DNA from: a virus | Taxonomy: Duplodnaviria > Heunggongvirae > Uroviricota > Caudoviricetes | Length of the DNA: 35,565 nucleotides | Virus record (IMG/VR): IMGVR_UViG_2541047908_000011 | Coordinates: 1 to 35,565 of that record | Direction: 5' to 3' (one strand) | The notes under the pieces: generated by a model | What the model was told of the DNA's origin: nothing | What the model saw: the letters and a program-made list of their open reading frames with translations, nothing else | Databases searched by the model: none | Part shown: positions 1 to 35,565 of the stretch, in pieces | Layout: the number at the start of each line of letters is the position of its first letter | How positions within the stretch are numbered: position 1 is the first letter of the stretch | Program-made: the position numbers and the translations under genes

Positions 1-1152
1 CGGCGCGCCATCATCCGGCATCACCACATTACTGCGGTTATAGGTCCACACCTTATCCGACTGTCGGTCCTGCACGAACGTCAGCGTCTGCCCGTTCCAT
101 ACCGGCATACAGCGCATCGCCGAGCAGAAATCACTGAGCACATCCCACGCCTTGCGCTGTGTGGTCAGCCAGGCATTACAGGTGATGCGCGGCTCCGTGC
201 CGCCAAAACCGTCCGGCACCGACTGGTCGCAATACTGTCCGATGACATACAGCGCCCATTTGTCCACATCCGCCGCACCAAGACGTTTCCCCATGCCGTA
301 GCGCGGGTGGGTCAGCATATCCCACAGACACCAGGCCATGTTGTTGCTGTATGCCGGTTTAAACGTTCCGTCCCAGATACCGCTGTATTGCCGCGTCTGC
401 GGGTTATAATTCGACGGCACCTGCAGAATACGCCCGCGAAGATGATAATTACGGCTCACCTGCTGACTGCCGAACTGTTCCGAGTCCACCTGCACGCCGA
501 CCAGTGCCGTGTTCGGGTAGCACTGTTTCACATCGATGATTTCGGTGTATGACGACCAGAGCGTTTTGTTCTGCAGCTGGTCTGTGGTGCTGTCCGGCGT
601 CATCCTGCGCATCCGGATATTAAACGGGCGCGGCGGCAGGTTATCCACCACCACCGAGGCCAGATACTGTGAGGTGGTTTTGCCCTTAATGGTGATGTCT
701 TTTTCCGTCACCCTGCCACCATTACGCTGTATCTGAACCAGCAGGCGAACTTCCGACAGATTCCGGTCCCCCTTTGAGGTGGTTTCCACCAGTGCCTGCA
801 CACCGAAGGTAAAGCGCAGACGGTCGATGTTTGCAGACGTGATGGTCCGGGTAATCGGCGTGTCGTACTTCACTTCCGTACCCAGCACCGTCTCGGAGCC
901 GGAGGATTCAAATCCCTCCGGCGGTGTCTGCTCCTGCTCACCTGCCCGGAACACCACCGTGACACCGGAGATATTGGTATTCCCCTCACTGTCCAGCACT
1001 GGCGTACTGTTCAGCAGCACACTTTTTAATCCGTCCACCGGACCTTCAACCGGCCCTTCACTGATGGCGTCTATCACGCTCAGCATCTGGGATGATTTCA
1101 GGTTGTCCTTCGCTTCGCGCGGGGTATGCCCCTTACTGCTGCCTTTACCCAT
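1..1152 (-). CDS. J: Tail tip / host specificity protein J, N-terminal part only (5' partial in window; gene continues beyond position 1)
   Basis: Minus-strand translation from the ATG at 1152 reads MGKGSSKGHTPREAKDNLKSSQMLSVIDAISEGPVEGPVDGLKSVLL..., matching the lambda J N-terminus as I remember it. No stop before the window edge. The plus-strand ORFs at 307-1168 are shadows. Confidence 0.85.
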   Translation of the reverse strand, partial: MGKGSSKGHTPREAKDNLKSSQMLSVIDAISEGPVEGPVDGLKSVLLNSTPVLDSEGNTNISGVTVVFRAGEQEQTPPEGFESSGSETVLGTEVKYDTPITRTITSANIDRLRFTFGVQALVETTSKGDRNLSEVRLLVQIQRNGGRVTEKDITIKGKTTSQYLASVVVDNLPPRPFNIRMRRMTPDSTTDQLQNKTLWSSYTEIIDVKQCYPNTALVGVQVDSEQFGSQQVSRNYHLRGRILQVPSNYNPQTRQYSGIWDGTFKPAYSNNMAWCLWDMLTHPRYGMGKRLGAADVDKWALYVIGQYCDQSVPDGFGGTEPRITCNAWLTTQRKAWDVLSDFCSAMRCMPVWNGQTLTFVQDRQSDKVWTYNRSNVVMPDDGAP

Positions 1153-1212
1153 TCGTCATGATCCATAAACGATAAAACCGCCCGGAGGCGGTTTCACATA
1201 AAACATTTTGCA

Positions 1213-1884
1213 TCAGCGACCAATCACCACAACCTGACCACCATCCCCTTCGTCTGCCGTGCTGATCTCCTGAGAAATCACGCGTGACCCCACGCGCATT
1301 TCACCGTACAGAACGGGCAGAACATTCCCCTGGGCAACCATGTTATCCAGTGAGGAGAAATAGGTGTTCTGCTTACCGTTATCCGTTGTCTGTGTGCGGG
1401 GAGTTCTGGCTTTCGGTGCCAGCATCTGCGCCACACCACCGAGCACCATACTGGCACCGAGAGAAAACAGGATGCCGGTCATACCACCGGCACCAATGGC
1501 TGCCCCCCATGCTGCAAGGGTGGCTCCGGCGGTAAAGAATGATCCGGCAATGGCGGCTGCTCCCAGGACAATCTGGAATACGCCACCTGACTTGGCCCCG
1601 GCGACTCTGGGAACAATATGAATCACAGCGCCATCAGGCAGAGTCTCATGTAACTGCGCCGTTAATCCGGACGTGCTGACGTCCCGCCCGGCAATCCGTA
1701 CCTGATACCAGCCGTCGCTCAGTTTCTGACGAAACGCCGGGAGCTGTGTGGCCAGTGCGCGGATGGCTTCAGCCCCCGTTTTCACACGAAGGTCGATGCG
1801 GCGGCCAAATCGTTGCAAATCCCCGTAAAGGCAGATGCGTGCCATGCCCGGTGACGCCAGAGGGAGTGTGTGCGTCGCTGCCAT
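1213..1884 (-). CDS. I: Tail assembly protein I (lambda gpI-like)
   Basis: 223-aa ORF, MAATHTLPLASPGMARICLYGDLQRFGRRIDL..., Gly/Ala-rich hydrophobic C-terminal half. Position between K and J, overlapping the K 3' end as in lambda. Confidence 0.85.
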   Translation of the reverse strand: MAATHTLPLASPGMARICLYGDLQRFGRRIDLRVKTGAEAIRALATQLPAFRQKLSDGWYQVRIAGRDVSTSGLTAQLHETLPDGAVIHIVPRVAGAKSGGVFQIVLGAAAIAGSFFTAGATLAAWGAAIGAGGMTGILFSLGASMVLGGVAQMLAPKARTPRTQTTDNGKQNTYFSSLDNMVAQGNVLPVLYGEMRVGSRVISQEISTADEGDGGQVVVIGR

Positions 1885-2525
1885 TTGTCGGTATACCTCT
1901 CTCGTTTACTCAGTTGTTCAGGAATATGGTGCAGCAGCTCGCCGTCGCCGCAGTAAATTGCGGCATGATTCGGCACCGATGAACCAAAGCAGCACAGCAG
2001 CACGTCGCCAGGCTGCGCCTCTGTCAGTGCGACACGGTAAAAACCAGTCGCCTCCATATTGCCAAGATAGAGATTCTGACCGTTACGCCACCAGTCATCC
2101 CCGCGATGAAAATCCGGCATCTCAATCCCCGCCAGATGATAAGCATCCCGGAACAGCGTGTAACAGTCCGTCACCCCGTGCTCAAAGCGACGCCCGGTAA
2201 GATGTGGCACACAGCGGAACTTGTGAATCGCCCCCCGGCAGACCAGCCACCACGGCAAATCACTCTGCACCTGCAGCCGCCGGTCAGCCTCACTCAGCCA
2301 GGGCAGACCACCGGGATGACTGTGGACCAGTGCCACAATCTCACCCTGCATCTCTGCCTGCAGCCAGTCCTCCGGAGCCATCCGGAAATAATCCTCCGGC
2401 TCACCGGAAATATTCACGCAGGGAAAATATCTTTCCCCCTCCGGCGCTCTCACCACGAAGCCGCACGACTCCGCTGGCGCACATCGCAGGGCGTGCGCCA
2501 GAATCGCTGATTCTGTCTCTGTCAT
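1782..2525 (-). CDS. K: Tail assembly protein K (MPN/JAB-like plus NlpC/P60-like peptidase domains)
   Basis: 247-aa ORF with HSHP motif (JAB-type metal site) and Cys/His peptidase-like C-terminus. Lies between L and I. Exact start uncertain. Confidence 0.8.
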   Translation of the reverse strand: MTETESAILAHALRCAPAESCGFVVRAPEGERYFPCVNISGEPEDYFRMAPEDWLQAEMQGEIVALVHSHPGGLPWLSEADRRLQVQSDLPWWLVCRGAIHKFRCVPHLTGRRFEHGVTDCYTLFRDAYHLAGIEMPDFHRGDDWWRNGQNLYLGNMEATGFYRVALTEAQPGDVLLCCFGSSVPNHAAIYCGDGELLHHIPEQLSKRERYTDKWQRRTHSLWRHRAWHASAFTGICNDLAAASTFV

Positions 2526-2530
2526 GGGAT

Positions 2531-3229
2531 TTACTGCGAAAGTTTGTTAATGGAAAGGAAGCCGCCAAAGTTGCCGACGTTATTGCGAAACTTACAGCCG
2601 CTCAGGCATTTGCTGCATTTATCCTTCGTGATATCGGACGTCGGCTGGTCATATTCATCCGCGACCGCCGGGCCATCATAACCGCACTCATCGCCGCGGT
2701 AGATCCAGGTGCAGGTGTTGGCCAGCATGATGCGCCCCGGAAAAACAGCGCCATCCGTTTCCGTCGGTGTGGACAGCACAAAAGAGGCACTGACCGCGCT
2801 CAGTTCGCTGCACTGTTCGATGCGCCAGCGGCTGATCACCTCCTGCTCCGGATCGGCGTCACTGTTTCCGTTGACGAAGTTCACCGCATCCAGAAAACGG
2901 GCGTAAACCTTACGCCGGACCACCGTTCCGCCGACCAGACTCTGCAGATCTTCCGCCATCCCGGTGACCATGCCGTACAGGTTAGAGACTTTAAGCGTTG
3001 GCCTTGCACTGGCTCCTTTGCCGTTCATCTCAAATCCGCTTCCCTGAATGGGATAAGCCTGATACTGCCGCCCCTGCCAGGTGACTGGTTCACCTTTTTC
3101 GTTCTGCTCATTACAGAAGAAATAACGATCTCCGCCGACCTCTGTCAGATCAATTTCCCAGAGCACGACCAGCGCGGATTGCTCCGTTTTAGTGCACTCA
3201 TTGAGTGTTTCCTGCTGTATATCCTGCAT
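2531..3229 (-). CDS. L: Minor tail protein L (lambda gpL-like, Cys-rich C-terminus)
   Basis: 232-aa ORF, MQDIQQETLNEC...; C-terminal cysteine cluster (CSKCLSGCKF) typical of gpL. Synteny M-L-K-I-J. Confidence 0.85.
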   Translation of the reverse strand: MQDIQQETLNECTKTEQSALVVLWEIDLTEVGGDRYFFCNEQNEKGEPVTWQGRQYQAYPIQGSGFEMNGKGASARPTLKVSNLYGMVTGMAEDLQSLVGGTVVRRKVYARFLDAVNFVNGNSDADPEQEVISRWRIEQCSELSAVSASFVLSTPTETDGAVFPGRIMLANTCTWIYRGDECGYDGPAVADEYDQPTSDITKDKCSKCLSGCKFRNNVGNFGGFLSINKLSQ

Positions 3230-3585
3230 CAGTGAGTGACCTCTTCAAAGGTACAGTTAAAATCGGTATACATGGCATTATCCGAAATGCTCCACTCCCT
3301 GCAGACAACCCGGACAGTCCTGTTGTGTTTTGGCGGACGCCACAAAAAAGCACGAATCCCGGCATGACGGGATAAAAAACTGTCCAGCGCGGCACGGGAA
3401 TATTCATCTGTGACACGAAATACCGGTTTAAACGTTTTCAGATCCGCATTCAGACCACCAGCCCGTCGCTGTTCATATCCGTCACCAAACTTTACCGTAA
3501 TAACTGATGGCTTTCGTGTCGTCTCCATCCCCTCACGGGGGATCCAGTTAAAAACTTCAGGCTCAGGCACTGTACAATCCTCCAT
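3229..3585 (-). CDS. M: Minor tail protein M (lambda gpM-like)
   Basis: Contains FNW...GM...PSV...V(K/R)FGDGY, which aligns to the lambda M N-terminus from memory. Start chosen at the in-frame ATG 3585; alternatives are 3615 and 3528. Overlaps the tape-measure 3' end. Confidence 0.7.
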   Translation of the reverse strand: MEDCTVPEPEVFNWIPREGMETTRKPSVITVKFGDGYEQRRAGGLNADLKTFKPVFRVTDEYSRAALDSFLSRHAGIRAFLWRPPKHNRTVRVVCREWSISDNAMYTDFNCTFEEVTH

Positions 3586-6500
3586 CCCGACGCGATGACT
3601 GCATAATTGACACAACCCTGCTGTCGATCAGATCCACCAGTCCCCTGGCTGAGCGCGCATCTATCTCGCCATTGCTCCCTTGATTCTGAATGCTGATGTG
3701 ATACACGGGAGAATAAACAAATCCACCGCCACCATTCACATTTCCAATGGCCCTGACCCCAAGAGAGCCGTCCGCTGCCCGTGTCAGTGGCATGATTGCT
3801 TCAGGCCCGGCCTCGCCCATCAACCCGGCACCTTTCGCAAAAGCAAAATACGTCGGTGTATCCACAATAGTGTTACTGTAAGCACTCAGATTTGCCGATG
3901 TGTAAACACCACCTTTTGCGTTTGCCACTGCCCCCGAAATCCATCCGCCGACCGTACCAAGCCACCCTCCGGCACCGGAGAGTGATTTCAGTCCGTTAAC
4001 AATGGCTGCATTCATCAGAATTTTTGAAACTTCCCGGAGAACTGAACTCCCCCAGTTCCTCCAGTCCACAACATTCCCGGCCAGTGCATCGGAAATATTT
4101 GATACCAGCCCGTCCATCGTGGAAACGACAGCATCTGCCGCCTGTGAAGCATAATCGGTGGCACTGTCTGCCCAGTTGGTCAGTCCCTCCTGGAGTCCGG
4201 CATTCCAGTTATTACGTAAAGCATCGGCCTTTGCATAATAATCCTGCTGATCACTGAGACGCTCTTCCAGATATTTTTTATTCAGTTCTTTCTCCTGTTT
4301 CCACAGGGCTTCTTCAATTTCTCCGGCCTGATACTGTCTCAGCAGCTCGTTATTTTTCTGCTCAAACGCCTGCCGGATACTCCACATTTCCTGGAGTCGT
4401 TCACGCATCCGTGAGCCTTCACCATATCCCAGCAACTGCGCTTCGTCAGATGCCCGGGCACTGGCATTACTGTCCGCCAGACTGCTCTCATACGCAGCAA
4501 GCTGCTCACGAATCTTTTTCTGGTCGATGAGTGCTGCATTCTGCAAAAGCGTTTTTTTCTGCGCTTCTGACAGGGTTGATAATTCGCCCTGACTGACCTG
4601 ATATTTCATCTTAGCCAGTTCAGTATTCTGCCCTGCCAGTGCTATTTGTTCTTTTTGCTGTTTAATCAGCCGTTTATAAATATCTTCTGTTTTTTCCGCT
4701 TCGGTCTTTTTATGCGCTTTGGGTTTATTTACCTGGTTATTTCGCCAGGCATCCAGTGAGGTATTGATATAATTCTGTCTGGCTGTCTGATACGCCTCTC
4801 CCACAAAGCCGAGATCATCCGCAGCATAACCCAAGCGGGCACGCTCACGGGCTTCCCCCTTCAGGCGGGACAGAGCCAGTTCGCGCTCGCTGTTATTCAG
4901 TGCGGTCTGCTGTTTATCATCCAGGGTTGCCTGTGGTAGCCGTAACGGTACATTCACCAGCCCCTGTCGCTGCTGAAGTAATTCATTACCGAGCCCGAGA
5001 AGGCGATTAAACTCGGTATGCTGCCCATTCATGATCAACAGGGACTGATACGCTTTGTTTTGTTCCGCGGCCTGTTGACGGATCAACGCCACCCGTCGCT
5101 CCTCCAGCCCGGCAAGCACATCCTGAATGGATTGCGCTTTGCCCTGCATTTGTGTGAGACGGGACTGTTCAACTGCCAGTTGATTTGTTGCTTCTGCAAG
5201 CCCTTCTGTGACAGTTTTTACCGACGTCATGTGGTTAATCATAAAACCGTTATCGGTTGTCCAGCCCGGGTTTGCCAGCACATACTGATAGCCAGCAATT
5301 TTTTCCTGTAAGGATTTAATCTTACTTTTCTGCTCGTCAATTAACCTGTTTTGCTCATCAAGTGCCTGCCGCGTCTTTTCCTCATTATCTGACGCTTCAG
5401 GAAGCGACATTGCCGACGTTTTCTGGCGAATTTCGTCGATTGTTGCGGCATACTGGCGTGCAGATTCTCTGGCCTGCTCCTGATTCTGATACATCGTGTA
5501 CCAGGCCGTCGCCCCCAGCATGACGAGTCCCGGCACACCACCAACCAACCCCAGCGCACCACTTAACAGACGACTCCCCACTGACGTGACAGTATTCAGC
5601 GTTGTCTGTGCCGCTGTTCTGGCCGCAATATTACGGGTAAGTGACGCCTGGGCAGCTGTCAGCTTCGCTTCTGCTGCGGCCTGCCTTTCGGTACCGCGAG
5701 CAGCAACAACCGCCTGTTGCGCACGATAAACCGCCGCACGCGCCCTGGCGGTTGCTATCTGTGTCCCCCGAAGTTGCGCTTCAGCAAGAGCCACTTCGTT
5801 TCTGGCTGCAGTAATTAATCCGGCAGTTGCAGATCCAGCAGACGACGCCATATTGCCAAAATATCGGGCTACCCCGACGGCAACCAGTGCGCCAGCTGCA
5901 GCAGCCACGGTATCAATATTGTCTGCAACACCATTCAACACCCCGGTGAGTGTCTTTGTCACTCCGCTTGCCTCGTTCGCACCACCAACCCAGGCCATAA
6001 AGGCGTTTTCAACTTTGGTTGCAGAGGATGAAACAGTATCAGGCATTGCTGCATATTCATCACGCAACGCCCCAAGCTGACTAATCAGTGCAGGAACAAC
6101 CTTATCGGCGGTCAGTTTTCCGTTATCCGCCATGGCCTTCAGATCCTTACGGGCAACACCCATTCCCGCAGCCAGCGCACGAATAACACGATCGCCGTTC
6201 TCATTCACAGAGTTAAATTCTTCACCGCGCAGCACTCCCTGCGCCAGTGCCTGACTGAACTGCGTGATCACCGAACTGGCTTCTGCTGTACTGGCACCGG
6301 ATAATTTCAGGCCCGTGGAGATCGCCTCGGTGACTTTCAGTACCTCCTCAGAACTGTAGCCATACTCCCGCATGGAAGCTGCAGAGCGGGCAAAAAGGCT
6401 GGCGTTATCAGAAAACGCCGTTCCCGTTCTCTGGCTGATTGCCATTAATTCACGTTGTGATACCTGAAAATCATCACTGGACTGTGAAGCCTGCTTCAGA

Positions 6501-6796
6501 CGGGCATTTACTGAATTCCACTCATCGGCGAGAGAAATAAGATGACCGGTAGCAAAAGCTCCGGCAAATGCCCCCGCCATATTCAGTGCCGAAGATTTAG
6601 CTGTATTTATCTGATCCGTCACTTCTGCCAGTGCACGCCGCATTTCACGGGATGCAGCAGCGGACTGCCGGCCTCCGTTCTGCATGGTACGGTAGTAATC
6701 CTGCCCCATACGCGAAGCCCGGGAGATCTCTGACTGGAATGACCGGGAATTTGCCGAGATTTTAATAATCAGTTCACGTAATGTCGCCACACTCAT
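3563..6796 (-). CDS. Tail tape measure protein
   Basis: 1077-aa ORF, Ala/Gln-rich with long predicted coiled-coil stretches, positioned between the G/T chaperone genes and M. Longer than lambda H and different in sequence. Confidence 0.85.
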   Translation of the reverse strand: MSVATLRELIIKISANSRSFQSEISRASRMGQDYYRTMQNGGRQSAAASREMRRALAEVTDQINTAKSSALNMAGAFAGAFATGHLISLADEWNSVNARLKQASQSSDDFQVSQRELMAISQRTGTAFSDNASLFARSAASMREYGYSSEEVLKVTEAISTGLKLSGASTAEASSVITQFSQALAQGVLRGEEFNSVNENGDRVIRALAAGMGVARKDLKAMADNGKLTADKVVPALISQLGALRDEYAAMPDTVSSSATKVENAFMAWVGGANEASGVTKTLTGVLNGVADNIDTVAAAAGALVAVGVARYFGNMASSAGSATAGLITAARNEVALAEAQLRGTQIATARARAAVYRAQQAVVAARGTERQAAAEAKLTAAQASLTRNIAARTAAQTTLNTVTSVGSRLLSGALGLVGGVPGLVMLGATAWYTMYQNQEQARESARQYAATIDEIRQKTSAMSLPEASDNEEKTRQALDEQNRLIDEQKSKIKSLQEKIAGYQYVLANPGWTTDNGFMINHMTSVKTVTEGLAEATNQLAVEQSRLTQMQGKAQSIQDVLAGLEERRVALIRQQAAEQNKAYQSLLIMNGQHTEFNRLLGLGNELLQQRQGLVNVPLRLPQATLDDKQQTALNNSERELALSRLKGEARERARLGYAADDLGFVGEAYQTARQNYINTSLDAWRNNQVNKPKAHKKTEAEKTEDIYKRLIKQQKEQIALAGQNTELAKMKYQVSQGELSTLSEAQKKTLLQNAALIDQKKIREQLAAYESSLADSNASARASDEAQLLGYGEGSRMRERLQEMWSIRQAFEQKNNELLRQYQAGEIEEALWKQEKELNKKYLEERLSDQQDYYAKADALRNNWNAGLQEGLTNWADSATDYASQAADAVVSTMDGLVSNISDALAGNVVDWRNWGSSVLREVSKILMNAAIVNGLKSLSGAGGWLGTVGGWISGAVANAKGGVYTSANLSAYSNTIVDTPTYFAFAKGAGLMGEAGPEAIMPLTRAADGSLGVRAIGNVNGGGGFVYSPVYHISIQNQGSNGEIDARSARGLVDLIDSRVVSIMQSSRRDGGLYSA

Positions 6797-6804
6797 TCTC
6801 CGGA

Positions 6805-6828
6805 CGAAAAAAACCGCCGAAGCGGTTA
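6805..6828 (-). terminator. Terminator-like hairpin (AACCGC-UUCG-GCGGUU followed by U-run) between the T stop and the tape-measure start
   Basis: Read directly from the minus strand between the T stop (6836) and the tape-measure ATG (6796). Coordinates approximate. Confidence 0.4.
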
Positions 6829-6835
6829 TGTTGAC

Positions 6836-7140
6836 TCACTGAGACACTATTAAAAGCGCGTTTTCCAGTCCGGCAAATGGATCTGAGACGCCTTCTGTCT
6901 GCTCCTGCTCCCACTGAAGAAGCGCATCATTCAGTGGGACTTTGACACCCTGCGCACCGTAAACCGCAGAAACTATCTGGGCAGCCCGGATATCAGCCCG
7001 CTCGTCACCCAGCGGGCTGAACCTGTCAAATTCTGCCCACATCATGATTTCTGATGCGGACATTTCCCGGCGTAACTCTGACAATGTGCGCCCCATCCTG
7101 AGCGCCAGCATCATCAGAAAACGCATCCCCGGAAGCTCTA
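6836..7140 (-). CDS. Tail assembly chaperone T segment, expressed as a G-T fusion by -1 programmed frameshift (no independent start required)
   Basis: ORF 6836-7126 is in the -1 frame relative to G and is open back to the slippery site. After the slip the frame reads KVELPGMRFLMMLALRMG.... Confidence 0.7.
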
Positions 7141-7524
7141 CTTTTTTTTAACCTCGCCGGCATCACTGATCAGTTCCAGAGACTGCCGAAGAAGCCGCGC
7201 ATGCACCGGGCCATACACGGCAATCACCTGTTCACGATCATCCTCTGAAAATACAGGTTGCAGTCCGGTATCACACAGAACATCAATGAACAGTTCAACA
7301 TCTGCCTCCAGATTTCGGCGGGCGCGCTCCGCAACGGATAACGGTGTCTCATCATCTTTTGCTTTAACGATCTCCTGCCAGCGCAACCAGGCTTCTGCAG
7401 AAGGTTCCCGTAATACAACCGTTGCCCCTTCCCATTCAGGCACATCAACAGTTTTATGGCGAAACCCCGACATCGTTGCCAGTGCCAGATTGCGGATATT
7501 TTTAGTCATCACATCTATCCTCAT
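7138..7524 (-). CDS. Tail assembly chaperone G
   Basis: 128-aa acidic ORF immediately downstream of the major tail gene, ending ...DAGEVKKK-stop. The slippery heptamer sits at its 3' end. Confidence 0.8.
   Translation of the reverse strand: MRIDVMTKNIRNLALATMSGFRHKTVDVPEWEGATVVLREPSAEAWLRWQEIVKAKDDETPLSVAERARRNLEADVELFIDVLCDTGLQPVFSEDDREQVIAVYGPVHARLLRQSLELISDAGEVKKK
7141..7147 (-). other. -1 programmed ribosomal frameshift slippery heptamer A_AAA_AAG (G to G-T)
   Basis: mRNA reads GTT AAA AAA AAG TAG. The -1 frame continues as AAA AAA GTA GAG CTT CCG GGG ATG... into the T ORF. Same heptamer class as E. coli dnaX. Confidence 0.75.
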
Positions 7525-8228
7525 TAACTGACGGTAACAGTGCAGGAAGTGGAGGTCACCTTGTTAACAGGGCTTGCTGAATCAGAAATCTCGCAGGTAT
7601 ACGCACCGGCATCACCTGATGCTGCTGATGCCTTACTGAATGTTGCCGCCGTCTGTCCGGAAACAGGAGAACTACCTTTCTTCCAGACATAAGAATAAGG
7701 CGGCACACCACCGGCAGCCTCAACCACCATTTCGAGTTTCGCTCCGGCAGAAACCTGCAGCGTGCTGTTTAAATCGACCTTCACTTTCAGCGGCTCTGTC
7801 GTCAGCACAGGTTTACCTTTCAGGCGCAGGGAAAACGTTGCAGCCACAACACCATTAGTTCCTGCAGACCAGGTATGCTGACGCACCTCTGCCATAAAGG
7901 TAAATCCGTTGCCTGACGGAAAAATAACTTTAAAGCCATACGTGGTGTCATTGTCATAGGCACTGCGCAACGCGTTCTGGGCAGCATTGAGGTAAAAGTT
8001 GCCTGACATGGAAATCTCTGACGCGGCACCAAGGCCGTTAATATTTTCCTGCTCAACAGAACACAGCGTGGTGACATCAATATCCTGCTTTTGTCCTGCG
8101 GTAAACTGCACCTCTTTGATTGTACAGCTCAGGCCAAGATAGCTGGCAGAATCCAGGGTTTCTGCTGTTACCGGTGCAGACGAAATCATAATTTTCGTCA
8201 GTTGCGAACGCTCAAAATTAGAGGACAT
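7524..8228 (-). CDS. Major tail protein with C-terminal Ig-like (Big_2-type) domain
   Basis: Start set at MSSNFERSQ... (ATG 8228), preceded by AGGAGA. The C-terminal about 90 aa is Ig-like, rich in T/S/V/G. Sits upstream of the G/T/tape-measure genes. Confidence 0.8.
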   Translation of the reverse strand: MSSNFERSQLTKIMISSAPVTAETLDSASYLGLSCTIKEVQFTAGQKQDIDVTTLCSVEQENINGLGAASEISMSGNFYLNAAQNALRSAYDNDTTYGFKVIFPSGNGFTFMAEVRQHTWSAGTNGVVAATFSLRLKGKPVLTTEPLKVKVDLNSTLQVSAGAKLEMVVEAAGGVPPYSYVWKKGSSPVSGQTAATFSKASAASGDAGAYTCEISDSASPVNKVTSTSCTVTVS

Positions 8229-8244
8229 ACTCGTCTCCTGAAAA

Positions 8245-8266
8245 TAAAAAACCCGCCAGCGGCGGG
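8245..8266 (-). terminator. Terminator-like hairpin (CCCGCC-GCU-GGCGGG plus U-run) between the DUF3168-like gene and the major tail gene
   Basis: Minus strand reads CCCACCCGCCGCTGGCGGGTTTTTTATTTTCAGGAGACGAGTATG. Confidence 0.45.
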
Positions 8267-8287
8267 TGGGTAAAATCATTAACGACC

Positions 8288-8632
8288 TCAGGCTATTACC
8301 TGAAATTCAAGCGTGGCTCTGCTCAGACGGGAATCAGGATCATAACCCTGAGTTTTAGAAATAACGGAGGGTGCAAGTTGCCTTACCGCATCAAGCGCCT
8401 GCTCACGGATATCATCTGCGTCATCAGGTACTGTTGCCCAGACATCGATCTGCACGGTAATTCTGGATTCAGCCTGACCATCAAGCACATCAGACGCAGT
8501 GTCAGACACCACAGAAAATACCAGCCATGGCGGAGATACCGCAGGCTTTCCCTCCGTCAGCGGGACCACATAAGGATAAACCTGTCCTCCGGCCAGTTGA
8601 GACAGCAGGGAATACAGTGTGGTCTCTCTCAT
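8288..8632 (-). CDS. Tail completion / tail terminator-like protein (DUF3168-like)
   Basis: 114-aa ORF immediately upstream of the major tail gene. Assignment is positional plus size. Confidence 0.55.
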   Translation of the reverse strand: MRETTLYSLLSQLAGGQVYPYVVPLTEGKPAVSPPWLVFSVVSDTASDVLDGQAESRITVQIDVWATVPDDADDIREQALDAVRQLAPSVISKTQGYDPDSRLSRATLEFQVIA

Positions 8633-9078
8633 TTACTTAAGACCTCATCAATAGCCTGATTCATTCGCTGTATGGCAATCTGTGCTGCCAGTTCCTCTGT
8701 CGTATCGAAAGCCGGGCGAATGAACGGATGCGCGGGCATGTTTATCGTTCCCAGCTCCACAAAGCGCCAGTAAAACGCATTTCGGGGATCACTGGCTTTC
8801 ATGCTGTTATCACTGTTTCCGGTTCGCAGGTTCCGTCCACGAATGTGGACACCCGAGATAATTTCCCCGCGACGCTTTGAACGCTGAGTGAGAACAACCA
8901 CATTTTTCTTCAGTTTCCCGGTTCGCTCCGGCGCACGTTCAACAACTGCATCCCGCATAACTTCAGCACCGGCACGGGTGGCATCGCGCAGTACCTTATT
9001 ATTTTCTGCCCTGCTGAGCGTCTCCAGATCCCGTGCAATATCCGCCAGACCTGAAAAATCAAGACTGAAATCCATCAC
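8629..9078 (-). CDS. HK97 gp10-family tail component protein
   Basis: 149-aa ORF with an NAFYWRFVELGT-type motif characteristic of the HK97 gp10 family. 4-nt overlap with the downstream gene. Confidence 0.7.
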   Translation of the reverse strand: MMDFSLDFSGLADIARDLETLSRAENNKVLRDATRAGAEVMRDAVVERAPERTGKLKKNVVVLTQRSKRRGEIISGVHIRGRNLRTGNSDNSMKASDPRNAFYWRFVELGTINMPAHPFIRPAFDTTEELAAQIAIQRMNQAIDEVLSK

Positions 9079-9413
9079 ACATTCCCCTTCTGAGAACAGA
9101 GTATCTCAAGCCGTGTGGCACGGGCATCCGGTATCGGCGGACCGTCTATACTCAGAATCGCGCCTTTGAATGCACCAGTCAGCACTTTCAGACATGAAGT
9201 TGCTGTTACATCTCGCCGGAATCTCATCCAGACCCTCACTGTAGCCTGAGCAGTTTCTGCGCCTCCGGATATTCTCTCCCTGCCACTGATCCCCTTAACT
9301 TCTGCCCATATGGTTGCCCCCTCCGTCATTGTTTCCACAGGGTGCCCTGACGGAGACCGAACGGTGGTGGCATTCAGAATAACCACACGATCACGTAATC
9401 TTCCTGCCTGCAT
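9075..9413 (-). CDS. Head-tail adaptor / head closure protein
   Basis: 112-aa ORF at the conserved position between connector and tail genes. Resembles the head-tail joining family. Confidence 0.6.
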   Translation of the reverse strand: MQAGRLRDRVVILNATTVRSPSGHPVETMTEGATIWAEVKGISGRERISGGAETAQATVRVWMRFRRDVTATSCLKVLTGAFKGAILSIDGPPIPDARATRLEILCSQKGNV

Positions 9414-9421
9414 GAATCCTC

Positions 9422-9727
9422 CTATGTTCCGGGATGAAATCGATACATCCGCAGTCCGGTATAGAAAAAATCAGGCACTGCATCCTGCATTTCCCTGTTC
9501 TCGTACCAGTAGCCAACCAGTTGCATAAGACGCAGTTTTATCAGAGGTGTTATTACAAGCCCGGTCGTATCCTGCTCAGAAACAGTTTCATCGTAAAGCG
9601 TCCGGTTTAAAAACTTTTCAGCCTCTTCCCTGGCAGCAGCCAGATACATCATAAGAAGAGAATTCTCCTGTTCATTGTCATCATCAATCCGGCACTGAAC
9701 ACGAAGCTCTTCCAGAGTGGGCATCAT
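9422..9727 (-). CDS. gp6-like head-tail connector protein
   Basis: 101-aa ORF with the N-terminal LEELRVQCRIDDD pattern typical of gp6-like connectors, just downstream of the capsid gene. Confidence 0.65.
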   Translation of the reverse strand: MMPTLEELRVQCRIDDDNEQENSLLMMYLAAAREEAEKFLNRTLYDETVSEQDTTGLVITPLIKLRLMQLVGYWYENREMQDAVPDFFYTGLRMYRFHPGT

Positions 9728-9738
9728 TTGGGCAACCT

Positions 9739-9927
9739 CTATGAATGCTGTTTTTTAGACTTATCAGCCCCCCGCGCAACAGGTGTTCTCTTATCAGAGA
9801 CAATCCCAGCTGCAGTGGCAATTTCGCGTACCCGTTCGGGTAATTCTTTATCTTCATACTCACCGGCCCGAATAATCTCAACACGCATACCGTCCGGTGA
9901 CCATTTCAGATCTTGTTTCAGGATCAT
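9739..9927 (-). CDS. Small hypothetical phage protein
   Basis: 62-aa ORF filling the gap between the capsid and connector genes on the coding strand. Confidence 0.35.
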   Translation of the reverse strand: MILKQDLKWSPDGMRVEIIRAGEYEDKELPERVREIATAAGIVSDKRTPVARGADKSKKQHS

Positions 9928-9978
9928 GATTCTTTCACCTGTCAGAACAGGGGGCGCACTTCTGCGCCCCCTGAATGA

Positions 9979-11184
9979 TTACGCCGCTGCAATCTTCAGC
10001 AGTTTGATGGCCTGCGAATCGACCAGCATGCCGCCGGTGCGCTTGGTGGTATAAAAACCGACAAACGGTTTATTGGTGTACGGGTCACGCAGAATGCGGG
10101 TGCCGATACGGTCAACGATGGTGTAACCCCGTTTGAAGTTACCAAATGCAATGGCTTTCGCATCAGCGGCAATATCCGGCATCTGTTCGTTTTCAGCGAT
10201 ACCGTAACCCGCCAGAGAGGACGGCTGCCCCAGCTCCAGCCCCGGACGCCACAGATAGTTACCCTCACTGTCTTTCAGCAGACGGATGGCAAACAGACTG
10301 TTGTTGTTCATCATGAACTTCGCGCCAGTGCGGTGTGCCTTACGCAGCGTGTAAATCAGTTTGATAATGGCATCTGCGGTCACCGCCGTCGCTTCGCCGG
10401 ATACAATATGCTGAAGTTTGCCGAACGCCCGGACCTTGTCTGTTTCATCCGTGGACTCATACGCCAGGAACCCTTTCGGCTTCTTGGTACCATCGCCGGT
10501 GGTAAAGGCAATTTCTTCCTGTTCGGCAAATTCGGTTGCCAGCTCGCTGTTGATCCATGCTTCCACGTTGAAAAAGGCATCATCCAGCATTTTCTGGGTG
10601 GCCTGCGGGTTACCGTAGATTTCCCCCATGAAAGGTTCAATCAGGCCCAGTTTTGAGGTGGCAGTCTGGGAGCGCGCGTCAGTCTCGCCAACCCATCCGG
10701 AAGCCGTGCCGCCCAGATTCACCAGTTTTTTGTAGTCGGAACCACCAACGCTGATCACCGTGGCTTCCTGGCGCATCACCACTTCATCTTTCAGCAGGGT
10801 GAGAATGTTGCGATCCAGTGCTTCCGGCACGGCATAGCCGCCGTCTTCATCGGTGCCCACCTGTAATGCCTTGCGCTCCAGATCGCGCAGACCATCTTCA
10901 CGGCCTTTACGCAGGAAGCCCACAAACGCTTCTTTATGCTCGGTGGCCAGTTTATTTTGCGCACCACCTGCCGGACGTTTCAGCTCAAGCAGCTCTTTTT
11001 CAAGATCGCTTTTGAGGTTTTCCAGCTCGCTGAGTTTCCCGTTCAGGGTTTCCACCTGCCCGGCAAGTTTGCCTTTTTCCTGCTCAATCGCATCCACGCG
11101 CTTGTCGTTCTTTGCTTTGAAGTCGTCAAACTTCTGCTGCAGCTCCTGCGCGACCTGTTCGACATCTTTAATATCAACCGCCAT
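9979..11184 (-). CDS. Major capsid protein, HK97 family (with N-terminal coiled-coil delta/scaffold domain)
   Basis: 401-aa ORF. The N-terminal 100 aa is a charged coiled coil (KLSELENLKSDLEKELLELKRPAGG) followed by the capsid body. Located downstream of the prohead protease. Confidence 0.85.
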   Translation of the reverse strand: MAVDIKDVEQVAQELQQKFDDFKAKNDKRVDAIEQEKGKLAGQVETLNGKLSELENLKSDLEKELLELKRPAGGAQNKLATEHKEAFVGFLRKGREDGLRDLERKALQVGTDEDGGYAVPEALDRNILTLLKDEVVMRQEATVISVGGSDYKKLVNLGGTASGWVGETDARSQTATSKLGLIEPFMGEIYGNPQATQKMLDDAFFNVEAWINSELATEFAEQEEIAFTTGDGTKKPKGFLAYESTDETDKVRAFGKLQHIVSGEATAVTADAIIKLIYTLRKAHRTGAKFMMNNNSLFAIRLLKDSEGNYLWRPGLELGQPSSLAGYGIAENEQMPDIAADAKAIAFGNFKRGYTIVDRIGTRILRDPYTNKPFVGFYTTKRTGGMLVDSQAIKLLKIAAA

Positions 11185-11198
11185 CGTATTTCTCCTGA

Positions 11199-11885
11199 TT
11201 AGAAGTTCAGATTTTTCAGTGCATTCAGTGCAGAGCCCACATCCTCAGCGTCGCGCAGGGACAGTGCGCCATAGCCCCCGGCCATGAATGCTTTGGCCTG
11301 GGTACGGGAGAGTCCGACATCACGCAGGACTCTTTCGATTTTTTTCTGTTCGGGGATTTCCCCGCGGGCCAGTGCGTTCTTGACGTCGCTGATCCGCGCC
11401 TCGTCGTTAGACGGGAACGTCACCAGGCTGACTTCCCAGAGGTCGATTTCTTTCAGCAGAAAGGCTTCTTTGCTCCGGTCGTATTCCCAGTCTTTCAGGA
11501 CGTACCCAATAGAAAGGCCGGTTAACGAACCGGCCTTCATGTGTGCATGTGCGCGTTTTGCGAGGGGATCATCATCAATAAGCAACCGTCCCCTGACGTA
11601 AAGCCCGACATCGTCTTCCTTCATGTCGGTGTAAACACCGATGGGTTCATCCATGCGGTGCTGCCAGAGCAGCGCAGGTAACGCTTTTCTGTCACTCCAC
11701 GCCCGCAGGGAAGCAGCAAATGCCCCGGACATCACCACATCATCGTGGCTGTCCTTTACACCAAAGACGGAGCCATACCCTTCAAACTCACCGGAGTCAC
11801 TGACAGATTTCAGACTCAGCGGTACATCAAGACGTTGTTTCGTCTGCATTGGCGTTATCCTTCTGCTTACCGGCTTTACTGCCAT
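11199..11885 (-). CDS. Prohead maturation protease (HK97 gp4 family)
   Basis: 228-aa ORF between portal and capsid. Start may be the internal Met (MQTKQRL, about 11849). Confidence 0.75.
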   Translation of the reverse strand: MAVKPVSRRITPMQTKQRLDVPLSLKSVSDSGEFEGYGSVFGVKDSHDDVVMSGAFAASLRAWSDRKALPALLWQHRMDEPIGVYTDMKEDDVGLYVRGRLLIDDDPLAKRAHAHMKAGSLTGLSIGYVLKDWEYDRSKEAFLLKEIDLWEVSLVTFPSNDEARISDVKNALARGEIPEQKKIERVLRDVGLSRTQAKAFMAGGYGALSLRDAEDVGSALNALKNLNF

Positions 11886-13068
11886 CGGAGGGTTTCGTGG
11901 TCATGTTCATCGGTGTGAGATAGACATCACCACCGGGACGCGGATTCATATCTTCCAGGTCGCGGCAGTCATTGGGAGAGTAAATTCCCCAGTTGATCCC
12001 GGTGGCGTAGGCTTCAAAACGGGACTTCATATCCCCGCGCAGTAACGCCCCGGCGTTAAATTTGGCGTAATAAACGCCCTGCTTACTTTTTCGTACCAGT
12101 CCGGTGTTGATCCGCTGTTCGATGCGGGTCAGATACGGCACCAGTGAATAGTTGATAAATCCCAGCCCCAGCTCTTCGATATTGTTGAAGGTGGCGCGAT
12201 CGGTGTTCTGCACCATGTGCAACGGCACCCGGAACAGACGACAGATTTCTTCAAGCTGAAACTTGCGGGTTTCCAGGAACTGGCTGTCCTCGGCGTTCAG
12301 CGCCATCGACTTCCAGTCCAGCCCCATCTCAAGGATCATCGGGCGGTGAGCATTGCCAAGCCCGGTGTGACGCTCCTCAAAATCTTTCTTCAGGCGCTCA
12401 TAAGCCTGATCCGACAGCGTCTGTTCTGTACGCAACACACCGGACGTCACCGCACCATTGCTGAACAGTCTGGCCCCGTGCTCTTCGGTCGCTGCTGCCA
12501 GCGATATTGCCTCGCGGGCATAGGCGATGGGATTCAGTCCCACCAGACCGTCCAGCGTCAGCGTGCGCACATGCCAGATATCTTCCTGGCTCAGTACATC
12601 CGTGGAACCGTCCGGGAATGTGACCTGATAGACCGGCTCCCAGCGACTGTTAAGCTTCGGTACCACACAACCGGGATCGACGGGCAGCAGTTCAGCCACT
12701 TCGCCAAATGCTTTCACTTTGTAGGCGTAAAAGTTTCCCCTCAGGCACAGACAGGTGACCACCAGCTCCCAGAACTCCTGCGGCGTCATATAGCCATTGG
12801 GATGCGTGGAGATCAGCTTATGCAGACGTTCGCCGGTGGCCCTCTGTTTCAGGCTGCCGTTCAGGTGATACAGATTGCAGGGCAACATCCCGACCGACTC
12901 TGCCAACACTCTGACGCAGGAAAAAACCGCCGTCAGTCGCATGGCCCGCTGACTGCTGATCTGCTTTCCGGTATAGGTGTCGTAAGACAACCCGATGGCA
13001 TCCGCCAGCTCTGCTGGCGTGGTCACCGGCGCGTCACTTTTTCGTTGAAATAATCCCGAAAAGAACAC
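11827..13068 (-). CDS. Portal protein (HK97 family)
   Basis: 413-aa ORF downstream of terminase large subunit. Size and position typical. Confidence 0.8.
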   Translation of the reverse strand: MFFSGLFQRKSDAPVTTPAELADAIGLSYDTYTGKQISSQRAMRLTAVFSCVRVLAESVGMLPCNLYHLNGSLKQRATGERLHKLISTHPNGYMTPQEFWELVVTCLCLRGNFYAYKVKAFGEVAELLPVDPGCVVPKLNSRWEPVYQVTFPDGSTDVLSQEDIWHVRTLTLDGLVGLNPIAYAREAISLAAATEEHGARLFSNGAVTSGVLRTEQTLSDQAYERLKKDFEERHTGLGNAHRPMILEMGLDWKSMALNAEDSQFLETRKFQLEEICRLFRVPLHMVQNTDRATFNNIEELGLGFINYSLVPYLTRIEQRINTGLVRKSKQGVYYAKFNAGALLRGDMKSRFEAYATGINWGIYSPNDCRDLEDMNPRPGGDVYLTPMNMTTKPSDGSKAGKQKDNANADETTS

Positions 13069-13250
13069 TATTTACCTCCGCCGACAGACGGCTGTGTACG
13101 GTCGAGATATCGCGCCACCAGCCACGACCAGGACAGGCACAGCACCCCGGCAACAACAAAACCCGCCGGGGGATAAATCAGCCAGGCACCATACGCCAGC
13201 AAAAGCGCACCCAGCACGCCCACCAGTGGCGCGAGAATTATCAGAAACAT
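13068..13250 (-). CDS. Small hydrophobic protein (two predicted TM helices), hypothetical
   Basis: 60-aa ORF exactly filling the gap between terminase large subunit and portal. Confidence 0.3.
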
Positions 13251-13261
13251 AATGACCTCGG

Positions 13262-15019
13262 TTAAAGCGAGCGGATGCCCACGCTGACCAGATGTTCAGA
13301 CAGATCCAGCTCCGGTTCACCACCATTGACCAGCATCCGGCTCATTGCTGTAAACATCGCAACAGGGCCGTCGATTTTGGCTTCCGGCGTGGATTTATTC
13401 GGGAAGATATTGTCGTTTTTGTCCGGTTTTACCGTAACGTTAGACATCATCCAGTTCATGACCGGATGATTGCTGTGATGGAAACGCCCGGCATAGACCA
13501 GTGATTCCGTTTCCTTCATGGCCTCTGACAGATTGCGAACCGTCTGCGGAACCTCCACCAGCGGTATCCCTTCTTCAGCCAGTGCCAGGCTGAACTGCAT
13601 CGCGCTCCACGGGTCAAATCCCAGTTCCCTGAGGTTTTCACCACCAATCCATTCCAGTAAGTCACTTTTTATCTGAGCATGATCGATAACATCACCATCC
13701 GTCAGAATCAGCTTATCCATCTCCGCCCACTTCCGGTAAAGTTCTGCCTGCTGCCGCGAGCATCGTTCCAGCCGTCCTTCCGGAAGCCAGAATTTAAAAT
13801 CGGCATGAACATGCCCGTTATCCGTTCGCCAGAGTTTTGCCGCCGCACAGATATCAATCTTATGAGCAAGGTCAACGCCGACCCACATGGGATACGTTTT
13901 CAGCTCATGTCGTGGGGCAATGTATTCGCACTTCTCCCACTTAATCATGTCCATCCAGGCAGACTCTGCTGTTACCCACACATTCATGTGTTTGGTAAAA
14001 AAATTCACCCGCGCAGAGACCTGTTCTTTCGCTTTTTTCGCCAGGCGACGCAGATCATCCCAGCGTTTACAGATGCCCAGGCCGGGATTCGCTTTCTGCC
14101 AGACCGTTTCATCAAACGGATCATCTCCCTCATCGAGGGTGTAAATAATCGCAAAGTAGGAGTCGTCTTTTACCGCGCCCTCCACGTCGCTGTTATAGCC
14201 ACGCAATACCTTGATGGCGTAATCACGCTGCTCGTAACAAATCCCTTCCTTGTTAAACCCTGCCGTGGTGATACCAAATAAAAGGGACTGCAGACGGGCA
14301 CCGGTTGCCGTTTCCAGAACGTCCCACACGTCACGGGTTTTATGTGCATGCAGCTCATCAATAATGGCGCAGTGGATGTTCAGACCATCCAGGTTGTTTG
14401 CATCCGAAGAAAGCGGTTCAAATTTTGATGCGCTCTGCTCCTGGTAAATCGCCAGCTTGTTGAAATCAAACAACCGCCCGAGTGTCGACCGGGCTTTTCT
14501 GACCATATTTTTGGCGTCTTCAAACACGATTCTGGCCTGGTCACGCGTGGTTGCGGCTGAATAAACCTCAGCTCCGCCTTCACCATCTGCCCCCGTCATA
14601 TACAGGCCGATACCCGATGACAGAGTTGATTTTGCGTTTTTACGGGCGACTTCGTTGTACGCCGTCCGGAACCGGCGCACCATCACCGGACGTCCGCTGC
14701 CATCGCTGCGCATGACAACTTCCCCGGTCTCTTCATTGACCAGCGGAATGACAAAACCAAAAATATTAATGAGGATAAATACATGCCAGTCCATCAACTC
14801 AATGGGCTGGCCTGCCAGCGCCCCTTTTACATGAGGCACAAATTTGTAGAAATTCAGGATGTGCTGCGCACGGGGTTCACTGAAATAAATCCCCCGCTCT
14901 TCGCCGTACTTCAGATCATCAAGAAAACGCTGGCAGGCCAGGCGGACAAATTCGCCAGCAACAATTTCTCCTGCAACAACACGTTCGGCGTAGCGGATCC
15001 CGTCAGCCACTTTTGCCAT
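13262..15019 (-). CDS. Terminase large subunit
   Basis: 585-aa ORF adjacent to the small subunit and portal. Assignment by size and synteny. Confidence 0.85.
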
Positions 15020-15501
15020 CAGTCTCTCGCTTTTAAAAGCTCCGCCAGCGGATCAACATCATCCGGTCCGGCGGTATTTACTTTCGCCCGGCTTGCCGGT
15101 GACATACCAAACTCTGCAAGCATTGCCCGGATCCGCTTCCAGGCATCCGCTTTCATTGCCGCCGCGGGGTGCGCCTTAATCAGTACATCACCGCTCTGCG
15201 TTTCCGTGCGGTAGGTATACCCCTCAACATCGAGTGTTTCGCAGTGATGCCGGTATTCGGTGTAGGCTTCCACCAGCAACTCGAGCGCACGCGCATCAAG
15301 CTGAGAAATGATCCCTTCCGCATTCAGCTCTTCCGCCATTCGCCTGAACCAGTACTTCCCCTGAGCCCCTAAATGCTGCGGAATTTTAGGAAGACCTTTT
15401 TCATCCTTTTTAGCGGTTTTTTTGTGGTCTTTAACGGGGCGCTTTGAGGGGTTGCCTCGAATCAAATGCAGGCGTGGCGGGGTTTTCGGAGGTCCTGACA
15501 T
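15019..15501 (-). CDS. Terminase small subunit (P27 family)
   Basis: 160-aa ORF with a basic N-terminus (MSGPPKTPPRLHLIRGNPSKRP), overlapping the start of the large subunit. Confidence 0.8.
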   Translation of the reverse strand: MSGPPKTPPRLHLIRGNPSKRPVKDHKKTAKKDEKGLPKIPQHLGAQGKYWFRRMAEELNAEGIISQLDARALELLVEAYTEYRHHCETLDVEGYTYRTETQSGDVLIKAHPAAAMKADAWKRIRAMLAEFGMSPASRAKVNTAGPDDVDPLAELLKARD

Positions 15502-15594
15502 AATCGGTCTTACCTATCAATCGTTTGTTCACATTTCCAAAAAAAAGTTTTCGAACCTGCGGCGATGTGAGGAAGGGTCAGGCGGCGGTACTGA

Positions 15595-15630
15595 GCAGCC
15601 AGGGCGGCAGAGATTTGCCCCGCCCCTCCC
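15595..15630. other. Candidate cos / packaging site region
   Basis: GC-rich motif GGGCGGCAGAGAT (about 15602-15614) resembles the lambda cohesive-end sequence GGGCGGCGACCT as I remember it, with a GGGCGG...CCGCCC inverted repeat. Lies between HNH and terminase small subunit. Confidence 0.35.
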
Positions 15631-15649
15631 CTACAGATGAGAACTGTTA

Positions 15650-16000
15650 TCAATTGATGCGTTCGCGCGCTGTTTTTGCTTTATGGCAGGGCCAGCACAG
15701 ACTCTGCAGGTTACTGTCTGCATCCGTGCCACCATGAGCTTTCGGAATGATGTGGTCCACAGTTCTGGCTTCAACAGCTCTCCCATTGCGCAGGCAGTTC
15801 TGACACAGATGATTATCACGCTTCAGTATGCGCGCACGTATGGCATCCCATTTCGAGCCATAGCCACGCTGGTGGCGGCTCAGTCCGCGCTGGTGCTGCA
15901 CCCAGCCTTCACCCCAATGTTTATCGCAGTAGCCCGAACTGTCTGTTGTTGTGCCTGCGCAGCCTCGCTTACGACATGCGCGGGGGATTCGTGATGGCAT
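15650..16000 (-). CDS. HNH endonuclease (terminase-associated)
   Basis: 116-aa ORF with Cys pairs and HIIPKAHGGTDADSNLQSLCWPCH (HNH motif). Immediately upstream of the terminase genes, as in HK97-like cos phages. Confidence 0.85.
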   Translation of the reverse strand: MPSRIPRACRKRGCAGTTTDSSGYCDKHWGEGWVQHQRGLSRHQRGYGSKWDAIRARILKRDNHLCQNCLRNGRAVEARTVDHIIPKAHGGTDADSNLQSLCWPCHKAKTARERIN

Positions 16001-16421
16001 GGAACTTCGTTCTCCAGCGATTAAAACGTTTCTCTCTCGGGGATAACATGTATTGCATTCAGTCCCGCCGCCACAGCGTGCTGATTATGTTCATTGACAA
16101 GCTGCATTGTTTCATCAAGCAATTCACGACAGCGATTTGCATTCGTTTCGATGCTCAGCACCAGTGAATGACCCCCACACAACCGCCCATCCAATAAAAA
16201 TGGAGAGTCAGCAGAAACAATTTCCGATTTTATGGGGTCAGTTCAACGGAAGGGCTGCTGTAATGCTGTGGACAATACTCCTTTTGTCGCTTACTGGTTG
16301 AATATCCTGGTTTTTATGCGCTTTATCCATTGTTAAAATACAACCTCAGCCCTCCAGTGATCGGACACTGTGTGAACAATGAATAAGAGCCTTGGCTGAC
16401 GGCTCCGCAAAAGGAATGACA

Positions 16422-16631
16422 ATGACAAGCTTTAATATAAATTTAAATGTAACAACAAAGGTTGAAACCATTTCTGACGTAGCTTTAGAAATTTCCCGTT
16501 TAAAAGTTACGATTGGAATATTATTGGCTAAACTACCTCCAGAACAGCGTGATTCATTCATTGCAGATCTAAAAGGCGTCGGGCTTAATGAAGAGGCCAG
16601 CTTATATAGTAATTTCAACCCAAAGATATAA
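16422..16631 (+). CDS. Small moron protein, unknown function (69 aa)
   Basis: Plus-strand ORF in an AT-rich island, opposite to all neighbouring phage genes. AAGGA RBS 7 nt before ATG 16422; own terminator downstream. Confidence 0.5.
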   Translation: MTSFNINLNVTTKVETISDVALEISRLKVTIGILLAKLPPEQRDSFIADLKGVGLNEEASLYSNFNPKI

Positions 16632-16655
16632 TCTGAATCCATCGTTTACAGGAGC

Positions 16656-16685
16656 GGGGAGGGAGCAACCTCCCCCCTTTTCTTT
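16656..16685 (+). terminator. Rho-independent terminator of the moron gene
   Basis: GGGGAGG-gagcaa-CCTCCCC followed by CTTTTCTTT on the plus strand. Confidence 0.6.
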
Positions 16686-16864
16686 ATCTGGTGTATGTAA
16701 TATTTCCTTTTAAGTAAAACGCTCCCGTATTATCAACTGCGCCCTCAGGTTTTTTATTGAGAATTTTTAATAATTTTGACTTCATAGCAATATTAAAAAT
16801 CTTTGGGAAAAGAAACATATTTCCTCCTGAATAAATATGCGAGGATGAATTGAGTTCACTTTAT

Positions 16865-17050
16865 CTAACCTCGCTGCATACACTGCCGGATGCCATCAAT
16901 CAGTTGGCAGGCCTGAGAAGCAGCGTCAAAAAACTGGCGTGCCTTATCCAGGCTAACGCATCCCGCCAATAAAAAAGGCACCAGTATCGCTACCAGTGCC
17001 CATTTCGCCGCCGTTCGCGGCATTCTGTGTGTCCAGTGTTTTCTGCTCAT
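16865..17050 (-). CDS. Small lipoprotein (lipobox LLAGC) downstream of endolysin; possible o-spanin-like or lysis-associated lipoprotein
   Basis: 61-aa ORF with signal peptide and LLAGC lipobox. AGGTG RBS upstream of ATG 17050. Mature part is short and not Pro-rich, so spanin identity is uncertain. Confidence 0.5.
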   Translation of the reverse strand: MSRKHWTHRMPRTAAKWALVAILVPFLLAGCVSLDKARQFFDAASQACQLIDGIRQCMQRG

Positions 17051-17064
17051 AACACACCTGGTTA

Positions 17065-17448
17065 TCAGCGTTTCAACTGAAAGTGAGGTCCGTCTTTCAG
17101 TGTTTTCCAGTCCCCGCCCCATTCGATGGCAGTTCCCAGCTCTGCGGCAGCCTGCTTAAATGCCTGCGCGATTTTCTCGTACAGAGGCCAGTCCCATGAC
17201 ACCTGGCTGCCAATGTAGGCCACAACATCCACTGCATCACCGGTCAGGTGGCGGCTGTTCATGGTCTGGCTTTTCCCTTCCGCGACCAGCTGTTTCTGGC
17301 GATACTTACTGCGCAGGCCTTCCGTAATACCGAAATCAACCTCCGTCAGCTCCAGCGCACGGCGAGCTACAGCAACCAGCTGTGGTTTAACGCCCTCCAG
17401 ATTCTTTTCGCTGCGACGACTAAATCTGAATTTACCCGACATATTCAC
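17065..17448 (-). CDS. Endolysin, peptidase M15 family (L-alanyl-D-glutamate peptidase-like)
   Basis: 127-aa ORF with His/Asp metal-ligand pattern (SRHLTGDAVDV ... H near C-terminus) typical of small M15 phage endolysins. Sits in the lysis cassette. Confidence 0.75.
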   Translation of the reverse strand: MNMSGKFRFSRRSEKNLEGVKPQLVAVARRALELTEVDFGITEGLRSKYRQKQLVAEGKSQTMNSRHLTGDAVDVVAYIGSQVSWDWPLYEKIAQAFKQAAAELGTAIEWGGDWKTLKDGPHFQLKR

Positions 17449-17449
17449 C

Positions 17450-17719
17450 TCAACAATGGAAAATTTTTGTGACGTTCCCGCGCGCGCGTATCACCAGCAC
17501 GCAGAACAGCAGATTAAAAAACACTTCCAGCCAGCCCGTTGCTAACGGGCGACCACACAGATAGCTGAGGGGCGCAAAGGCATACAACAGCATCAGCAGC
17601 CAGGCCAGCCATGACATCAATGGTTTGTGTCTGGAGTCACGACGACGATAAAAAAAGAGCGTCAGCACGATAACCGTGCATAACGCCACATTCAGCAATC
17701 CGGGAAGGTTACTTAACAT
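17450..17719 (-). CDS. Small three-TM membrane protein in the lysis cassette (possible second holin / antiholin)
   Basis: Start at MLSNLPGLLNV...; three hydrophobic segments. Located between holin and endolysin, with overlapping or adjacent coding boundaries. Confidence 0.45.
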   Translation of the reverse strand: MLSNLPGLLNVALCTVIVLTLFFYRRRDSRHKPLMSWLAWLLMLLYAFAPLSYLCGRPLATGWLEVFFNLLFCVLVIRARGNVTKIFHC

Positions 17720-18101
17720 TGCCGCCTCCTCCGCCCCGCAGGCGGGAGAACAGACCGGACACCAGTGATGCAATATCCTGCTGGTGGATGAACGAGAGAA
17801 TCTTCACCGACACCACTGACACCAGCACTGCACACAGTGCGTCGACAGGCGCACCGTCAAACTCTGTATGCTTTACCAGCCAGGATGCCAGAACCTCTGC
17901 ACCCAGCACACCGATAATAAACGACACAAGAAAATGCGCCGCCACACGCCAGGCTGAAAGCGCCTGCGGCATTGTTGCCACAAACAACGCTCCCGCAAAC
18001 GCACCAAACACAATCCCGAAATCCGTTCCGGTAAACAGCCCGAATACCGTCGCCCCACCGAGCGCCGCAGCCGTGCCGGAACCGGATAAGGGTTCAGACA
18101 T
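17709..18101 (-). CDS. Putative holin (Gly-rich multi-TM membrane protein)
   Basis: Start at MSEPLSGSG... (ATG 18101) with AGGAGA RBS. Several Gly/Ala-rich hydrophobic helices. First gene of the lysis cassette. Confidence 0.55.
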   Translation of the reverse strand: MSEPLSGSGTAAALGGATVFGLFTGTDFGIVFGAFAGALFVATMPQALSAWRVAAHFLVSFIIGVLGAEVLASWLVKHTEFDGAPVDALCAVLVSVVSVKILSFIHQQDIASLVSGLFSRLRGGGGGNVK

Positions 18102-18118
18102 ACTTTTTTCTCCTGTAA

Positions 18119-18150
18119 ATAAAAAAGGGCCACCAGCGGCCCGTAAAAAA
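18119..18150 (-). terminator. Terminator-like hairpin (GGGCC-N6-GGCCC flanked by A/T runs) between the cargo cassette and the holin
   Basis: Plus strand reads AAAAAAGGGCCACCAGCGGCCCGTAAAAAA. On the minus strand the hairpin is followed by a U-run, then the holin RBS. Confidence 0.5.
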
Positions 18151-18392
18151 CACCCCGTCAAAGACACCCGCAGATGCCTTTTGTGTGGTGTTATCTGATG
18201 CGATGTACGCCGGACGTGGCGCGGATATGAAAAAGGCCCGCCGTAGCGAGCCATAAAGAAACAAAATTCTGAATAAAAAAACCGCCTAGTACGGCGGATA
18301 AAATGATCAAAAGAACCCGTTATTCGTTATAATAAATAAAAAACCATCAACATGGCGACTCGACTCAAGAAACGAATTTACTAACTTAAATG

Positions 18393-18902
18393 TTATTTGC
18401 GTTTATTGACAGGTAATATAGAATTAGCAGCATCTTTCTCTCTCTCTTGGAACGAGTTATGTCTTTTAACCATATCAGGACCAATGAGACTATAAATTAC
18501 TGTCAACAGTTGCCATAAAGTTAAAAAAACCAAAATGGCATATGACGCGCCCCTAAAAATGTCCTTGTGATCTATAAAAAACGGTATCTGTTTTACTAAT
18601 GGCGCAACAACGCCAATAATTAAAACTGATGCTAAAATAGCAGTAGAATGTACAATTGGTGTAAATAACCTTGTAATCCCACTGCCATTAGATTCACTCG
18701 CTGAACTGCCACCTCTAAATGATTTTTTTAATCGTTCAGGATAGATTATCGCAAACCAAGCTCCCACAACTGCAAAGATAATGGATGCTGTAGTTCGCAG
18801 GGCCTCATAAAGAGGCCACTGGGATGAGAAGGGAACATTCTTCCCAAAATAGGCAGAAAAAATCAGAACGACCATAAGAAAAATTCCACCTAAGATTTTC
18901 AT
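18393..18902 (-). CDS. Cargo gene B: 169-aa integral membrane protein (about four TM helices), unknown function
   Basis: AT-rich ORF. Hydrophobic segments at about residues 5-22, 38-57, 85-106 and 120-141. Its ATG directly abuts the stop of cargo gene A (GGA ATG TAG ATG AAA). Confidence 0.7.
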   Translation of the reverse strand: MKILGGIFLMVVLIFSAYFGKNVPFSSQWPLYEALRTTASIIFAVVGAWFAIIYPERLKKSFRGGSSASESNGSGITRLFTPIVHSTAILASVLIIGVVAPLVKQIPFFIDHKDIFRGASYAILVFLTLWQLLTVIYSLIGPDMVKRHNSFQEREKDAANSILPVNKRK

Positions 18903-19943
18903 CTACATTCCCGCCTCGCGTAATATGAGCTCCCTTTTGCCTACAAGTTCAGAAAGAAGAGATTCCGAGGACACAAACTCGGCGTCCTGTCGCTCCAAAT
19001 TCAAGTGGAATTTGGTTCGTGCTAATGAACGACTGAGCCAATATGTCGTTGGATCTCCTTTAAATACAAAACCATAATCACAAGAGTTTGTATCGCTATG
19101 TTTATTCCAATCATCAATCATCCCCTCGATGTCATCAATATCAACATTCGGAGAAAGTTCATATCTAATTTTTGTTGAGGTATTTGCAGTTTGTGGATGG
19201 CTAATATTCATATTAATCAATAGTTTTTGCCACAGGCTAAACTCGTCAGGTTTTGACACATCAAGTTCAACAACCTTTTCAATTTTAGAAACAATATTAG
19301 CATTCTGCCTAATAACTTCATGTTTACCAGGATTTCTTACTAAACCAGCTACGAACTGTGGATAGTGTTTTTTCTTTGGCAGCACATCATCTGTTGGGTT
19401 AATTTTATAGCCCTTGATAACCACCTCATGCGTGCCATCTTCCTTCTCCACACTTTCCGCCACAACGTGGCTTGATGACTGTTTTAAAAAATGATAGAGA
19501 TAGCATTGCATCGCCTTCTGTCCCGTCAAAGCATGGTTAAACTTGATGCTAGCCACTAAATCCATGGATGGAATAAACCAAAAGTAAGTAGCAAAACCAG
19601 GAATACTTCCCTTCTGGATTGAATTAAGTATTACTGTTGGGTCCGTACCAAATTCTGTATCTTCCTGAACCGATGGAACACTTTGATCTGTAGAAGGAAC
19701 CTCATTCCAGAGCAACAAAACCACATTGTCACCAGCACGTTTCATATCCAGAAGATAAGCAGGTAAAACCTCATCATTTGCTTCATATGTCTTTGTCTGT
19801 TTGAGTTTTTTCCCTTCTGCCCATAAAGCAAGATCTGTGAGCAACTCGTCACAACCACCAAATGCAGGGCTTACAACACCGTAACGGTAGTAACCACATT
19901 TTTGAATTTTATAGAACGTAATCGTTACAGTTTCAGAAACCAT
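18903..19943 (-). CDS. Cargo gene A: 346-aa soluble protein of unknown function, translationally coupled to the membrane partner
   Basis: Long AT-rich ORF with no TM segments, no Walker motif and no phage-structural signature that I can recognise. Occupies the Q-to-holin interval. Confidence 0.7.
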   Translation of the reverse strand: MVSETVTITFYKIQKCGYYRYGVVSPAFGGCDELLTDLALWAEGKKLKQTKTYEANDEVLPAYLLDMKRAGDNVVLLLWNEVPSTDQSVPSVQEDTEFGTDPTVILNSIQKGSIPGFATYFWFIPSMDLVASIKFNHALTGQKAMQCYLYHFLKQSSSHVVAESVEKEDGTHEVVIKGYKINPTDDVLPKKKHYPQFVAGLVRNPGKHEVIRQNANIVSKIEKVVELDVSKPDEFSLWQKLLINMNISHPQTANTSTKIRYELSPNVDIDDIEGMIDDWNKHSDTNSCDYGFVFKGDPTTYWLSRSLARTKFHLNLERQDAEFVSSESLLSELVGKRELILREAGM

Positions 19944-20104
19944 AAACTCTTATCCAAATGAAGTAGGGAAGAGTCTAATTTAATACCAATTCATTTAAAG
20001 TGGTTACTGGTTATTTGATCATATTGATAGTGTACAAACATACAGTATCATATCCACATCCTGCATCAAAGCAGGAATCACCTATTGTTAGATACCATAC
20101 ATAC

Positions 20105-20223
20105 TGTTTTTACGATCAACAAAAGCCCACTCGGAGGCGGGCTGTAAAAATTCCTCTAACGTCAGGCATAAAACGCCCATCGTTAGGGCGAATTTAACAC
20201 AGATTCGGGAAAAATCAACGATA
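20105..20223 (-). promoter_or_regulatory. Late promoter / leader region (pR'-like with qut-like leader and tR'-like hairpins)
   Basis: Just downstream of the Q-like stop: TTGATT, 15-16 nt spacer, TTAAAT, then two hairpin-plus-U-run elements (about 20174-20190 and 20120-20143). Matches the lambdoid arrangement by position. Coordinates approximate. Confidence 0.4.
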
Positions 20224-21045
20224 CTATCGCGTTACCCTCTTTAACTGCCGCTCCGCCCATGCCTCTTCAATGTCAAACCGAACCACCAACGTATCGTAAA
20301 AGCGTTTCACTGATTTTTTCCACGTATCAAGCGTGATAGCACTCGTCACTTTGCGTATGGCATTAAATGCCTCCGTTGATGGTAGTCTTTCATAGCCACG
20401 ACCACCACAACGCTGGCAGTCTCTGATAACAGGCATACCACGTTTTACCGACTCTTCACGATGAATGGCGACACCACGCCCACGGCAATCCTTACAGGCG
20501 GTGGAAACCTCACCCTTTCCGCCACACTCCGGACACGCAACTTTTACCACCTCCCTGACTTTTTTCCATTCTTCCCAGTAAGACGGATACACACCTTTCG
20601 TACACTTTGCCCATACCGGCGGCTTACCATCCGGATACTGGACCTTGTTTGTAAAAACTATGCTTTCAATAAATTTTTCCCCATAGCAACAAGGGCACTG
20701 CTTTTTACTCGCTGCGCTGCGGGCATAATCCTCAAAAGCGTACGAAGCCATAATGCGCATCACTACCGGTTTTATTTCTGCCGGAAGTTTTCTCAACGCC
20801 GCCACACGATCGCACCGACTGAGTGCATAATCTGCCAGTAATTCTGTTGCCCGCGCCCTGTCATTCATACTGATGCCCATTTTCCCCAGGAACGCAGAAA
20901 AACCCATCTCAGCCCGATTCTGTGTCATGCCCTGCGCGGCCATCACATCAGTGATACTCAGCGCATCTTTTGACGTTGAGGCCGATGCATCGGTCAGGCC
21001 AGGGGATTTTGGGGAGTAGTATTTCGGTAAATCTTCCAGTTTCAT
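20224..21045 (-). CDS. Antitermination protein Q-like (zinc-finger containing)
   Basis: 273-aa ORF with Cys clusters (CPECGGKG...CKDCRGRG...CQRCGGRG). Position is canonical: after RusA, immediately upstream of the late promoter and lysis genes. Confidence 0.6.
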   Translation of the reverse strand: MKLEDLPKYYSPKSPGLTDASASTSKDALSITDVMAAQGMTQNRAEMGFSAFLGKMGISMNDRARATELLADYALSRCDRVAALRKLPAEIKPVVMRIMASYAFEDYARSAASKKQCPCCYGEKFIESIVFTNKVQYPDGKPPVWAKCTKGVYPSYWEEWKKVREVVKVACPECGGKGEVSTACKDCRGRGVAIHREESVKRGMPVIRDCQRCGGRGYERLPSTEAFNAIRKVTSAITLDTWKKSVKRFYDTLVVRFDIEEAWAERQLKRVTR

Positions 21046-21059
21046 TTTTTGACCTGCTC

Positions 21060-21416
21060 TTAATGCATTATGGGGTAATTCTTCACCCCCAGACGTCCAC
21101 CAGATACTGGCTGACCACGAACGATATTGATTTCATCAAACTGCTCATCGTCCATTAACACTCCCGCATGCGTCAGCGCATCCAGCGGTGCTTTCAGGAT
21201 ATTGTCCAGGTCGCGACGACGCTTATCCGGTGGCTCTGCAATCACCTTTATCGCCAGCCTTCCGGACAGGCTTAATTTCAGCCGCTGCTGGCGAACAATA
21301 AGCGCCACAGCCCGGCGATAACGCTTTCCCTCCTCCGAGATAAAATATGTGCTGCCACGGCGTCGCCAGTAAGTGTTCACCGTCGGCGGGTAAGGTAAAA
21401 CCAAATCTATGAGCAT
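21060..21416 (-). CDS. rusA: Holliday junction resolvase RusA
   Basis: 118-aa ORF with YPPTVNTYWRRRG... and RRRDLDN...DAL...D motifs matching RusA. Confidence 0.85.
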   Translation of the reverse strand: MLIDLVLPYPPTVNTYWRRRGSTYFISEEGKRYRRAVALIVRQQRLKLSLSGRLAIKVIAEPPDKRRRDLDNILKAPLDALTHAGVLMDDEQFDEINIVRGQPVSGGRLGVKNYPIMH

Positions 21417-21428
21417 CAGTCACCTCTT

Positions 21429-22397
21429 TTACCCAAGCACGCCAGTTGCAAAGGCGTGATCAAGAAAACGAAAAATTAAATCAACCTGAGAACCATGCTT
21501 TTCTTCGAACGCCAGAGGATCCGCATGAAGCTCGTTGTGATGCTCCCGACACAGCGGTAGCGTGAAAATATCGTGAGATTTTGTCCCCATTCCGCCCTGA
21601 CCATGACCAATCAGGTGATGGGGATCGTCGGCTGGCTTACCACAACACGCACACGGCTGTGTCTTCACCCAGCGTGTGTATTTCTCGTTAACCCAGCGGC
21701 GACGTTTAGGTCGTTTCATGAAAGATTCCGGAGACTCAGGATCAACGGCAATGCTGACCACCGTCTTTTCCTGTGGTGGGTTCTGTTGCTGGTGGGCGTG
21801 AGGCAGCGGCGCAAGATTTTTTGTGCGCTGTTTCAGTATGCTGGTGGCGGTCTGCTCTCCCGGTACGATGTCGCTTTCACGGTACATTGAGCGGATTTTT
21901 TCCGCACGCAACCCCAGCGAACGACGTAATACCGCTTCCGGTAGCGCGTCCGCCACCTGATTGCGGACCGCCCACCAGGATAATTCAGCCAGAGATAATT
22001 CACGCTCCTGCGTACCGCTTATTGCGTGACCGATGACGTCAATCATCCATGCTGACAGGTTTTGATGAGCAAGTTGCTCGAGTGATTCGGATGTCTGGTC
22101 ACGCAACTGGTTGTCGCAGTGCCAGCACAACACCATTGCGCCGGTACCATAACGGTGAATGACGGTTTCGCTGTGATGATAATCGCCGTGTGGCCACTGG
22201 CAGGATTTAATATGGCGCAACAGCCAGTCAGACAATGCACCAGCAGCACGAATCACCCGTGCGTTACTGAAAAACGGCAGCAATGTTTTGTCTTCCACCA
22301 GCGGCTGGCGAACGGCAGGAACGACCCCGGACGGCAGATTACGCATGCTTTTCGGTTCAGGCTCCACCAGCACTCGAGGGTTATGAAATACTTGCAT
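21429..22397 (-). CDS. DUF968-family phage protein (YdfU-like)
   Basis: C-terminal PCACCGKPADDPHHLIGHGQGG...LPLCREHHNELH motif. Start set at internal ATG 22397; the upstream in-frame start at 22541 would overlap the next gene. Confidence 0.6.
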   Translation of the reverse strand: MQVFHNPRVLVEPEPKSMRNLPSGVVPAVRQPLVEDKTLLPFFSNARVIRAAGALSDWLLRHIKSCQWPHGDYHHSETVIHRYGTGAMVLCWHCDNQLRDQTSESLEQLAHQNLSAWMIDVIGHAISGTQERELSLAELSWWAVRNQVADALPEAVLRRSLGLRAEKIRSMYRESDIVPGEQTATSILKQRTKNLAPLPHAHQQQNPPQEKTVVSIAVDPESPESFMKRPKRRRWVNEKYTRWVKTQPCACCGKPADDPHHLIGHGQGGMGTKSHDIFTLPLCREHHNELHADPLAFEEKHGSQVDLIFRFLDHAFATGVLG

Positions 22398-22470
22398 GGA
22401 TTCACAGCCCGGCCTAAGGACCACAAGCCCGAGTTCCGGTACCAGAACAGGTCGAAGTAATATCCGCACG

Positions 22471-22743
22471 TTACCTCCAGATCCGTTGCTGGTATGTGCG
22501 GGATGGGCGCGGTGGGCGTTCGGAATAAGGGAGCCTGACATAGATTATCCAGTGACGATAATCGAGGCTGAGGGCTTTCTTAATCTCGTATCCGCGTCTG
22601 CGGTAGTTATGAATTAGCCATTCGGCCTGTTCTTCAGTACATGGTGGGTGTTGGTACCAGTCGGTTTTAAATGCGTGTGAACGCCGCTCATGCCGGATGG
22701 CAAGGTCGGTATCAGAATTGTGAAATTTGGTTTTGTGCGCCAT
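22471..22743 (-). CDS. Hypothetical nin-region protein
   Basis: 90-aa basic ORF on the coding strand between hok and the DUF968 gene. Confidence 0.35.
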   Translation of the reverse strand: MAHKTKFHNSDTDLAIRHERRSHAFKTDWYQHPPCTEEQAEWLIHNYRRRGYEIKKALSLDYRHWIIYVRLPYSERPPRPSRTYQQRIWR

Positions 22744-22811
22744 CTGTTTTCTCTGCTGGCGCAGCAGGTGTCAGGTGTTCAGGCTGACGTGCGAATTGTA
22801 AACCAGAATGC

Positions 22812-22842
22812 CAGGAAAAAACAAAACCCGCCGAAGCGGGTT
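22812..22842 (-). terminator. Rho-independent terminator downstream of hok
   Basis: Minus strand AACCCGCTTCGGCGGGTT followed by TTTGTTTTTT. Coordinates approximate. Confidence 0.55.
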
Positions 22843-22910
22843 AAGTGCGGGTGCGTTGAGGATGCCTGACTCATCAGAGGTGGCGAGGGATTTCCCCCTC
22901 GCCTGGTCTC

Positions 22911-23066
22911 TTACTCCTCAGGTTCGTAAGCTGTGAAGACAGCGACCTCCGTCTGGCCGGTTCGGATTCGTACCTCGCAGAGGTCTTTCCTCGTTACCAG
23001 TGCCGTCACTATGACGGTTAAACAGATGACGATCAGGGCGATTAACATCGCCTTTTGCTGCTTCAT
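22911..23066 (-). CDS. hokD: Hok/Gef-family type I toxin (HokD/RelF-like)
   Basis: 51-aa product MKQQKAMLIALIVICLTVIVTALVTRKDLCEVRIRTGQTEVAVFTAYEPEE: single TM helix plus conserved RK.LCE..R.....EVAAF-type tail. The in-frame upstream extension to 23123 may correspond to mok. Confidence 0.8.
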   Translation of the reverse strand: MKQQKAMLIALIVICLTVIVTALVTRKDLCEVRIRTGQTEVAVFTAYEPEE

Positions 23067-23303
23067 AGCCTGCTTCTCCTTGCCTTTCGGCGCGTAAGAG
23101 GCTAACCTAGATTTGCCGTTCATAGATTGAGCCTCAGATTAATGTTAAGCGTCTTGCCGGACGCGTAATGTTAACTGGGGCTTTTCTCTATCTGCCTTTC
23201 AGTGTTCATGCCTGAGACAGATAGCCTCAAGCACCCGCAGCCATTCTACTTAACTCACGTCACCTCGCCAATATGAAATCAATCAGAAAGGTGATCCATA
23301 AAA

Positions 23304-23990
23304 TCACTCCTTCTCTTCTTTTCCGTAGTGGAGTTGGCCAATTTTGATAAGAGGGCGTCCCTGAGATTTGCGGTGTAGATTGGTATCGCGCAGAGAATAC
23401 ACACAGCCACAATATTCCTGCTGATAGAATTTTTCGCGCTTGCTGATTTCAATCATACGGGACGAGCCGCCCTGCTTGCGCCAGTTATAATCCCAGTACA
23501 CCATACCCGGATAATGCGCAACAGCTCGCCGCCCACACTCGTTAACCTGCTGCATATTTTTCCAGCGTGAAATGCCCAGTGAACTACTGATCACACTGAA
23601 ACCATTTTCAGCAGCGTACAACGCTGTCCGCTCAAAACGCATGTCAAAACACATGGTACAACGGATCCCCCTCTCAGGCTCCCATTCCATTCCTTTGGCA
23701 CGTTCAAACCAGTTGTCGGTGTCGTAATCAGCATCGATAAACGGCACGCCGTGTTGTTCAGCAAAGCGAATATTTTCATCCTTACGAATTAAATACTCTT
23801 TCTGAGGATGAATGTTCGGGTTGTAGAAAAAGATGGTGTAGTCGATTCCCGAGGCCTGAAGCGCCTCCATCACTTCACCGGAACATGGAGCACAGCAAGA
23901 GTGCAGTAGTAGTTTGTTTGCCCCGTTTGGGAGCTCCAATTTAGGCCGTTTGAAATCAGCAATAGTCATAAATATTTTTATTGGGGTCAT
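23304..23990 (-). CDS. queH: QueH-like epoxyqueuosine reductase homolog (DUF208, Cys-rich)
   Basis: 228-aa ORF with [17 protein letters not shown] and CGC cysteine motifs, consistent with DUF208/QueH as I remember the family. Start ambiguous (23990 or 23969). Confidence 0.55.
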
Positions 23991-24143
23991 GAAAATAGCA
24001 CAGAGTGTAGCATCAGAGCAGGGCTATCGGGAATATATGTCTAAATCTGGTAATATCTGGTTTTGACGCAAAGCGGACAACCACGCTGGCTCTACCCTGC
24101 GCCATGAAAATGTCAATTCACATCTGAACTAATGCTCTTTAAT

Positions 24144-24584
24144 CTAGTAACGTCTAAAATACCTAACATTTCCTTGATAAAATGCCAGTACACGCTGCAT
24201 AGCTTCGCTCTTCCGGCACTCGCGACAGATTATGTTCATACGCCTGTCGTAGCGGCGTATTTCGCCGTCTGGTAACGACCAGATAAGGTCCGGATCAACC
24301 ACTGCAGGTTTCTTCAGCTTTGCCCTTGAGAGCTTTTTACGGGCATTTTGCCAGTCCTTACGCGCCTGTTCAGACGGGAATAACCCGTAACCAGAGTTGT
24401 ATACATCGCCACTGGCAACCAGTTCTCTGGCCAGAACGCTCATCAGATATCTTGTCGCACCTGTCTTGGCTTCCAGTTGCCGTAACGTCTCGCGCCCACT
24501 CCGGCGTACTAGCTCAACAACCTGCCCTTTAATTTTTTCCCGCTCTTCTTGTGTAAATACTTTTGCCATAAGCGCCTCCGGCAA
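24144..24584 (-). CDS. Hypothetical nin-region protein
   Basis: 146-aa basic ORF whose start abuts the stop of the upstream gene. Confidence 0.5.
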   Translation of the reverse strand: MPEALMAKVFTQEEREKIKGQVVELVRRSGRETLRQLEAKTGATRYLMSVLARELVASGDVYNSGYGLFPSEQARKDWQNARKKLSRAKLKKPAVVDPDLIWSLPDGEIRRYDRRMNIICRECRKSEAMQRVLAFYQGNVRYFRRY

Positions 24585-25355
24585 TCACTTTTCCGATACA
24601 ACACGGCGGGAAGAATCAGTAATCTGTCGAACAATATCCCGGTGCTTGTTCAACTCCCGCAGCGCGGCGCAGACTCGCTCCCACTTCTGAACATCACTTT
24701 TCGCCCTGCGCAGCGCCAGGTTTGCCCTGCGAAGGGACGGAAAAATCAGCTCATCTGCTTGCGTTTCGGTAAACGATGGCAACGGCTGCACAATGTCCGC
24801 CACAGTTTCTGTTTTAATTTCTTCCTGTGTTGCGGCTTCCCGGACTGGTAACGCAGCACCTGCTGGCTGAGGAAAGGCCTTACCATCACTTTCCGTTACC
24901 AGCGCGGCTTTCGGCTCTGCTGGTAAATTATCGCCCGGCATGCAGTAACGAAATTTACCGTTCTGATTAACGCGTGCCAGCCGCCCCGTTGCGGTTACCA
25001 CCGCCAGCGTGGAAGCAACCTTGCGAGTACTGACACCGAACTTACCCGCCAGTTCCTCACACGTTTTAGCCCCATCCTGACCGATAAACTCAATCATCAT
25101 GTCTGCGGTAACTTTTTGTTCGACCTCCCCGGTCAGCATATCCTGTGCTTCAGATTTTACTGGCCGCTCTTCGGTTACCCGGGATTCACCTTCGCCAGCC
25201 AGAAACCAGGTGTGACCAGTTTTATCAACGACGCCATTTCTTTTGAGTTCCCACAGCTCGTTAACAGCCTCTTCACGACTGATTCCAAGGCGAGCTGCCA
25301 CCACATGTGAAGAGGCTTTTTTCAGTGCTTTCAGTGCGTCAGATACGGTTTCCAT
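24585..25355 (-). CDS. Phage protein with N-terminal winged-helix-like domain (DUF1627-like)
   Basis: 256-aa ORF downstream of the DnaC-like gene. Assignment is by resemblance and weak. Confidence 0.45.
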   Translation of the reverse strand: METVSDALKALKKASSHVVAARLGISREEAVNELWELKRNGVVDKTGHTWFLAGEGESRVTEERPVKSEAQDMLTGEVEQKVTADMMIEFIGQDGAKTCEELAGKFGVSTRKVASTLAVVTATGRLARVNQNGKFRYCMPGDNLPAEPKAALVTESDGKAFPQPAGAALPVREAATQEEIKTETVADIVQPLPSFTETQADELIFPSLRRANLALRRAKSDVQKWERVCAALRELNKHRDIVRQITDSSRRVVSEK

Positions 25356-25376
25356 TAAAATTTCCTCCGGACAAAA

Positions 25377-26123
25377 TTACTTCACAACCCTCATATTGCT
25401 GACATTTGGACGCCAGCTATCCCAGTTAAACGTCACCCATCGACCACCGTTCATGGTCATGCGGTCCATAATCCTCTCACCAAGAAGCGTACTCATTGCG
25501 GCATGATTCAGGTTTGTTAACATCCCGACACTGCACAGTGATGCTGTCCGGCGATCAATTATCTGGTGCAATACCACCTGCTCGTTTTTCGTCTCCCGCT
25601 GAACGCCTATTTCATCCAGGACCAGCAAATCAACCCCGCAAAGCTCCTGTAAAAATTTTTCCCCGGATTTGCCGTTGTCGTAGCTGTCATGCAACACGCT
25701 CATGACGTCAGACACGGTGACGATAATCACGCTGCGCCCCTTCACCATCAGCCGGTTGCCCATCGCCGCTGCAAGGTGATTTTTCCCGGTGCCGGTTTTA
25801 CCGCTGAACACAAAATTCGTGCACCCGGTCATCAGTTCGTCAGCTATGGATTTGGCCTGGCTCAGCGCGTATTTTTGCCCGTCGTTCTGCACCTGATAAT
25901 TTGCAAACGAGCATTTGCTGTGCAGAGGCTGGATGCCCGAACGATTCAGGATTTTTTCCACCCGCAACTGGCGATTCTGGCGGTTAATCTCCTCGCTGCG
26001 TTTTCGTCCTTCAGCAAGTTGCCATTCCCGCCACTCCTCCACCGTCCGGTACGGTGGAACCGACCCCTGTGGTGCAAGTCTGCGAATACGTTCAAGAACC
26101 CCAACTGCCGCAATGTTTTTCAT
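25377..26123 (-). CDS. DnaC-like helicase loader / replication protein (IstB-type AAA+ ATPase)
   Basis: 248-aa ORF with Walker A GKTGTGKNHLAAA and Walker B LLVLDEIG. Immediately downstream of the O-like initiator. Confidence 0.85.
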   Translation of the reverse strand: MKNIAAVGVLERIRRLAPQGSVPPYRTVEEWREWQLAEGRKRSEEINRQNRQLRVEKILNRSGIQPLHSKCSFANYQVQNDGQKYALSQAKSIADELMTGCTNFVFSGKTGTGKNHLAAAMGNRLMVKGRSVIIVTVSDVMSVLHDSYDNGKSGEKFLQELCGVDLLVLDEIGVQRETKNEQVVLHQIIDRRTASLCSVGMLTNLNHAAMSTLLGERIMDRMTMNGGRWVTFNWDSWRPNVSNMRVVK

Positions 26124-26129
26124 GACACG

Positions 26130-27092
26130 TCACCCCCTGAATCCCGGCGGTATTTCAGTGTCCGGTTCAGAAATGTGATTCACGCAACGCTGCGCAGGCG
26201 AACGCCCCAGGCGGATAACCAGTTCATCCCATTTTTCCCGGAGTTTTGCCGGACTCATGATGTTTTTTACCCAGAACGAATCCCGCTGGAGACGCCCAAA
26301 CATTTCACAAATTTGTCTGTGAGTTCTGCCATCCAGCATCCGCATTGTGCGAACGTCATTGGCCCATGCTGTCCAGTTGGGTTCTTTCGGTCTAGTGATC
26401 TCGCCATCATAGCTGGCCGCCTGCTCGTAAAGACTCACGATTCGTCCCCAGATCCACTGTGCGCACACCAAATCTTCCTGACTTCCCCACTGGCGTTTTT
26501 TCGCACTGAACACAACCGCGTCAGGGTGTCGGGTTAAAAAATCCTGTTCAGCCGTCTGCGGGTCCGGTTGCGAAGCGTCCGGACAAGAAGATCTTTTATC
26601 TGACGGATCAGGTTTTAATACTGACGGATCGGGGTCAATCATCGCCCCCCTAATCGGCAGTTTTTTATCAACAGTTGATCCATCAAAATTTGACGGGTCA
26701 ACCGTTGAGGGGTCAATATTTGACGGGTCAACTGTTAACGGGTCATTTTTTGCCGGGCTAATTTTTCTTTTCGGTTTATATGACTCACGCGCCGCCGCCG
26801 CAGCTGCTTCGAGTTTTTCCACATTAAGCCGATAGATATTGCTTACATTACGCCCACCGACCTTACGCTCTTCCTTCGTCAGCCAGCCCTCTTTCGCCAG
26901 TTCTGCAATAGCCGATTTCACTGTGGATTCACTTCTTGCACCGATCTGACGCCGGATAGTTTCAATGGCAGGCCATGACACGCCCTCGTCATTGCTGTAG
27001 TCTGCAAGACGGGCCATAACCGCCACCCTGGATAAGATCATGCCGGTGAAGGCGCACCCTTCCCAGACAAGACCATGAAGCTTGCTGCTCAT
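26130..27092 (-). CDS. Replication initiator protein (lambda O-like; origin iterons embedded)
   Basis: N-terminal HTH-like region. The central repeated peptide PLTVDPSNIDPSTVDPSNFDGSTVD is encoded by DNA iterons. Start at ATG 27092 (an alternative GTG lies at 27107). Confidence 0.75.
   Translation of the reverse strand: MSSKLHGLVWEGCAFTGMILSRVAVMARLADYSNDEGVSWPAIETIRRQIGARSESTVKSAIAELAKEGWLTKEERKVGGRNVSNIYRLNVEKLEAAAAAARESYKPKRKISPAKNDPLTVDPSNIDPSTVDPSNFDGSTVDKKLPIRGAMIDPDPSVLKPDPSDKRSSCPDASQPDPQTAEQDFLTRHPDAVVFSAKKRQWGSQEDLVCAQWIWGRIVSLYEQAASYDGEITRPKEPNWTAWANDVRTMRMLDGRTHRQICEMFGRLQRDSFWVKNIMSPAKLREKWDELVIRLGRSPAQRCVNHISEPDTEIPPGFRG
26595..26790. repeat. Candidate replication origin: iterons of TGACGG(A/G)TCA with GGGGTCAAT units, followed by an AT-rich stretch
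   Basis: At least four TGACGG(A/G)TCA copies (about 26601, 26622, 26691, 26721) inside the O-like gene, then ATTTTTCTTTTCGGTTTATATGA. Mirrors the lambda ori-in-O arrangement. Confidence 0.6.
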
Positions 27093-27114
27093 AAAACCCC
27101 CGAACACCGTGCTT

Positions 27115-27540
27115 TTAGTGCATCACCACAGCATTCCCTGCCGGGCCGCCGCGATTCATCTGGTCATACAAAACAACCGCTGACGCAACAAAATCATCGA
27201 CATCCTTCACCAGCCGATCCCTCCGTTCGACGATCTCACGGTAATATTCAGAACTGTGGCTGCGCATACGGGCCACCAGCAAAGGTGGCATTGCCTTTTC
27301 GATCGCTGGTAACAACGCCTGAATTTTTTCAACTGCATCAGGGGTGTCTTTCTCTACCCAGCGGAAAATTTTCTGGGTATTGCGAGCCAGGGCTTCCGGA
27401 TGGCTGTCGTCATACAGTTCCGGGAACGTCATTCCCAGCTCGAAATAAGTCCGGGCTATTTCAGCTGCTGGAACTTTCTCACCGTCTGGATACGCCCAGG
27501 CATTCATTGCCATGCGGATGTGTTCATGCTTGATTTTCAT
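27115..27540 (-). CDS. YdaT-like (CII-like) early regulatory protein
   Basis: 141-aa ORF, MKIKHEHIRMAMNAWAYPDGEK..., between the cro-like gene and the O-like gene. Resembles Rac prophage YdaT as I remember it. Confidence 0.55.
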   Translation of the reverse strand: MKIKHEHIRMAMNAWAYPDGEKVPAAEIARTYFELGMTFPELYDDSHPEALARNTQKIFRWVEKDTPDAVEKIQALLPAIEKAMPPLLVARMRSHSSEYYREIVERRDRLVKDVDDFVASAVVLYDQMNRGGPAGNAVVMH

Positions 27541-27796
27541 GAATCAGCTCCGGTGCATTTGATGTGTTAACCTTGAATCCAACAGGTAAACCGTCGGTTG
27601 GGTTAGGATAAATATCAGGGCGAATTTCATGCGGGGTAACTTCCCACTTCATTAGCTGACATAACGGAATTACCTGCTTTGGGGGAACGTCAAAGCTAAA
27701 CCATTGCCAAACAGTCTGTTGAGCGACCCCCATATAACGACCTATTTCAGCTTGAGTGTATTTCTGCCTAATTTTTTCGCGAGTGCTATCTAGCAT
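27524..27796 (-). CDS. Cro-like HTH regulator (YdaS-like)
   Basis: 90-aa ORF with HTH (QAEIGRYMGVAQQTVWQW). GAGGAG RBS. Divergent from the repressor gene. Confidence 0.65.
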   Translation of the reverse strand: MLDSTREKIRQKYTQAEIGRYMGVAQQTVWQWFSFDVPPKQVIPLCQLMKWEVTPHEIRPDIYPNPTDGLPVGFKVNTSNAPELIHENQA

Positions 27797-27830
27797 TTTG
27801 CTCTCCTCTAAAAAACTATAAGCAAAGCCT

Positions 27831-27869
27831 ACAATAAAAAACTGTACACAATCAACAGTTTTTTATTGT
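27831..27869. promoter_or_regulatory. Operator-like perfect palindrome in the divergent repressor/cro-like intergenic region
   Basis: ACAATAAAAAACTGT, 9-nt spacer, ACAGTTTTTTATTGT: perfect 15-bp arms. Confidence 0.55.
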
Positions 27870-27905
27870 GATGCTTTTAACAGTATTTACCTGTAAAATT
27901 GAATA

Positions 27906-28307
27906 ATGATGAACGCCCTAGAAGTATCTATGTACAGAATCAGCAAGCTTCTTCAGGAAACTGGATGGAGCCAGGCTGAGCTTGCCCGTAGAATTGGTGT
28001 GACACAACAAACTGTTCAACAATGGGTCAGCGGTAAGGCTACACCTAAAGCCTCAAGTTTGGATAAACTGGTTGAGGTTACAGGGCATCCATTGCATTGG
28101 TTTTTATTGCCTCCTGAAGAGGGGGAGCAAATTTTCACCCCTGACACGATGAAAATTGGTCCTCGTCAACGCGAACTGCTCCAGGCTTTTAGTGCGTTTC
28201 CAGAGGAAGACCAAGAAAAAATGCTTCAAGAAATCAAAGACAAGAAAAAATCAATGGAAGAAACCATTGCCCGGTGGTTGGCGGCACAAAAAAGCCGCCG
28301 GGCGTGA
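27906..28307 (+). CDS. Prophage repressor-like HTH (XRE-family) regulator, PaaR-like; first gene of a three-gene operon with a ParE-type TA pair
   Basis: 133-aa ORF with HTH (WSQAELARRIGVTQQTVQQWVSG) and no S24 peptidase domain. Divergent from the cro-like gene. Confidence 0.65.
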   Translation: MMNALEVSMYRISKLLQETGWSQAELARRIGVTQQTVQQWVSGKATPKASSLDKLVEVTGHPLHWFLLPPEEGEQIFTPDTMKIGPRQRELLQAFSAFPEEDQEKMLQEIKDKKKSMEETIARWLAAQKSRRA

Positions 28308-28334
28308 CCACAGTACAAGAAGAGGAGTTATGCC

Positions 28335-28526
28335 ATGAGTACAGCCCTTTCTCCGATAGTTTCAGAATTCGAAACTACCGAACAAGAAAACAGTTACAAC
28401 GAATGGTTACGCGCTAAAGTGGCGTCAAGCCTTGCAGACCCTCGTCCCTCAATTCCACATGATGAGGTAATGGCTGAAATGGAGAATCTTATTGCTCAAA
28501 TTGCTGTAACTAACAGGAGCGAGTAA
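28335..28526 (+). CDS. Antitoxin (PaaA-like, 63 aa) of a ParE-family toxin
   Basis: 63-aa acidic ORF overlapping the toxin start by 1 nt (ATGA-type coupling). Confidence 0.6.
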   Translation: MSTALSPIVSEFETTEQENSYNEWLRAKVASSLADPRPSIPHDEVMAEMENLIAQIAVTNRSE

Positions 28527-28813
28527 TGTTACCCATTTTGTGGCTACCATCTGCTCGCGATGATTTGCGTCAGATCGTAGCCTATATTGCTAAGGAAAAT
28601 ATTCCTGCAGCACGCAGACTAAAAATACGGATTGAAACGTCTGTTTTAGCCCTCTCTGAGCATCCATATCTATATCCGCCAAGTGATCGAGTATCCGGTT
28701 TGCGGGAAATTGTGGTTCACCCTAATTATATCGTTTTGTACCGAGTAGCAACTTCAAGCATTGAAATTGCAAATATTGTGCATGCCCGCCGACAATTTCC
28801 CTTCCCTATCTGA
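28526..28813 (+). CDS. parE: RelE/ParE-family type II toxin
   Basis: 95-aa ORF, MLPILWLPSARDDLRQIVAYIA..., typical ParE N-terminus and size. Coupled to the upstream small antitoxin gene. Confidence 0.7.
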   Translation: MLPILWLPSARDDLRQIVAYIAKENIPAARRLKIRIETSVLALSEHPYLYPPSDRVSGLREIVVHPNYIVLYRVATSSIEIANIVHARRQFPFPI

Positions 28814-28830
28814 ACTGAACAATTTTCACA

Positions 28831-28855
28831 CTCCCTCATTCGAGGGAGTTTTTTT
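28831..28855 (+). terminator. Rho-independent terminator after the repressor-TA operon
   Basis: CTCCCTC-ATTC-GAGGGAG followed by TTTTTTT. Confidence 0.7.
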
Positions 28856-28867
28856 GCCCAACACAAC

Positions 28868-28902
28868 AATTAAAAACTGTTGACACAAAACAGTTTTTAA
28901 TT
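28868..28902. promoter_or_regulatory. Second operator-like palindrome (OL-like), same core as 27831-27869
   Basis: CAATTAAAAACTGTT, 7-nt spacer, AACAGTTTTTAATTG: perfect 15-bp arms, sharing the AAAAACTGT...ACAGTTTTT core. A TTGACA hexamer lies in the spacer. Confidence 0.5.
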
Positions 28903-29226
28903 GTAGATTATTTCCACTACCCACCCCGCCCCACAGAACGCAGGGCAATACTTCGAGTTACCCGGCAGTGGTCAGGGGTTAAGTAGCCAGCCCGAGGCGT
29001 AAGAACATGACGGCAGGGTTCAACTTTAATAACTATGCAGCAGGTTTTTGTTCCGCTACCCCGGCGTTAAGGGGAAACAGAGGATTTCTCAGTGGGCGAA
29101 GTCAAACATCAGAATGGAAGGCATCCCGGGATCGGCAAAGAAGCAGCAATGGCGCTTTATATTGACATCAGCGCCATTGCCGGACAGGTAAGAATTATCA
29201 GAGCGGTAACTAAGCGGTATGCGCCT

Positions 29227-29427
29227 TTACTTCAGAAAGTCTCTGGTGAGTGCACCGAAGATATTGTCAACGATTTCGTCATCAAACTGCGAGGACTCAT
29301 CTTCAGTTACAAGGTGACCACAATTTTTGCAGATGGCTCCCGCGAAACTGTCAGAGCCCTGCGGTTTAAAGGATGTGTCAAAGACTTCGCCACCACATTC
29401 TGGGCAAGAAAACTTGATTGTATTCAT
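29227..29427 (-). CDS. Small zinc-ribbon protein (CPEC...CKNC), antisense to the early-left operon
   Basis: 66-aa ORF with two CxxC pairs about 22 residues apart. Strong GAGGAA RBS 7 nt upstream of ATG 29427. Confidence 0.45.
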   Translation of the reverse strand: MNTIKFSCPECGGEVFDTSFKPQGSDSFAGAICKNCGHLVTEDESSQFDDEIVDNIFGALTRDFLK

Positions 29428-29519
29428 AACCAATTTCCTCTCGAGTAACAGACCCCTCAGAGGATACCACCTCGCCTGACGTGGTTAAAAGCAGGCAACG
29501 CTAACCACAAGGAGCCGAC

Positions 29520-29738
29520 ATGCAGAAACGAGAACCCGTCATCATCGCGCCAGACTATACCGATGATGAACTTTATGAGTGGATGCGCCAGAAAATTAAT
29601 GCAGCGCAGGATCTGAAATGGGCCAATGAAGCCAGGGCTAAGCAGGCTGAAAATCTGTCCGCTCTGGAGCAGGATATCACCAATCTGGAAAAAGCAGCGG
29701 CATTAAGCATTGCCAGAATGATTACATACCCGCGTTAA
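29520..29738 (+). CDS. Hypothetical early-left protein (72 aa, coiled-coil-like)
   Basis: AAGGAG RBS before the ATG. Orientation matches the early-left operon. Confidence 0.45.
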   Translation: MQKREPVIIAPDYTDDELYEWMRQKINAAQDLKWANEARAKQAENLSALEQDITNLEKAAALSIARMITYPR

Positions 29739-30305
29739 TAGCTAACCAACGAAGCTAAGGTTGGTAATTAAGGAGTTCTCCACGGGTGAGGTGGAGTGCG
29801 TGCGCCGGACACGGGTGAACATCCAGCACAGACAGTTTACTGAAAGGATATTTCCCTGAAAAGTCAGACCATAACGCGAAAGCGCACGGCGAGGTAGCTG
29901 GTTCATAGATAGCCTGTCGTTAAATTTTCGTCGACCGTGCGCTTCCGGTTGTGGCACTCCGCGAAATGGCGCGGCGGTAAGTATGGCGGGGTTATTCCTT
30001 CCCCGTTGAGGACACCGGGTTGTCAGGTTGACCATACGCTTAAGTGACAACCCCGCTGCAACGCCCTCTGTTATCAATTTTCTGGTGACGTTTGGCGGTA
30101 TCAGTTTTACTCCGTGACTGCTCTGCCGCCCTTTTTAAAGTGAATTTTGTGATGTGGTGAATGCGGCTGAGCGCACGCGGAACAGTTAAAACCAAAAACA
30201 GTGTTATGGGTGGATTCTCTGTATCCGGCGTTAATTGTTAACTGGTTAACGTCACCTGGAGGCACCAGGCACCGCATCACAAAATTCATTGTTGAGGACG
30301 CGATA

Positions 30306-30494
30306 ATGGAAACGTTATTACCAAACGTTAATACGTCTGAAGGTTGTTTTGAAATTGGTGTCACTATCAGTAACCCTGAATTTACTGAAGATGCCATTAA
30401 CAAGAGAAAACACGAACGGGAGTTATTAAATAAAATATGCATTGTTTCAATGCTGGCCCGTTTACGCCTGATGCAAAAAGGACGCTGGCAATGA
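30306..30494 (+). CDS. Hypothetical small protein (62 aa)
   Basis: GAGGA RBS. Translationally coupled (ATGA overlap) to the next ORF. Confidence 0.4.
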   Translation: METLLPNVNTSEGCFEIGVTISNPEFTEDAINKRKHERELLNKICIVSMLARLRLMQKGRWQ

Positions 30495-30694
30495 ATACTG
30501 CTGTTGCCCTCACTCTGACTGTTTTTCTTAATACTGGCGAACCTGTTGATGTGGTTACTGGTATATATGGTTCAATGAAAGAATGTATGGCTGCCGCAGC
30601 AGAACAGAAAATTCCTGGTAACTGTTATCCGGTCGAGAAAGTTATTCGCATGGATAATAACGAAATCCCGGCAGGATTAAAAACAGCGCCGTAA
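30491..30694 (+). CDS. Hypothetical small protein with N-terminal hydrophobic (signal/TM-like) segment
   Basis: 67-aa ORF, MNTAVALTLTVFL..., with AAGGA RBS. Confidence 0.45.
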   Translation: MNTAVALTLTVFLNTGEPVDVVTGIYGSMKECMAAAAEQKIPGNCYPVEKVIRMDNNEIPAGLKTAP

Positions 30695-30773
30695 TTAATA
30701 TCCAGTTTCATTTTTATATGCCAGCAATGGCAGGGATTTGTTCACCCTTAAATCTGTAATGAGGTAAAACAAA

Positions 30774-33245
30774 ATGAGTAAAGTCTTTATTTGCGCCGCC
30801 ATTCCGGACGAACAGGCAATAAAGGAAGAAGGTGCAGTTGCTGTAGCCACTGCCATTGAAGCCGGTGACGAACGCCGCGCCCGTGCCAAATTTACCTGGC
30901 AATTCCTGGAGCAATATCCGGCTGCTCAGGACTGCGCTTATAAATTTCTTGTCTGCGAGGATAAAACCGGCATGCCCCGCCCTGCTATAGACTCCTGGGA
31001 TACCGAATATATGCAGGAAAACCGCTGGGATGAGGAATCCGCTTCCTTTATTCCGGTCGAACCAGAATCCGATCCGATGAACGTCAATTTTGACAAGCTG
31101 TCCCTTGAAGTACAGAACGCGGTTCTGGTTAAGTTCGGTACATGTGAAAACATCACCGTTGATATGGTGATTAGTGCTCAGGAATTACTGCAGGAGGACA
31201 TGGCAACATTCGACGGGCATATCGTTGAGGCATTGATGAAAATGCCTGAAGTTAACGTCATGTATTCAGAGCTTAAGCTGCTCGCCATCGGGTGGGTTAA
31301 ACATAAATGTAAGCCGGGTGCAAAATGGCCTGAGATCCAGACAGAATTACGCACCTGGAAAAAACGTCGCGAAGCCGAACGCAAAGAAACCGGGAAATAC
31401 ACGTCTGTTGTTGATCTTGCCCGCGCCAGAGTCAACCGGCAGCACACTGAAAACTCAGCAGGAAAAATCAACCCCGCCACTGCCGCCATTCGTCGCGAAT
31501 ACAAGCAGACATGGAAAACGCTGGATGAAGAACTGGCCTACGCTCTGTGGCCTGGTGATATTAATGCCGGAAACATTGACGGCAGCATCCATCGCTGGGC
31601 AAAAAATGAAGTTATCGACAAAGATCGCGAAGACTGGAAGCGTATCTCGGCATCAATGCGCAAACAGCCTGATGCCCTTCGCTACGACCGCCAGACTATT
31701 TTTGGCCTTGTCCGTGAACGTCCGATCGACATTCACAAAGACCCTGTGGCACTGAACAAATACATTACTGAATACCTGACTACAAAGGGCGTGTTTGAAG
31801 ATGAAGGAAGAAATCAGAGCGCAACTGATACTCTCTCGTCGCCAGTACCAGAAACTGATGCAGTGGAAACGGCAATTCCGGACAACGAAAAAACCGAATG
31901 CCAAGTGGAAGTCGAACCATCTGTAGAGCGTGAGGGGCCGTTCTACTTCCTCTTCACCGACAAGGATGGCGAAAAATACGGTCGCGCAAACAAACTTTCT
32001 GGTCTGGATAAGGCACTGGCTGCCGGGGCTACTGAAATCACGAAAGAAGAATATTTCGCCCGCAAAAACGGTACATACTCAGGTTCACAACAAAATACTG
32101 GTGCATCTGACACGACCGCACAACCAGGGCCGGTAAAAGTTACCGCTGACGAAGTAAACAAAATTATGCAGGCAGCCAATATCAGCCAGCCTGACGCCGA
32201 TGAACTGCTTGCAGTATCACGTGGTGAATTTGTTGCAGGGATTAGCGATCCGAATGATCCGAAATGGGTGAAGGGGATTGAAACCCGCGATTCTGTGAAC
32301 CAGAACCAGCAAAAAACGGAACAGAACGACCAGAAAGCGGAACAAAACAGCCCAAATACGCAACAAAACGAGCCAGAAACGAAACAACCTGAACCAGTAG
32401 TGCAACAGGAACCGGAAAAGATCTGCACCGCCTGCGGTCAGAGCGGTTGCGGCAACTGCCCTGATTGTGGCGCGGTGATGGGCGACGCAACATACCAGGA
32501 AACATTCGATGAAGAGAATCAGGTTGAAGTTCAGGAAAATGATCCGGAGGAAATGGAAGGCGCTGAACATCCACACAAGGAGAACACTGGCGGCAATCAG
32601 CATCACGATAGCGATAATGAAACTGGCGAGGCGGCAGATCACTCAATTAAGGTGAACGGTCATCACGAAATCACATCCACCAGCAGGACGTGTGACCATC
32701 TAATGATCGACCTCGAAACCATGGGAAAAAATCCTGATGCCCCGATTATCTCAATAGGTGCAATATTTTTCGATCCGCAAACCGGAGATATGGGACCGGA
32801 ATTTAGTAAGACTATCGATCTGGAAACTGCTGGCGGAGTCATTGATCGGGACACCATTAAATGGTGGCTGAAGCAATCACGCGAAGCGCAATCTGCCATT
32901 ATGACCGATGAAATCCCGTTAGATGATGCACTGTTACAATTGCGAGAATTTATCGACGAAAACTCCGGTGAATTTTTTGTTCAGGTCTGGGGAAATGGAG
33001 CCAACTTCGACAACACGATTTTGCGCCGTTCATACGAACGGCAGGGGATCCCCTGCCCGTGGCGTTACTACAACGATCGCGATGTACGCACAATCGTTGA
33101 GCTGGGGAAAGCCATAGACTTCGATGCCAGAACGGCTATTCCATTCGAAGGTGAGCGCCATAATGCACTTGATGACGCTCGTTACCAGGCAAAATACGTT
33201 TCATCTATCTGGCAAAAACTGATCCCGAGTCAGGCTGATTTTTAA
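30774..33245 (+). CDS. Large exonuclease (annotated in relatives as exodeoxyribonuclease VIII-like) with C-terminal DEDDh-type 3'-5' exonuclease domain
   Basis: 823-aa ORF. Acidic/Gln-rich low-complexity linker, Cys4 cluster (CTACGQSGCGNCPDCG), then C-terminal MIDLETMG (D-x-E), WGNGANFD and HNALDDARY motifs typical of DnaQ-like exonucleases. Confidence 0.65.
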   Translation: MSKVFICAAIPDEQAIKEEGAVAVATAIEAGDERRARAKFTWQFLEQYPAAQDCAYKFLVCEDKTGMPRPAIDSWDTEYMQENRWDEESASFIPVEPESDPMNVNFDKLSLEVQNAVLVKFGTCENITVDMVISAQELLQEDMATFDGHIVEALMKMPEVNVMYSELKLLAIGWVKHKCKPGAKWPEIQTELRTWKKRREAERKETGKYTSVVDLARARVNRQHTENSAGKINPATAAIRREYKQTWKTLDEELAYALWPGDINAGNIDGSIHRWAKNEVIDKDREDWKRISASMRKQPDALRYDRQTIFGLVRERPIDIHKDPVALNKYITEYLTTKGVFEDEGRNQSATDTLSSPVPETDAVETAIPDNEKTECQVEVEPSVEREGPFYFLFTDKDGEKYGRANKLSGLDKALAAGATEITKEEYFARKNGTYSGSQQNTGASDTTAQPGPVKVTADEVNKIMQAANISQPDADELLAVSRGEFVAGISDPNDPKWVKGIETRDSVNQNQQKTEQNDQKAEQNSPNTQQNEPETKQPEPVVQQEPEKICTACGQSGCGNCPDCGAVMGDATYQETFDEENQVEVQENDPEEMEGAEHPHKENTGGNQHHDSDNETGEAADHSIKVNGHHEITSTSRTCDHLMIDLETMGKNPDAPIISIGAIFFDPQTGDMGPEFSKTIDLETAGGVIDRDTIKWWLKQSREAQSAIMTDEIPLDDALLQLREFIDENSGEFFVQVWGNGANFDNTILRRSYERQGIPCPWRYYNDRDVRTIVELGKAIDFDARTAIPFEGERHNALDDARYQAKYVSSIWQKLIPSQADF

Positions 33246-33303
33246 TGTTCAACCCTAATTGCCGCTAACCGTATATAGTTAGCGGCGGTTATGAGATATA
33301 GCT

Positions 33304-33507
33304 ATGAGCAGCTTATTTTTAACCGAAGATGAATTGCTAATATTAACGGGCTGCAAATATGCAAGCCACCAGCGAAAATGGTTAATGGAAAACGGGCTTC
33401 CGTTCTATACCAATCGTAGTGGCAAACCGATTGTCAGCCGGGATCTATTTACCTGCAATAAAACTTTACCACCACGCGAGGTAGAGCCGAATTTTGGTGC
33501 GATCTGA
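33304..33507 (+). CDS. Excisionase-like protein
   Basis: 67-aa ORF immediately upstream of int, with its stop overlapping the int start. Confidence 0.6.
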   Translation: MSSLFLTEDELLILTGCKYASHQRKWLMENGLPFYTNRSGKPIVSRDLFTCNKTLPPREVEPNFGAI

Positions 33508-34532
33508 TGGGAAGACGAAGGAAAAATCCTGAACACGAAAAATTACCTCCAAATGTATACCCAAATAAATATAGTTATGTATGGAAACCAACATCCAGAG
33601 AATCTGTCACACTAACCGCCATCAAGGATGGTTTAGCTGCTTTATGGAAAAAGTATGAGGAAACTGTAAATAATCGCGATCGTGCAATGACATTCGGTCG
33701 CTTGTGGGAAAAATTCCTCGCCAGCGCCTATTACAGTGACCTTAGTCCAAGAACACAAAAAGATTATCTGCAACATCAAAAAAAGTTGCTTGCCGTATTC
33801 GGTAAGGTACCAGCGGATTCCATAAAACCAGAACACATCCGTCGATACATGGACAAAAGAGGGGAGCAGAGTAAAACGCAAGCCAACCATGAAAAAAGCA
33901 GTATGTCCCGTGTTTACAGTTGGGGGTATGAGCGAGGGTACGTGAAGGCTAACCCATGTGCAGGTGTAAGTAAATTCAAGGCCAAAAACCGCGAACGATA
34001 TGTAACCGACAAAGAATACCAGGCAGTATTAAGCGTTGCACCTCTTCCTGTTTTTATCGCAATGGAAATTGCCTATCTGTGTGCAGCGAGGGTTTCCGAT
34101 GTGTTATCGCTGAAATGGGAACAGATTGGAAACGACGGGATATTCATCCAGCAAGGGAAAACCGGAAAAAAACAGATAAAAGCATGGAGTCCACGATTAC
34201 AGGCAGCGATCGAAAAAGCAAAACAGTTACCAAAATCTGCCTATGTGATCAGCAATCAATACGGCAACCGATATATGTACAAAGGCTTTAACGAAATGTG
34301 GGTAGATGCAAGAAATCGTGCTGGAAAAATTTCAGGTATTTTAACCGACTTCACCTTTCATGATCTGAAGGCGAAAGGAATTTCAGACTATGAAGGAAGC
34401 AGCCGGGATAAGCAACTTTTCTCTGGTCACAAAACCGAAGGGCAAGTGCTAATCTATGACAGGAAGGTTAAAGTTTCACCAACACTTGATGTCCCGTTAC
34501 CTGAAAATATTCCAAGAAAATATTCCAAGTAA
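33507..34532 (+). CDS. int: Tyrosine integrase (lambda Int family)
   Basis: 341-aa ORF with a C-terminal catalytic region (FHDLKA...GH...LIYDRK) consistent with the R-H-R-Y active site. Adjacent to the tRNA 3' end. Confidence 0.9.
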   Translation: MGRRRKNPEHEKLPPNVYPNKYSYVWKPTSRESVTLTAIKDGLAALWKKYEETVNNRDRAMTFGRLWEKFLASAYYSDLSPRTQKDYLQHQKKLLAVFGKVPADSIKPEHIRRYMDKRGEQSKTQANHEKSSMSRVYSWGYERGYVKANPCAGVSKFKAKNRERYVTDKEYQAVLSVAPLPVFIAMEIAYLCAARVSDVLSLKWEQIGNDGIFIQQGKTGKKQIKAWSPRLQAAIEKAKQLPKSAYVISNQYGNRYMYKGFNEMWVDARNRAGKISGILTDFTFHDLKAKGISDYEGSSRDKQLFSGHKTEGQVLIYDRKVKVSPTLDVPLPENIPRKYSK

Positions 34533-34584
34533 TTCCAAGTGTGATTTTTGTCACTGACTTAATGATGTGTAAGTGATTGAATTT

Positions 34585-34674
34585 TGGCGGAGAGAGGGGG
34601 ATTTGAACCCCCGGTGGAGTTGCCCCCACTCCGGTTTTCGAGACCGGTCCGTTCAGCCGCTCCGGCATCTCTCC
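34585..34674 (-). tRNA. serU: tRNA-Ser (anticodon CGA)
   Basis: Minus strand reads GGAGAGATGCCGGAGCGGCTGAACGGACCGGTCTCGAAAACCGGAGTGGGGGCAACTCCACCGGGGGTTCAAATCCCCCTCTCTCCGCCA: 90 nt with long variable arm and CCA end; anticodon loop CU-CGA-AA. Confidence 0.9.
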
Positions 34675-34767
34675 GTTCAGATGGTTGCCATGATGCCAGG
34701 AAATTTGGCATTTTAACAGTCCCTGTCCGTGCAATTTTGTTCAAGTGACGAGTTTGCGAGCAAAACG

Positions 34768-35565
34768 ATGATTAAGTGGCCCTGGAAAGTACAAGAATCA
34801 GCACATCAAACTGCCCTTCCCTGGCAGGAAGCACTATCGATCCCCCTTTTAACGTGTCTGACAGAACAGGAACAAAGCAAATTGGTCGCTCTTGCCGAAC
34901 GTTTTTTACAGCAAAAACGGCTTGTTCCTTTACAGGGCTTTGAGCTGAATTCATTAAGAAGCTGCCGGATAGCACTTCTATTTTGCCTGCCCGTTCTGGA
35001 GTTAGGACTGGAATGGCTGGATGGTTTTCATGAAGTCTTAATTTATCCTGCGCCATTTGTGGTCGATGATGAATGGGAAGACGATATCGGTCTGGTGCAT
35101 AACCAACGTATTGTTCAGTCAGGTCAGAGCTGGCAGCAAGGGCCTATCGTTTTGAACTGGTTGGATATACAAGATTCTTTTGATGCTTCTGGTTTTAACC
35201 TGATTATTCATGAAGTCGCTCATAAGCTGGACACCCGTAACGGCGATCGCGCCAGCGGAGTTCCCTTTATTTCGTTGCGTGAGGTTGCTGGCTGGGAACA
35301 TGATCTTCATGCTGCAATGAACAACATTCAGGAAGAAATCGAATTAGTTGGTGAGAATGCGGCGAGCATTGATGCTTATGCTGCCAGTGATCCTGCTGAA
35401 TGTTTTGCCGTACTTTCTGAATATTTCTTTAGCGCCCCAGAACTTTTTGCTCCTCGTTTCCCTTCATTGTGGCAACGTTTCTGTCAATTTTATCAACAAG
35501 ATCCTTTGCAGAGACTGCATCACGCTAATGATACAGACCCGTTTTCGGCGACGAATGTTCATTAA
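34768..35565 (+). CDS. mtfA: Host gene mtfA (Mlc titration factor A / YeeI, zinc-dependent peptidase)
   Basis: 265-aa [23 protein letters not shown]..., with HEVAH zinc-binding motif. This is the known chromosomal neighbour of serU in E. coli. Confidence 0.9.

Follow-up and report, generated by a model that had tools for sequence, protein, structure and literature searches.

A probable reverse moron with a portable promoter-leader in the late operon of an HK97-like E. coli prophage

The window analysed here, the entire 35,565-nucleotide stretch of IMG/VR virus record IMGVR_UViG_2541047908_000011, carries in its late region a 69-aa ORF that is the sole plus-strand gene in ~27 kb of minus-strand late genes. 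The locus is best explained, and in our judgement probably, as a 'reverse moron' of the kind seen at gp23 of HK97 and HK022. On this view a self-contained transcription unit, headed by a portable promoter-leader, was inserted in reverse into the late genes of an HK97-like E. coli prophage. Its features are as follows.

16269 to 16873, no strand: moron block, a 605-bp insertion with a GC content of 0.374, absent from the STEC316 sister prophage (BLAST)
16291 to 16310, plus strand: degraded copy of a conserved upstream block, TTACTGGTTGAATATCCTGG (alignment of leaders)
16331 to 16339, plus strand: putative extended -10, TGtTAAAAT, with the hexamer at 16334-16339 (family conservation)
16346 to 16421, plus strand: structured 5' leader RNA (pattern match, covariance model and family covariation)
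16346 to 16351, plus strand: 5' end of the leader, UCAGCC, at the predicted +1 (family conservation)
16355 to 16370, plus strand: P2 hairpin
16387 to 16405, plus strand: P3 hairpin, with the GGCUGA loop at 16394-16399
16422 to 16631, plus strand: 69-aa ORF for an Srb-like small helical protein, phrog_6806, homologue of HK022 gp23
16656 to 16685, plus strand: intrinsic terminator, GGGGAGGGAGCAACCTCCCC then CCTTTTCTTT; stem at 16656-16675 with 7 pairs, 6 of them G-C, followed by a T-run
16684 to 16818, minus strand: putative 44-aa late-strand ORF with a GGAGG RBS
16686 to 16873, no strand: AT-rich 3' part of the insertion, containing the 44-aa ORF

A sister prophage from E. coli STEC316 shares the TerL/TerS/HNH and M15/holin backbone with the window and was used to delimit the insertion. 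BLAST homology between the window and STEC316 covers 15901-16233, 16246-16268, 16874-17052 and 17065-17500, leaving the gap between 16268 and 16874 without homology, and the 605 bp take the place of 9 nt at the stop codon of a 61-aa lipoprotein gene. The gene order is TerL, TerS and HNH, then the plus-strand ORF, then the lipoprotein, the M15 endolysin and the holins. The minus strand holds every other non-overlapped ORF of at least 60 aa from position 1 to ~27000; all flanking ORFs lie on it, in agreement with the initial annotation, which had described an ORF opposed to every neighbouring late gene. The GC content of the insertion compares with 0.52 and 0.55 in its two flanks, and the GC profile runs at 0.34-0.41 across 16300-16900 as against 0.50-0.58 in the flanks, confirming the AT-rich island that had been reported there and refining its true extent to 16269-16873.

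For the ORF itself, the ORF list gives 16392-16631 from a TTG, whereas PGAP, annotating an identical prophage of E. coli, sets the gene at exactly 16422-16631 and names the product WP_000200355.1, hypothetical protein. An RBS, AAGGA at 16411-16415, lies 6 nt ahead of the ATG, and the earlier description of a 69-aa plus-strand ORF with its own RBS and a strong terminator is thus borne out. The predicted protein matches phrog_6806, a phrog of unknown function, with E = 2.8e-31 over residues 3-71; HK022 gp23 matches the same phrog (E = 3.9e-8), and blastp aligns the two proteins at 37% identity over 43 aa. Clustered at 50% identity, the family has 8 representatives, and at 90% a profile search yields 62 clusters; all are ~66-76 aa long, with K30, G34 and F67 invariant; length and invariant residues are kept in members with identities as low as 30-40%. 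The protein alignment offers no conserved stretch usable for a locus search, and an Erwiniaceae homologue is found without the leader. These matches place the window protein in a small family from Enterobacterales prophages, of which HK022 gp23 'Srb' is also a member. The structure prediction proposed in the initial annotation gave an AlphaFold2 model with three helices (pLDDT 87.9), but fold comparison produced no match pointing to function. The protein is predicted to be soluble, no hydrophobic or transmembrane span being found in it, and the ORF has no matches in Pfam or PADLOC 2.0, phrog_6806 being its only assignment in PHROGs.

Downstream of the ORF, the terminator hairpin is followed by a T-run on the plus strand only; on the minus strand the T-run is missing. 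The insulating elements that had been suggested for 16700-16860 were not found: this stretch contains no conserved or insulating feature and is not common to other family members. Only near-identical E. coli copies of the 44-aa ORF were found, and neither this ORF nor the 3' part resembles the partner genes beside other cassettes.

A simple scan for the sigma-70 consensus upstream of the ORF called no -35/-10 pair, and the -35 region is poor. When 118 unique upstream regions of the family were aligned with the T of TCAGCC as +1, however, T-12 was present in 91%, A-11 in 99%, T-7 in 92% and G-14 in 86%, so that the TAnnnT signature at -12/-11/-7 from UCAGCC is conserved in 91-99% of them. From this conservation of the -10 we infer a promoter at 16331-16339. 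The upstream block of canonical leaders holds an IHF-like core, TATCAGGnTGTTR. This core, WATCARNNNNTTR, was found in 54 of 92 leaders and is not intact in the window, which shows TATCCTGGTTTTT at the corresponding place. Canonical upstream blocks also contain an A-run plus hairpin, a minus-strand terminator that sits just upstream of the promoter; both are absent from the window copy. Considering that it has neither an intact IHF-like core nor the minus-strand terminator hairpin, the window leader is a divergent copy. Two other assignments were ruled out: a LexA box for TACTG..CAG, where the spacing is CTG-N9-CAG and not N10, and a sigma-54 promoter, for which the GG-to-GC spacing is 9 and not 10 and the GC is not conserved. 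The initial annotation had suggested that the AT-rich sequence at 16300-16420 may carry the promoter. A promoter-like -10 is indeed present, but the region is not merely AT-rich, corresponding instead to the conserved putative promoter and structured leader of many reverse morons.

Taken together, the DNA that is extra relative to STEC316, its deviant GC content, the terminator of its own, the conserved -10, the reverse orientation and the conserved ORF agree with the earlier proposal of a moron, including conservation of the ORF in related prophages, one of the points on which that proposal had been made to depend. Among the moron criteria of Juhala et al. 2000, which PMC3594210 summarises, extra DNA, deviant base composition and a terminator of its own support the assignment; for a promoter of its own, the family-wide -10 speaks in favour and the lack of a -35/-10 pair in the consensus scan against.

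The region 16331-16421 is better conserved than the ORF. On the cargo strand, the leader is defined by UCAGCC at the predicted +1, P2, P3 with its GGCUGA loop, and an SD. A pattern built on it has one match in the window, with none expected by chance, and a covariance model of this reverse-moron leader (R1), constructed without the window cassette, matched full-length at 16346-16424 (44.8 bits, E = 3.9e-9) and nowhere else in the window. In the family alignment, P2 is 96.7% paired and shows double changes at four pairs, other genera add many more P2 variants with compensatory changes, and the P3 stem is fully compensated in an NC101 variant. On the cargo strand, G.U outnumbers A.C cells by 81:3 in P2 and 51:11 in P3, a bias on which the reading as a minus-strand sRNA was rejected. 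From the covariation in P2 and P3 and this strand bias, we infer that the leader acts as an RNA of the cargo strand. The P3 loop GGCUGA is invariant and complementary to the 5' end UCAGCC, a pairing designated P1. Both 6-mers of P1 are invariant, including in Photorhabdus/Xenorhabdus leaders without P2, an invariance partly forced by the search patterns used. The single P1 variant found, UCAGUC, keeps the pairing via G.U, and no double-compensated P1 variant was found among the leaders collected. The competing folds lie 0.6-2.7 kcal/mol apart in five leaders, and SD pairing in the P1 fold amounts to only 3-4 bp. A leader peptide from an AUG inside P3 was ruled out, since the AUG is not conserved (UUG in the window, ACG in others) and abuts GGAGG.

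Rfam release 15 gave no match at E <= 1 in window positions 15500-17500; five canonical loci were likewise without a match at E <= 0.1, and no record inspected carries an annotation of the leader. Searches with leader strings, 'reverse moron', 'srb' with HK022 and accessions found no usable literature, although Juhala et al. 2000 may have noted the shared upstream sequence.

The leader is present in more than 120 viral contigs, in the genomes of 53 Enterobacterales species and in HK97, HK022 and ES18. Behind it lie unrelated cargo families forming at least 21 clusters, among them DUF6602 (NucC-like nuclease), DUF1883 and a protease-like domain. In 93 of 131 leader cassettes both flanks are on the opposite strand; in the rest one flank is uninformative or mixed, with a same-strand right flank in a single case and both flanks in the same sense in none. 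In just under half of the cassettes assessed (52 of 117), the gene they face lies on the late strand and belongs to a single family, with the N-terminus MTLEQRV. The idea of such a partner gene for the window was rejected, as no trace of this family exists there. By these comparisons, the promoter-leader is a portable module that many related prophages reuse ahead of unrelated small genes.

Conservation of the upstream region might not reflect any function at the RNA level: the shared 150-170 bp could combine a good promoter, an RBS and a homology anchor for cargo swapping, the hairpins being incidental. Consistent with this, one identical left flank and leader carries 8 unrelated cargo families, and leader identity among cassettes is high, making recombinational spread plausible. 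Moreover, shuffled sequence folds at least as well as the window leader (z = +0.56), and within Enterobacteriaceae invariance of the stems is commoner than covariation. We nevertheless hold this explanation to be unlikely, since the strand-specific G.U bias and the double compensatory changes that recur in P2 and P3 would be unexpected for DNA anchors, and the leader core is kept from Enterobacteriaceae to Morganellaceae despite a changing linker and P2. Alternatively, the functional product could be an antisense or regulatory RNA directed against late transcripts of incoming relatives, the ORF being incidental. There is a precedent in STnc6030 of the Salmonella prophage BTP1, a non-coding antisense RNA that lies inside and overlaps the late genes and excludes superinfecting phage (PMC7067206); the whole unit in the window is likewise antisense to the late operon, and the leader is better conserved than any cargo. 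This reading is very unlikely in our view, because an SD and start codon are always present 14-21 nt past the P3 arm (CCUC) in leader cassettes, the cargo families are conserved at the protein level, cargo sequence is too variable for a common antisense effector, and the transcript should end at the strong terminator ahead of any annotated late gene.

Still less probable is that the ORF is a decaying, unexpressed and functionless remnant in a mosaic junction. The narrow distribution of the exact cassette (18 of 5426 complete E. coli genomes), the frameshifted ORF in one relative, WY517-2, the deletion that accompanies the insertion and truncates a neighbouring late gene, and the degraded upstream block of the window would all fit such a remnant. 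However, 17 of the 18 genomes carry an intact ORF at >=99% identity, divergent family members keep their length and invariant residues, and leader, SD and terminator are intact. The small ORF, highly structured 5' UTR and prophage setting could also suggest a type I toxin-antitoxin-like locus, in which the mRNA for a small toxic peptide has a folded leader and is under antisense RNA control, as could the minus-strand terminator upstream of the promoter in canonical copies. We find this scarcely credible: the predicted protein is soluble and helical, not a small hydrophobic toxin with a transmembrane segment, the cargo is heterogeneous (nuclease-like, DUF1883 and protease-like members included), the leader consensus as read holds no conserved minus-strand promoter, and the window has no minus-strand terminator.

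The preferred reading, a reverse moron, draws on several known systems. HK022 gp23 'Srb' (NC_002166) and HK97 gp23 'reverse moron product' (NC_002167) are, like the window ORF, small ORFs directed against the late operon with terminators of their own, and the same promoter-leader is found in all three, although the window copy differs from those of HK022 and HK97 in having no minus-strand terminator hairpin. HK022 gp23 is a protein homologue of the window ORF, whereas HK97 gp23 is an unrelated protein; both sit between tail genes I and J, while the window ORF lies between lysis and packaging. The GenBank records annotating the two gp23 genes reportedly go back to Juhala et al. 2000. Lambda bor, which is expressed in the lysogen, also adjoins the lysis cassette and opposes the late operon, and Bor is an outer-membrane lipoprotein; we know of no sequence or leader similarity between bor and the window. 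In the literature searched, no published function was found for either gp23.

In the HK97 gp15 moron, the defining case, additional DNA of deviant GC separates conserved late genes and has its own promoter and terminator; it is expressed from the prophage and encodes an inner-membrane superinfection-exclusion protein (PMC3594210). The window cassette resembles it in its position between conserved late genes, its deviant GC and its own terminator, but the gp15 unit lacks a window-type leader and the window protein lacks a membrane segment. In the lambdoid coliphage phi80, taiEcA lies in reverse orientation ahead of the packaging module, where it interrupts the Q-dependent late operon; it is on in the lysogen, is lowered by Q overexpression and forms with atiEcA a noncontiguous operon in which the antidote gene is proven (PMC11364771). 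TaiEcA has ~200 aa and no similarity to the window protein, the window antidote is conjectural, and no copy of the leader was found in the phi80 tai region. Among experimental systems, taiEcA/atiEcA offers the best model of the behaviour to be expected from the window cassette, and by analogy the 44-aa late-strand ORF could be a late-expressed antidote as in Tai/Ati. STnc6030 and the ith/tha antisense unit, which lies in the lysogeny module of the Staphylococcus phage 80alpha (PMC11087260), are likewise antisense units in phage operons, active in lysogeny or constitutively, that couple expression to the life cycle; neither has sequence in common with the window element.

For the reverse moron proposed here, host sigma-70 RNA polymerase would start at ~16346 in the repressed prophage, and the leader, base-paired from its first nucleotides, would stabilise the mRNA. 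Translation would be set by two competing leader folds. In one, P1 (UCAGCC:GGCUGA) would form, leaving the CCUC arm available for pairing with the SD; in the alternative fold, P3 would form and the SD would be free. The terminator would stop the plus-strand transcript from entering the lysis genes. Once the prophage is induced, late transcription driven by Q would cross the cassette from the opposite side and damp it, as measured for phi80 taiEcA. We suggest, tentatively and with somewhat less than even confidence, that the promoter-leader is an undescribed two-state cis-regulatory 5' UTR of Enterobacterales prophages, in which UCAGCC competes for the GGCUGA loop, and that it marks a portable antisense cassette for hypervariable small proteins. 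The most speculative part of the proposal is that the small cytoplasmic helical protein might serve in phage-phage conflict, in superinfection exclusion or defence; as the ORF has no PADLOC match, this role is drawn by analogy with phi80 Tai and not from membership in a known system.

Taken alone, the ORF merely lengthens the list of prophage genes without an assigned function, and the region upstream of it matters more. The reverse morons of HK97, HK022, ES18 and hundreds of uncultured Enterobacterales phages share one putative promoter and a folded leader, and they exchange their coding parts freely. The pattern and the covariance model provide a sequence handle for a whole class of small genes in prophages, probably expressed in lysogens, and the leader is an RNA element with clear testable predictions. 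These results suggest a general logic, on in the lysogen and off late by convergent transcription, for which the experimental cases so far are single ones, such as phi80 Tai. If the leader is indeed a two-state cis-regulatory element, it would be a searchable flag for lysogeny-expressed conflict genes, as attC sites are for integron cassettes.

The initial annotation described an oppositely oriented AT-rich moron at 16300–16865, and this finding is real. The 69-aa plus-strand ORF was located at 16422–16631 with its own RBS and terminator; as claimed, it lies in an AT-rich island (GC 0.34–0.41 over 16300–16900, compared with 0.50–0.58 in both flanks) and is oriented against its neighbours, all of which are on the minus (late) strand. 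E. coli KKo009 carries an identical prophage, in which PGAP calls the ATG at 16422 and WP_000200355.1 (hypothetical) corresponds exactly to 16422–16631; a mechanical ORF list starts the ORF further upstream, at a TTG at 16392. When non-overlapping ORFs were mapped over the entire window, no other plus-strand gene came up from 1 to ∼27000. The features of the region are as follows.

13262–15019, minus strand: large terminase, left neighbour
15019–15501, minus strand: small terminase, P27-family, left neighbour
15650–16000, minus strand: HNH endonuclease, left neighbour
16021–16194, minus strand: unannotated 57-aa ORF, 3' remnant of a 98-aa late gene
16331–16339, plus strand: putative promoter element TGtTAAAAT, predicted +1 at T16346
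16411–16415, plus strand: RBS AAGGA, 6 nt upstream of the ATG at 16422
16422–16631, plus strand: 69-aa ORF
16656–16675, plus strand: terminator stem of 7 pairs, 6 of them G-C, then CCTTTTCTTT
16684–16818, minus strand: 44-aa ORF, beginning MFLFPKIFNIAM, with GGAGG 4 nt upstream of its ATG
16865–17050, minus strand: 61-aa lipoprotein with lipobox LLAGC, right neighbour
17065–17448, minus strand: M15 endolysin, right neighbour
Right of the M15 endolysin, minus strand: two holins
18200–19950, minus strand: second AT-rich island, GC 0.31–0.46 over 18200–19000

The 61-aa lipoprotein gene comes after the M15 endolysin gene, an Rz-like partner is not visible, and a terminator-like hairpin lies on the minus strand within the signal-peptide codons of the lipoprotein (17001–16976). 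The second island carries late-strand hypothetical genes of 169 and 346 aa between a Q-like antiterminator (20224–21045) and the holins, where forward morons of lambdoid phages often sit.

In order to define the boundaries of the element, the window was compared by BLAST with a sister prophage in E. coli STEC316 that shares the terminase/HNH and endolysin/holin backbone and is missing the island. Homology covers 15901–16233, 16246–16268, 16874–17052 and 17065–17500; since it stops on both sides, 16269–16873 is a 605-bp insertion, with a GC content of 0.374 compared with 0.52 and 0.55 in its flanks. The insert takes the place of 9 nt at the lipoprotein stop codon and now supplies the last two codons and the stop of that gene. 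Nearby, in the same or a neighbouring event, 142 bp were deleted (junction 16233/16234) with loss of the 5' end of the 98-aa late gene, intact in STEC316 as WP_000004120.1. The downstream stretch had been proposed as insulating, a role not upheld: 16686–16873 is part of the same insertion and is not common to other family members. It holds the 44-aa late-strand ORF, which converges on the 69-aa ORF, has near-identical copies in E. coli only and retains its frame in E. coli WY517-2 despite a 9-nt deletion.

Of 5426 complete E. coli genomes, 18 contain the 700 bp surrounding the 69-aa ORF at ≥95% identity, each time on the chromosome. WY517-2 (L002 6482–10646) has the same block in a different prophage backbone, adjoining LT-II-like enterotoxin A/B genes and EplBA subtilase-family AB5 toxin genes; its copy of the 69-aa ORF has a C-terminal frameshift. 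Several genes near that cassette are pseudogenes. Being present or absent and found in differing backbones, the block behaves as a moron as defined in PMC3594210. At a distance of ∼450 bp, between its lipoprotein and endolysin genes, STEC316 carries a plus-strand gene of its own, encoding 89 aa (phrog_36812, L197 2943–3212), with no leader in front of it; therefore, the same region hosts different reverse morons.

For the 69-aa protein, word-indexed searching of 5.8 billion proteins returned two clusters only, and HMMER run exhaustively over 1.84 billion representatives gave eight matches at E ≤ 0.001. A profile search extended the family to 62 clusters of 54–107 aa (mostly 66–76 aa) from Enterobacterales or unnamed metagenome contigs, every one 'hypothetical' and none with a Pfam domain; K30, G34 and F67 are invariant in this Srb-like family. 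Both the ORF (E = 2.8e-31) and, independently, HK022 gp23 (3.9e-8) match phrog_6806 (unknown function); gp23 is annotated in GenBank as 'srb protein; moron gene product' and is a remote member (37% identity over 43 aa). The moron reading is borne out and can be made more exact: the ORF is an added member of an already known type of element, the reverse moron, and is homologous to HK022 gp23.

At every locus examined, the homologue is opposite in strand to the surrounding late genes, be it between the tape measure and minor tail genes (Salmonella phage SW-37), between tail genes I and J (HK022) or M and L (Cronobacter prophages), between a Nu1-type or DUF1441 small terminase and the lysis genes (Enterobacter prophages), adjoining the tape measure gene (Photorhabdus), downstream of Q (Xenorhabdus) or between lysis and terminase (an Erwiniaceae prophage).

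When these loci were aligned, conservation proved much higher over the ∼150 nt preceding the start codon than over the coding sequence itself. A leader pattern was drawn up (TCAGCCCNNCNNTGNTNGNNNNNTG, gap of 18–28 nt, GGCTGA, gap of 2–6 nt, CTC), which matches the window once (16346–16405; none expected in shuffles) and at least 120 IMG/VR stretches. Among 132 parsed matches (the 120 IMG/VR stretches listed, 10 other loci and the window), a start codon follows the element by 9–21 nt, usually behind an AAGGA-like SD, and the ORFs behind the leader (cargo) form at least 21 clusters with no BLAST relationship to one another. They include the Srb-like family, other small helical families (phrog_21164, phrog_10490, phrog_35718), a beta-rich 65-aa family (phrog_36400), DUF1883, a 154-aa aspartyl-protease-like protein, a CxxCxxCC protein, a zinc ribbon and a DUF6602/NucC-like PD-(D/E)xK nuclease (L053 3910–4470; PADLOC E = 7e-27), the sole cargo matching the defence library. 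Eight unrelated cargo families share one identical left flank. Four phage genomes (L018, L021, L067, L151) carry two leader cassettes with differing cargo.

Trained on 65 leaders, this cassette not among them, a covariance model recovered the window copy (16346–16424, 44.8 bits, E = 3.9e-9) with no other match in the window; it also finds the HK97, ES18, NC101, Photorhabdus and Xenorhabdus copies and detects no leader in STEC316, the Erwiniaceae locus or phi80. In a one-genome-per-species collection, a P2-independent pattern matched 57 stretches, 53 of them in Enterobacterales (including Pantoea, Erwinia, Pectobacterium, Enterobacter, Citrobacter, Kluyvera, Xenorhabdus and Photorhabdus) and the other 4 about the number expected by chance. 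The consensus leader occurs in 228 of 5426 E. coli genomes, at up to six places per genome, and nearly all places listed have no annotated feature beneath them. Deposited phages with the leader include HK97, HK022, ES18, HK633, mEp213, mEp043, SPN3UB and Oslo; it stands before HK97 gp23 ('reverse moron product') and ES18 gp25 ('possible moron'), in whose records the conserved region itself is annotated solely with a late-strand 'putative terminator'. There is no Rfam family for the leader, and exact leader strings and accessions gave no usable match in the searchable literature. We did not find the promoter-leader module described or annotated in searchable literature or records, with a prior mention in Juhala et al. 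2000 being possible.

Numbering from the T of TCAGCC as +1, 118 unique upstream regions conserve G-14 (86%), T-12 (91%), A-11 (99%) and T-7 (92%). Read from sequence, T-12/A-11/T-7 is what a canonically spaced sigma-70 -10 hexamer would show, which predicts an RNA start at UCAGCC or within two bases of it. The -35 region is weak. In the upstream block, positions -43 to -31 match the IHF core consensus WATCARNNNNTTR in 54 of 92 leaders, with no match in the window. Canonical copies, such as those of HK97, HK022 and ES18, open with an A-run and hairpin forming a late-strand intrinsic terminator just before the next late gene's start codon, which is missing from the window copy.

Two hairpins follow the +1. 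The first, P2, is 96.7% paired, with double changes in four pairs and compensated forms across genera (CGUCAGUG/CACUGGCG, CGUCCAUG/CAUGGGCG, CGCCUGCG/CGCAGGCG and CAUCAGUG/CACUGAUG). The P3 hairpin conserves a GAGG/CCUC core while its outer pairs covary, and in a variant found via P2 alone it is wholly swapped for AUGGGG/CCCCAU. G·U outnumber A·C cells by 81:3 in P2 and 51:11 in P3, a bias not seen in the upstream hairpins, indicating that the structure belongs to the cargo-strand RNA and not to DNA or the late transcript. P2 is dispensable: it is absent altogether from Photorhabdus and Xenorhabdus leaders, in which UCAGCC is retained, as are P3 and its loop. That loop, GGCUGA, is exactly complementary to the UCAGCC at the predicted 5' end (pairing P1). 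The invariance of both is partly due to search patterns that demanded them; it also holds in copies found by protein, P2-only BLAST or the covariance model. The single variant seen, UCAGUC (second copy in L021), pairs with GGCUGA as G·U. By nested folding, P1+P2 and P2+P3 are mutually exclusive, with a gap of 0.6–2.7 kcal/mol in five leaders, and the P1 fold releases the CCUC arm to form 3–4 bp with the SD. Since only 1–2 nt separate GGCUGA from the P3 3' arm in the window, P1 and P3 cannot coexist there.

Both 3-kb flanks code on the opposite strand in 93 of 131 leader cassettes; 36 have one side uninformative or mixed, one has a same-strand right flank, one is uninformative on both sides and none has both flanks in the sense of its cargo. 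Where the window has its 44-aa ORF, other phages often have a late-strand gene of one family, with the N-terminus MTLEQRVxxLE, that converges on the leader cassette; this applies to 52 of 117 unique cassettes and spans 13 cargo clusters. The 103-aa SW-37 gene (L003 4204–4515) is a confirmed member; ES18 gp24 (L137 1943–2203, annotated DUF1327) and the DUF1327/YdfR-annotated genes at the same position in NC101 and 2018-06-4CC (L138 1842–2156, L139 1926–2144) probably belong to it as well. Its presence whatever the cargo suggests a two-gene module in many phages, and there is no trace of the family in the window.

Could the shared upstream region be a promoter and recombination anchor alone, without RNA function? 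This partly fits, agreeing with the swapping of cargo, but is at odds with the strand-specific wobble bias and compensatory changes. An RNA-only effector, for which STnc6030 is a precedent (PMC7067206), does not match the terminator, the unvarying SD-ATG junction or the conservation seen at protein level; nor does a dead remnant match an ORF that is intact in 17 of 18 genomes and conserved as a family. A type I toxin-antitoxin system fails in view of the soluble protein and heterogeneous cargo. The predicted cargo-strand RNA structure of the promoter-leader is computationally well supported. The analysis shows the cassette to be an insertion with a terminator, in which both a -10 element and an RNA structure of the cargo strand are conserved, and one of a family of units always antisense to late genes.

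In the lysogen, host RNA polymerase would transcribe ∼340 nt from 16346 to the terminator; the 5'-paired leader may protect the mRNA, and competition between P1 and P3 may gate ribosome access. After induction, Q-modified polymerase arriving from the lysis side would suppress the unit by collision and antisense pairing. Among experimental models, taiEcA of phi80 comes closest: this defence gene, reversed in orientation, precedes the packaging module, is present in the lysogen and is lowered by Q overexpression (PMC11364771); the general 'noncontiguous operon' logic is that of Staphylococcus phage 80alpha (PMC11087260). The protein might act in phage–phage conflict, to which we tentatively give somewhat less than an even chance, the whole basis being the taiEcA analogy, the hypervariable cargo and the nuclease-type cargo in sister cassettes. 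What the analysis adds, beyond the ORF itself, is the conserved promoter-leader module.

Follow-up and report, generated by a model that had tools for sequence, protein, structure and literature searches.

The window, by which we mean the whole 35,565-nt stretch of viral DNA that was analyzed, carries between positions 17065 and 21045 a region whose genes all lie on the minus strand: Q, the cargo, a holin, a second holin-family gene and an endolysin (Table 1). The arrangement is ordinary for a lambdoid prophage of E. coli: the cargo occupies the well-known slot that separates the Q antiterminator from the lysis genes. The lysis genes match Pfam families PF16931, PF05449 and PF13539 as well as PHROGs lysis families. 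By sequence comparison, Q is a homolog of lambda Q: it matches Pfam PF03589 twice (E = 4e-52), and a phmmer search of the PDB returns lambda Q (7UBM and 7UBN, E = 1e-39) and also 4MO1. The alignment to lambda Q (7UBM) spans residues 1–113 and 182–273, and the window protein carries an extra zinc-finger segment of ~68 aa that lambda Q lacks. A mechanical scan for hairpins followed by U-runs found 8 terminator-like sites in 17900–20500, compared with 2.6 ± 1.8 in shuffles, and yielded hairpins A to E of Table 1. Covariation tests on all five were not significant against shuffles because the aligned sequences are too similar, and only the percentage of paired cells and the pattern of variation are used below. 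An Rfam scan of 17000–21500 at E ≤ 1 returned only a sub-threshold STnc100 match on terminator D (18.6 bits; gathering score 47); we treat it as a generic resemblance to terminators.

Table 1. Genes and candidate regulatory elements of the late leader, in window coordinates
Feature	Position	Strand	Details and basis
Q antiterminator gene, 273 aa	20224..21045	-	Pfam PF03589, PDB phmmer
Late promoter P_R'	20191..20218	-	-35 TTGATT 20218-20213, 16-nt spacer, -10 TAAATT 20196-20191
Hairpin A, CGCCC-N7-GGGCG + UUUU	20174..20190	-	Fold -9.9 kcal/mol, z -2.7
Sigma70-dependent pause element and discriminator-like triplet	20176..20184	-	AACGAT 20184-20179, GGG 20178-20176; identity with lambda
tR' (hairpin B), AGCCCGC-N6-GUGGGCU + UUUUGUU, predicted	20117..20143	-	Hairpin 20143-20124, U-run 20123-20117; scan, folding
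Cargo's own promoter region, candidate	20028..20069	-	-35 TTGATG 20069-20064, N16, -10 TACTGT 20047-20042
LexA box TACTGTATGTTTGTACACTA, candidate	20047-20028	-	Core CTGT-N8-ACAC 20045-20030; overlaps candidate -10
Second LexA-like box position, degenerate (ATGATCAAATAACCAG)	20007..20022	-	Alignment
Cargo gene A, 346 aa, PDC-M18A, RexA/RdgC-like fold	18903..19943	-	PADLOC
Cargo gene B, 169 aa, PDC-M18B, four hydrophobic segments	18393..18902	-	PADLOC, hydropathy
Terminator C, CCGCC-N6-GGCGG + U7	18275..18297	-	Hairpin 18297-18282; -10.0 kcal/mol, z -4.3
Terminator D, GGCUCGC-UACG-GCGGGCC + U5	18230..18252	-	Hairpin 18252-18235; -14.5 kcal/mol, z -4.8
Terminator E, GGGCC-N6-GGCCC + U6	18121..18142	-	Hairpin 18142-18127; -10.8 kcal/mol, z -1.5
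Holin, first lysis gene	17709..18101	-	Pfam, PHROGs lysis families
Second holin-family gene and M15 endolysin	After holin, down to 17065	-	Pfam, PHROGs

The leader that follows Q closely copies that of lambda. The TTGATT hexamer that an initial annotation of this DNA had noticed downstream of Q is there, 5 nt past the Q stop codon, but its proposed partner TTAAAT, at a 15-nt spacing, is a poorer choice than TAAATT at 16 nt, which is identical to the −10 element of lambda P_R' (TTGACT-N17-TAAATT). The arrangement as a whole reads TTGATT-N16-TAAATT-N6-AACGAT-GGG, and when the window's TAAATT-cgccct-AACGATGGG is set against lambda's TAAATT-tgactc-AACGATGGG, the 6-nt gap is the same and positions +1 to +9 are identical. 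As AACGAT occupies +1 to +6 in lambda, with a pause at +16 (PMC4005639), we infer by analogy that P_R' transcription starts at 20184. The P_R' core is identical in 122 IMG/VR stretches, and in 122 related phage stretches the leader is kept up to the U-run of hairpin B, right past which similarity among the relatives stops. Hairpin B is the predicted intrinsic terminator tR' and would end a leader RNA of ~62–68 nt; it folds at −11.7 kcal/mol (z −2.4), 96.5% of its cells are paired across 29 distinct leaders, and terminators occupy the equivalent position in two other cargo loci (L127 and L130). In published work P_R' is constitutive and terminated at tR' (PMC7547250), a picture backed together with processive read-through by Q (PMC9388147). 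The order of elements also follows the lambda cassette, in which the promoter directly after Q is succeeded by an intrinsic terminator and then by the lysis genes. Unlike in lambda, however, the spacer that takes the place of the lambda QBE is 16 rather than 17 nt long and of another sequence, tR' lies ~40–65 nt rather than ~194 nt from the start, and the cargo and three more terminators precede the holin. A 5′ stem-loop at +1 to +29 of the leader is 95% paired with no covariation, and its conservation may equally reflect constraints acting on the DNA where pausing and Q loading take place.

The claim that the cargo is bracketed by terminators holds at the level of sequence: terminator-like sites are enriched in the region, they fold stably, and they stand on both sides of the cargo. 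Before the holin ribosome-binding site the initial annotation had recorded one hairpin (E); it is present, but three terminators rather than one precede the holin. Terminator C, the first strong terminator past the cargo, is common to WB61 and SerU-LTIIb, and other phages have a hairpin of different sequence at the same place. Across 11 distinct variants terminator D stays 100% paired, one C–G pair having changed to U–A by compensation. Terminator E stands just ahead of the ribosome-binding site (AGGAG, 18114–18110), at a distance of 20 nt from the holin start codon. Its z-score is modest taken alone, and it is 98% paired with an invariant stem and a variable loop; in phiP27 it follows stx2e and precedes this same holin. 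Because WB61, SerU-LTIIb and L028 carry C, D and E without this cargo, the three belong to the resident leader. Past the stop codon of M18B no sequence is conserved across contexts, and the cargo-proximal hairpin F (18357–18343) was rejected as a terminator because it is weak (z −0.85). The bracket by itself only confirms textbook lambdoid organization, in which cargo such as stx is lodged after tR' and ahead of the lysis genes.

What, then, occupies the slot? The two cargo genes abut and match PADLOC profiles (E = 4.6e-197 for M18A and 3.4e-75 for M18B), which identifies them as candidate system PDC-M18, a candidate anti-phage module that equals system #4 of the P4 hotspots (PMC11754643). Its signature motif was not found in the available tested-system tables and supplement text of Rousset et al. 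(PMC9122126). M18A has a RexA/RdgC-type fold, its best Foldseek match in the PDB being RdgC (E = 0.047), and M18B has hydrophobic segments at residues 1–25, 35–55, 88–106 and 122–140, comparable to lambda RexB. At the level of sequence, hhalign of the M18A family alignment against lambda RexA gives a probability of 0.4%, no Pfam RexA match is found, and BLASTP detects no similarity between M18B and RexB, such that a Rex-like reading of PDC-M18 is suggested by the fold only. Pseudomonas family members are not adjacent to CI-like repressors and therefore provide no bridge to the validated RexAB-type system of P. putida.

Its distribution marks PDC-M18 as a mobile module, the unit running from about 135 nt before the ATG to the stop codon: these ~135 nt, including the LexA box described below, travel with the genes. 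The cargo occurs in 33 of 5,426 E. coli genomes, always at ≥99.5% identity and with two different lysis cassettes; the genomic loci were found by an alignment-based search, a single-protein search of genome contigs having returned none. The order Q, tR', cargo, terminator, holin recurs in prophages of Yersinia ruckeri and Providencia stuartii, whose terminators are unrelated in sequence, stems included, and across the three genera the Q-slot cargo lies in the sense orientation of the late operon. Copies are also found after a P4-type primase in P4-like satellites, in nin regions and in other island contexts. Conversely, the slot in relatives holds tRNAs, a methylase or stx2e, and relatives that share the Q leader, the holin or both (L001, L028 and L064) have a differently filled slot or an empty one. 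In the "empty site" of L064, a single viral contig, terminator D directly follows tR'. No such site was found among complete E. coli genomes at ≥80% coverage, and the cargo has probably replaced tRNA-type contents rather than inserted at a site of this type. The TTTTGTT repeat present at both ends may be coincidental.

The ~135 nt that accompany the cargo appear to hold a promoter of its own. The AT-rich upstream region invoked in the initial annotation is real in composition, the cargo block having 33–41% GC against ~53% in its flanks, but consensus scanning alone reveals no promoter in it: on the coding strand from 20120 to 19944 no sigma70 match reaches 9/12. The candidate hexamers match at 7–8 of 12 positions, and their assignment is ambiguous, with two alternatives; the LexA box overlaps either candidate −10. 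This box is found ~100 nt upstream of the genes in all 12 Enterobacterales/Cupriavidus cargo loci, at −96 to −105 from the ATG in 11 of them and at −79 in Providencia, and is perfect in 10. These ten orthologous modules have perfect CTGT-N8-ACAG cores and agree with the TACTG(TA)5CAGTA consensus at 16–18 of 20 positions. Perfect boxes occur at 0.48 per kb upstream of the cargo as compared with 0.0088 per kb in the background, the core is 97.5% conserved against a background of 59%, and none of 95 other segments compared reaches this level. Together with the TTGNNN hexamer, the box forms the best-conserved part of the cargo upstream region across contexts, Q-slot copies included. The geometry matches that of sulA (TTGATC-N17-TACTGT plus SOS box) and of LexA-regulon promoters more generally, in which TTGATx-N16/17-TACTGT is combined with an SOS box of 20 nt that begins at the −10; the copy in the window, predicted to bind LexA, departs from theirs by one mismatch in the core. 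The mismatch lies in the second half-site, where C replaces the conserved G of CAG (ACAC for ACAG), and the box keeps 16 of 20 consensus positions. The second LexA-like box, degenerate in the window, appears with one mismatch (CTGTT.AAA..ATCAG) at −77 to −79 in L127 and L134–L137. Elsewhere in the window a scan found no perfect LexA box, and no LexA-controlled antirepressor was identified; one-mismatch boxes on their own are near chance in the window (18 found, 11 ± 3.5 expected). Because the module's promoter region bears so strongly conserved a LexA operator, the cargo promoter is probably SOS-repressed, with DNA damage switching the module on. The suggestion that the cargo is expressed in the lysogen from its own upstream region needs changing, since the operator in that region predicts SOS repression in the unstressed lysogen rather than constitutive expression. 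As the window's box is imperfect and the second box degenerate, LexA control may be weak here, and some basal expression of the cargo is possible.

Taken as a whole, the reading that we consider probable is that of an E. coli lambdoid prophage integrated at serU whose late-operon leader, represented by this region, has received a mobile PDC-M18 module with LexA and Q inputs. Features, homologies, conservation and mosaic boundaries are read directly from the sequences; promoter activity and start sites, binding of LexA, the efficiency of the terminators, read-through by Q and the role of the cargo are predictions. P_R' would fire constitutively, RNA polymerase pausing at AACGAT-GGG (+1 to +9), and without Q would terminate at tR', releasing an RNA of ~65 nt. 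The module would have arrived as a unit with its own weak sigma70 promoter overlapped by the LexA operator; LexA would keep this promoter low in the unstressed lysogen, and LexA cleavage brought about by RecA* would open it. Transcripts from the cargo promoter, and any that read through tR', would be stopped by C, D and E before the holin, and therefore SOS induction of the cargo would not express the lysis genes. Upon prophage induction, Q-modified polymerase from P_R' would ignore tR', C, D and E and transcribe the cargo, the lysis genes and the structural genes. Both inputs would ultimately be tied to DNA damage, the one that depends on LexA acting fast and the one that depends on Q later.

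Alternatively, the promoter may be effectively constitutive in the lysogen, as the initial annotation would have it, the operator being crippled by ACAC for ACAG and by loss of the second box, and PDC-M18 acting as a lysogenic-conversion or defense moron that Q boosts on induction. The mismatched base is a highly conserved operator position, core mismatches occur in two of three Q-slot copies and in none of the nine copies elsewhere, and P4-hotspot defense systems are described as active from their native promoters without induction (PMC9122126). Yet the window's 20-mer agrees with the consensus as well as the Pectobacterium copy does, and the near identity of the allele in all 33 E. coli genomes gives no sign of ongoing decay. 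Moreover, one intact half-site with its flanks often still binds LexA, and we regard constitutive expression as unlikely, if worth keeping in view. An improbable variant dispenses with a working cargo promoter altogether and makes PDC-M18 a late gene reached only by Q read-through from P_R', with the LexA box as a relic of former homes. The weak hexamers and the sense orientation in the late operons of three genera are in keeping with it; conservation of the box and TTGNNN in every context, Q-slot copies included, is not, and the P4-like and nin contexts have no Q-dependent leader that could drive the module. SOS-repressed transcription from the module's own promoter, supplemented by Q, remains the preferred reading.

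The hairpins too can be read otherwise. It is decidedly improbable that C, D and E are chiefly something other than terminators, for example boundaries of recombination modules or elements that stabilize or process the 3′ ends of late mRNAs. Homology breakpoints do fall on the U-runs of B and E, at the latter of which homology with an EssD-type lysis cassette stops, and the stretch from D to E contains more stem-loops that lack a U-run. However, the stems are canonical and GC-rich, are followed immediately by 5–7 U on the coding strand only, and outnumber those in shuffles, and analogous terminators of unrelated sequence precede the holin in Yersinia and Providencia. The roles of terminator and of module boundary or processing site are not mutually exclusive. 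As for the two hairpins that the initial annotation placed after Q, both are present with U-runs, but it is very hard to see A as a genuine first terminator or attenuator in tandem with B. Its stable fold followed by UUUU would suit that role, but the lambda-like −10 puts the start site inside the hairpin, with the left arm (20190–20186) upstream of +1, and 15 nt of nascent RNA are too few for a terminator hairpin to form outside the polymerase. Among 29 distinct related leaders 82.8% of its cells are paired, the closing pair is broken in 13 and another pair in 7, and no compensating two-sided change is found; the left arm varies, and the right arm coincides with the conserved pause and discriminator sequence AACGAT-GGGCG. 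The leaders from Yersinia and Providencia lack hairpin A. Terminator function was rejected for A, which is more readily seen as a chance or DNA-level palindrome, and tR' is assigned to B.

A close parallel to such a slot is stx1, which has its own Fur-repressed promoter, Pstx1, in addition to Q read-through from P_R' (PMC7547250). The initial annotation's analogy to stx is apt. The cargo lies in a predicted Q-dependent late unit of lambda type, made up of a lambda-Q homolog, P_R' and its sigma-dependent pause element, and tR'. As in stx1, the cargo operon sits between tR' and the lysis genes and would have a repressor-controlled promoter of its own within a Q-antiterminated transcript, so that dual control is plausible. 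In contrast to stx1, the predicted repressor is LexA rather than Fur, both inputs would respond to DNA damage, and the cargo is a candidate exclusion or defense pair rather than a toxin. PDC-M18 also resembles the morons of lambdoid phages, a concept of Hendrix and Juhala, in its deviant GC content, its presence in some relatives and absence from others between conserved genes, and its candidate promoter region. Unlike a typical moron, it brings no terminator and relies on those of the resident leader.

Lastly, it is interesting to consider what the module may do. RexAB of lambda and RexAB-type exclusion systems (PMC11077077, PMC12894663) share with PDC-M18 a small multi-pass membrane partner directly downstream of a protein of RexA/RdgC-type fold. 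They differ from it in sequence, with no detectable homology of PDC-M18 to RexA or RexB, and in setting, PDC-M18 being neither beside nor co-transcribed with CI, and instead mobile, equipped with a LexA box and here in a late leader. One speculative and rather doubtful idea is that PDC-M18 is a distant RexAB-type pair with ancestral SOS control in Enterobacterales, for which LexA cleavage licenses action when resident prophages or satellites are co-induced. Its targets could then be competing, co-induced or superinfecting phages, which it would exclude, or it could favor lytic growth at the switch, as RexA does. In the Q-slot copies, read-through by Q would provide for late expression, and decay of the LexA operator would set in. 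If so, PDC-M18 would be the first Rex-like system with damage-inducible rather than repressor-coupled control. Should the LexA prediction itself be true, a Rex-like exclusion module would be linked to the SOS response and would offer a simple system for asking why defense and exclusion genes are timed to DNA damage and prophage induction. The analysis gives a first functional handle on an uncharacterized candidate defense system combining a RexA/RdgC-like fold with a four-TM partner, and predicts that PDC-M18 is under LexA control wherever the module travels in Enterobacterales. For a widespread family of E. coli prophages, it also supplies a precise and checkable anatomy of the slot, comprising tR', the start and pause element, and three terminators that would insulate the lysis genes.

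The cargo of this lambdoid E. coli prophage, which adjoins tRNA-Ser (34585-34674), is a pair of AT-rich genes (GC 33-41 % versus ~53 % in the surroundings) lying between the late antiterminator gene Q and the holin, with all relevant genes on the minus strand; complete E. coli genomes contain DNA near-identical to the window. The promoter-like hexamers and all three hairpins named in the initial annotation are present where it had placed them, a mechanical scan added two further hairpin-plus-U-run sites (C and D), and the terminator-like sites in 17900-20500 exceed chance (8 observed, versus 2.6 ± 1.8 in shuffles). Its wider interpretation is partly supported, as to the terminator bracket and the Q read-through logic, both ordinary for lambdoid prophages, but not in the details of the terminators and of the cargo's own promoter. 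What gives the locus its interest beyond this bracket is a RexA-like fold and a candidate LexA operator that travels with the cargo.

Features of the prophage, with predicted folding energies and z-scores of the hairpins
Feature	Coordinates	Strand	Details
DUF968 gene	22541-21429	minus	
RusA	21416-21060	minus	
Q-type antiterminator	21045-20224	minus	
Intergenic leader	Q to first cargo ORF		280 nt
Hairpin A	20190-20174	minus	-9.9 kcal/mol; z -2.7
Hairpin B	20143-20124	minus	-11.7 kcal/mol; z -2.4
Candidate cargo promoter hexamer TTGATG	20069-20064	minus	
Candidate cargo promoter hexamer TACTGT	20047-20042	minus	
LexA-type box core	20045-20030	minus	
Cargo ORF A, AT-rich	19943-18903	minus	346 aa
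Cargo ORF B, AT-rich	18902-18393	minus	169 aa
Spacer	second cargo ORF to holin		291 nt
Hairpin C	18297-18282	minus	-10.0 kcal/mol; z -4.3
Hairpin D	18252-18235	minus	-14.5 kcal/mol; z -4.8
Hairpin E	18142-18127	minus	-10.8 kcal/mol; z -1.5
Holin	start 18101	minus	
Second holin-family gene and M15 endolysin	extending to 17065	minus	
ParE-family toxin gene	28526-28813		immunity region
Integrase	33507-34532		

Phage λ is the right reference for the leader, since the Q protein (Pfam PF03589) is a sequence homologue of λ Q itself (PDB 7UBM/7UBN, E 1e-39; 4MO1), aligning with it at both ends and carrying an insertion of ~68 aa at residues ~114-181, whose additional CxxC motifs (a DnaJ-type zinc-finger match) lie where λ Q has its zinc-ribbon arm. 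The late promoter P_R′ reads TTGACT-N17-TAAATT-tgactc-AACGATGGG in the λ record and TTGATT-N16-TAAATT-cgccct-AACGATGGG in the window; the two share the -10, the length of the gap after it (6 nt) and all nine nucleotides of the pause element. In λ, AACGAT at +1 to +6, followed by a GGG discriminator-like sequence (PMC4005639), causes the σ70-dependent pause at +16 that Q requires (PMC4005639; PMC9388147). Because these elements match, we infer by analogy that the late transcript starts at 20184. This start bears on hairpin A, one of two terminators proposed upstream of the cargo: its left arm (20190-20186) lies ahead of the start, its right arm coincides with the conserved pause and discriminator elements, its closing pair is broken in 13 of 29 distinct related leaders and another pair in 7, with no compensating two-sided change among the 29, and the Yersinia and Providencia leaders have no counterpart. 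We therefore reject hairpin A as a terminator and read it as the start site with its pause element.

Hairpin B, the other proposed terminator, fares better, and by sequence comparison is the leader terminator tR′, because related leaders share it and Yersinia and Providencia have equivalent terminators independently. An exact-pattern scan of viral contigs for the promoter core returned 122 stretches whose leaders are common through hairpin B and its U-run and diverge directly after, and in annotated phages with the same Q (mEp460 and others) the match to the window ends at 20121. Pairing holds in 96.5 % of the cells of hairpin B, and its covariation does not reach significance, the leaders being too similar. 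In both Yersinia ruckeri and Providencia stuartii, the Q-slot locus shows a P_R′-like promoter and then, at the equivalent position, a strong hairpin-plus-U-run (-14.1 kcal/mol each) unrelated to B in sequence. The predicted P_R′–tR′ RNA would run from 20184 to 20123-20117 (~62-68 nt), analogous to λ 6S RNA and the StxS precursor (PMC7547250). Taken as 20184-20117 (minus strand), it comprises a 5′ stem-loop and the terminator hairpin, is conserved in >120 phage contigs, and could be a 6S/StxS-like small RNA that is constitutive in lysogens. A TTTTGTT heptamer at the tR′ U-run (20124-20118) recurs just before D (18266-18260), the two points being adjacent in the comparison contig L064; the repeat may be chance, or microhomology left by an old deletion or insertion.

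On the holin side, the hairpin originally proposed (E) stands, not as a single fence but as the last of three terminators, C, D and E, which comparison with other phages and genomes assigns to the resident leader, not to the cargo. E. coli WB61 shares the sequence from ~18341 onward, with all three, and has no cargo; in phage SerU-LTIIb all three, with the same holin, come after tRNA genes; in phiP27, E and that holin come after stx2e. A further relative, L028, combines the same tR′, a C-type terminator, an identical E and the same holin, with a DNA methyltransferase and two tRNA genes in between, and in L064 D follows within ~10 nt after tR′. An EssD-type lysis cassette follows the same Q, cargo and C-D-E in 23 E. 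coli genomes, with homology running no further than the U-run of E. Comparison of 11 distinct variants shows 100 % of cells paired for D, which has a single C-G to U-A exchange, and 98 % for E, whose stem is invariant and whose loop varies, a sample too small for the pairing statistics to reach significance; in some phages C gives way to a different hairpin that sits in another register. From the cargo stop codon to 18341 there is one hairpin only, a weak one (z -0.85). The D-E interval (18215-18150, minus strand) contains stem-loops without U-runs (e.g., GCGCC..GGCGU and AAAGGCA..UGUCUUU) and is replaced in some related phages by different sequences also able to pair; it could form a structured leader in front of the holin. 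The Providencia locus L130 has an extra small ORF between cargo and pre-holin terminator (6660-6900).

The cargo does have a candidate control region of its own upstream, as had been proposed. In every Enterobacterales context, ~135 nt of sequence preceding its start codon accompany the genes and contain a CTGT-N8-ACAG palindrome, a predicted LexA box, positioned between -96 and -105 relative to the ATG (-79 in Providencia). Such a box is present in all 11 Enterobacterales loci and one Cupriavidus locus, with perfect cores in 10 of these 12, and absent at the equivalent position from ~55 distant family members. The density of perfect boxes is 0.48 per kb upstream of the cargo versus 0.0088 per kb in the rest of the same loci; conservation reaches 97.5 % at the eight core positions versus 59 % in the other 154 upstream columns. 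Since none of 95 equivalent windows is as conserved as the core, the candidate box is, on this comparison, kept by something beyond common descent. A second box, with one mismatch, lies 25 nt downstream of the first in several loci, and most loci have a TTGNNN hexamer 16-17 nt upstream of TACTGT, the same geometry as in sulA (promoter TTGATC-N17-TACTGT, where the SOS box begins at the TACTGT hexamer). The cargo promoter is thus predicted to be SOS-repressed and not, as first suggested, constitutively expressed in the lysogen; this strongly conserved candidate operator travelling with the cargo is an additional finding.

The window's own copy has ACAC in place of ACAG and a degenerate second box, and the window as a whole contains no perfect LexA box; alone, it is not outstanding (18 one-mismatch hits in the window versus 11 ± 3.5 expected). 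The candidate hexamers match no more than 7-8 of 12 positions and can also be assigned in another way. The best consensus promoter match in the region, TTGATA-N16-TATCAT (10/12; 20024-20051, plus strand), coincides with the LexA palindrome and is therefore probably its mirror effect, although divergent antisense transcription toward Q may arise from it. In the LexA box, core mismatches occur in two of three cargo copies in the Q-holin slot (E. coli and Yersinia) versus none of nine in other contexts, small numbers from non-independent copies, but a hint that LexA control relaxes when Q read-through becomes available. The Enterobacterales cargo loci also conserve a block, ATTAAATTAG (19984-19975, minus strand), that precedes the cargo start codon by ~35-40 nt and could be a second promoter element or a 5′-UTR signal.

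In the mechanism we propose, drawn at every functional step from sequence and λ/Stx precedent, P_R′ would be constitutive, its transcripts pausing at the σ-dependent element and ending at tR′, while the cargo promoter would be kept down by LexA and open in the SOS response, its transcripts being stopped by C, D and E so that the holin is not expressed. Once the prophage is induced, polymerase that Q has modified would continue from P_R′ past tR′, through the cargo and past C-E, and so enter the lysis and morphogenetic genes. The logic resembles that of stx1, with its own repressor-controlled promoter plus Q read-through (PMC7547250), but the predicted repressor here is LexA, so both cargo inputs would signal DNA damage, though not at the same moment. 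The prophage repressor is a 133-aa HTH protein without the S24 peptidase (self-cleavage) domain, in an immunity region (27115-28813) with YdaS- and YdaT-like genes (Rac/CP-933P type).

Both cargo ORFs match the PADLOC candidate PDC-M18 (A, E 4.6e-197; B, E 3.4e-75) and no Pfam or NCBIfam family. PDC-M18 is "system #4" of the P4-satellite defence hotspot (PMC11754643); the tables searched from PMC9122126 give no sign of it among the tested systems. Of 5,426 complete E. coli genomes, 33 carry the window's allele, each at 99.5 % identity or higher; in one genome, CP61_Sichuan (NZ_CP053730.1), an IS3-family element interrupts the cargo. Homologues in other Enterobacterales have 49-83 % amino-acid identity, with more distant ones in other Proteobacteria. 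They lie between a PF03589 Q gene and the holin in Y. ruckeri and P. stuartii, after a P4-type primase in Pectobacterium and Symbiopectobacterium, and after YbcO in the nin region of Edwardsiella prophages. Homology to Rex is unsupported by sequence (hhalign probability 0.4 %; no BLASTP match), the best Foldseek-PDB match is RdgC (E 0.047), and a CI-type repressor never stands beside the module in the loci compared. The pair resembles a Rex-type pair in architecture, with Rex membership not established; the RexA-like fold is a further addition for this uncharacterised candidate defence pair, and the literature searched contained no precedent for it or for a travelling LexA operator.

Elsewhere in the prophage, a second AT-rich patch (16200-16900; GC 0.37-0.41) between the lysis and HNH/terminase genes contains a 98-aa ORF (16346-16642) that matched no family, and may be another inserted element. 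A homologue of QueH (epoxyqueuosine reductase) at 23304-23990 (minus strand), in the nin-like region upstream of DUF968, RusA and Q, is a probable further cargo gene.

Follow-up and report, generated by a model that had tools for sequence, protein, structure and literature searches.

Rex was the first abortive-infection system to be described. In lambda, the gene order is cI-rexA-rexB, with the rex genes expressed together with the repressor in the lysogen, and the system shuts out T4 rII mutants by depolarizing the membrane; RexA stabilizes the lytic state independently of RexB and biases the CI-Cro switch, and RexB inhibits ClpXP and ClpAP. A counterpart, RexABpp (PP_5643/PP_5644 of P. putida prophage P1), has been validated experimentally, and when its A-type protein is overexpressed, the membrane partner becomes active instead of being neutralized; the paper makes no mention of PADLOC or of the PDC series (Rosendahl et al. 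2026). The latter comprises 145 "phage defence candidates" taken from genes embedded in BREX, DISARM and type I RM loci by guilt-by-embedding (Payne et al., bioRxiv 10.1101/2024.01.29.577857). One of them, PDC-M18, is equated in the Domainator paper (PMC11754643) with system 4 of the P4-satellite hotspot, which had been annotated as "RexA + hypothetical" via HHpred (Rousset et al. 2022). The corresponding construct, pFR81 ("RexA + 4TM" from E. coli IAI75), was cloned with its native promoter and appears only in the table of additional tested systems, not among the seven reported active; the panel consisted of lambda, T4, P1, 186cIts, CLB_P2, LF82_P8, AL505_P2 and T7, and one PARIS system in the same study required induced expression for activity (Rousset et al. 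2022). We consider this negative result weak evidence, because it concerns eight phages, among them wild-type T4, which carries rII, and the native promoter only. No phenotype has been reported in the literature for any PDC-M18 member.

The locus studied here lies in a 35,565-nucleotide stretch of DNA, referred to below as the window, which represents a Rac/Qin-like lambdoid prophage of E. coli with a sok RNA, a DicF RNA, a RecE-like exonuclease and an integrase beside tRNA-Ser. The features of the locus, all of them on the minus strand, are as follows.

20224 to 21045, minus strand: Q antiterminator (Pfam Antiterm, 4.3e-52; phrog_127), context
20191 to 20218, minus strand: pR'-like late promoter, TTGATT-16 nt-TAAATT, directly after Q, read by eye
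20174 to 20190, minus strand: first of the terminator-like hairpins, immediately past the pR'-like promoter
20124 to 20143, minus strand: hairpin of a tR'-like intrinsic terminator, bordering the insert on its upstream side
18903 to 19943, minus strand: gene A, encoding a soluble, acidic protein of 346 aa (pI 5.45), PDC-M18A
18393 to 18902, minus strand: gene B, encoding a basic four-transmembrane (TM) inner-membrane protein of 169 aa (pI 10.05), PDC-M18B
18282 to 18297, minus strand: hairpin resembling an intrinsic terminator, with a T-run, past the end of B
17450 to 18254, minus strand: two holin genes, Phage_holin_8 and Phage_holin_3_7 (Pfam/PHROGs), context

An earlier note, made by reading the sequence, had described an AT-rich cassette of two coupled genes at 18393-19943, and this description held up well. 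The listing of open reading frames (ORFs) gave two abutting minus-strand ORFs at exactly these coordinates, and the junction reads GGA ATG TAG ATG AAA, so that the stop codon of A abuts the start codon of B. The GC content across A-B was 0.33-0.45, compared to 0.50-0.58 in the flanks, and the pair forms the lowest-GC stretch within the 35.5-kb window. On the strength of 70 (A) and 355 (B) homologue clusters at 90% identity, we regard both as genuine genes. Protein B has four hydrophobic segments (residues 1-23, 34-55, 78-111 and 118-142), in agreement with the four long helices of its AlphaFold model (pLDDT 72) and with the approximately four TM helices that had been read by eye; its polar residues E33, R36, R57, R117 and Q131, described as intramembrane, are highly conserved.

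Both proteins matched PDC-M18 models of PADLOC-DB over nearly their full length, A with PDC-M18A (PDLC04496, 4.6e-197; PDLC04494, 1.3e-138 over residues 1-343) and B with PDC-M18B (PDLC04500, 3.4e-75 over residues 2-167), and the presence of an A model with an adjacent B model on the same strand assigns the pair to PDC-M18. The cassette is thus a further member of a catalogued candidate family of Rex type, and the novelty that had been proposed for it falls away. Searches of A and B against Pfam and NCBIfam returned nothing significant and PHROGs gave only families of unknown function. The pFR81 proteins matched the same PADLOC models (2e-34 and 3e-16) and aligned with the window's proteins over nearly their full length, at 21% identity for A (E 4e-13) and 25% for B (E 3e-8). 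The P4 system resembles the window's pair in gene order, sizes and the four-TM partner, and differs in location, lying between psu and int, whereas the window's pair is in a lambdoid late operon.

The relation to lambda RexAB was then assessed in sequence and in structure. The resemblance to RexA/RexB, which the note had offered as purely architectural, holds for the four-TM partner and the A-then-B order and extends to the fold of A; it does not extend to sequence homology, to a relation of B to RexB or to a cI-linked position. When the predicted model of A was compared with known structures, its fold was closest to the RexA crystal structure 8TWQ, followed by RdgC. At the sequence level, BLASTP and single-sequence hhalign of A against lambda RexA gave nothing, as did the A-family profile against PDB sequences; A had no match to the RexA models Pfam PF15969 and PADLOC RexA at E≤0.1 and E≤1, respectively, on which lambda RexA itself, as a control, scored 1e-97 and 9e-110. 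Foldseek of the A model against the PDB gave no match at E≤0.001, and a further hhalign alignment of A with RexA was weak (E 0.012, probability 3.5%, C-terminal 112 residues). We interpret A as having the RexA/RdgC fold and as probably descended from the same ancestor.

For B, neither BLASTP nor single-sequence hhalign found RexB, no Pfam (PF15968) or PADLOC RexB match was obtained, the RexB-family and B-family profiles aligned with a probability of 0.6%, and Foldseek of the B model against BFVD yielded nothing significant. An uncharacterized Mycobacterium phage Sbash protein, at rank 14 with E 0.86 to the B model, was too weak for use. We read B as analogous to RexB in topology and position; a small four-TM inner-membrane partner directly downstream of A is a feature shared with lambda RexAB. 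The two systems thus agree in having a soluble protein followed by a four-TM protein of roughly 150 aa, in being prophage-borne, and in that some A homologues directly follow a CI-like repressor. They differ in several respects: their sequences show no significant similarity, A exceeds RexA by 67 residues, no relation of B to RexB can be detected, and the window's copy lies outside the immunity region, without a P_RM-type promoter, in the late operon after Q. Judged by the predicted structure, PDC-M18 is a distant structural cousin of lambda RexA/RexB, and the Rex analogy is better founded than a sequence-only reading could show.

RexABpp belongs to another sequence family. RexApp and RexBpp matched only PDC-M53 (8e-157 and 3e-72; IMG/VR contig L102, 573-2134), by which PDC-M53 becomes a validated system, whereas A and B had no match to the PDC-M53A/B models and matched PDC-M18 only. 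The RexBpp sequence was recovered from IMG/VR via a primer-derived sequence; screening the collected B homologues for the residues mutated in the published work had not revealed it. Between RexApp and A, hhalign gave E 0.045 over 78 N-terminal residues only, and RexBpp and B were unrelated by profile. Kiwa, to which the cassette had also been likened, combines a four-TM protein with a soluble protein, but in the reverse gene order, and neither A nor B matched Pfam DUF4868 or the PADLOC models KwaA/KwaB; the pair is not a member of that system.

The limits of the insert were drawn from homology with other E. coli prophages. The Q-RusA module matched more than 3,000 E. coli genomes, with homology ending at window positions 20121-20138, and homology on the lysis side ended at about 18252; the insert therefore spans approximately 18253-20123, and this mobile unit of about 1.87 kb exceeds the two-gene interval first reported. 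It starts just past the tR'-like hairpin (20143-20124) and ends past its own terminator-like hairpin (18297-18282), which is probably the terminator of the cassette. Upstream lie Q, RusA and a DUF968 gene, and downstream the two holins and an M15 endolysin, confirming the placement between a Q-like antiterminator and a holin. The pR'-like promoter was below the threshold of the consensus scan and is proposed by analogy with lambda pR'. In the 290 nt from B to the likely holin start, three terminator-like hairpins were seen (18297-18282, 18252-18235 and 18142-18127). The Phage_holin_8 ORF (17709-18254, 181 aa) is probably over-extended, with its true start at M52: its Pfam and PHROG matches begin at residue 52, and the Serratia homologue has 125 aa.

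Among 5,426 complete E. coli genomes, 33 carried the cassette at an identity of at least 99% and a 34th at 95-99%. Ten of the carriers share the window's lysis genes, while in others, for instance strain F5505-C1, the lysis module downstream is of the EssD/lysozyme type. One of the 34 copies is split by an IS3-family element (CP61_Sichuan, NZ_CP053730.1, 2835539-2838600). In a related prophage with the same lysis genes, four tRNA genes occupy the slot. Cargo such as stx and tRNA genes is likewise inserted between tR' and the holin, and the window's cargo differs from these in being a Rex-type pair with a putative SOS-box promoter of its own. Shiga-toxin-type cargo was considered and rejected, as the Pfam and PADLOC searches did not support it. 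Apart from the LexA box described below, the window's cassette is an ordinary moron in a well-known variable slot.

Several further observations concern the surrounding prophage. The sok antitoxin RNA (23061-23236, minus strand; 110.6 bits, Rfam) implies a hok/sok type I toxin-antitoxin locus, and the DicF RNA (30080-30131, plus strand; 76.7 bits, Rfam) is, together with sok, typical of Qin/Rac-like cryptic prophages. The integrase (33507-34532) adjoins tRNA-Ser(cga) (34585-34674), and this region, 33507-34674, is probably the attachment end of the prophage. Between the lysis genes and the HNH/terminase region there is a second AT-rich island (16050-16900, GC 0.37-0.42), which may be another moron; a plus-strand ORF within it (16392-16631, 79 aa, phrog_6806, unknown function) runs opposite to the late operon. 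The candidate prophage repressor (27906-28307, plus strand) is a 133-aa HTH protein with PHROG transcriptional-regulator/repressor matches, among which there was no peptidase family; positions 27115-27540 hold a CII-like gene. Should the repressor be incapable of self-cleavage, induction may depend on a LexA-controlled antirepressor.

To describe the region upstream of A, the E. coli sequence was aligned with those of ten other Enterobacterales loci, whose proteins share 49-83% identity and whose intergenic DNA is otherwise diverged. The following elements were located in the window.

20064 to 20069, minus strand: -35-like hexamer TTGATG, 16 nt upstream of TACTGT, placed from the alignment
20028 to 20047, minus strand: palindrome TACTGTATGTTTGTACACTA, resembling a LexA box but reading CAC where the core has CAG
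20005 to 20024, minus strand: second, degenerate SOS-box-like element ATATGATCAAATAACCAGTA, 6.9 bits
19976 to 19985, minus strand: TATTAAATTA, a block almost invariant in the upstream alignments, about 35 nt ahead of the ATG

The alignment showed a conserved CTGT-N8-ACAG palindrome about 100 nt before the ATG of A, followed in most loci by a second box about 20 nt further downstream and then by the TATTAAATTA block, which is possibly a second -10 or a 5'-UTR element. The 5' end of the first box, TACTGT (20042-20047), would form the -10 of a conserved promoter, and a TTGnnn motif stands 16-17 nt before it in most aligned rows, a layout commonly seen where a LexA box covers a -10. We scored the sites with a position weight matrix (PWM) that is approximate and was built from 22 E. 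coli SOS boxes (training sites, 12.6-27.1 bits). All 11 other Enterobacterales loci scored 20.5-27.6 bits at -98 to -107, and the position of the second box (-77 to -81) scored 10.5-18.8 bits in 8 of 11 relatives. By this approximate matrix, the window's site CTGTATGTTTGTACAC scored 17.9 bits, within the training range and the top score in 35.5 kb, with one core mismatch where the relatives have perfect boxes at the same place. Among the loci retrieved, perfect or near-perfect boxes were 12 times as dense upstream of A as in the background and were concentrated in Enterobacterales; by PWM, the loci of Chromobacterium, Halomonas, Achromobacter and Vibrio had none. An Enterobacterales subclade of PDC-M18 with LexA boxes is not reported in the literature consulted on PDC-M18 and the P4 system.

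Upstream of A, the consensus scan gave no minus-strand sigma-70 promoter, and the promoter of A is proposed because of its conservation across species. We infer from this conservation that the Enterobacterales module carries its own SOS-repressed promoter; for the window's own copy, LexA control is uncertain owing to the CAC-for-CAG core mismatch. By analogy with lambda, the window's copy could additionally be read from pR' under Q. On the plus strand, at 20024-20051, stands the strongest sigma-70-like match of the region (TTGATA-16 nt-TATCAT, 10/12), which shares sequence with the LexA-like palindrome and is directed back at Q. This match may mark a divergent or antisense promoter, or it may arise simply because the palindrome is AT-rich.

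PDC-M18 proved to be widespread. A profile search of A against 1.84 billion representatives retrieved 763 clusters at 50% identity, all of about 340 aa, and a scan of one genome per species found relatives in 86 species, mostly Gamma- and Betaproteobacteria, with the remainder in Desulfobacterota, Campylobacterota, Bacteroidota, cyanobacteria and spirochaetes. Of 80 loci, 79 had a B homologue immediately behind A on the same strand, most often overlapping it by 4 nt, and the lone exception was a contig end; the pair is therefore established in other genome contexts across several phyla. The two proteins co-diverge (Spearman 0.66), and B was the more conserved in 62 of 73 pairs, as would suit a sensor that varies and an effector under constraint. 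The Pfam families most often seen in 290 flanking ORFs included ResIII, HSDR_N, N6_Mtase, Methylase_S, MmeI, NERD and AAA_21, and also phage integrases, holins and SLT. The cassette had no megablast match in 50,697 phage records; tblastn against phage records gave six, in Pseudomonas and Burkholderia phages, four of them spanning most of A.

The position of the pair varied among these genomes. In Providencia, the order is Q, A, B, holin, lysozyme; in Serratia, a different Q family (Phage_antitermQ) is followed by A, B and the lysis genes. Together with E. coli, these loci confirm that the pair recurs upstream of lysis genes in lambdoid prophages. A-B also stands immediately before the lysis genes in a Mu-like prophage of Chromobacterium and in Pseudomonas phage Ps59, where it is on the strand of the repressor. 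The pair was found in the nin region in Edwardsiella, after the primase in Pectobacterium and Symbiopectobacterium, in tail regions in Yersinia and Citrobacter, and alone among chromosomal genes in Vibrio. A Halomonas locus (L009, 4297-13206) encodes a CI-like S24 repressor, A, B, GmrSD_N, a HEPN protein and a Vsr/cytosine methylase pair (Vsr/Dcm), bracketed by two HicAB pairs. This is the cI-rexA-rexB order of lambda, within a compact defense cluster of a prophage-like element; the cI-adjacent position, which the window lacks, is thus present in the Halomonas homologue and approximately so in phage Ps59. As an autonomous module, A-B inserts at many positions, among which the head of the late/lysis operon is recurrent.

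The recurrence next to lysis genes could point to a role in the prophage's own development, in which an SOS- and Q-driven RexA-like DNA-binding protein favors lytic commitment, as lambda RexA biases the CI-Cro switch, and the membrane partner tunes host energetics, proteolysis or lysis timing. The RexB-independent action of RexA and the protease inhibition by RexB fit such a role, each of the 12 Enterobacterales copies examined belongs to a prophage and has a LexA box, and the lysis-proximal position is repeated in E. coli with two different lysis modules, in Providencia and Serratia, and in the transposable phages of Chromobacterium and Pseudomonas (Ps59). This possibility is kept alive because SOS or late timing is unusual for the protection of a lysogen. 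Nevertheless, many members lie outside recognizable prophages (on the Vibrio chromosome, beside restriction and defense genes, in the P4 satellite hotspot), and the insertion point shifts between the tail region, the nin region and a site after the primase, as expected of an autonomous moron rather than of lysis or switch circuitry. We consider a developmental role unlikely.

Less likely still is an SOS-induced membrane toxin or addiction module in the manner of TisB or HokE, with B as the toxin and A as its regulator or antidote, serving prophage stability or dormancy after damage without any anti-phage role. B is small and basic, with four TM helices and conserved intramembrane polar residues, the putative LexA-box control of the cassette resembles that of known SOS-regulated membrane toxins, and the same prophage already carries hok/sok. 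A, however, is a large upstream protein (346 aa) with a DNA-clamp-like RexA/RdgC fold and not an antitoxin fold, the SOS boxes are confined to the Enterobacterales clade, and the A-type protein of RexABpp activates its membrane partner, so that we give this explanation little credence. That the cassette is inert hitch-hiking cargo, functionless in this E. coli prophage, is the least credible explanation, since its partly decayed SOS box, the IS3 insertion in one genome and the small number of carriers are opposed by two intact ORFs maintained at an identity of at least 99% in 33 genomes upstream of two different lysis modules, and by length, motifs and gene order that are conserved across several phyla.

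The reading we favor, and hold to be probable, is that the cassette is a mobile moron encoding a Rex-type two-component phage-exclusion or abortive-infection module of PDC-M18, in view of the fold of A, its invariant coupling to B, the defense and prophage contexts, and the way in which lambda RexAB and RexABpp behave. If A works as lambda RexA and RexApp do, it would be a dimeric DNA-binding sensor of the RexA/RdgC type that senses a phage-derived nucleoprotein cue and then activates, presumably through A-B interaction, the translationally coupled four-TM protein. B, in turn, would act as a small oligomeric membrane protein that compromises, and is predicted to depolarize, the inner membrane and arrests the growth of the infected cell, which would cause the competing phage to fail. 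The module would have its own LexA-overlapped promoter and its own terminator and also lie downstream of pR'/tR'; expected to be transcribed upon LexA cleavage in the SOS response and again by Q-antiterminated late transcription, it is predicted to act mainly in the damaged or induced cell.

Several points count against a phage-exclusion role: pFR81 had no reported activity on any phage of its panel, the RexA models and Foldseek gave A no match and hhalign only a weak one, B resembled neither RexB nor RexBpp in profile and fold searches, a LexA-repressed, late-operon position is odd for protecting an uninduced lysogen, and the window's SOS box, scored with an approximate matrix, has a core mismatch. 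A narrower proposal addresses the timing, and we put it forward tentatively, as possible but doubtful: the Enterobacterales PDC-M18 pair may be a LexA-gated Rex-type module that is switched on only during SOS or induction, boosted by Q in the window, and that either shields the induced cell from superinfecting or co-induced rivals or locks in lytic development via a RexA/RdgC-like clamp. Among the described Rex-type systems consulted, none is reported with SOS-controlled timing of action.

This analysis contributes a structural link between PDC-M18A and RexA, a distinction between PDC-M18 and the newly validated PDC-M53/RexABpp, the invariant pairing of A and B across several phyla, and the conserved LexA box. 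The last of these could explain the negative native-promoter test if the P4 version shares such control, and it suggests a condition for revealing activity, namely a lexA(Def) host or mitomycin C. PDC-M18 is a large family (763 clusters) spread across phyla and has no reported phenotype. Lambda RexAB, the actinophage systems, RexABpp (PDC-M53) and PDC-M18, although unrelated in sequence, appear to share a protein of RexA/RdgC fold with a four-TM partner.

Follow-up and report, generated by a model that had tools for sequence, protein, structure and literature searches.

The nin-equivalent region of a lambdoid prophage

The window, that is, the whole stretch of 35,565 nt analysed here, is an E. 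coli prophage of the lambdoid group whose head genes are of the HK97 type. It is inserted at tRNA-Ser(cga), adjoining mtfA. An unbroken ORF runs on its minus strand from 23990 to 23304 and encodes 228 amino acid (AA) residues when counted from the first ATG. The ORF is intact and, as described in the initial annotation, Cys-rich with the HSCCAPC motif, which is located at residues 30-36 (the numbering of the 228-AA form is used throughout). The gene, referred to as queH below, lies on the early-right strand, with O-like, DnaC-like, DUF1627 and DUF977 genes on its 5′ side and the hok/sok locus (hokD), a 90-AA ORF, DUF968, RusA and the Q antiterminator on its 3′ side, all in the same orientation (Table 1). 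This position, between the replication genes and the hokD/DUF968/RusA/Q block, is the equivalent of the nin region of lambda, in agreement with the placement given initially.

DUF977 adjoins queH in essentially all prophage loci examined, and hok is the usual, if not invariable, right-hand neighbour across prophages. DUF1627 (24585-25355, minus strand) and DUF977 are constant companions of the replication module. Among prophages with identical QueH, the identity of DUF977 ranges from 62% to 99%, a contrast that is biased by the choice of these loci as best QueH matches. The hok/sok locus directly 3′ of queH is complete (22821-23271, minus strand), with a promoter-like TTGGCG-17-TAGAAT at 23271-23243 and a terminator at 22842-22825, the latter overlapped by a sub-threshold isrK-like match.

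Table 1 Features at and around queH, with positions in the window
Feature	Position	Strand	Remarks
DUF977 gene	24144-24584	minus	Pfam DUF977, 1.3e-28; usually to the left of queH; closes the replication-side block
Segment replacing 90 bp in a queH-less prophage	23302-24272	minus	queH module plus an alternative DUF977 3′ end
Mobile queH module	23298-24085	minus	gene plus ~65-115 nt upstream, ~790 bp; extents from blastn against other copies
Extended -10 promoter-like box, TGCTACACT	24004-24012	minus	TGcTACACT (TGn + TACACT); ~43 nt 5′ of ATG 23969
Seven extra codons, MTPIKIF	23970-23990	minus	upstream ATG unconserved
queH coding sequence	23304-23969	minus	221 AA plus stop, conserved start; PGAP, Pfam, PDB, AF2/Foldseek, invariant columns, dN/dS
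hok/sok (hokD/mok) type I toxin-antitoxin	22911-23236	minus	ORF; Rfam sok RF01794, 110.6 bits at 23061-23236; hokD in relatives

The length of 228 AA given initially is correct for the ORF, which is open from its first ATG, but the true product of queH is most likely a protein of 221 AA starting at the second ATG (23969, M8), which is also the start assigned by PGAP to the identical protein WP_000150294.1. When the sequences 5′ of the gene were aligned among prophage, plasmid and chromosomal copies, ATG 23969 proved to be kept in its column, whereas the Enterobacter, Scandinavium, Kluyvera and plasmid copies have no counterpart of ATG 23990. The shorter form is preferred because of this difference in conservation, and because ATG 23990 lies only ~14 nt 3′ of the conserved -10 box. 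The seven extra codons are probably part of the 5′ UTR rather than coding sequence, as judged from the same alignment. No Shine-Dalgarno sequence was found before either ATG.

Family, fold and active-site residues of the prophage QueH

The assignment to the QueH (DUF208) family had been made from the motif, and an HMM search against this family has borne it out. The protein gave a single, full-length Pfam match well over threshold, PF02677 (QueH, DUF208; E=1.1e-65, 221.5 bits against a cut-off of 23.5), covering residues 27-201 and profile positions 1-174 of 175, and by this sequence comparison the HSCCAPC/QueH match lies far above chance. A search of PDB sequences returned the QueH of Thermotoga maritima (7LC5, E=7.8e-22), and the T. 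maritima QueH entries are the only relatives by sequence with a solved structure. An AF2 model based on a 53-sequence alignment (pLDDT 93.9, pTM 0.90) gave the three T. maritima QueH structures 7LC5, 7LC7 and 9DEU as the top PDB matches in Foldseek (target-normalised TM 0.92-0.93, rmsd 1.2 Å). The next family was TtuA (E~1e-4), ten orders of magnitude weaker; TtuA-type tRNA thiolases belong to the same superfamily as QueH. Together with the conserved residues described below, these results make the assignment to the QueH enzyme family over the full length a strong one. No NCBIfam model matches the protein, so the QueH name given by PGAP must derive from another rule, and the corresponding PHROG (phrog_3217, 1.9e-138) is labelled 'unknown function'.

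The prophage protein and T. maritima QueH share the full-length domain and the fold (TM 0.93 and 1.2 Å for the model) at only ~30% identity. Six invariant Cys residues, C32, C33, C111, C114, C194 and C196, are all kept and pair with C9, C10, C87, C90, C169 and C171 of the T. maritima enzyme; their invariance was established in alignments of 53 and 240 sequences, the latter comprising family members of two distant clades. The other invariant residues, H30, N57, P58, N59 (57-59 forming the NPN motif), E65, R69, E106, R110, S141, K144, K172, Y189, Q191, Y193 and S199, are likewise all present. In the work of Li et al. from 2021, the conserved Cys residues (CC...CxxC...CxC) are said to hold a [4Fe-4S] cluster and an adjacent iron, and the enzyme reportedly works without a need for cobalamin.

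Differences from the T. maritima enzyme, which is encoded in the core genome rather than on a prophage, include an N-terminal extension of ~20 residues, a C-terminal extension of ~25 residues and an insertion after the CCAP motif. In addition, C36 stands where T. maritima has Asp13, a residue that has been probed in the structure of a D13N mutant (9DCO). This column holds Cys in 119/119 Enterobacterales-type sequences, while among the 120 Thermotoga-like ones 107 have Asp and 12 have Cys, so that the Asp/Cys difference looks like a family-wide alternation, or a tolerated ligand swap. A UniRef entry named T. maritima QueH (P0121) reads CCAPN at residue 13, as in the D13N structure 9DCO, in place of the CCAPD of 7LC5; the cluster may have come to be represented by the PDB sequence of a mutant.

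Modular mobility, distribution and selection of queH

Comparison with other copies by blastn delimited a segment of little more than the gene itself (Table 1). The homology extends from 24085 to 23298 in phage HannyBb (93%), from 24065 to 23300 in a Salmonella IncF plasmid (90%), and from 24034 to 23297 in a Klebsiella IncF plasmid and the Enterobacter hormaechei chromosome (83%). An empty site was found in a related prophage of E. coli K207-3, in which DUF977 is followed directly by hokD; homology to the window ends at 23301/23302, 2 nt from the queH stop, and restarts at 24272/24273 within the 3′ end of DUF977. In HannyBb (locus L163, 6720-6926) and a Qin-like prophage (locus L168, 5768-5953), a truncated methyltransferase fragment lies between DUF977 and queH, which suggests a hot spot of recombination that was occupied by other cargo in the past.

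The module seems to carry its own promoter, as judged from an extended -10 box, TGCTACACT, upstream of the gene. A box of the form TGCTAC(A/C)(A/C)T is found at -39 to -44 from the ATG in copies from prophages, IncF plasmids and Enterobacteriaceae chromosomes, and it has been kept even in copies whose surrounding upstream sequence has diverged beyond alignment; the predicted transcription start is near 23997. The box surfaced only in the comparative alignment. No -35 element was recognisable near the putative promoter, and a scan for consensus -35/-10 promoters, which together with the terminator scan returned fewer sites than shuffled controls, did not flag it. Rfam scanning of 22500-24400 gave only sok and the sub-threshold isrK, with no B12 or preQ1 riboswitch 5′ of queH, and no usable Fur, FNR, CRP, LexA or (crude) IscR motif was present in the 190 nt upstream, the best matches having 3-8 mismatches. 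Between the end of queH at 23304 and the hok locus no terminator-like site was found; the first to follow on the minus strand is the one after hokD. The description of queH as a moron is therefore retained in part: the insertion is discrete, as evidenced by the empty site, and a promoter of its own is probable in view of the conserved promoter-like box, but a terminator of its own was not found.

The queH gene was detected in 995 of 5426 complete E. coli genomes (~18%), near full length in 985 of them, and the RefSeq/PGAP name is already 'epoxyqueuosine reductase QueH'. The gene of the cobalamin-dependent enzyme, queG, is present in all 5426, and since it is universal, queH is always an addition and never a replacement. 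A QueH-type enzyme had been regarded as unexpected on an E. coli prophage; this is right insofar as the gene is accessory to a universal queG, but with ~18% of genomes and ~300 plasmids it is neither rare nor unannotated. At least two allele classes occur in E. coli, in different prophage backgrounds that include Qin-like cryptic prophages. QueH is encoded on 188 IMG/VR contigs. Among isolated phages a close copy was found in HannyBb only, where it is annotated as hypothetical, and remoter QueH genes (32-52%) occur on uncultured gut 'phage' contigs. The plasmids encoding QueH number 302 (Klebsiella 99, Escherichia 67, others). In the three IncF plasmids opened, from Klebsiella and Salmonella, queH lies beside remnants of fecC/fecE or TonB-family genes and beside IS elements; a link between an iron-dependent QueH and these iron-acquisition islands is possible. 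E. coli 'plasmid' matches at 100% identity (e.g. CP088590) were considered as independent plasmid cargo and rejected, having the same prophage context.

The nearest relatives outside Escherichia and Shigella are the QueH proteins of Enterobacter, Kluyvera and Scandinavium (87-93% AA identity), followed by those of Serratia, Erwinia, Providencia and Proteus (82-87%), and identities to many Enterobacterales lie at 78-93%. Across the chromosomal and IncF-plasmid copies of Enterobacter, Kluyvera, Scandinavium, Klebsiella, Salmonella, Erwinia, Serratia and Providencia, the proteins are of equal length, carry the CCAPC motif and are 78-96% identical to the prophage protein, and the closest of these copies have the upstream TGCTACACT box too. 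Unlike the prophage copy, which is surrounded by phage genes, they have metabolic genes or iron-transport genes and IS elements as neighbours. Among 80 species-representative loci, phage neighbours were found only in E. albertii and S. flexneri. In Enterobacter, Kluyvera and Scandinavium the neighbouring metabolic genes differ by species, which indicates that queH is accessory in these genera too. With dS > 1 against the chromosomal copies, synonymous changes have reached saturation, which points either to a capture that was not recent or to a donor that has not been sampled. The module has been taken up repeatedly into prophages, plasmids and variable chromosomal sites.

Prophage queH is kept under purifying selection, with a dN/dS of ~0.04 between phage copies. 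The window allele differs from those of HannyBb and the Qin-like prophage by 32-35 synonymous and 7 non-synonymous changes (omega 0.043-0.048), and from the Shigella prophage copy by 20 and 3 (omega 0.035); against the plasmid and chromosomal copies omega is 0.02-0.04. The replacements spare every invariant residue, and the ORF is intact in 160/160 loci read. It could be argued that queH is a neutral hitch-hiking passenger with no present function in E. coli, given that universal queG already covers the reaction and that no phenotype is known. We consider this very unlikely, because of the low omega between phage-resident alleles, the intact ORFs, the near full length of 985/995 genome matches and the repeated acquisition by prophages, plasmids and variable chromosomal sites.

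Predicted role in queuosine maturation

In the queuosine (Q) pathway, which is well established for E. coli K-12, TGT inserts preQ1 into tRNA-Asp, -Asn, -His and -Tyr, QueA converts it to epoxyqueuosine (oQ), and QueG or QueH completes the conversion to Q (PMC9508795). The last step in E. coli is carried out by QueG (YjeS) and needs cobalamin (PMC4646009, citing Frey 1988 and Miles 2011), to which QueH is the iron-dependent, cobalamin-independent alternative (PMC9508795). Cobamides must be imported by E. coli (general knowledge, with context in PMC11841063).

It is likely, in our judgement, that the prophage gene is a functional queH on a mobile one-gene module, providing B12-independent oQ reduction on host tRNA alongside QueG. 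This reading is supported by the family, the fold, the conserved metal-ligand residues, purifying selection, modular mobility and the coexistence with queG. The prophage QueH would act as a cobalamin-independent iron-sulfur enzyme, reducing oQ to Q at position 34 of tRNA-Asp, -Asn, -His and -Tyr. The module of promoter and gene would have entered lambdoid prophages from the Enterobacteriaceae gene pool; it is carried by IncF plasmids as well. E. coli has no de novo cobalamin synthesis. Since QueG is useless without cobalamin and the host makes none, prophage QueH would free the completion of Q-tRNA from B12: placed beside chromosomal, cobalamin-dependent QueG in the lysogen, it would allow both the cell and the replicating phage to complete Q-tRNA under a shortage of B12 or of its uptake. 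Lysogens would then probably no longer need imported B12 for the last Q step. From the features above we infer that the enzyme would be active in E. coli, that it would be transcribed in the lysogen from the TGCTACACT box, and that independence from B12 would be of benefit, a gain in fitness being uncertain.

QueG and QueH are predicted to share substrate and product (oQ34-tRNA to Q34-tRNA) and occur in the same cells, but they have unrelated folds and cofactor sets, QueG requiring cobalamin (PMC4646009) and QueH not (PMC9508795). A comparable pair exists in Staphylococcus aureus, where QueG and QueH show different expression profiles ascribed to cofactor availability; the redundancy of these oQ reductases, which differ in cofactor but share a cell, has been interpreted as a hedge on that availability (PMC13443448). 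Both enzymes are chromosomal in S. aureus, whereas in E. coli the second comes from a mobile element and is held by some strains only.

A role confined to the lytic cycle was also considered, in which queH would be transcribed from the early-right (pR-type) operon after induction and would raise Q-tRNA for phage mRNAs, with no part in the lysogen. The gene shares its orientation with Q and the replication genes, has no terminator between it and the genes up- or downstream, and occupies an equivalent position in HannyBb, a phage that forms virions. Q levels also shift during phage infection in another system, Shewanella, where the oQ-to-Q step was reported as the regulated one (bioRxiv 10.64898/2026.03.05.709803), an observation that bears on the main reading as well. 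Nevertheless, the promoter-like box accompanies queH on plasmids and chromosomes, where there is no phage operon, and many defective or cryptic carriers (with frameshifted integrase, or Qin-like) retain an intact gene. The NAU codon usage of the phage is ordinary as well, with NAU shares of 0.60 in late and 0.53 in early genes; as these values are not distinctive, a special dependence of the phage on Q was rejected. An exclusively lytic role is therefore unlikely. The only tRNA gene in the window is the attachment-site tRNA-Ser; a related prophage has tRNA genes for Gly, Thr, Lys and Ile, and a Q-family tRNA is found in neither.

A connection with 7-deazaguanine modification of nucleic acids had been raised initially, in which the protein would serve the modification of phage DNA, or counter a 7-deazaguanine-based defence, in place of acting on tRNA. 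Phages do use preQ0-derived bases in DNA (PMC6884629), QueC-family proteins are found in defence systems, and the prophage has a candidate defence pair elsewhere (PDC-M18-like, see below). The phage 7-deazaguanine clusters (DpdA with FolE, QueD, QueE and QueC; Hutinet et al. 2019) are likewise phage-borne sets of queuosine/archaeosine-pathway genes, but they make preQ0-type bases and insert them into DNA, whereas the window has a lone late-pathway tRNA enzyme and no transglycosylase. The proposed search for further pathway genes was run on the annotation of two near-identical prophages (L001 and L002), and no DpdA/TGT, FolE, QueC, QueD or QueE is annotated there. Of the window, only 1-1681 (tail genes) and 27552-28918 (immunity region) fall outside these two; both gaps are too small for such a gene, and the suggested link is not upheld. 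We know of no epoxy-queuosine-type base in DNA. Furthermore, ordinary QueH proteins encoded on chromosomes are 80-93% identical to that of the prophage, and the 2019 survey of Hutinet et al. found no QueA, QueG or QueH in the viruses analysed (PMC6884629). PADLOC gave no match for QueH, DUF977, DUF1627 or the 90-AA ORF and thus lends no support to a defence role of QueH. Taken together, a function in DNA modification or counter-defence is highly improbable.

The QueH family, its chemistry and its gene name are already known; it is the mobile context that has been under-noticed, and no paper on the QueH of E. coli prophages or of plasmids was found in the searchable literature. Q status affects the decoding of NAU/NAC codons and has been tied to biofilm, virulence, metal and oxidative-stress phenotypes (PMC10570037, PMC9508795). 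If the proposed B12-independent role is correct, differences between strains in Q/oQ and in B12-limitation phenotypes (in the gut, or in btuB mutants) could be traced to a mobile element, and a prophage in about one fifth of sequenced strains, together with Klebsiella and Salmonella plasmids, would remove a dependence on B12. The picture of viruses as carriers of the early (preQ0) steps alone (PMC6884629) would be corrected, and PHROG 3217 would gain a name in place of 'unknown function'.

A broader reading, which we put forward tentatively and hold to be somewhat less probable than its opposite, is that queH is a mobile 'cofactor-independence' cassette of promoter and gene, disseminated in the Enterobacteriaceae by prophages and IncF plasmids, that uncouples host Q maturation from B12 and from its importer BtuB. 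BtuB is a receptor for phages and colicins. Loss of btuB for the sake of resistance would otherwise strand tRNA at epoxyqueuosine, which the queH cassette would avert. Its carriage would then amount to lysogenic conversion of the tRNA modification status, that is, a rewired host epitranscriptome; to our knowledge, no effect of phage on host of this class is on record for the late steps of queuosine synthesis.

Two further features of the prophage were observed away from queH. Between the Q antiterminator and the lysis genes lie two 'hypothetical' genes of 346 and 169 AA (18393-19943, minus strand), which have no Pfam match and correspond to components A (4.6e-197) and B (3.4e-75) of PDC-M18 in PADLOC, making them a candidate anti-phage defence pair; they occupy the late-promoter cargo slot in which Stx phages hold their toxin genes. 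The integrase (33507-34532) is intact in the window, with 341 AA, and frameshifted according to the annotation of L001 (29687-30737) and L002 (32509-33559), which are closely related prophages at the same tRNA-Ser/mtfA site, beside the yersiniabactin island. In view of this difference, the window prophage may still be mobile and its relatives fixed.

Follow-up and report, generated by a model that had tools for sequence, protein, structure and literature searches.

In the window (the entire 35,565-nt stretch that was analysed) the locus consists of an operon of three plus-strand genes, paaR, paaA and parE, with an oppositely oriented gene pair, ydaS and ydaT, in front of it (Table 1). The first gene of the operon encodes a separate helix–turn–helix (HTH) regulator that is a homologue of PaaR, and the second and third encode an antitoxin and a toxin. 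A gap of 27 nt, which contains no terminator, separates paaR from paaA. The stop codon of paaA and the start codon of parE share base 28526 (TAATG), so that these two genes overlap by 1 nt. The operon ends 3′ of parE at an intrinsic terminator, with an 8-bp stem that includes five GC pairs, a 4-nt loop (stem-loop at 28830-28849) and a T7 tail. An earlier reading of this DNA, made from its letters and open reading frames without database searches (the sequence-only reading), had described the trio with these coordinates, sizes and 1-nt overlap, followed by a terminator, and a check of the open reading frames and of the region behind the toxin gene agrees with it on each count.

Table 1. Genes and regulatory elements of the paaR-paaA-parE locus, by position in the window
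Feature	Position	Strand	Basis or description
ydaT-like gene, 141 aa, putative functional analogue of CII	27115-27540	-	Pfam YdaT_toxin 7.8e-10; phrog_163 8.5e-47
ydaS-like gene, 90 aa, putative functional analogue of Cro	27524-27796	-	Pfam YdaS_toxin 1.6e-9; phrog_35 8.5e-28
Candidate YdaT operator (OM-like), inverted repeat TTGATTTTCATGAATCAG at the ydaS/ydaT junction, position of a PRE-like promoter	27530-27547	.	1 mismatch to the published site
PR-like promoter (inferred), TTGATT-18-TAGGCT, inside the OR palindrome	27826-27855	-	minus-strand sequence reading
Putative OR-like operator, 39-bp palindrome ACAATAAAAAACTGT-N9-ACAGTTTTTTATTGT	27831-27869	.	15-nt arms, 100% complementary
Degenerate extra half-site near the OR-like operator	27880-27894		
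PRM-like -10 element TAAAAT (inferred), 6 nt upstream of the paaR ATG	27894-27899	+	sequence reading
paaR (PaaR1-type), putative HTH immunity repressor, 133 aa, without S24 domain	27906-28307	+	HTH_3, DicA-subfamily match, 98% identity to O157:H7 copy
paaA, antitoxin by homology, 63 aa, without DNA-binding domain	28335-28526	+	Pfam PaaA2, PDB 3zbe
parE, toxin by homology, 95 aa	28526-28813	+	Pfam ParE_toxin, PDB 5cw7
Intrinsic terminator, end of the paaR-paaA-parE operon	28830-28856 including tail	+	ACTCCCTC-ATTC-GAGGGAGT, then T7
Putative OL-like operator, 39-bp palindrome ACAATTAAAAACTGTT-N7-AACAGTTTTTAATTGT	28866-28904	.	16-nt arms, 100% complementary
Predicted PL-like promoter, TTGACA-18-TAGATT, inside the OL palindrome	28880-28909	+	sigma-70 consensus scan

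All three proteins of the operon have family matches far beyond chance. The sole Pfam match of the antitoxin is PaaA2 (1.1e-21) and its sole NCBIfam match is a 45-position model of RelB-family antitoxins (NF050103). No RHH or ParD match is found for it in Pfam or NCBIfam, which places the pair outside the canonical ParD-ParE type. Among solved structures the antitoxin matches PaaA2 (pdb 3zbe; 1.5e-22), to which it is 74% identical. The toxin aligns with the Pfam ParE_toxin profile from end to end (4.4e-16, profile positions 1-89 of 89) and with the crystallised ParE2 (pdb 5cw7; 2.3e-38) at 68% identity over 93 aa. From the published work on the paralogue in prophage CP-933P, the 95-aa protein would be expected to be toxic and to be neutralised by the 63-aa protein, whose Clp-dependent instability would lead to addiction. 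PaaA1 and ParE2 have been reported not to cross-neutralise (PMC4803016).

The regulator is matched by Pfam HTH_3 (1.7e-13) and more weakly by Phage_CI_repr (9.7e-6). Its match to the DicA-subfamily model of NCBIfam (4e-14) spans the whole length of the protein (residues 11-130) and stays under the cutoff of that model; against solved structures only the generic HTH of 434 repressor was matched. There is no Peptidase_S24 match in Pfam, which sets the regulator apart from the CI/LexA-type repressors with an S24 autopeptidase. Identity to PaaR2 is 42% over 98 aa and is highest in the C-terminal 45 aa, where the two proteins have near-identical motifs (for example ELLQxFSAFPE and IARWxAAQKxRRA), whereas their N-terminal DNA-binding parts differ. 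The kinship with the PaaR-PaaA-ParE arrangement of O157 prophages that the sequence-only reading had suggested is thereby borne out by alignment to PaaR2-PaaA2-ParE2, in the antitoxin and toxin through the identities given above and in the regulator through the shared C-terminal domain. DNA binding by the regulator, and its action in repression or activation, are expected from the published work on the CP-933P paralogue.

Two 39-bp palindromes with perfect arms, 82% identical to each other, bracket the operon. The motif they have in common, AAAACTGT-N5-11-ACAGTTTT, is found nowhere else in the 35.5-kb window, and 0 occurrences are expected in shuffled sequence. They were also considered as LexA sites and rejected, their spacing being CTGT-N9-ACAG; the LexA box itself, CTGT-N8-ACAG, does not occur in the window. 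Each palindrome contains a candidate promoter. The PL-like promoter is the sole 10-of-12 match to the sigma-70 consensus between 27500 and 29300 and faces DicF (Rfam, 76.7 bits), dicB, the gene for an 823-aa exonuclease and the integrase gene. The PR-like promoter occupies the same place in its own palindrome and is followed by a GAGGAG Shine–Dalgarno sequence and the ATG of ydaS. This layout of palindromes and promoters is as expected for OR/PR and OL/PL. The consensus scan missed the PRM-like promoter of paaR, the -35 element of which is poor. These promoter assignments are readings of the sequence, and the elements are best regarded as candidates.

No Shine–Dalgarno sequence precedes the start of paaR at 27906. 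The spacing from the -10 element to the ATG is the same as in CP-933P (GATAAT, 6 nt, ATG), where paaR2 undergoes leaderless translation and 5′ RACE put the transcription start at the start codon (PMC8630535); this shared spacing makes it likely that the paaR mRNA of the window is leaderless as well.

On the other side of a 109-bp intergenic region, paaR is divergent from ydaS, which in turn overlaps ydaT. The PHROGs family matched by YdaT, phrog_163, carries the label ‘CII-like transcriptional activator’. The inverted repeat at the ydaS/ydaT junction is one base off the YdaT operator TTGATTN6AATCAA that was shown in CP-933P (PMC9986795), and it lies at the same place as OM in that prophage. 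The divergent cro-like gene and the two palindromes of the sequence-only reading are thus both present, and its central claim, that the regulator sits in the slot of a lambdoid immunity repressor, is upheld by the divergent cro-like/cII-like pair, by the overlap of the bracketing palindromes with the PR-like and PL-like promoters and by a relative in which a DicA-like homologue occupies the same slot.

The allele of the window is common in sequenced E. coli. A 1451-bp core of the locus (27500-28950) is 100% identical in 20 of the 20 complete E. coli genomes listed, among them IHE3034, and is found in 44 records at at least 99% identity. At least 80% of the core is covered in 509 of 5426 genomes, and the toxin–antitoxin (TA) pair alone has matches in 842. 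Among sequenced phages megablast returned only matches of about 50 bp, and tblastn with ParE a single phage, Escherichia phage Evi. The trio of Evi is of the PaaR2 type, and its parE is unannotated.

Genomes of E. coli O157:H7 contain two such loci, one of the type represented here by L003 and one of the type represented by L005. The L005 regulator begins with MQKKE, the experimentally determined N-terminus of PaaR2, and PaaA2-ParE2, the crystallised pair, makes up the TA part of this locus. Since the other O157:H7 locus is PaaR2, L003 is labelled PaaR1, and by this elimination the system of the window would be of the PaaR1-PaaA1-ParE1 type. The regulator, antitoxin and toxin of the window are 98%, 90% and 85% identical to those of L003, which identifies the trio as the PaaR-PaaA-ParE three-component system that the sequence-only reading had proposed. 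Gene order, protein sizes (133, 63 and 95 aa), the 1-nt overlap, the ydaS/ydaT neighbours, the terminator and the OR/OL palindromes are all the same in the two loci; the host prophages and their replication genes differ, and the body of parE has diverged. Over this part of the gene (about 28560-28810) nucleotide identity to the O157:H7 copy is 70-78%, compared with 92-100% in the rest of the operon and its flanks. The PaaR1-PaaA1-ParE1 paralogue was reportedly placed on the O157:H7 prophage CP-933M by Hallez et al. in 2010.

Comparison of four alleles shows that the cro-like gene, the intergenic region and the HTH domain co-vary (37-61% nucleotide identity), whereas ydaT and the PL leader are conserved. 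L003 keeps the palindromes of the window. A further locus, L004, has a regulator 65% identical to that of the window and different repeats at the same two operator positions, and the repeats at these positions differ in L005 too. The ydaS gene of the window has 96% nucleotide identity to that of L003 but only 46% to that of the heteroimmune CP-933P type, and therefore co-varies with the repressor. The co-variation is the pattern that would be expected of heteroimmune immunity cassettes. Between heteroimmune alleles the PL leader of about 160 nt (28916-29075) retains an identity of 84-97%. As a candidate for a known RNA it was rejected, with no Rfam match and an ordinary folding energy (z = +0.9).

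A related prophage, that of strain E7, occupies the same tRNA-Ser/mtfA site. In the slot of paaR it has a DicA-like repressor that is 25% identical to the regulator over the full length (E = 7e-12), and the PL-side genes follow directly, with no TA pair between. With a homologous repressor in the same slot of this TA-less relative, the TA pair is an optional cargo behind the repressor.

In the prophage around the locus the structural and lysis genes, Q, the replication genes and the gene for a 341-aa integrase all look intact. It also has hok/sok, DicF/DicB and QueH. Coverage of the final 25 kb of the window by any one complete E. coli genome does not exceed 77%, so that the prophage, taken as a unit, is a mosaic with no counterpart in the genome collection.

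The closest system with published functional work is PaaR2-PaaA2-ParE2 of CP-933P, where experiments assigned the roles of CI, Cro and CII to PaaR2, YdaS and YdaT, respectively (Jurenas et al., 2021, mBio; PMC8630535). The S24 motif is absent from PaaR2, a PL/OL exists, and repression of PR933P, PRM933P and PL933P has been shown. The locus is bistable, the whole locus stabilizes a plasmid and the TA pair is addictive, and ParE2 activity went undetected in both transcriptional states (PMC8630535). As in the window, the three genes lie in the cI-rexAB slot, with ydaS/ydaT divergent and PL/OL beyond the operon. YdaT of L005 is 94% identical to that of the window and its operator is common to both; L003 and L005 each have a perfect YdaT-site repeat at the aligned position. 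In contrast, the two systems are unrelated in their operators, in the cro-like gene and in the N-terminal domain with which the regulator binds DNA, and are therefore heteroimmune. The CP-933P operators consist of four 18-bp repeats with the consensus half-site GTTTAGTAA (PMC8630535), whereas the window has one 39-bp palindrome per site together with degenerate half-sites. The functional work concerns PaaR2 and CP-933P alone, and this allele is unlike that of the window in both its DNA-binding domain and its operators.

The immunity regions of Qin (DicA/DicC) and Rac (RacR/YdaS/YdaT) in K-12 likewise have small HTH repressors without S24, divergent from a cro-like gene of the YdaS/DicC type, with dicF/dicB on the PL side; unlike the window, they have no TA pair 3′ of the repressor. 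The likeness to cI-rexA-rexB of lambda is that the repressor and lysogen-expressed accessory genes are co-transcribed and lie between OR/PRM-PR and OL/PL. However, the repressor of the window has no S24 domain and its accessory genes have no homology to rexA or rexB, so that the likeness is positional only. Going by present knowledge, the cargo would also serve another purpose, addiction in the system of the window as against exclusion in rexAB.

Taken together, the anatomy of the locus argues for the published CP-933P-type model, the functional part of which is transferred here by homology. The 133-aa PaaR1-type protein would be the prophage repressor, a DicA-like functional analogue of CI that lacks the S24 autocleavage domain, and the locus would serve for immunity in a lambdoid E. 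coli prophage of the Rac/Qin type, integrated at the tRNA-Ser adjoining mtfA. To this reading, taken as a whole, we assign a probability of roughly 85%. According to it, the weak PRM-like promoter would supply a lysogen with the repressor, through an mRNA that is probably leaderless, and the repressor would bind the two 39-bp palindromes and autoregulate PRM. Binding to the OR-like palindrome would occlude the PR-like promoter of ydaS, ydaT and the replication genes, and binding to the OL-like palindrome would occlude the PL-like promoter of the arm with dicF/dicB, the exonuclease gene and int. YdaS would act as a Cro-like antagonist, and YdaT could drive the operon as well, through the PRE-like promoter where ydaS and ydaT meet. 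The paaA and parE genes would ride on the repressor transcript, which would end at the intrinsic terminator, so that the lysogen would continuously make a labile antitoxin without a DNA-binding domain and a stable ParE-type toxin. It is this coupling that would leave the lysogen addicted to its immunity region: were the region lost or replaced, the antitoxin would decay and ParE would poison the cell, and the immunity module and the prophage would be stabilized as a result.

The positional equivalence to rexAB and the co-expression with the repressor also suit a different main role for PaaA-ParE, in which the pair would serve in Rex-like exclusion or abortive infection of superinfecting phages and not in addiction. 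Defence is the function of many TA systems that prophages carry as ‘morons’. Homology of the antitoxin or toxin to RexA or RexB was sought in Pfam, PADLOC and PHROGs, which give PaaA/ParE families only, and neither PaaA nor ParE is matched by a PADLOC defence model. Generic HTH matches in the regulator are all that PADLOC returned, and an assignment as a defence system was dropped on this account. The published data on the CP-933P paralogue describe plasmid stabilization and addiction and report no defence phenotype (PMC8630535). Exclusion as the main role is accordingly quite unlikely. In a broader form, the repressor-linked pair of a seemingly complete prophage such as this one would do something beyond addiction, either Rex-like exclusion or abortive infection or a coupling to the SOS response, accompanied by turnover of parE alleles; what points to this are the position of the pair and the parE-specific divergence, and we regard it as an unlikely, speculative extension. 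The SOS coupling is suggested by the fact that ParE intoxication induces SOS, while a repressor that lacks S24 cannot sense it. If true, loss of repressor transcription would be linked either with killing of the host or with the induction of other prophages in the same cell, and under either a Rex-like or an SOS role the mosaic patch in parE would reflect toxin-allele turnover under conflict.

A further possibility is that the three genes form a self-contained TA module with a ‘split antitoxin’, in which the regulator controls only its own operon and immunity comes from another gene. This was the original view of PaaR-PaaA-ParE in 2010, according to reviews that include PMC4803016. HTH_3 domains are common in antitoxins, and the regulator has weak NCBIfam matches to HipB, MqsA and HigA. 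Such a module would not account for the recurrence of the palindrome past the terminator, on the PL-like promoter, or for the promoter of ydaS inside the first palindrome, nor would it explain why a homologous regulator occupies the same slot in the TA-less relative. It would also call for a second repressor, of which no candidate was found in the early region: the Pfam matches of the early-region open reading frames are confined to DicB, DUF1482, exonuclease, integrase, DUF1627, DUF977, QueH, a replication protein and a DnaC-like ATPase. The sequence-only reading had named a separate S24-containing repressor elsewhere in the prophage as the finding that would count against it. A tblastn search of the whole window with lambda cI, LexA and UmuD found no S24/LexA-like repressor, the best match (E = 0.47) being to a frame in the capsid region, and the PGAP annotations of related prophages contain no S24-type repressor gene. 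The window thus appears to contain no other repressor; the prophage extends to the left beyond it, where a second regulator is formally possible. For PaaR2 the split-antitoxin view has been refuted experimentally (PMC8630535), and for the window it is very improbable.

That the module has become inert while its cryptic prophage decays, with a toxin or antitoxin no longer functional, is suggested by the cryptic state of CP-933P, the home of the studied paralogue (PMC8630535, PMC9986795), and by the frameshifted integrase of the related prophages in IHE3034 and strain E7, but this is hardly credible against three intact open reading frames with full-length profile and structure matches, a core kept identical or nearly so across the genomes and records cited above, and the intact-looking phage genes in the window.

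The arrangement of the three genes and their reading as occupants of the immunity slot are both on record for prophages of E. coli O157:H7, and the CI/Cro/CII-like circuitry, together with the idea that the pair replaces rexAB, is in the literature for the CP-933P paralogue. The value of the present locus under the CP-933P-type model is modest and comparative. It provides a heteroimmune, PaaR1-type allele with clean, simple OR and OL palindromes, set in a prophage of ExPEC-like strains that seems to be complete, and so offers a convenient second system in which to ask whether PaaR-type repressors confer immunity and what role a linked TA pair plays in a phage that is not cryptic.

Downstream of the PL-like promoter lies a non-coding leader of approximately 160 nt. 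Among four heteroimmune alleles, namely those of the window, of the PaaR1-type (L003, so labelled by elimination) and PaaR2-type (L005) loci of O157:H7, and of a third allele (L004), the leader retains 84–97% nucleotide identity, whereas the immunity genes of the same four are just 37–70% identical. An Rfam search with the leader gave no match, and its folding energy is not better than that of shuffled sequence (z = +0.9). The leader may act in cis, as a nut/put-like or some other element.

Compared with L003, nucleotide identity falls sharply to 70–78% in the body of parE. This fall is limited to parE, as paaR, paaA, the terminator, OL and the PL leader are 92–100% identical. Identity of the ParE protein is still 85%, so the nucleotide changes are mostly synonymous. 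The parE body is a mosaic patch as large as one gene and restricted to that of the toxin. In a search of 50,697 phage genomes the sole ParE match (68.5% identity) is in Escherichia phage Evi. The regulator there is of PaaR2 type and is accompanied by a PaaA gene; the parE ORF is without annotation in the record.

The YdaT operator-like repeat differs from the published TTGATTN6AATCAA by a single mismatch, a final G in place of A, and L003 and L005 carry a perfect repeat at the aligned position. Both predicted operator palindromes flanking the immunity operon contain CTGT-N9-ACAG, the two halves of a LexA box set one base too far apart. A true LexA box (CTGT-N8-ACAG) is found nowhere in the whole window.

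Features of the window and of the phage Evi locus
Feature	Position	Strand	Match
hok-family type I toxin ORF	22911-23123	-	
sok antisense RNA	23061-23236	-	Rfam RF01794, 110.6 bits
QueH homologue	23304-23990	-	Pfam 1.1e-65
YdaT operator-like repeat TTGATTTTCATGAATCAG	27530-27547		
CTGT-N9-ACAG	27841-27859; 28876-28894		
parE body	28560-28810	+	
PL leader	28916-29075	+	
DicF sRNA	30080-30131	+	Rfam RF00039, 76.7 bits
DicB	30201-30494	+	Pfam 1.8e-38
Integrase	33507-34532	+	
tRNA-Ser (anticodon cga)	34585-34674	-	
mtfA	34729-35565	+	
Phage Evi regulator, PaaA gene and parE ORF	LR597642.1 (L006), 2416-3276		

The tRNA-Ser gene and mtfA adjoin the prophage at its integrase end. The integrase ORF is uninterrupted (341 aa), unlike its counterparts in IHE3034 and strain E7, which carry a frameshift according to their annotations. 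Of the final 25 kb of the window, at most 77% is covered by any one complete E. coli genome in the collection, so the whole prophage is a mosaic absent from that collection.

The early-right region also holds a gene for an epoxyqueuosine reductase QueH homologue, flanked by replication genes and hok/sok. With hok/sok, the prophage has a second module of the addiction type. DicF is followed by DicB, whose translation probably begins inside the ORF, near residue 36, and by DUF1482; together these form a Qin-like cell-division-inhibitor operon under the predicted PL-like promoter.

Follow-up and report, generated by a model that had tools for sequence, protein, structure and literature searches.

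What occupies the ORF-poor stretch between two small genes of the early-left operon of this prophage? Within the window, that is the whole stretch of 35,565 nucleotides that was analysed, a gap of 567 nt (29739-30305) extends from the end of the ydfC stop codon (29738) to the ATG of dicB (30306). The first-pass annotation had described about 560 bp with no convincing same-strand ORF between a 72-aa gene and the next small gene, and this description was confirmed, as the longest plus-strand ORFs within the gap encode 36, 32, 29 and 26 aa according to the ORF listing. The long ORF that it had reported, an antisense frame of 111 aa, was found at 29742-30077, and its inverted repeats, its GGGG...CCCC hairpin and its direct repeat were all located where it had placed them. 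The 72-aa gene is ydfC and the next small gene is dicB; had either of them been recognised, the locus would have been named. The gap, its borders and its landmarks are as follows:

29520-29738, plus strand: ydfC, 72 aa, the left border (ORF; annotated as "protein YdfC" in NZ_CP019273, a record with 100% identity, and in K-12)
29739-29867, plus strand: mosaic, variable start of the ydfC 3' UTR, containing the 9-nt direct repeat CACGGGTGA
29781-29789 and 29810-29818: the two copies of the direct repeat CACGGGTGA
29869-29954, plus strand: stem A, long and interrupted, about 23 pairs, with core arms at 29877-29889 and 29935-29947 and a hypervariable apical part
29958-30078, plus strand: predicted body of the 190-nt DicF precursor, from stem A to DicF, including hairpins 29959-29974, 29986-30005 and 30017-30053
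29959-29963 and 29970-29974: inverted repeat CCGCG/CGCGG
29988-29991 and 30001-30004: GGGG/CCCC repeat
30017-30025 and 30045-30053: perfect inverted repeat GGGTTGTCA/TGACAACCC
30079-30136, plus strand: dicF, the 53-nt DicF and its U-run (RF00039; identical to K-12 b1574)
30141-30288, plus strand: stem-B domain, 148 nt, closed by a 19-bp stem and holding four small hairpins
30306-30494, plus strand: dicB, a 62-aa cell division inhibitor (Pfam PF05358 DicB, E = 4e-39, full length)

The Rfam scan, a check that the first-pass annotation had proposed, named DicF immediately. Family RF00039 matched positions 30080-30131 of the window on the plus strand with a score of 76.7 bits (gathering threshold of 48) and E = 2e-15, and the model was matched in full (positions 1-52 of 52). 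DicF was also the top match when the interval 29400-30500 was scanned by E-value. DicF proper corresponded to 30079-30131, with the seed in the single-stranded 5' part; the terminator hairpin (30094-30130, -15.9 kcal/mol) was followed by TTTTT at 30132-30136, as expected of the 3' end and Hfq-binding part of this sRNA. The segment 30079-30136 showed zero mismatches with K-12 b1574 and its U-run, the single-stranded regions that pair with the targets included. A simple terminator scan did not flag the dicF terminator, which is not evidence against it, as that scan does not allow for a loop and bulges as large as those of this hairpin. The annotated neighbours and the Pfam match of DicB placed DicF in the early operon of a lambdoid prophage, with ydfC upstream and dicB downstream. 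The Shine-Dalgarno sequence of dicB, GAGGA, was located at 30294-30298, and dicB was followed by a DUF1482/ydfD-like gene and then by a gene for an 823-aa exonuclease.

We estimate at about 95% the probability that we are dealing with the ydfC–dicF–dicB interval of a lambdoid prophage resembling Qin, and that this interval encodes the Hfq-dependent sRNA DicF, with the processing account given below. Its content, the dicF locus with its processing signals, has been known for a long time: dicF and its sRNA were reportedly described by Faubladier, Cam and Bouché in 1990, in the dicBF operon of the cryptic prophage Qin of E. coli K-12. The structured non-coding RNA or sRNA that had been envisaged for the gap was therefore the right kind of occupant, but the sRNA, at 30080-30131, lies outside every hairpin that had been cited in its favour.

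The comparison with the Qin prophage of E. coli K-12 showed how closely the two loci correspond. The segment 29700-30320 differed at 14 of the 621 aligned positions, with zero differences in dicF, and the spacing was the same in both (ydfC, 340 nt, dicF (b1574), 174 nt, dicB). Two of the K-12 substitutions fell inside stems A and B, at 29887 and 30273, and both were wobble-compatible. K-12 Qin thus shares with the window an identical DicF, the upstream ydfC, the downstream dicB and ydfD-like DUF1482 genes, and both flanking stems. Homology to K-12 began only at ydfC, and beyond the shared block the window carries the intact 823-aa exonuclease gene in the place of the ydfE pseudogene and IS2 of K-12.

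The 1.2 kb around the gap matched 4,753 of 5,426 complete E. coli genomes, the best match being the pig isolate E. coli 13P477T, with 100% identical DNA and flanking genes annotated as ydfC and dicB. Stx-converting and other lambdoid phages matched too, and one of these records bears the annotation "DicF antisense sRNA". In EHEC O157:H7 the same ydfC–dicF–dicB block was present with 96-98% identity, at as many as 10 sites in one genome; records of Stx2a- and Stx2c-converting phages likewise carry it, also with 96-98% identity. DicF was detected with 60.6 bits at 3644-3695 (minus strand) of a Salmonella enterica locus (L005), where homology was limited to approximately 30090-30136; the two flanking stems of the window are not shared by this locus, so the processing context differs. 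A near-identical E. coli-type dicF prophage was also observed in metagenome-assembled genomes labelled Veillonella parvula, Collinsella sp. and soil "Proteobacteria bacterium" (L007, L008 and L009), which are most likely cases of binning contamination.

The folding energy of the gap was compared with that of shuffled sequences (100 shuffles for the whole gap and 200 for the segments). The whole gap (29739-30310) folded at -215.1 kcal/mol, below all 100 shuffles (z = -4.61), but the segment that holds the hairpins cited in the first-pass annotation (29958-30078) was at chance level, its -39.6 kcal/mol being equalled by 47 of the 200 shuffles (z = -0.62). The excess of structure came from two other places, both of which, like DicF itself, had been missed. 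The first is stem A: the segment 29868-29957 folded at -37.4 kcal/mol (z = -3.81), a value matched by 0 of 200 shuffles. The second, the stem-B domain (30141-30288), gave the strongest structural signal of the gap, with -60.6 kcal/mol and z = -6.39. Its closing stem is formed by a 19-nt inverted repeat, 95% complementary (30141-30159 and 30270-30288), and this repeat and that of stem A were the two strongest inverted repeats found in this region of the window. The DicF segment itself (30079-30140) had a z of -1.82.

Both stems were retained by RNAalifold in an alignment of 93 non-redundant sequences. In addition, RNAalifold offered an alternative in which GCGGCGG at 29971-29977 pairs with the 3' arm of the DicF terminator at 30122-30128. 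This pairing could represent a competing structure that weakens the terminator; it was set aside, since local folding and the Rfam model both gave the terminator hairpin. The heptamer GGCGGTA was seen twice, at 29973-29979 and in the 5' arm of the terminator (30094-30100), and a 7-mer repeat of this kind is within chance.

Conservation was followed in two comparative sets, namely 93 non-redundant homologues, 85-99% identical, and 35 ydfC-dicF-dicB loci; a pattern search with the dicF core had brought up 8 loci in the species-representative genomes and another 120 in viral contigs. Homology to the window started at discrete breakpoints (29759, 29781, 29799, 29851-29859 and 29870), the first 120 nt or so after ydfC being mosaic. 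It covered dicF in all E. coli-type loci, some of which diverged again after stem B, near 30290. These breakpoints and the divergence near 30290 indicate that the portable unit is made of stem A, the precursor body, DicF and the stem-B domain. In the 35 loci, the proportion of variable columns was lowest of all segments in DicF (5%), followed by the precursor body 29958-30078 and the dicF–dicB spacer (10.7% each), ydfC (13%), the first part of the spacer 29739-29867 (18%), dicB (23%) and stem A (26%, mostly in the apical part). DicF and its neighbouring spacers were therefore less variable than the adjacent coding genes.

The arms of the stems were conserved in the 93 sequences. Several variants carry unrelated sequence in place of the apex of stem A and of positions 30185-30222 inside the stem-B domain. 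Unrelated sequence also took the place of the hairpin 29986-30005 in some loci. When the structure of the window was projected onto the 93 sequences, 96.5% of the pairs were standard, as compared to 32-43% when the partners were slid; the proportion of paired cells was 99.1% for stem B, approximately 95% for stem A and 99.8% for the DicF terminator hairpin. The changes were nearly all one-sided wobble changes, mostly of the U-G to C-G type, and two-sided changes occurred in nine pairs, mainly in small internal hairpins. In stem A, the pair count revealed one-sided changes only, and in the stem-B domain six pairs had wobble-type changes and one pair a two-sided change. As the structure came from one member of the set, the window, and the homologues are 85-99% identical, these counts show that the stems are maintained and not that they covary strongly, which is supportive and not decisive. 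The covariation analysis that had been suggested for this region gave conserved stems and wobble-compatible changes but few two-sided ones.

The position of the two stems can be compared with the published maturation of DicF. In K-12, DicF is excised from a polycistronic ydfABC-dicF-dicB-ydfD RNA driven by dicBp (PMC10448788, PMC5069750, PMC9438474; all three cite Faubladier et al. 1990). RNase III makes the 5' end of a 190-nt DicF precursor (PMC10448788), the 53-nt DicF owes its 5' end to RNase E and its 3' end to the intrinsic terminator of dicF (PMC10448788, PMC5069750, PMC9438474), and on the read-through RNA an RNase III cut yields a 72-nt DicF (PMC5069750, PMC9438474). The sequence in Fig. 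S1 of PMC10448788 runs from the equivalent of 29893 through to DicF. Counting 190 nt back from the 3' end of DicF (30131-30136) led to 29942-29947, within the 3' arm of stem A, and counting 72 nt from 30079 led to 30150, within the 5' arm of stem B. Both stems, each of about two helical turns, were thus found where the published RNA lengths predict. Because the 190-nt and 72-nt lengths end there, we infer that the RNase III cleavage sites fall in stems A and B.

We propose the following course of events, in which the present analysis supplies what the RNA is, which genes flank it and which conserved stems are predicted, and the K-12 literature supplies the pathway and the targets. The early-left operon would be transcribed into one long RNA, probably starting at a promoter-like site at 28880-28909. 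RNase III would cut stem A upstream of dicF, leaving a 190-nt precursor with its 5' end at approximately 29942-29947, and RNase E would trim this precursor to the 53-nt DicF, with the intrinsic terminator of dicF as its 3' end. On transcripts that continue past this terminator, RNase III would cut the 19-bp stem B at about 30150, which would yield the 72-nt DicF and release the dicB message from dicF. DicF would then pair with its target mRNAs and, together with the DicB protein, would block cell division. The targets reported in the K-12 literature are the ftsZ, manX, xylR and pykA mRNAs, to which pchA is added in EHEC, and DicF and the DicB protein are both inhibitors of cell division in K-12.

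A comparable arrangement exists in the pL transcript of phage lambda, the N leader of which contains a long stem cut by RNase III. The likeness lies in an RNase III-cut long stem leading an early-left gene; the lambda N leader has no sequence relation to the dicB leader, and an effect on dicB translation is only putative here.

It is possible, although rather doubtful in our opinion, that the 30141-30288 domain is also a functional RNA in itself, either a distant early-operon relative of the STnc100/PasD type or a cis-acting, RNase III-operated switch that would set the DicB level once the terminator has been read through, by way of dicB translation or stability. Such a role would add to the DicF explanation and not replace it. 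The domain is the strongest structural signal of the gap (z = -6.39), the spacer that contains it is conserved beyond the dicB coding sequence (10.7% versus 23% of variable columns), and the 3' arm of stem B stops 5 nt short of the dicB Shine-Dalgarno. The STnc100 model (RF02076) aligned end to end with 30129-30338, with 38.7 bits and E = 1.2e-6 for the 1.1 kb searched, but this score is below the gathering threshold of 47, and at that threshold the Rfam scans returned no STnc100 match in the window or in 7 related loci, Salmonella and variant loci included. STnc100 and PasD resemble the domain in being multi-hairpin RNAs with a long closing stem borne by lambdoid prophages; according to a 2026 preprint, STnc100 is related to the PasD sRNAs of lambdoid prophages, located in the Q/lysis region. 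The context differs, as these RNAs are reported beside Q and the lysis genes whereas the stem-B domain belongs to the early-left operon, between dicF and dicB. Moreover, the published role in RNase III processing already accounts for a long conserved stem, and the replaced interior (30185-30222) speaks against such a role. Loci with an isrK/C4/antirepressor module instead of dicB still had the domain, and its retention in places lacking dicB suggests that it may have a role beyond that of a cleavage site. Structured, conserved and weakly STnc100-like, the dicF–dicB leader domain could justify a small look at dicB control.

Two further observations were made on this part of the locus. The segment 30129-30338 (plus strand) shares a CACCNGGAGGCACCNGGCACC hairpin with STnc100, with a compensatory change in the stem relative to the model consensus. 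In two viral loci (L056, 1184-2260, minus strand; L102, 4337-5650, plus strand), DicF and the stem-B domain were followed by isrK (RF01394), C4 (RF01695) and an antirepressor-like ORF. The presence of such modules instead of dicB indicates that the slot after DicF takes alternative modules, with a junction at the end of stem B, near 30290.

It is very unlikely that the gap hides a protein gene, be it the antisense 111-aa or 54-aa frame or a gene degraded by frameshifts. The latter was the case that the first-pass annotation itself had opposed to an RNA element, and it was looked for. In some records (e.g. WP_021522780.1), PGAP has a questionable minus-strand call in the gap, a "hypothetical protein" of 54 aa at the equivalent of 29742-29906, and a GTG frame of 10 codons follows an AAGGAG motif (29770-29775). 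Nevertheless the antisense ORF had no Pfam match, and the K-12 RefSeq annotation, which includes the small proteins from ribosome profiling, has nothing between ydfC and dicF. Indels also broke the candidate frames. A 1-nt insertion at 30002, present in 14 of the 35 loci, interrupts the 111-aa antisense frame and the 36-aa plus-strand ORF (29937-30047), and a 29-nt deletion at 29791, present in 2 of 35, falls within the 111-aa and 54-aa antisense frames and the 32-aa plus-strand ORF. The variable sites were distributed over the three codon phases as 21/20/18, without periodicity, a test of weak power since ydfC and dicB showed little periodicity too. The absence of a Pfam match, the frame-breaking indels and the lack of codon periodicity led us to reject a hidden or degraded gene. 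The 54-aa call overlies the mosaic and most exchangeable part of the gap. It is probably spurious, because the enclosing frame has no family match, the region is mosaic and the 29-nt deletion breaks the frame in 2 of 35 loci. The two copies of the direct repeat CACGGGTGA (29781-29818) are likewise 29 nt apart, and the repeat is for this reason better read as a substrate for slippage than as a signal.

That the gap carries an antitermination RNA replacing the N protein, either put-like as in HK022 or nut-like, is extremely improbable. No N-like gene had been noticed in the operon by the first-pass annotation, and the gap is a transcribed, hairpin-rich segment lying just 5' of an intrinsic terminator that must be read through for dicB to be expressed. 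However, the comparison of 29700-30340 with the HK022 genome and its putL and putR regions (blastn-short) returned only chance words of 7-9 nt, and a put-like RNA was rejected on this ground. A put RNA folds into two stem-loops that act on RNA polymerase, and no antitermination RNA family was found by Rfam in 29400-30500 at E up to 10. Allowing 3 mismatches, we counted 15 matches to the boxA consensus in the window for 10.6 expected, and none on the plus strand of the gap, so a nut/boxA element was rejected as well. The put sites of HK022 are promoter-proximal, whereas the gap starts about 830 nt past the nearest upstream plus-strand promoter-like site (28880-28909), and the hairpins on which the proposal of a put-like RNA had been built are no more stable than chance. 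A type I toxin-antitoxin locus in the gap, that is a small hydrophobic toxin with its antisense RNA, had been a further suggestion and is common in lambdoid prophages, this one having a sok RNA elsewhere, but its probability is negligible, and it was rejected, as the Rfam search of 29400-30500 yielded no type I antitoxin family even at E up to 10, no small ORF of either strand encodes a hydrophobic or transmembrane-like, hence toxin-like, peptide, and these ORFs are broken by indels in homologues.

The identification of dicF in the gap strikes it from the list of unexplained elements, and its value is mainly one of annotation. The NCBI automated annotation of the closest genomes does not include dicF, so the gap looks like an unexplained hole when no RNA scan is made. 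With dicF and its stems recognised, a known regulator of cell division and metabolism is assigned to the prophage.

Upstream of ydfC, two elements may mark the beginning of the operon:

28830-28849, plus strand: terminator-like hairpin with a T-run, after the ParE gene and ahead of the promoter-like site
28880-28909, plus strand: promoter-like TTGACA-18-TAGATT (consensus scan, 10 of 12 matches)

The TTGACA hexamer of the promoter-like site falls within a perfect palindrome of 16 bp (28866-28904). Judging from the consensus match, 28880-28909 is likely to be the early-left promoter/operator, equivalent to dicBp and driving ydfC-dicF-dicB, and we infer that this promoter would be the one used in this prophage. 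An HTH repressor-like gene (27906-28307, plus strand) lies opposite a cro-like gene of divergent orientation, and genes for a PaaA2 antitoxin and a ParE toxin come after it; the divergent repressor/cro layout was also present in an annotated relative (L132). The repressor-like, PaaA2 and ParE genes (27906-28813, plus strand) occupy the position of dicA in K-12 and resemble the three-gene paaR2-paaA2-parE2 arrangement; K-12 Qin differs in having no PaaA2/ParE pair after its repressor gene. A 68-aa Cys4 zinc-ribbon gene of the "ECs_2282 family" (29227-29433, minus strand) is found in the window where K-12 has ydfA and ydfB, and its transcript would be antisense to that of the operon. Outside the operon, a sok antitoxin RNA (RF01794, 110.6 bits) was detected at 23061-23236 on the minus strand, pointing to a type I toxin-antitoxin of the hok/sok type in another part of the prophage. 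Near the end of the window, a tRNA-Ser gene (anticodon CGA) at 34585-34674 on the minus strand is plausibly the attachment site of the prophage.
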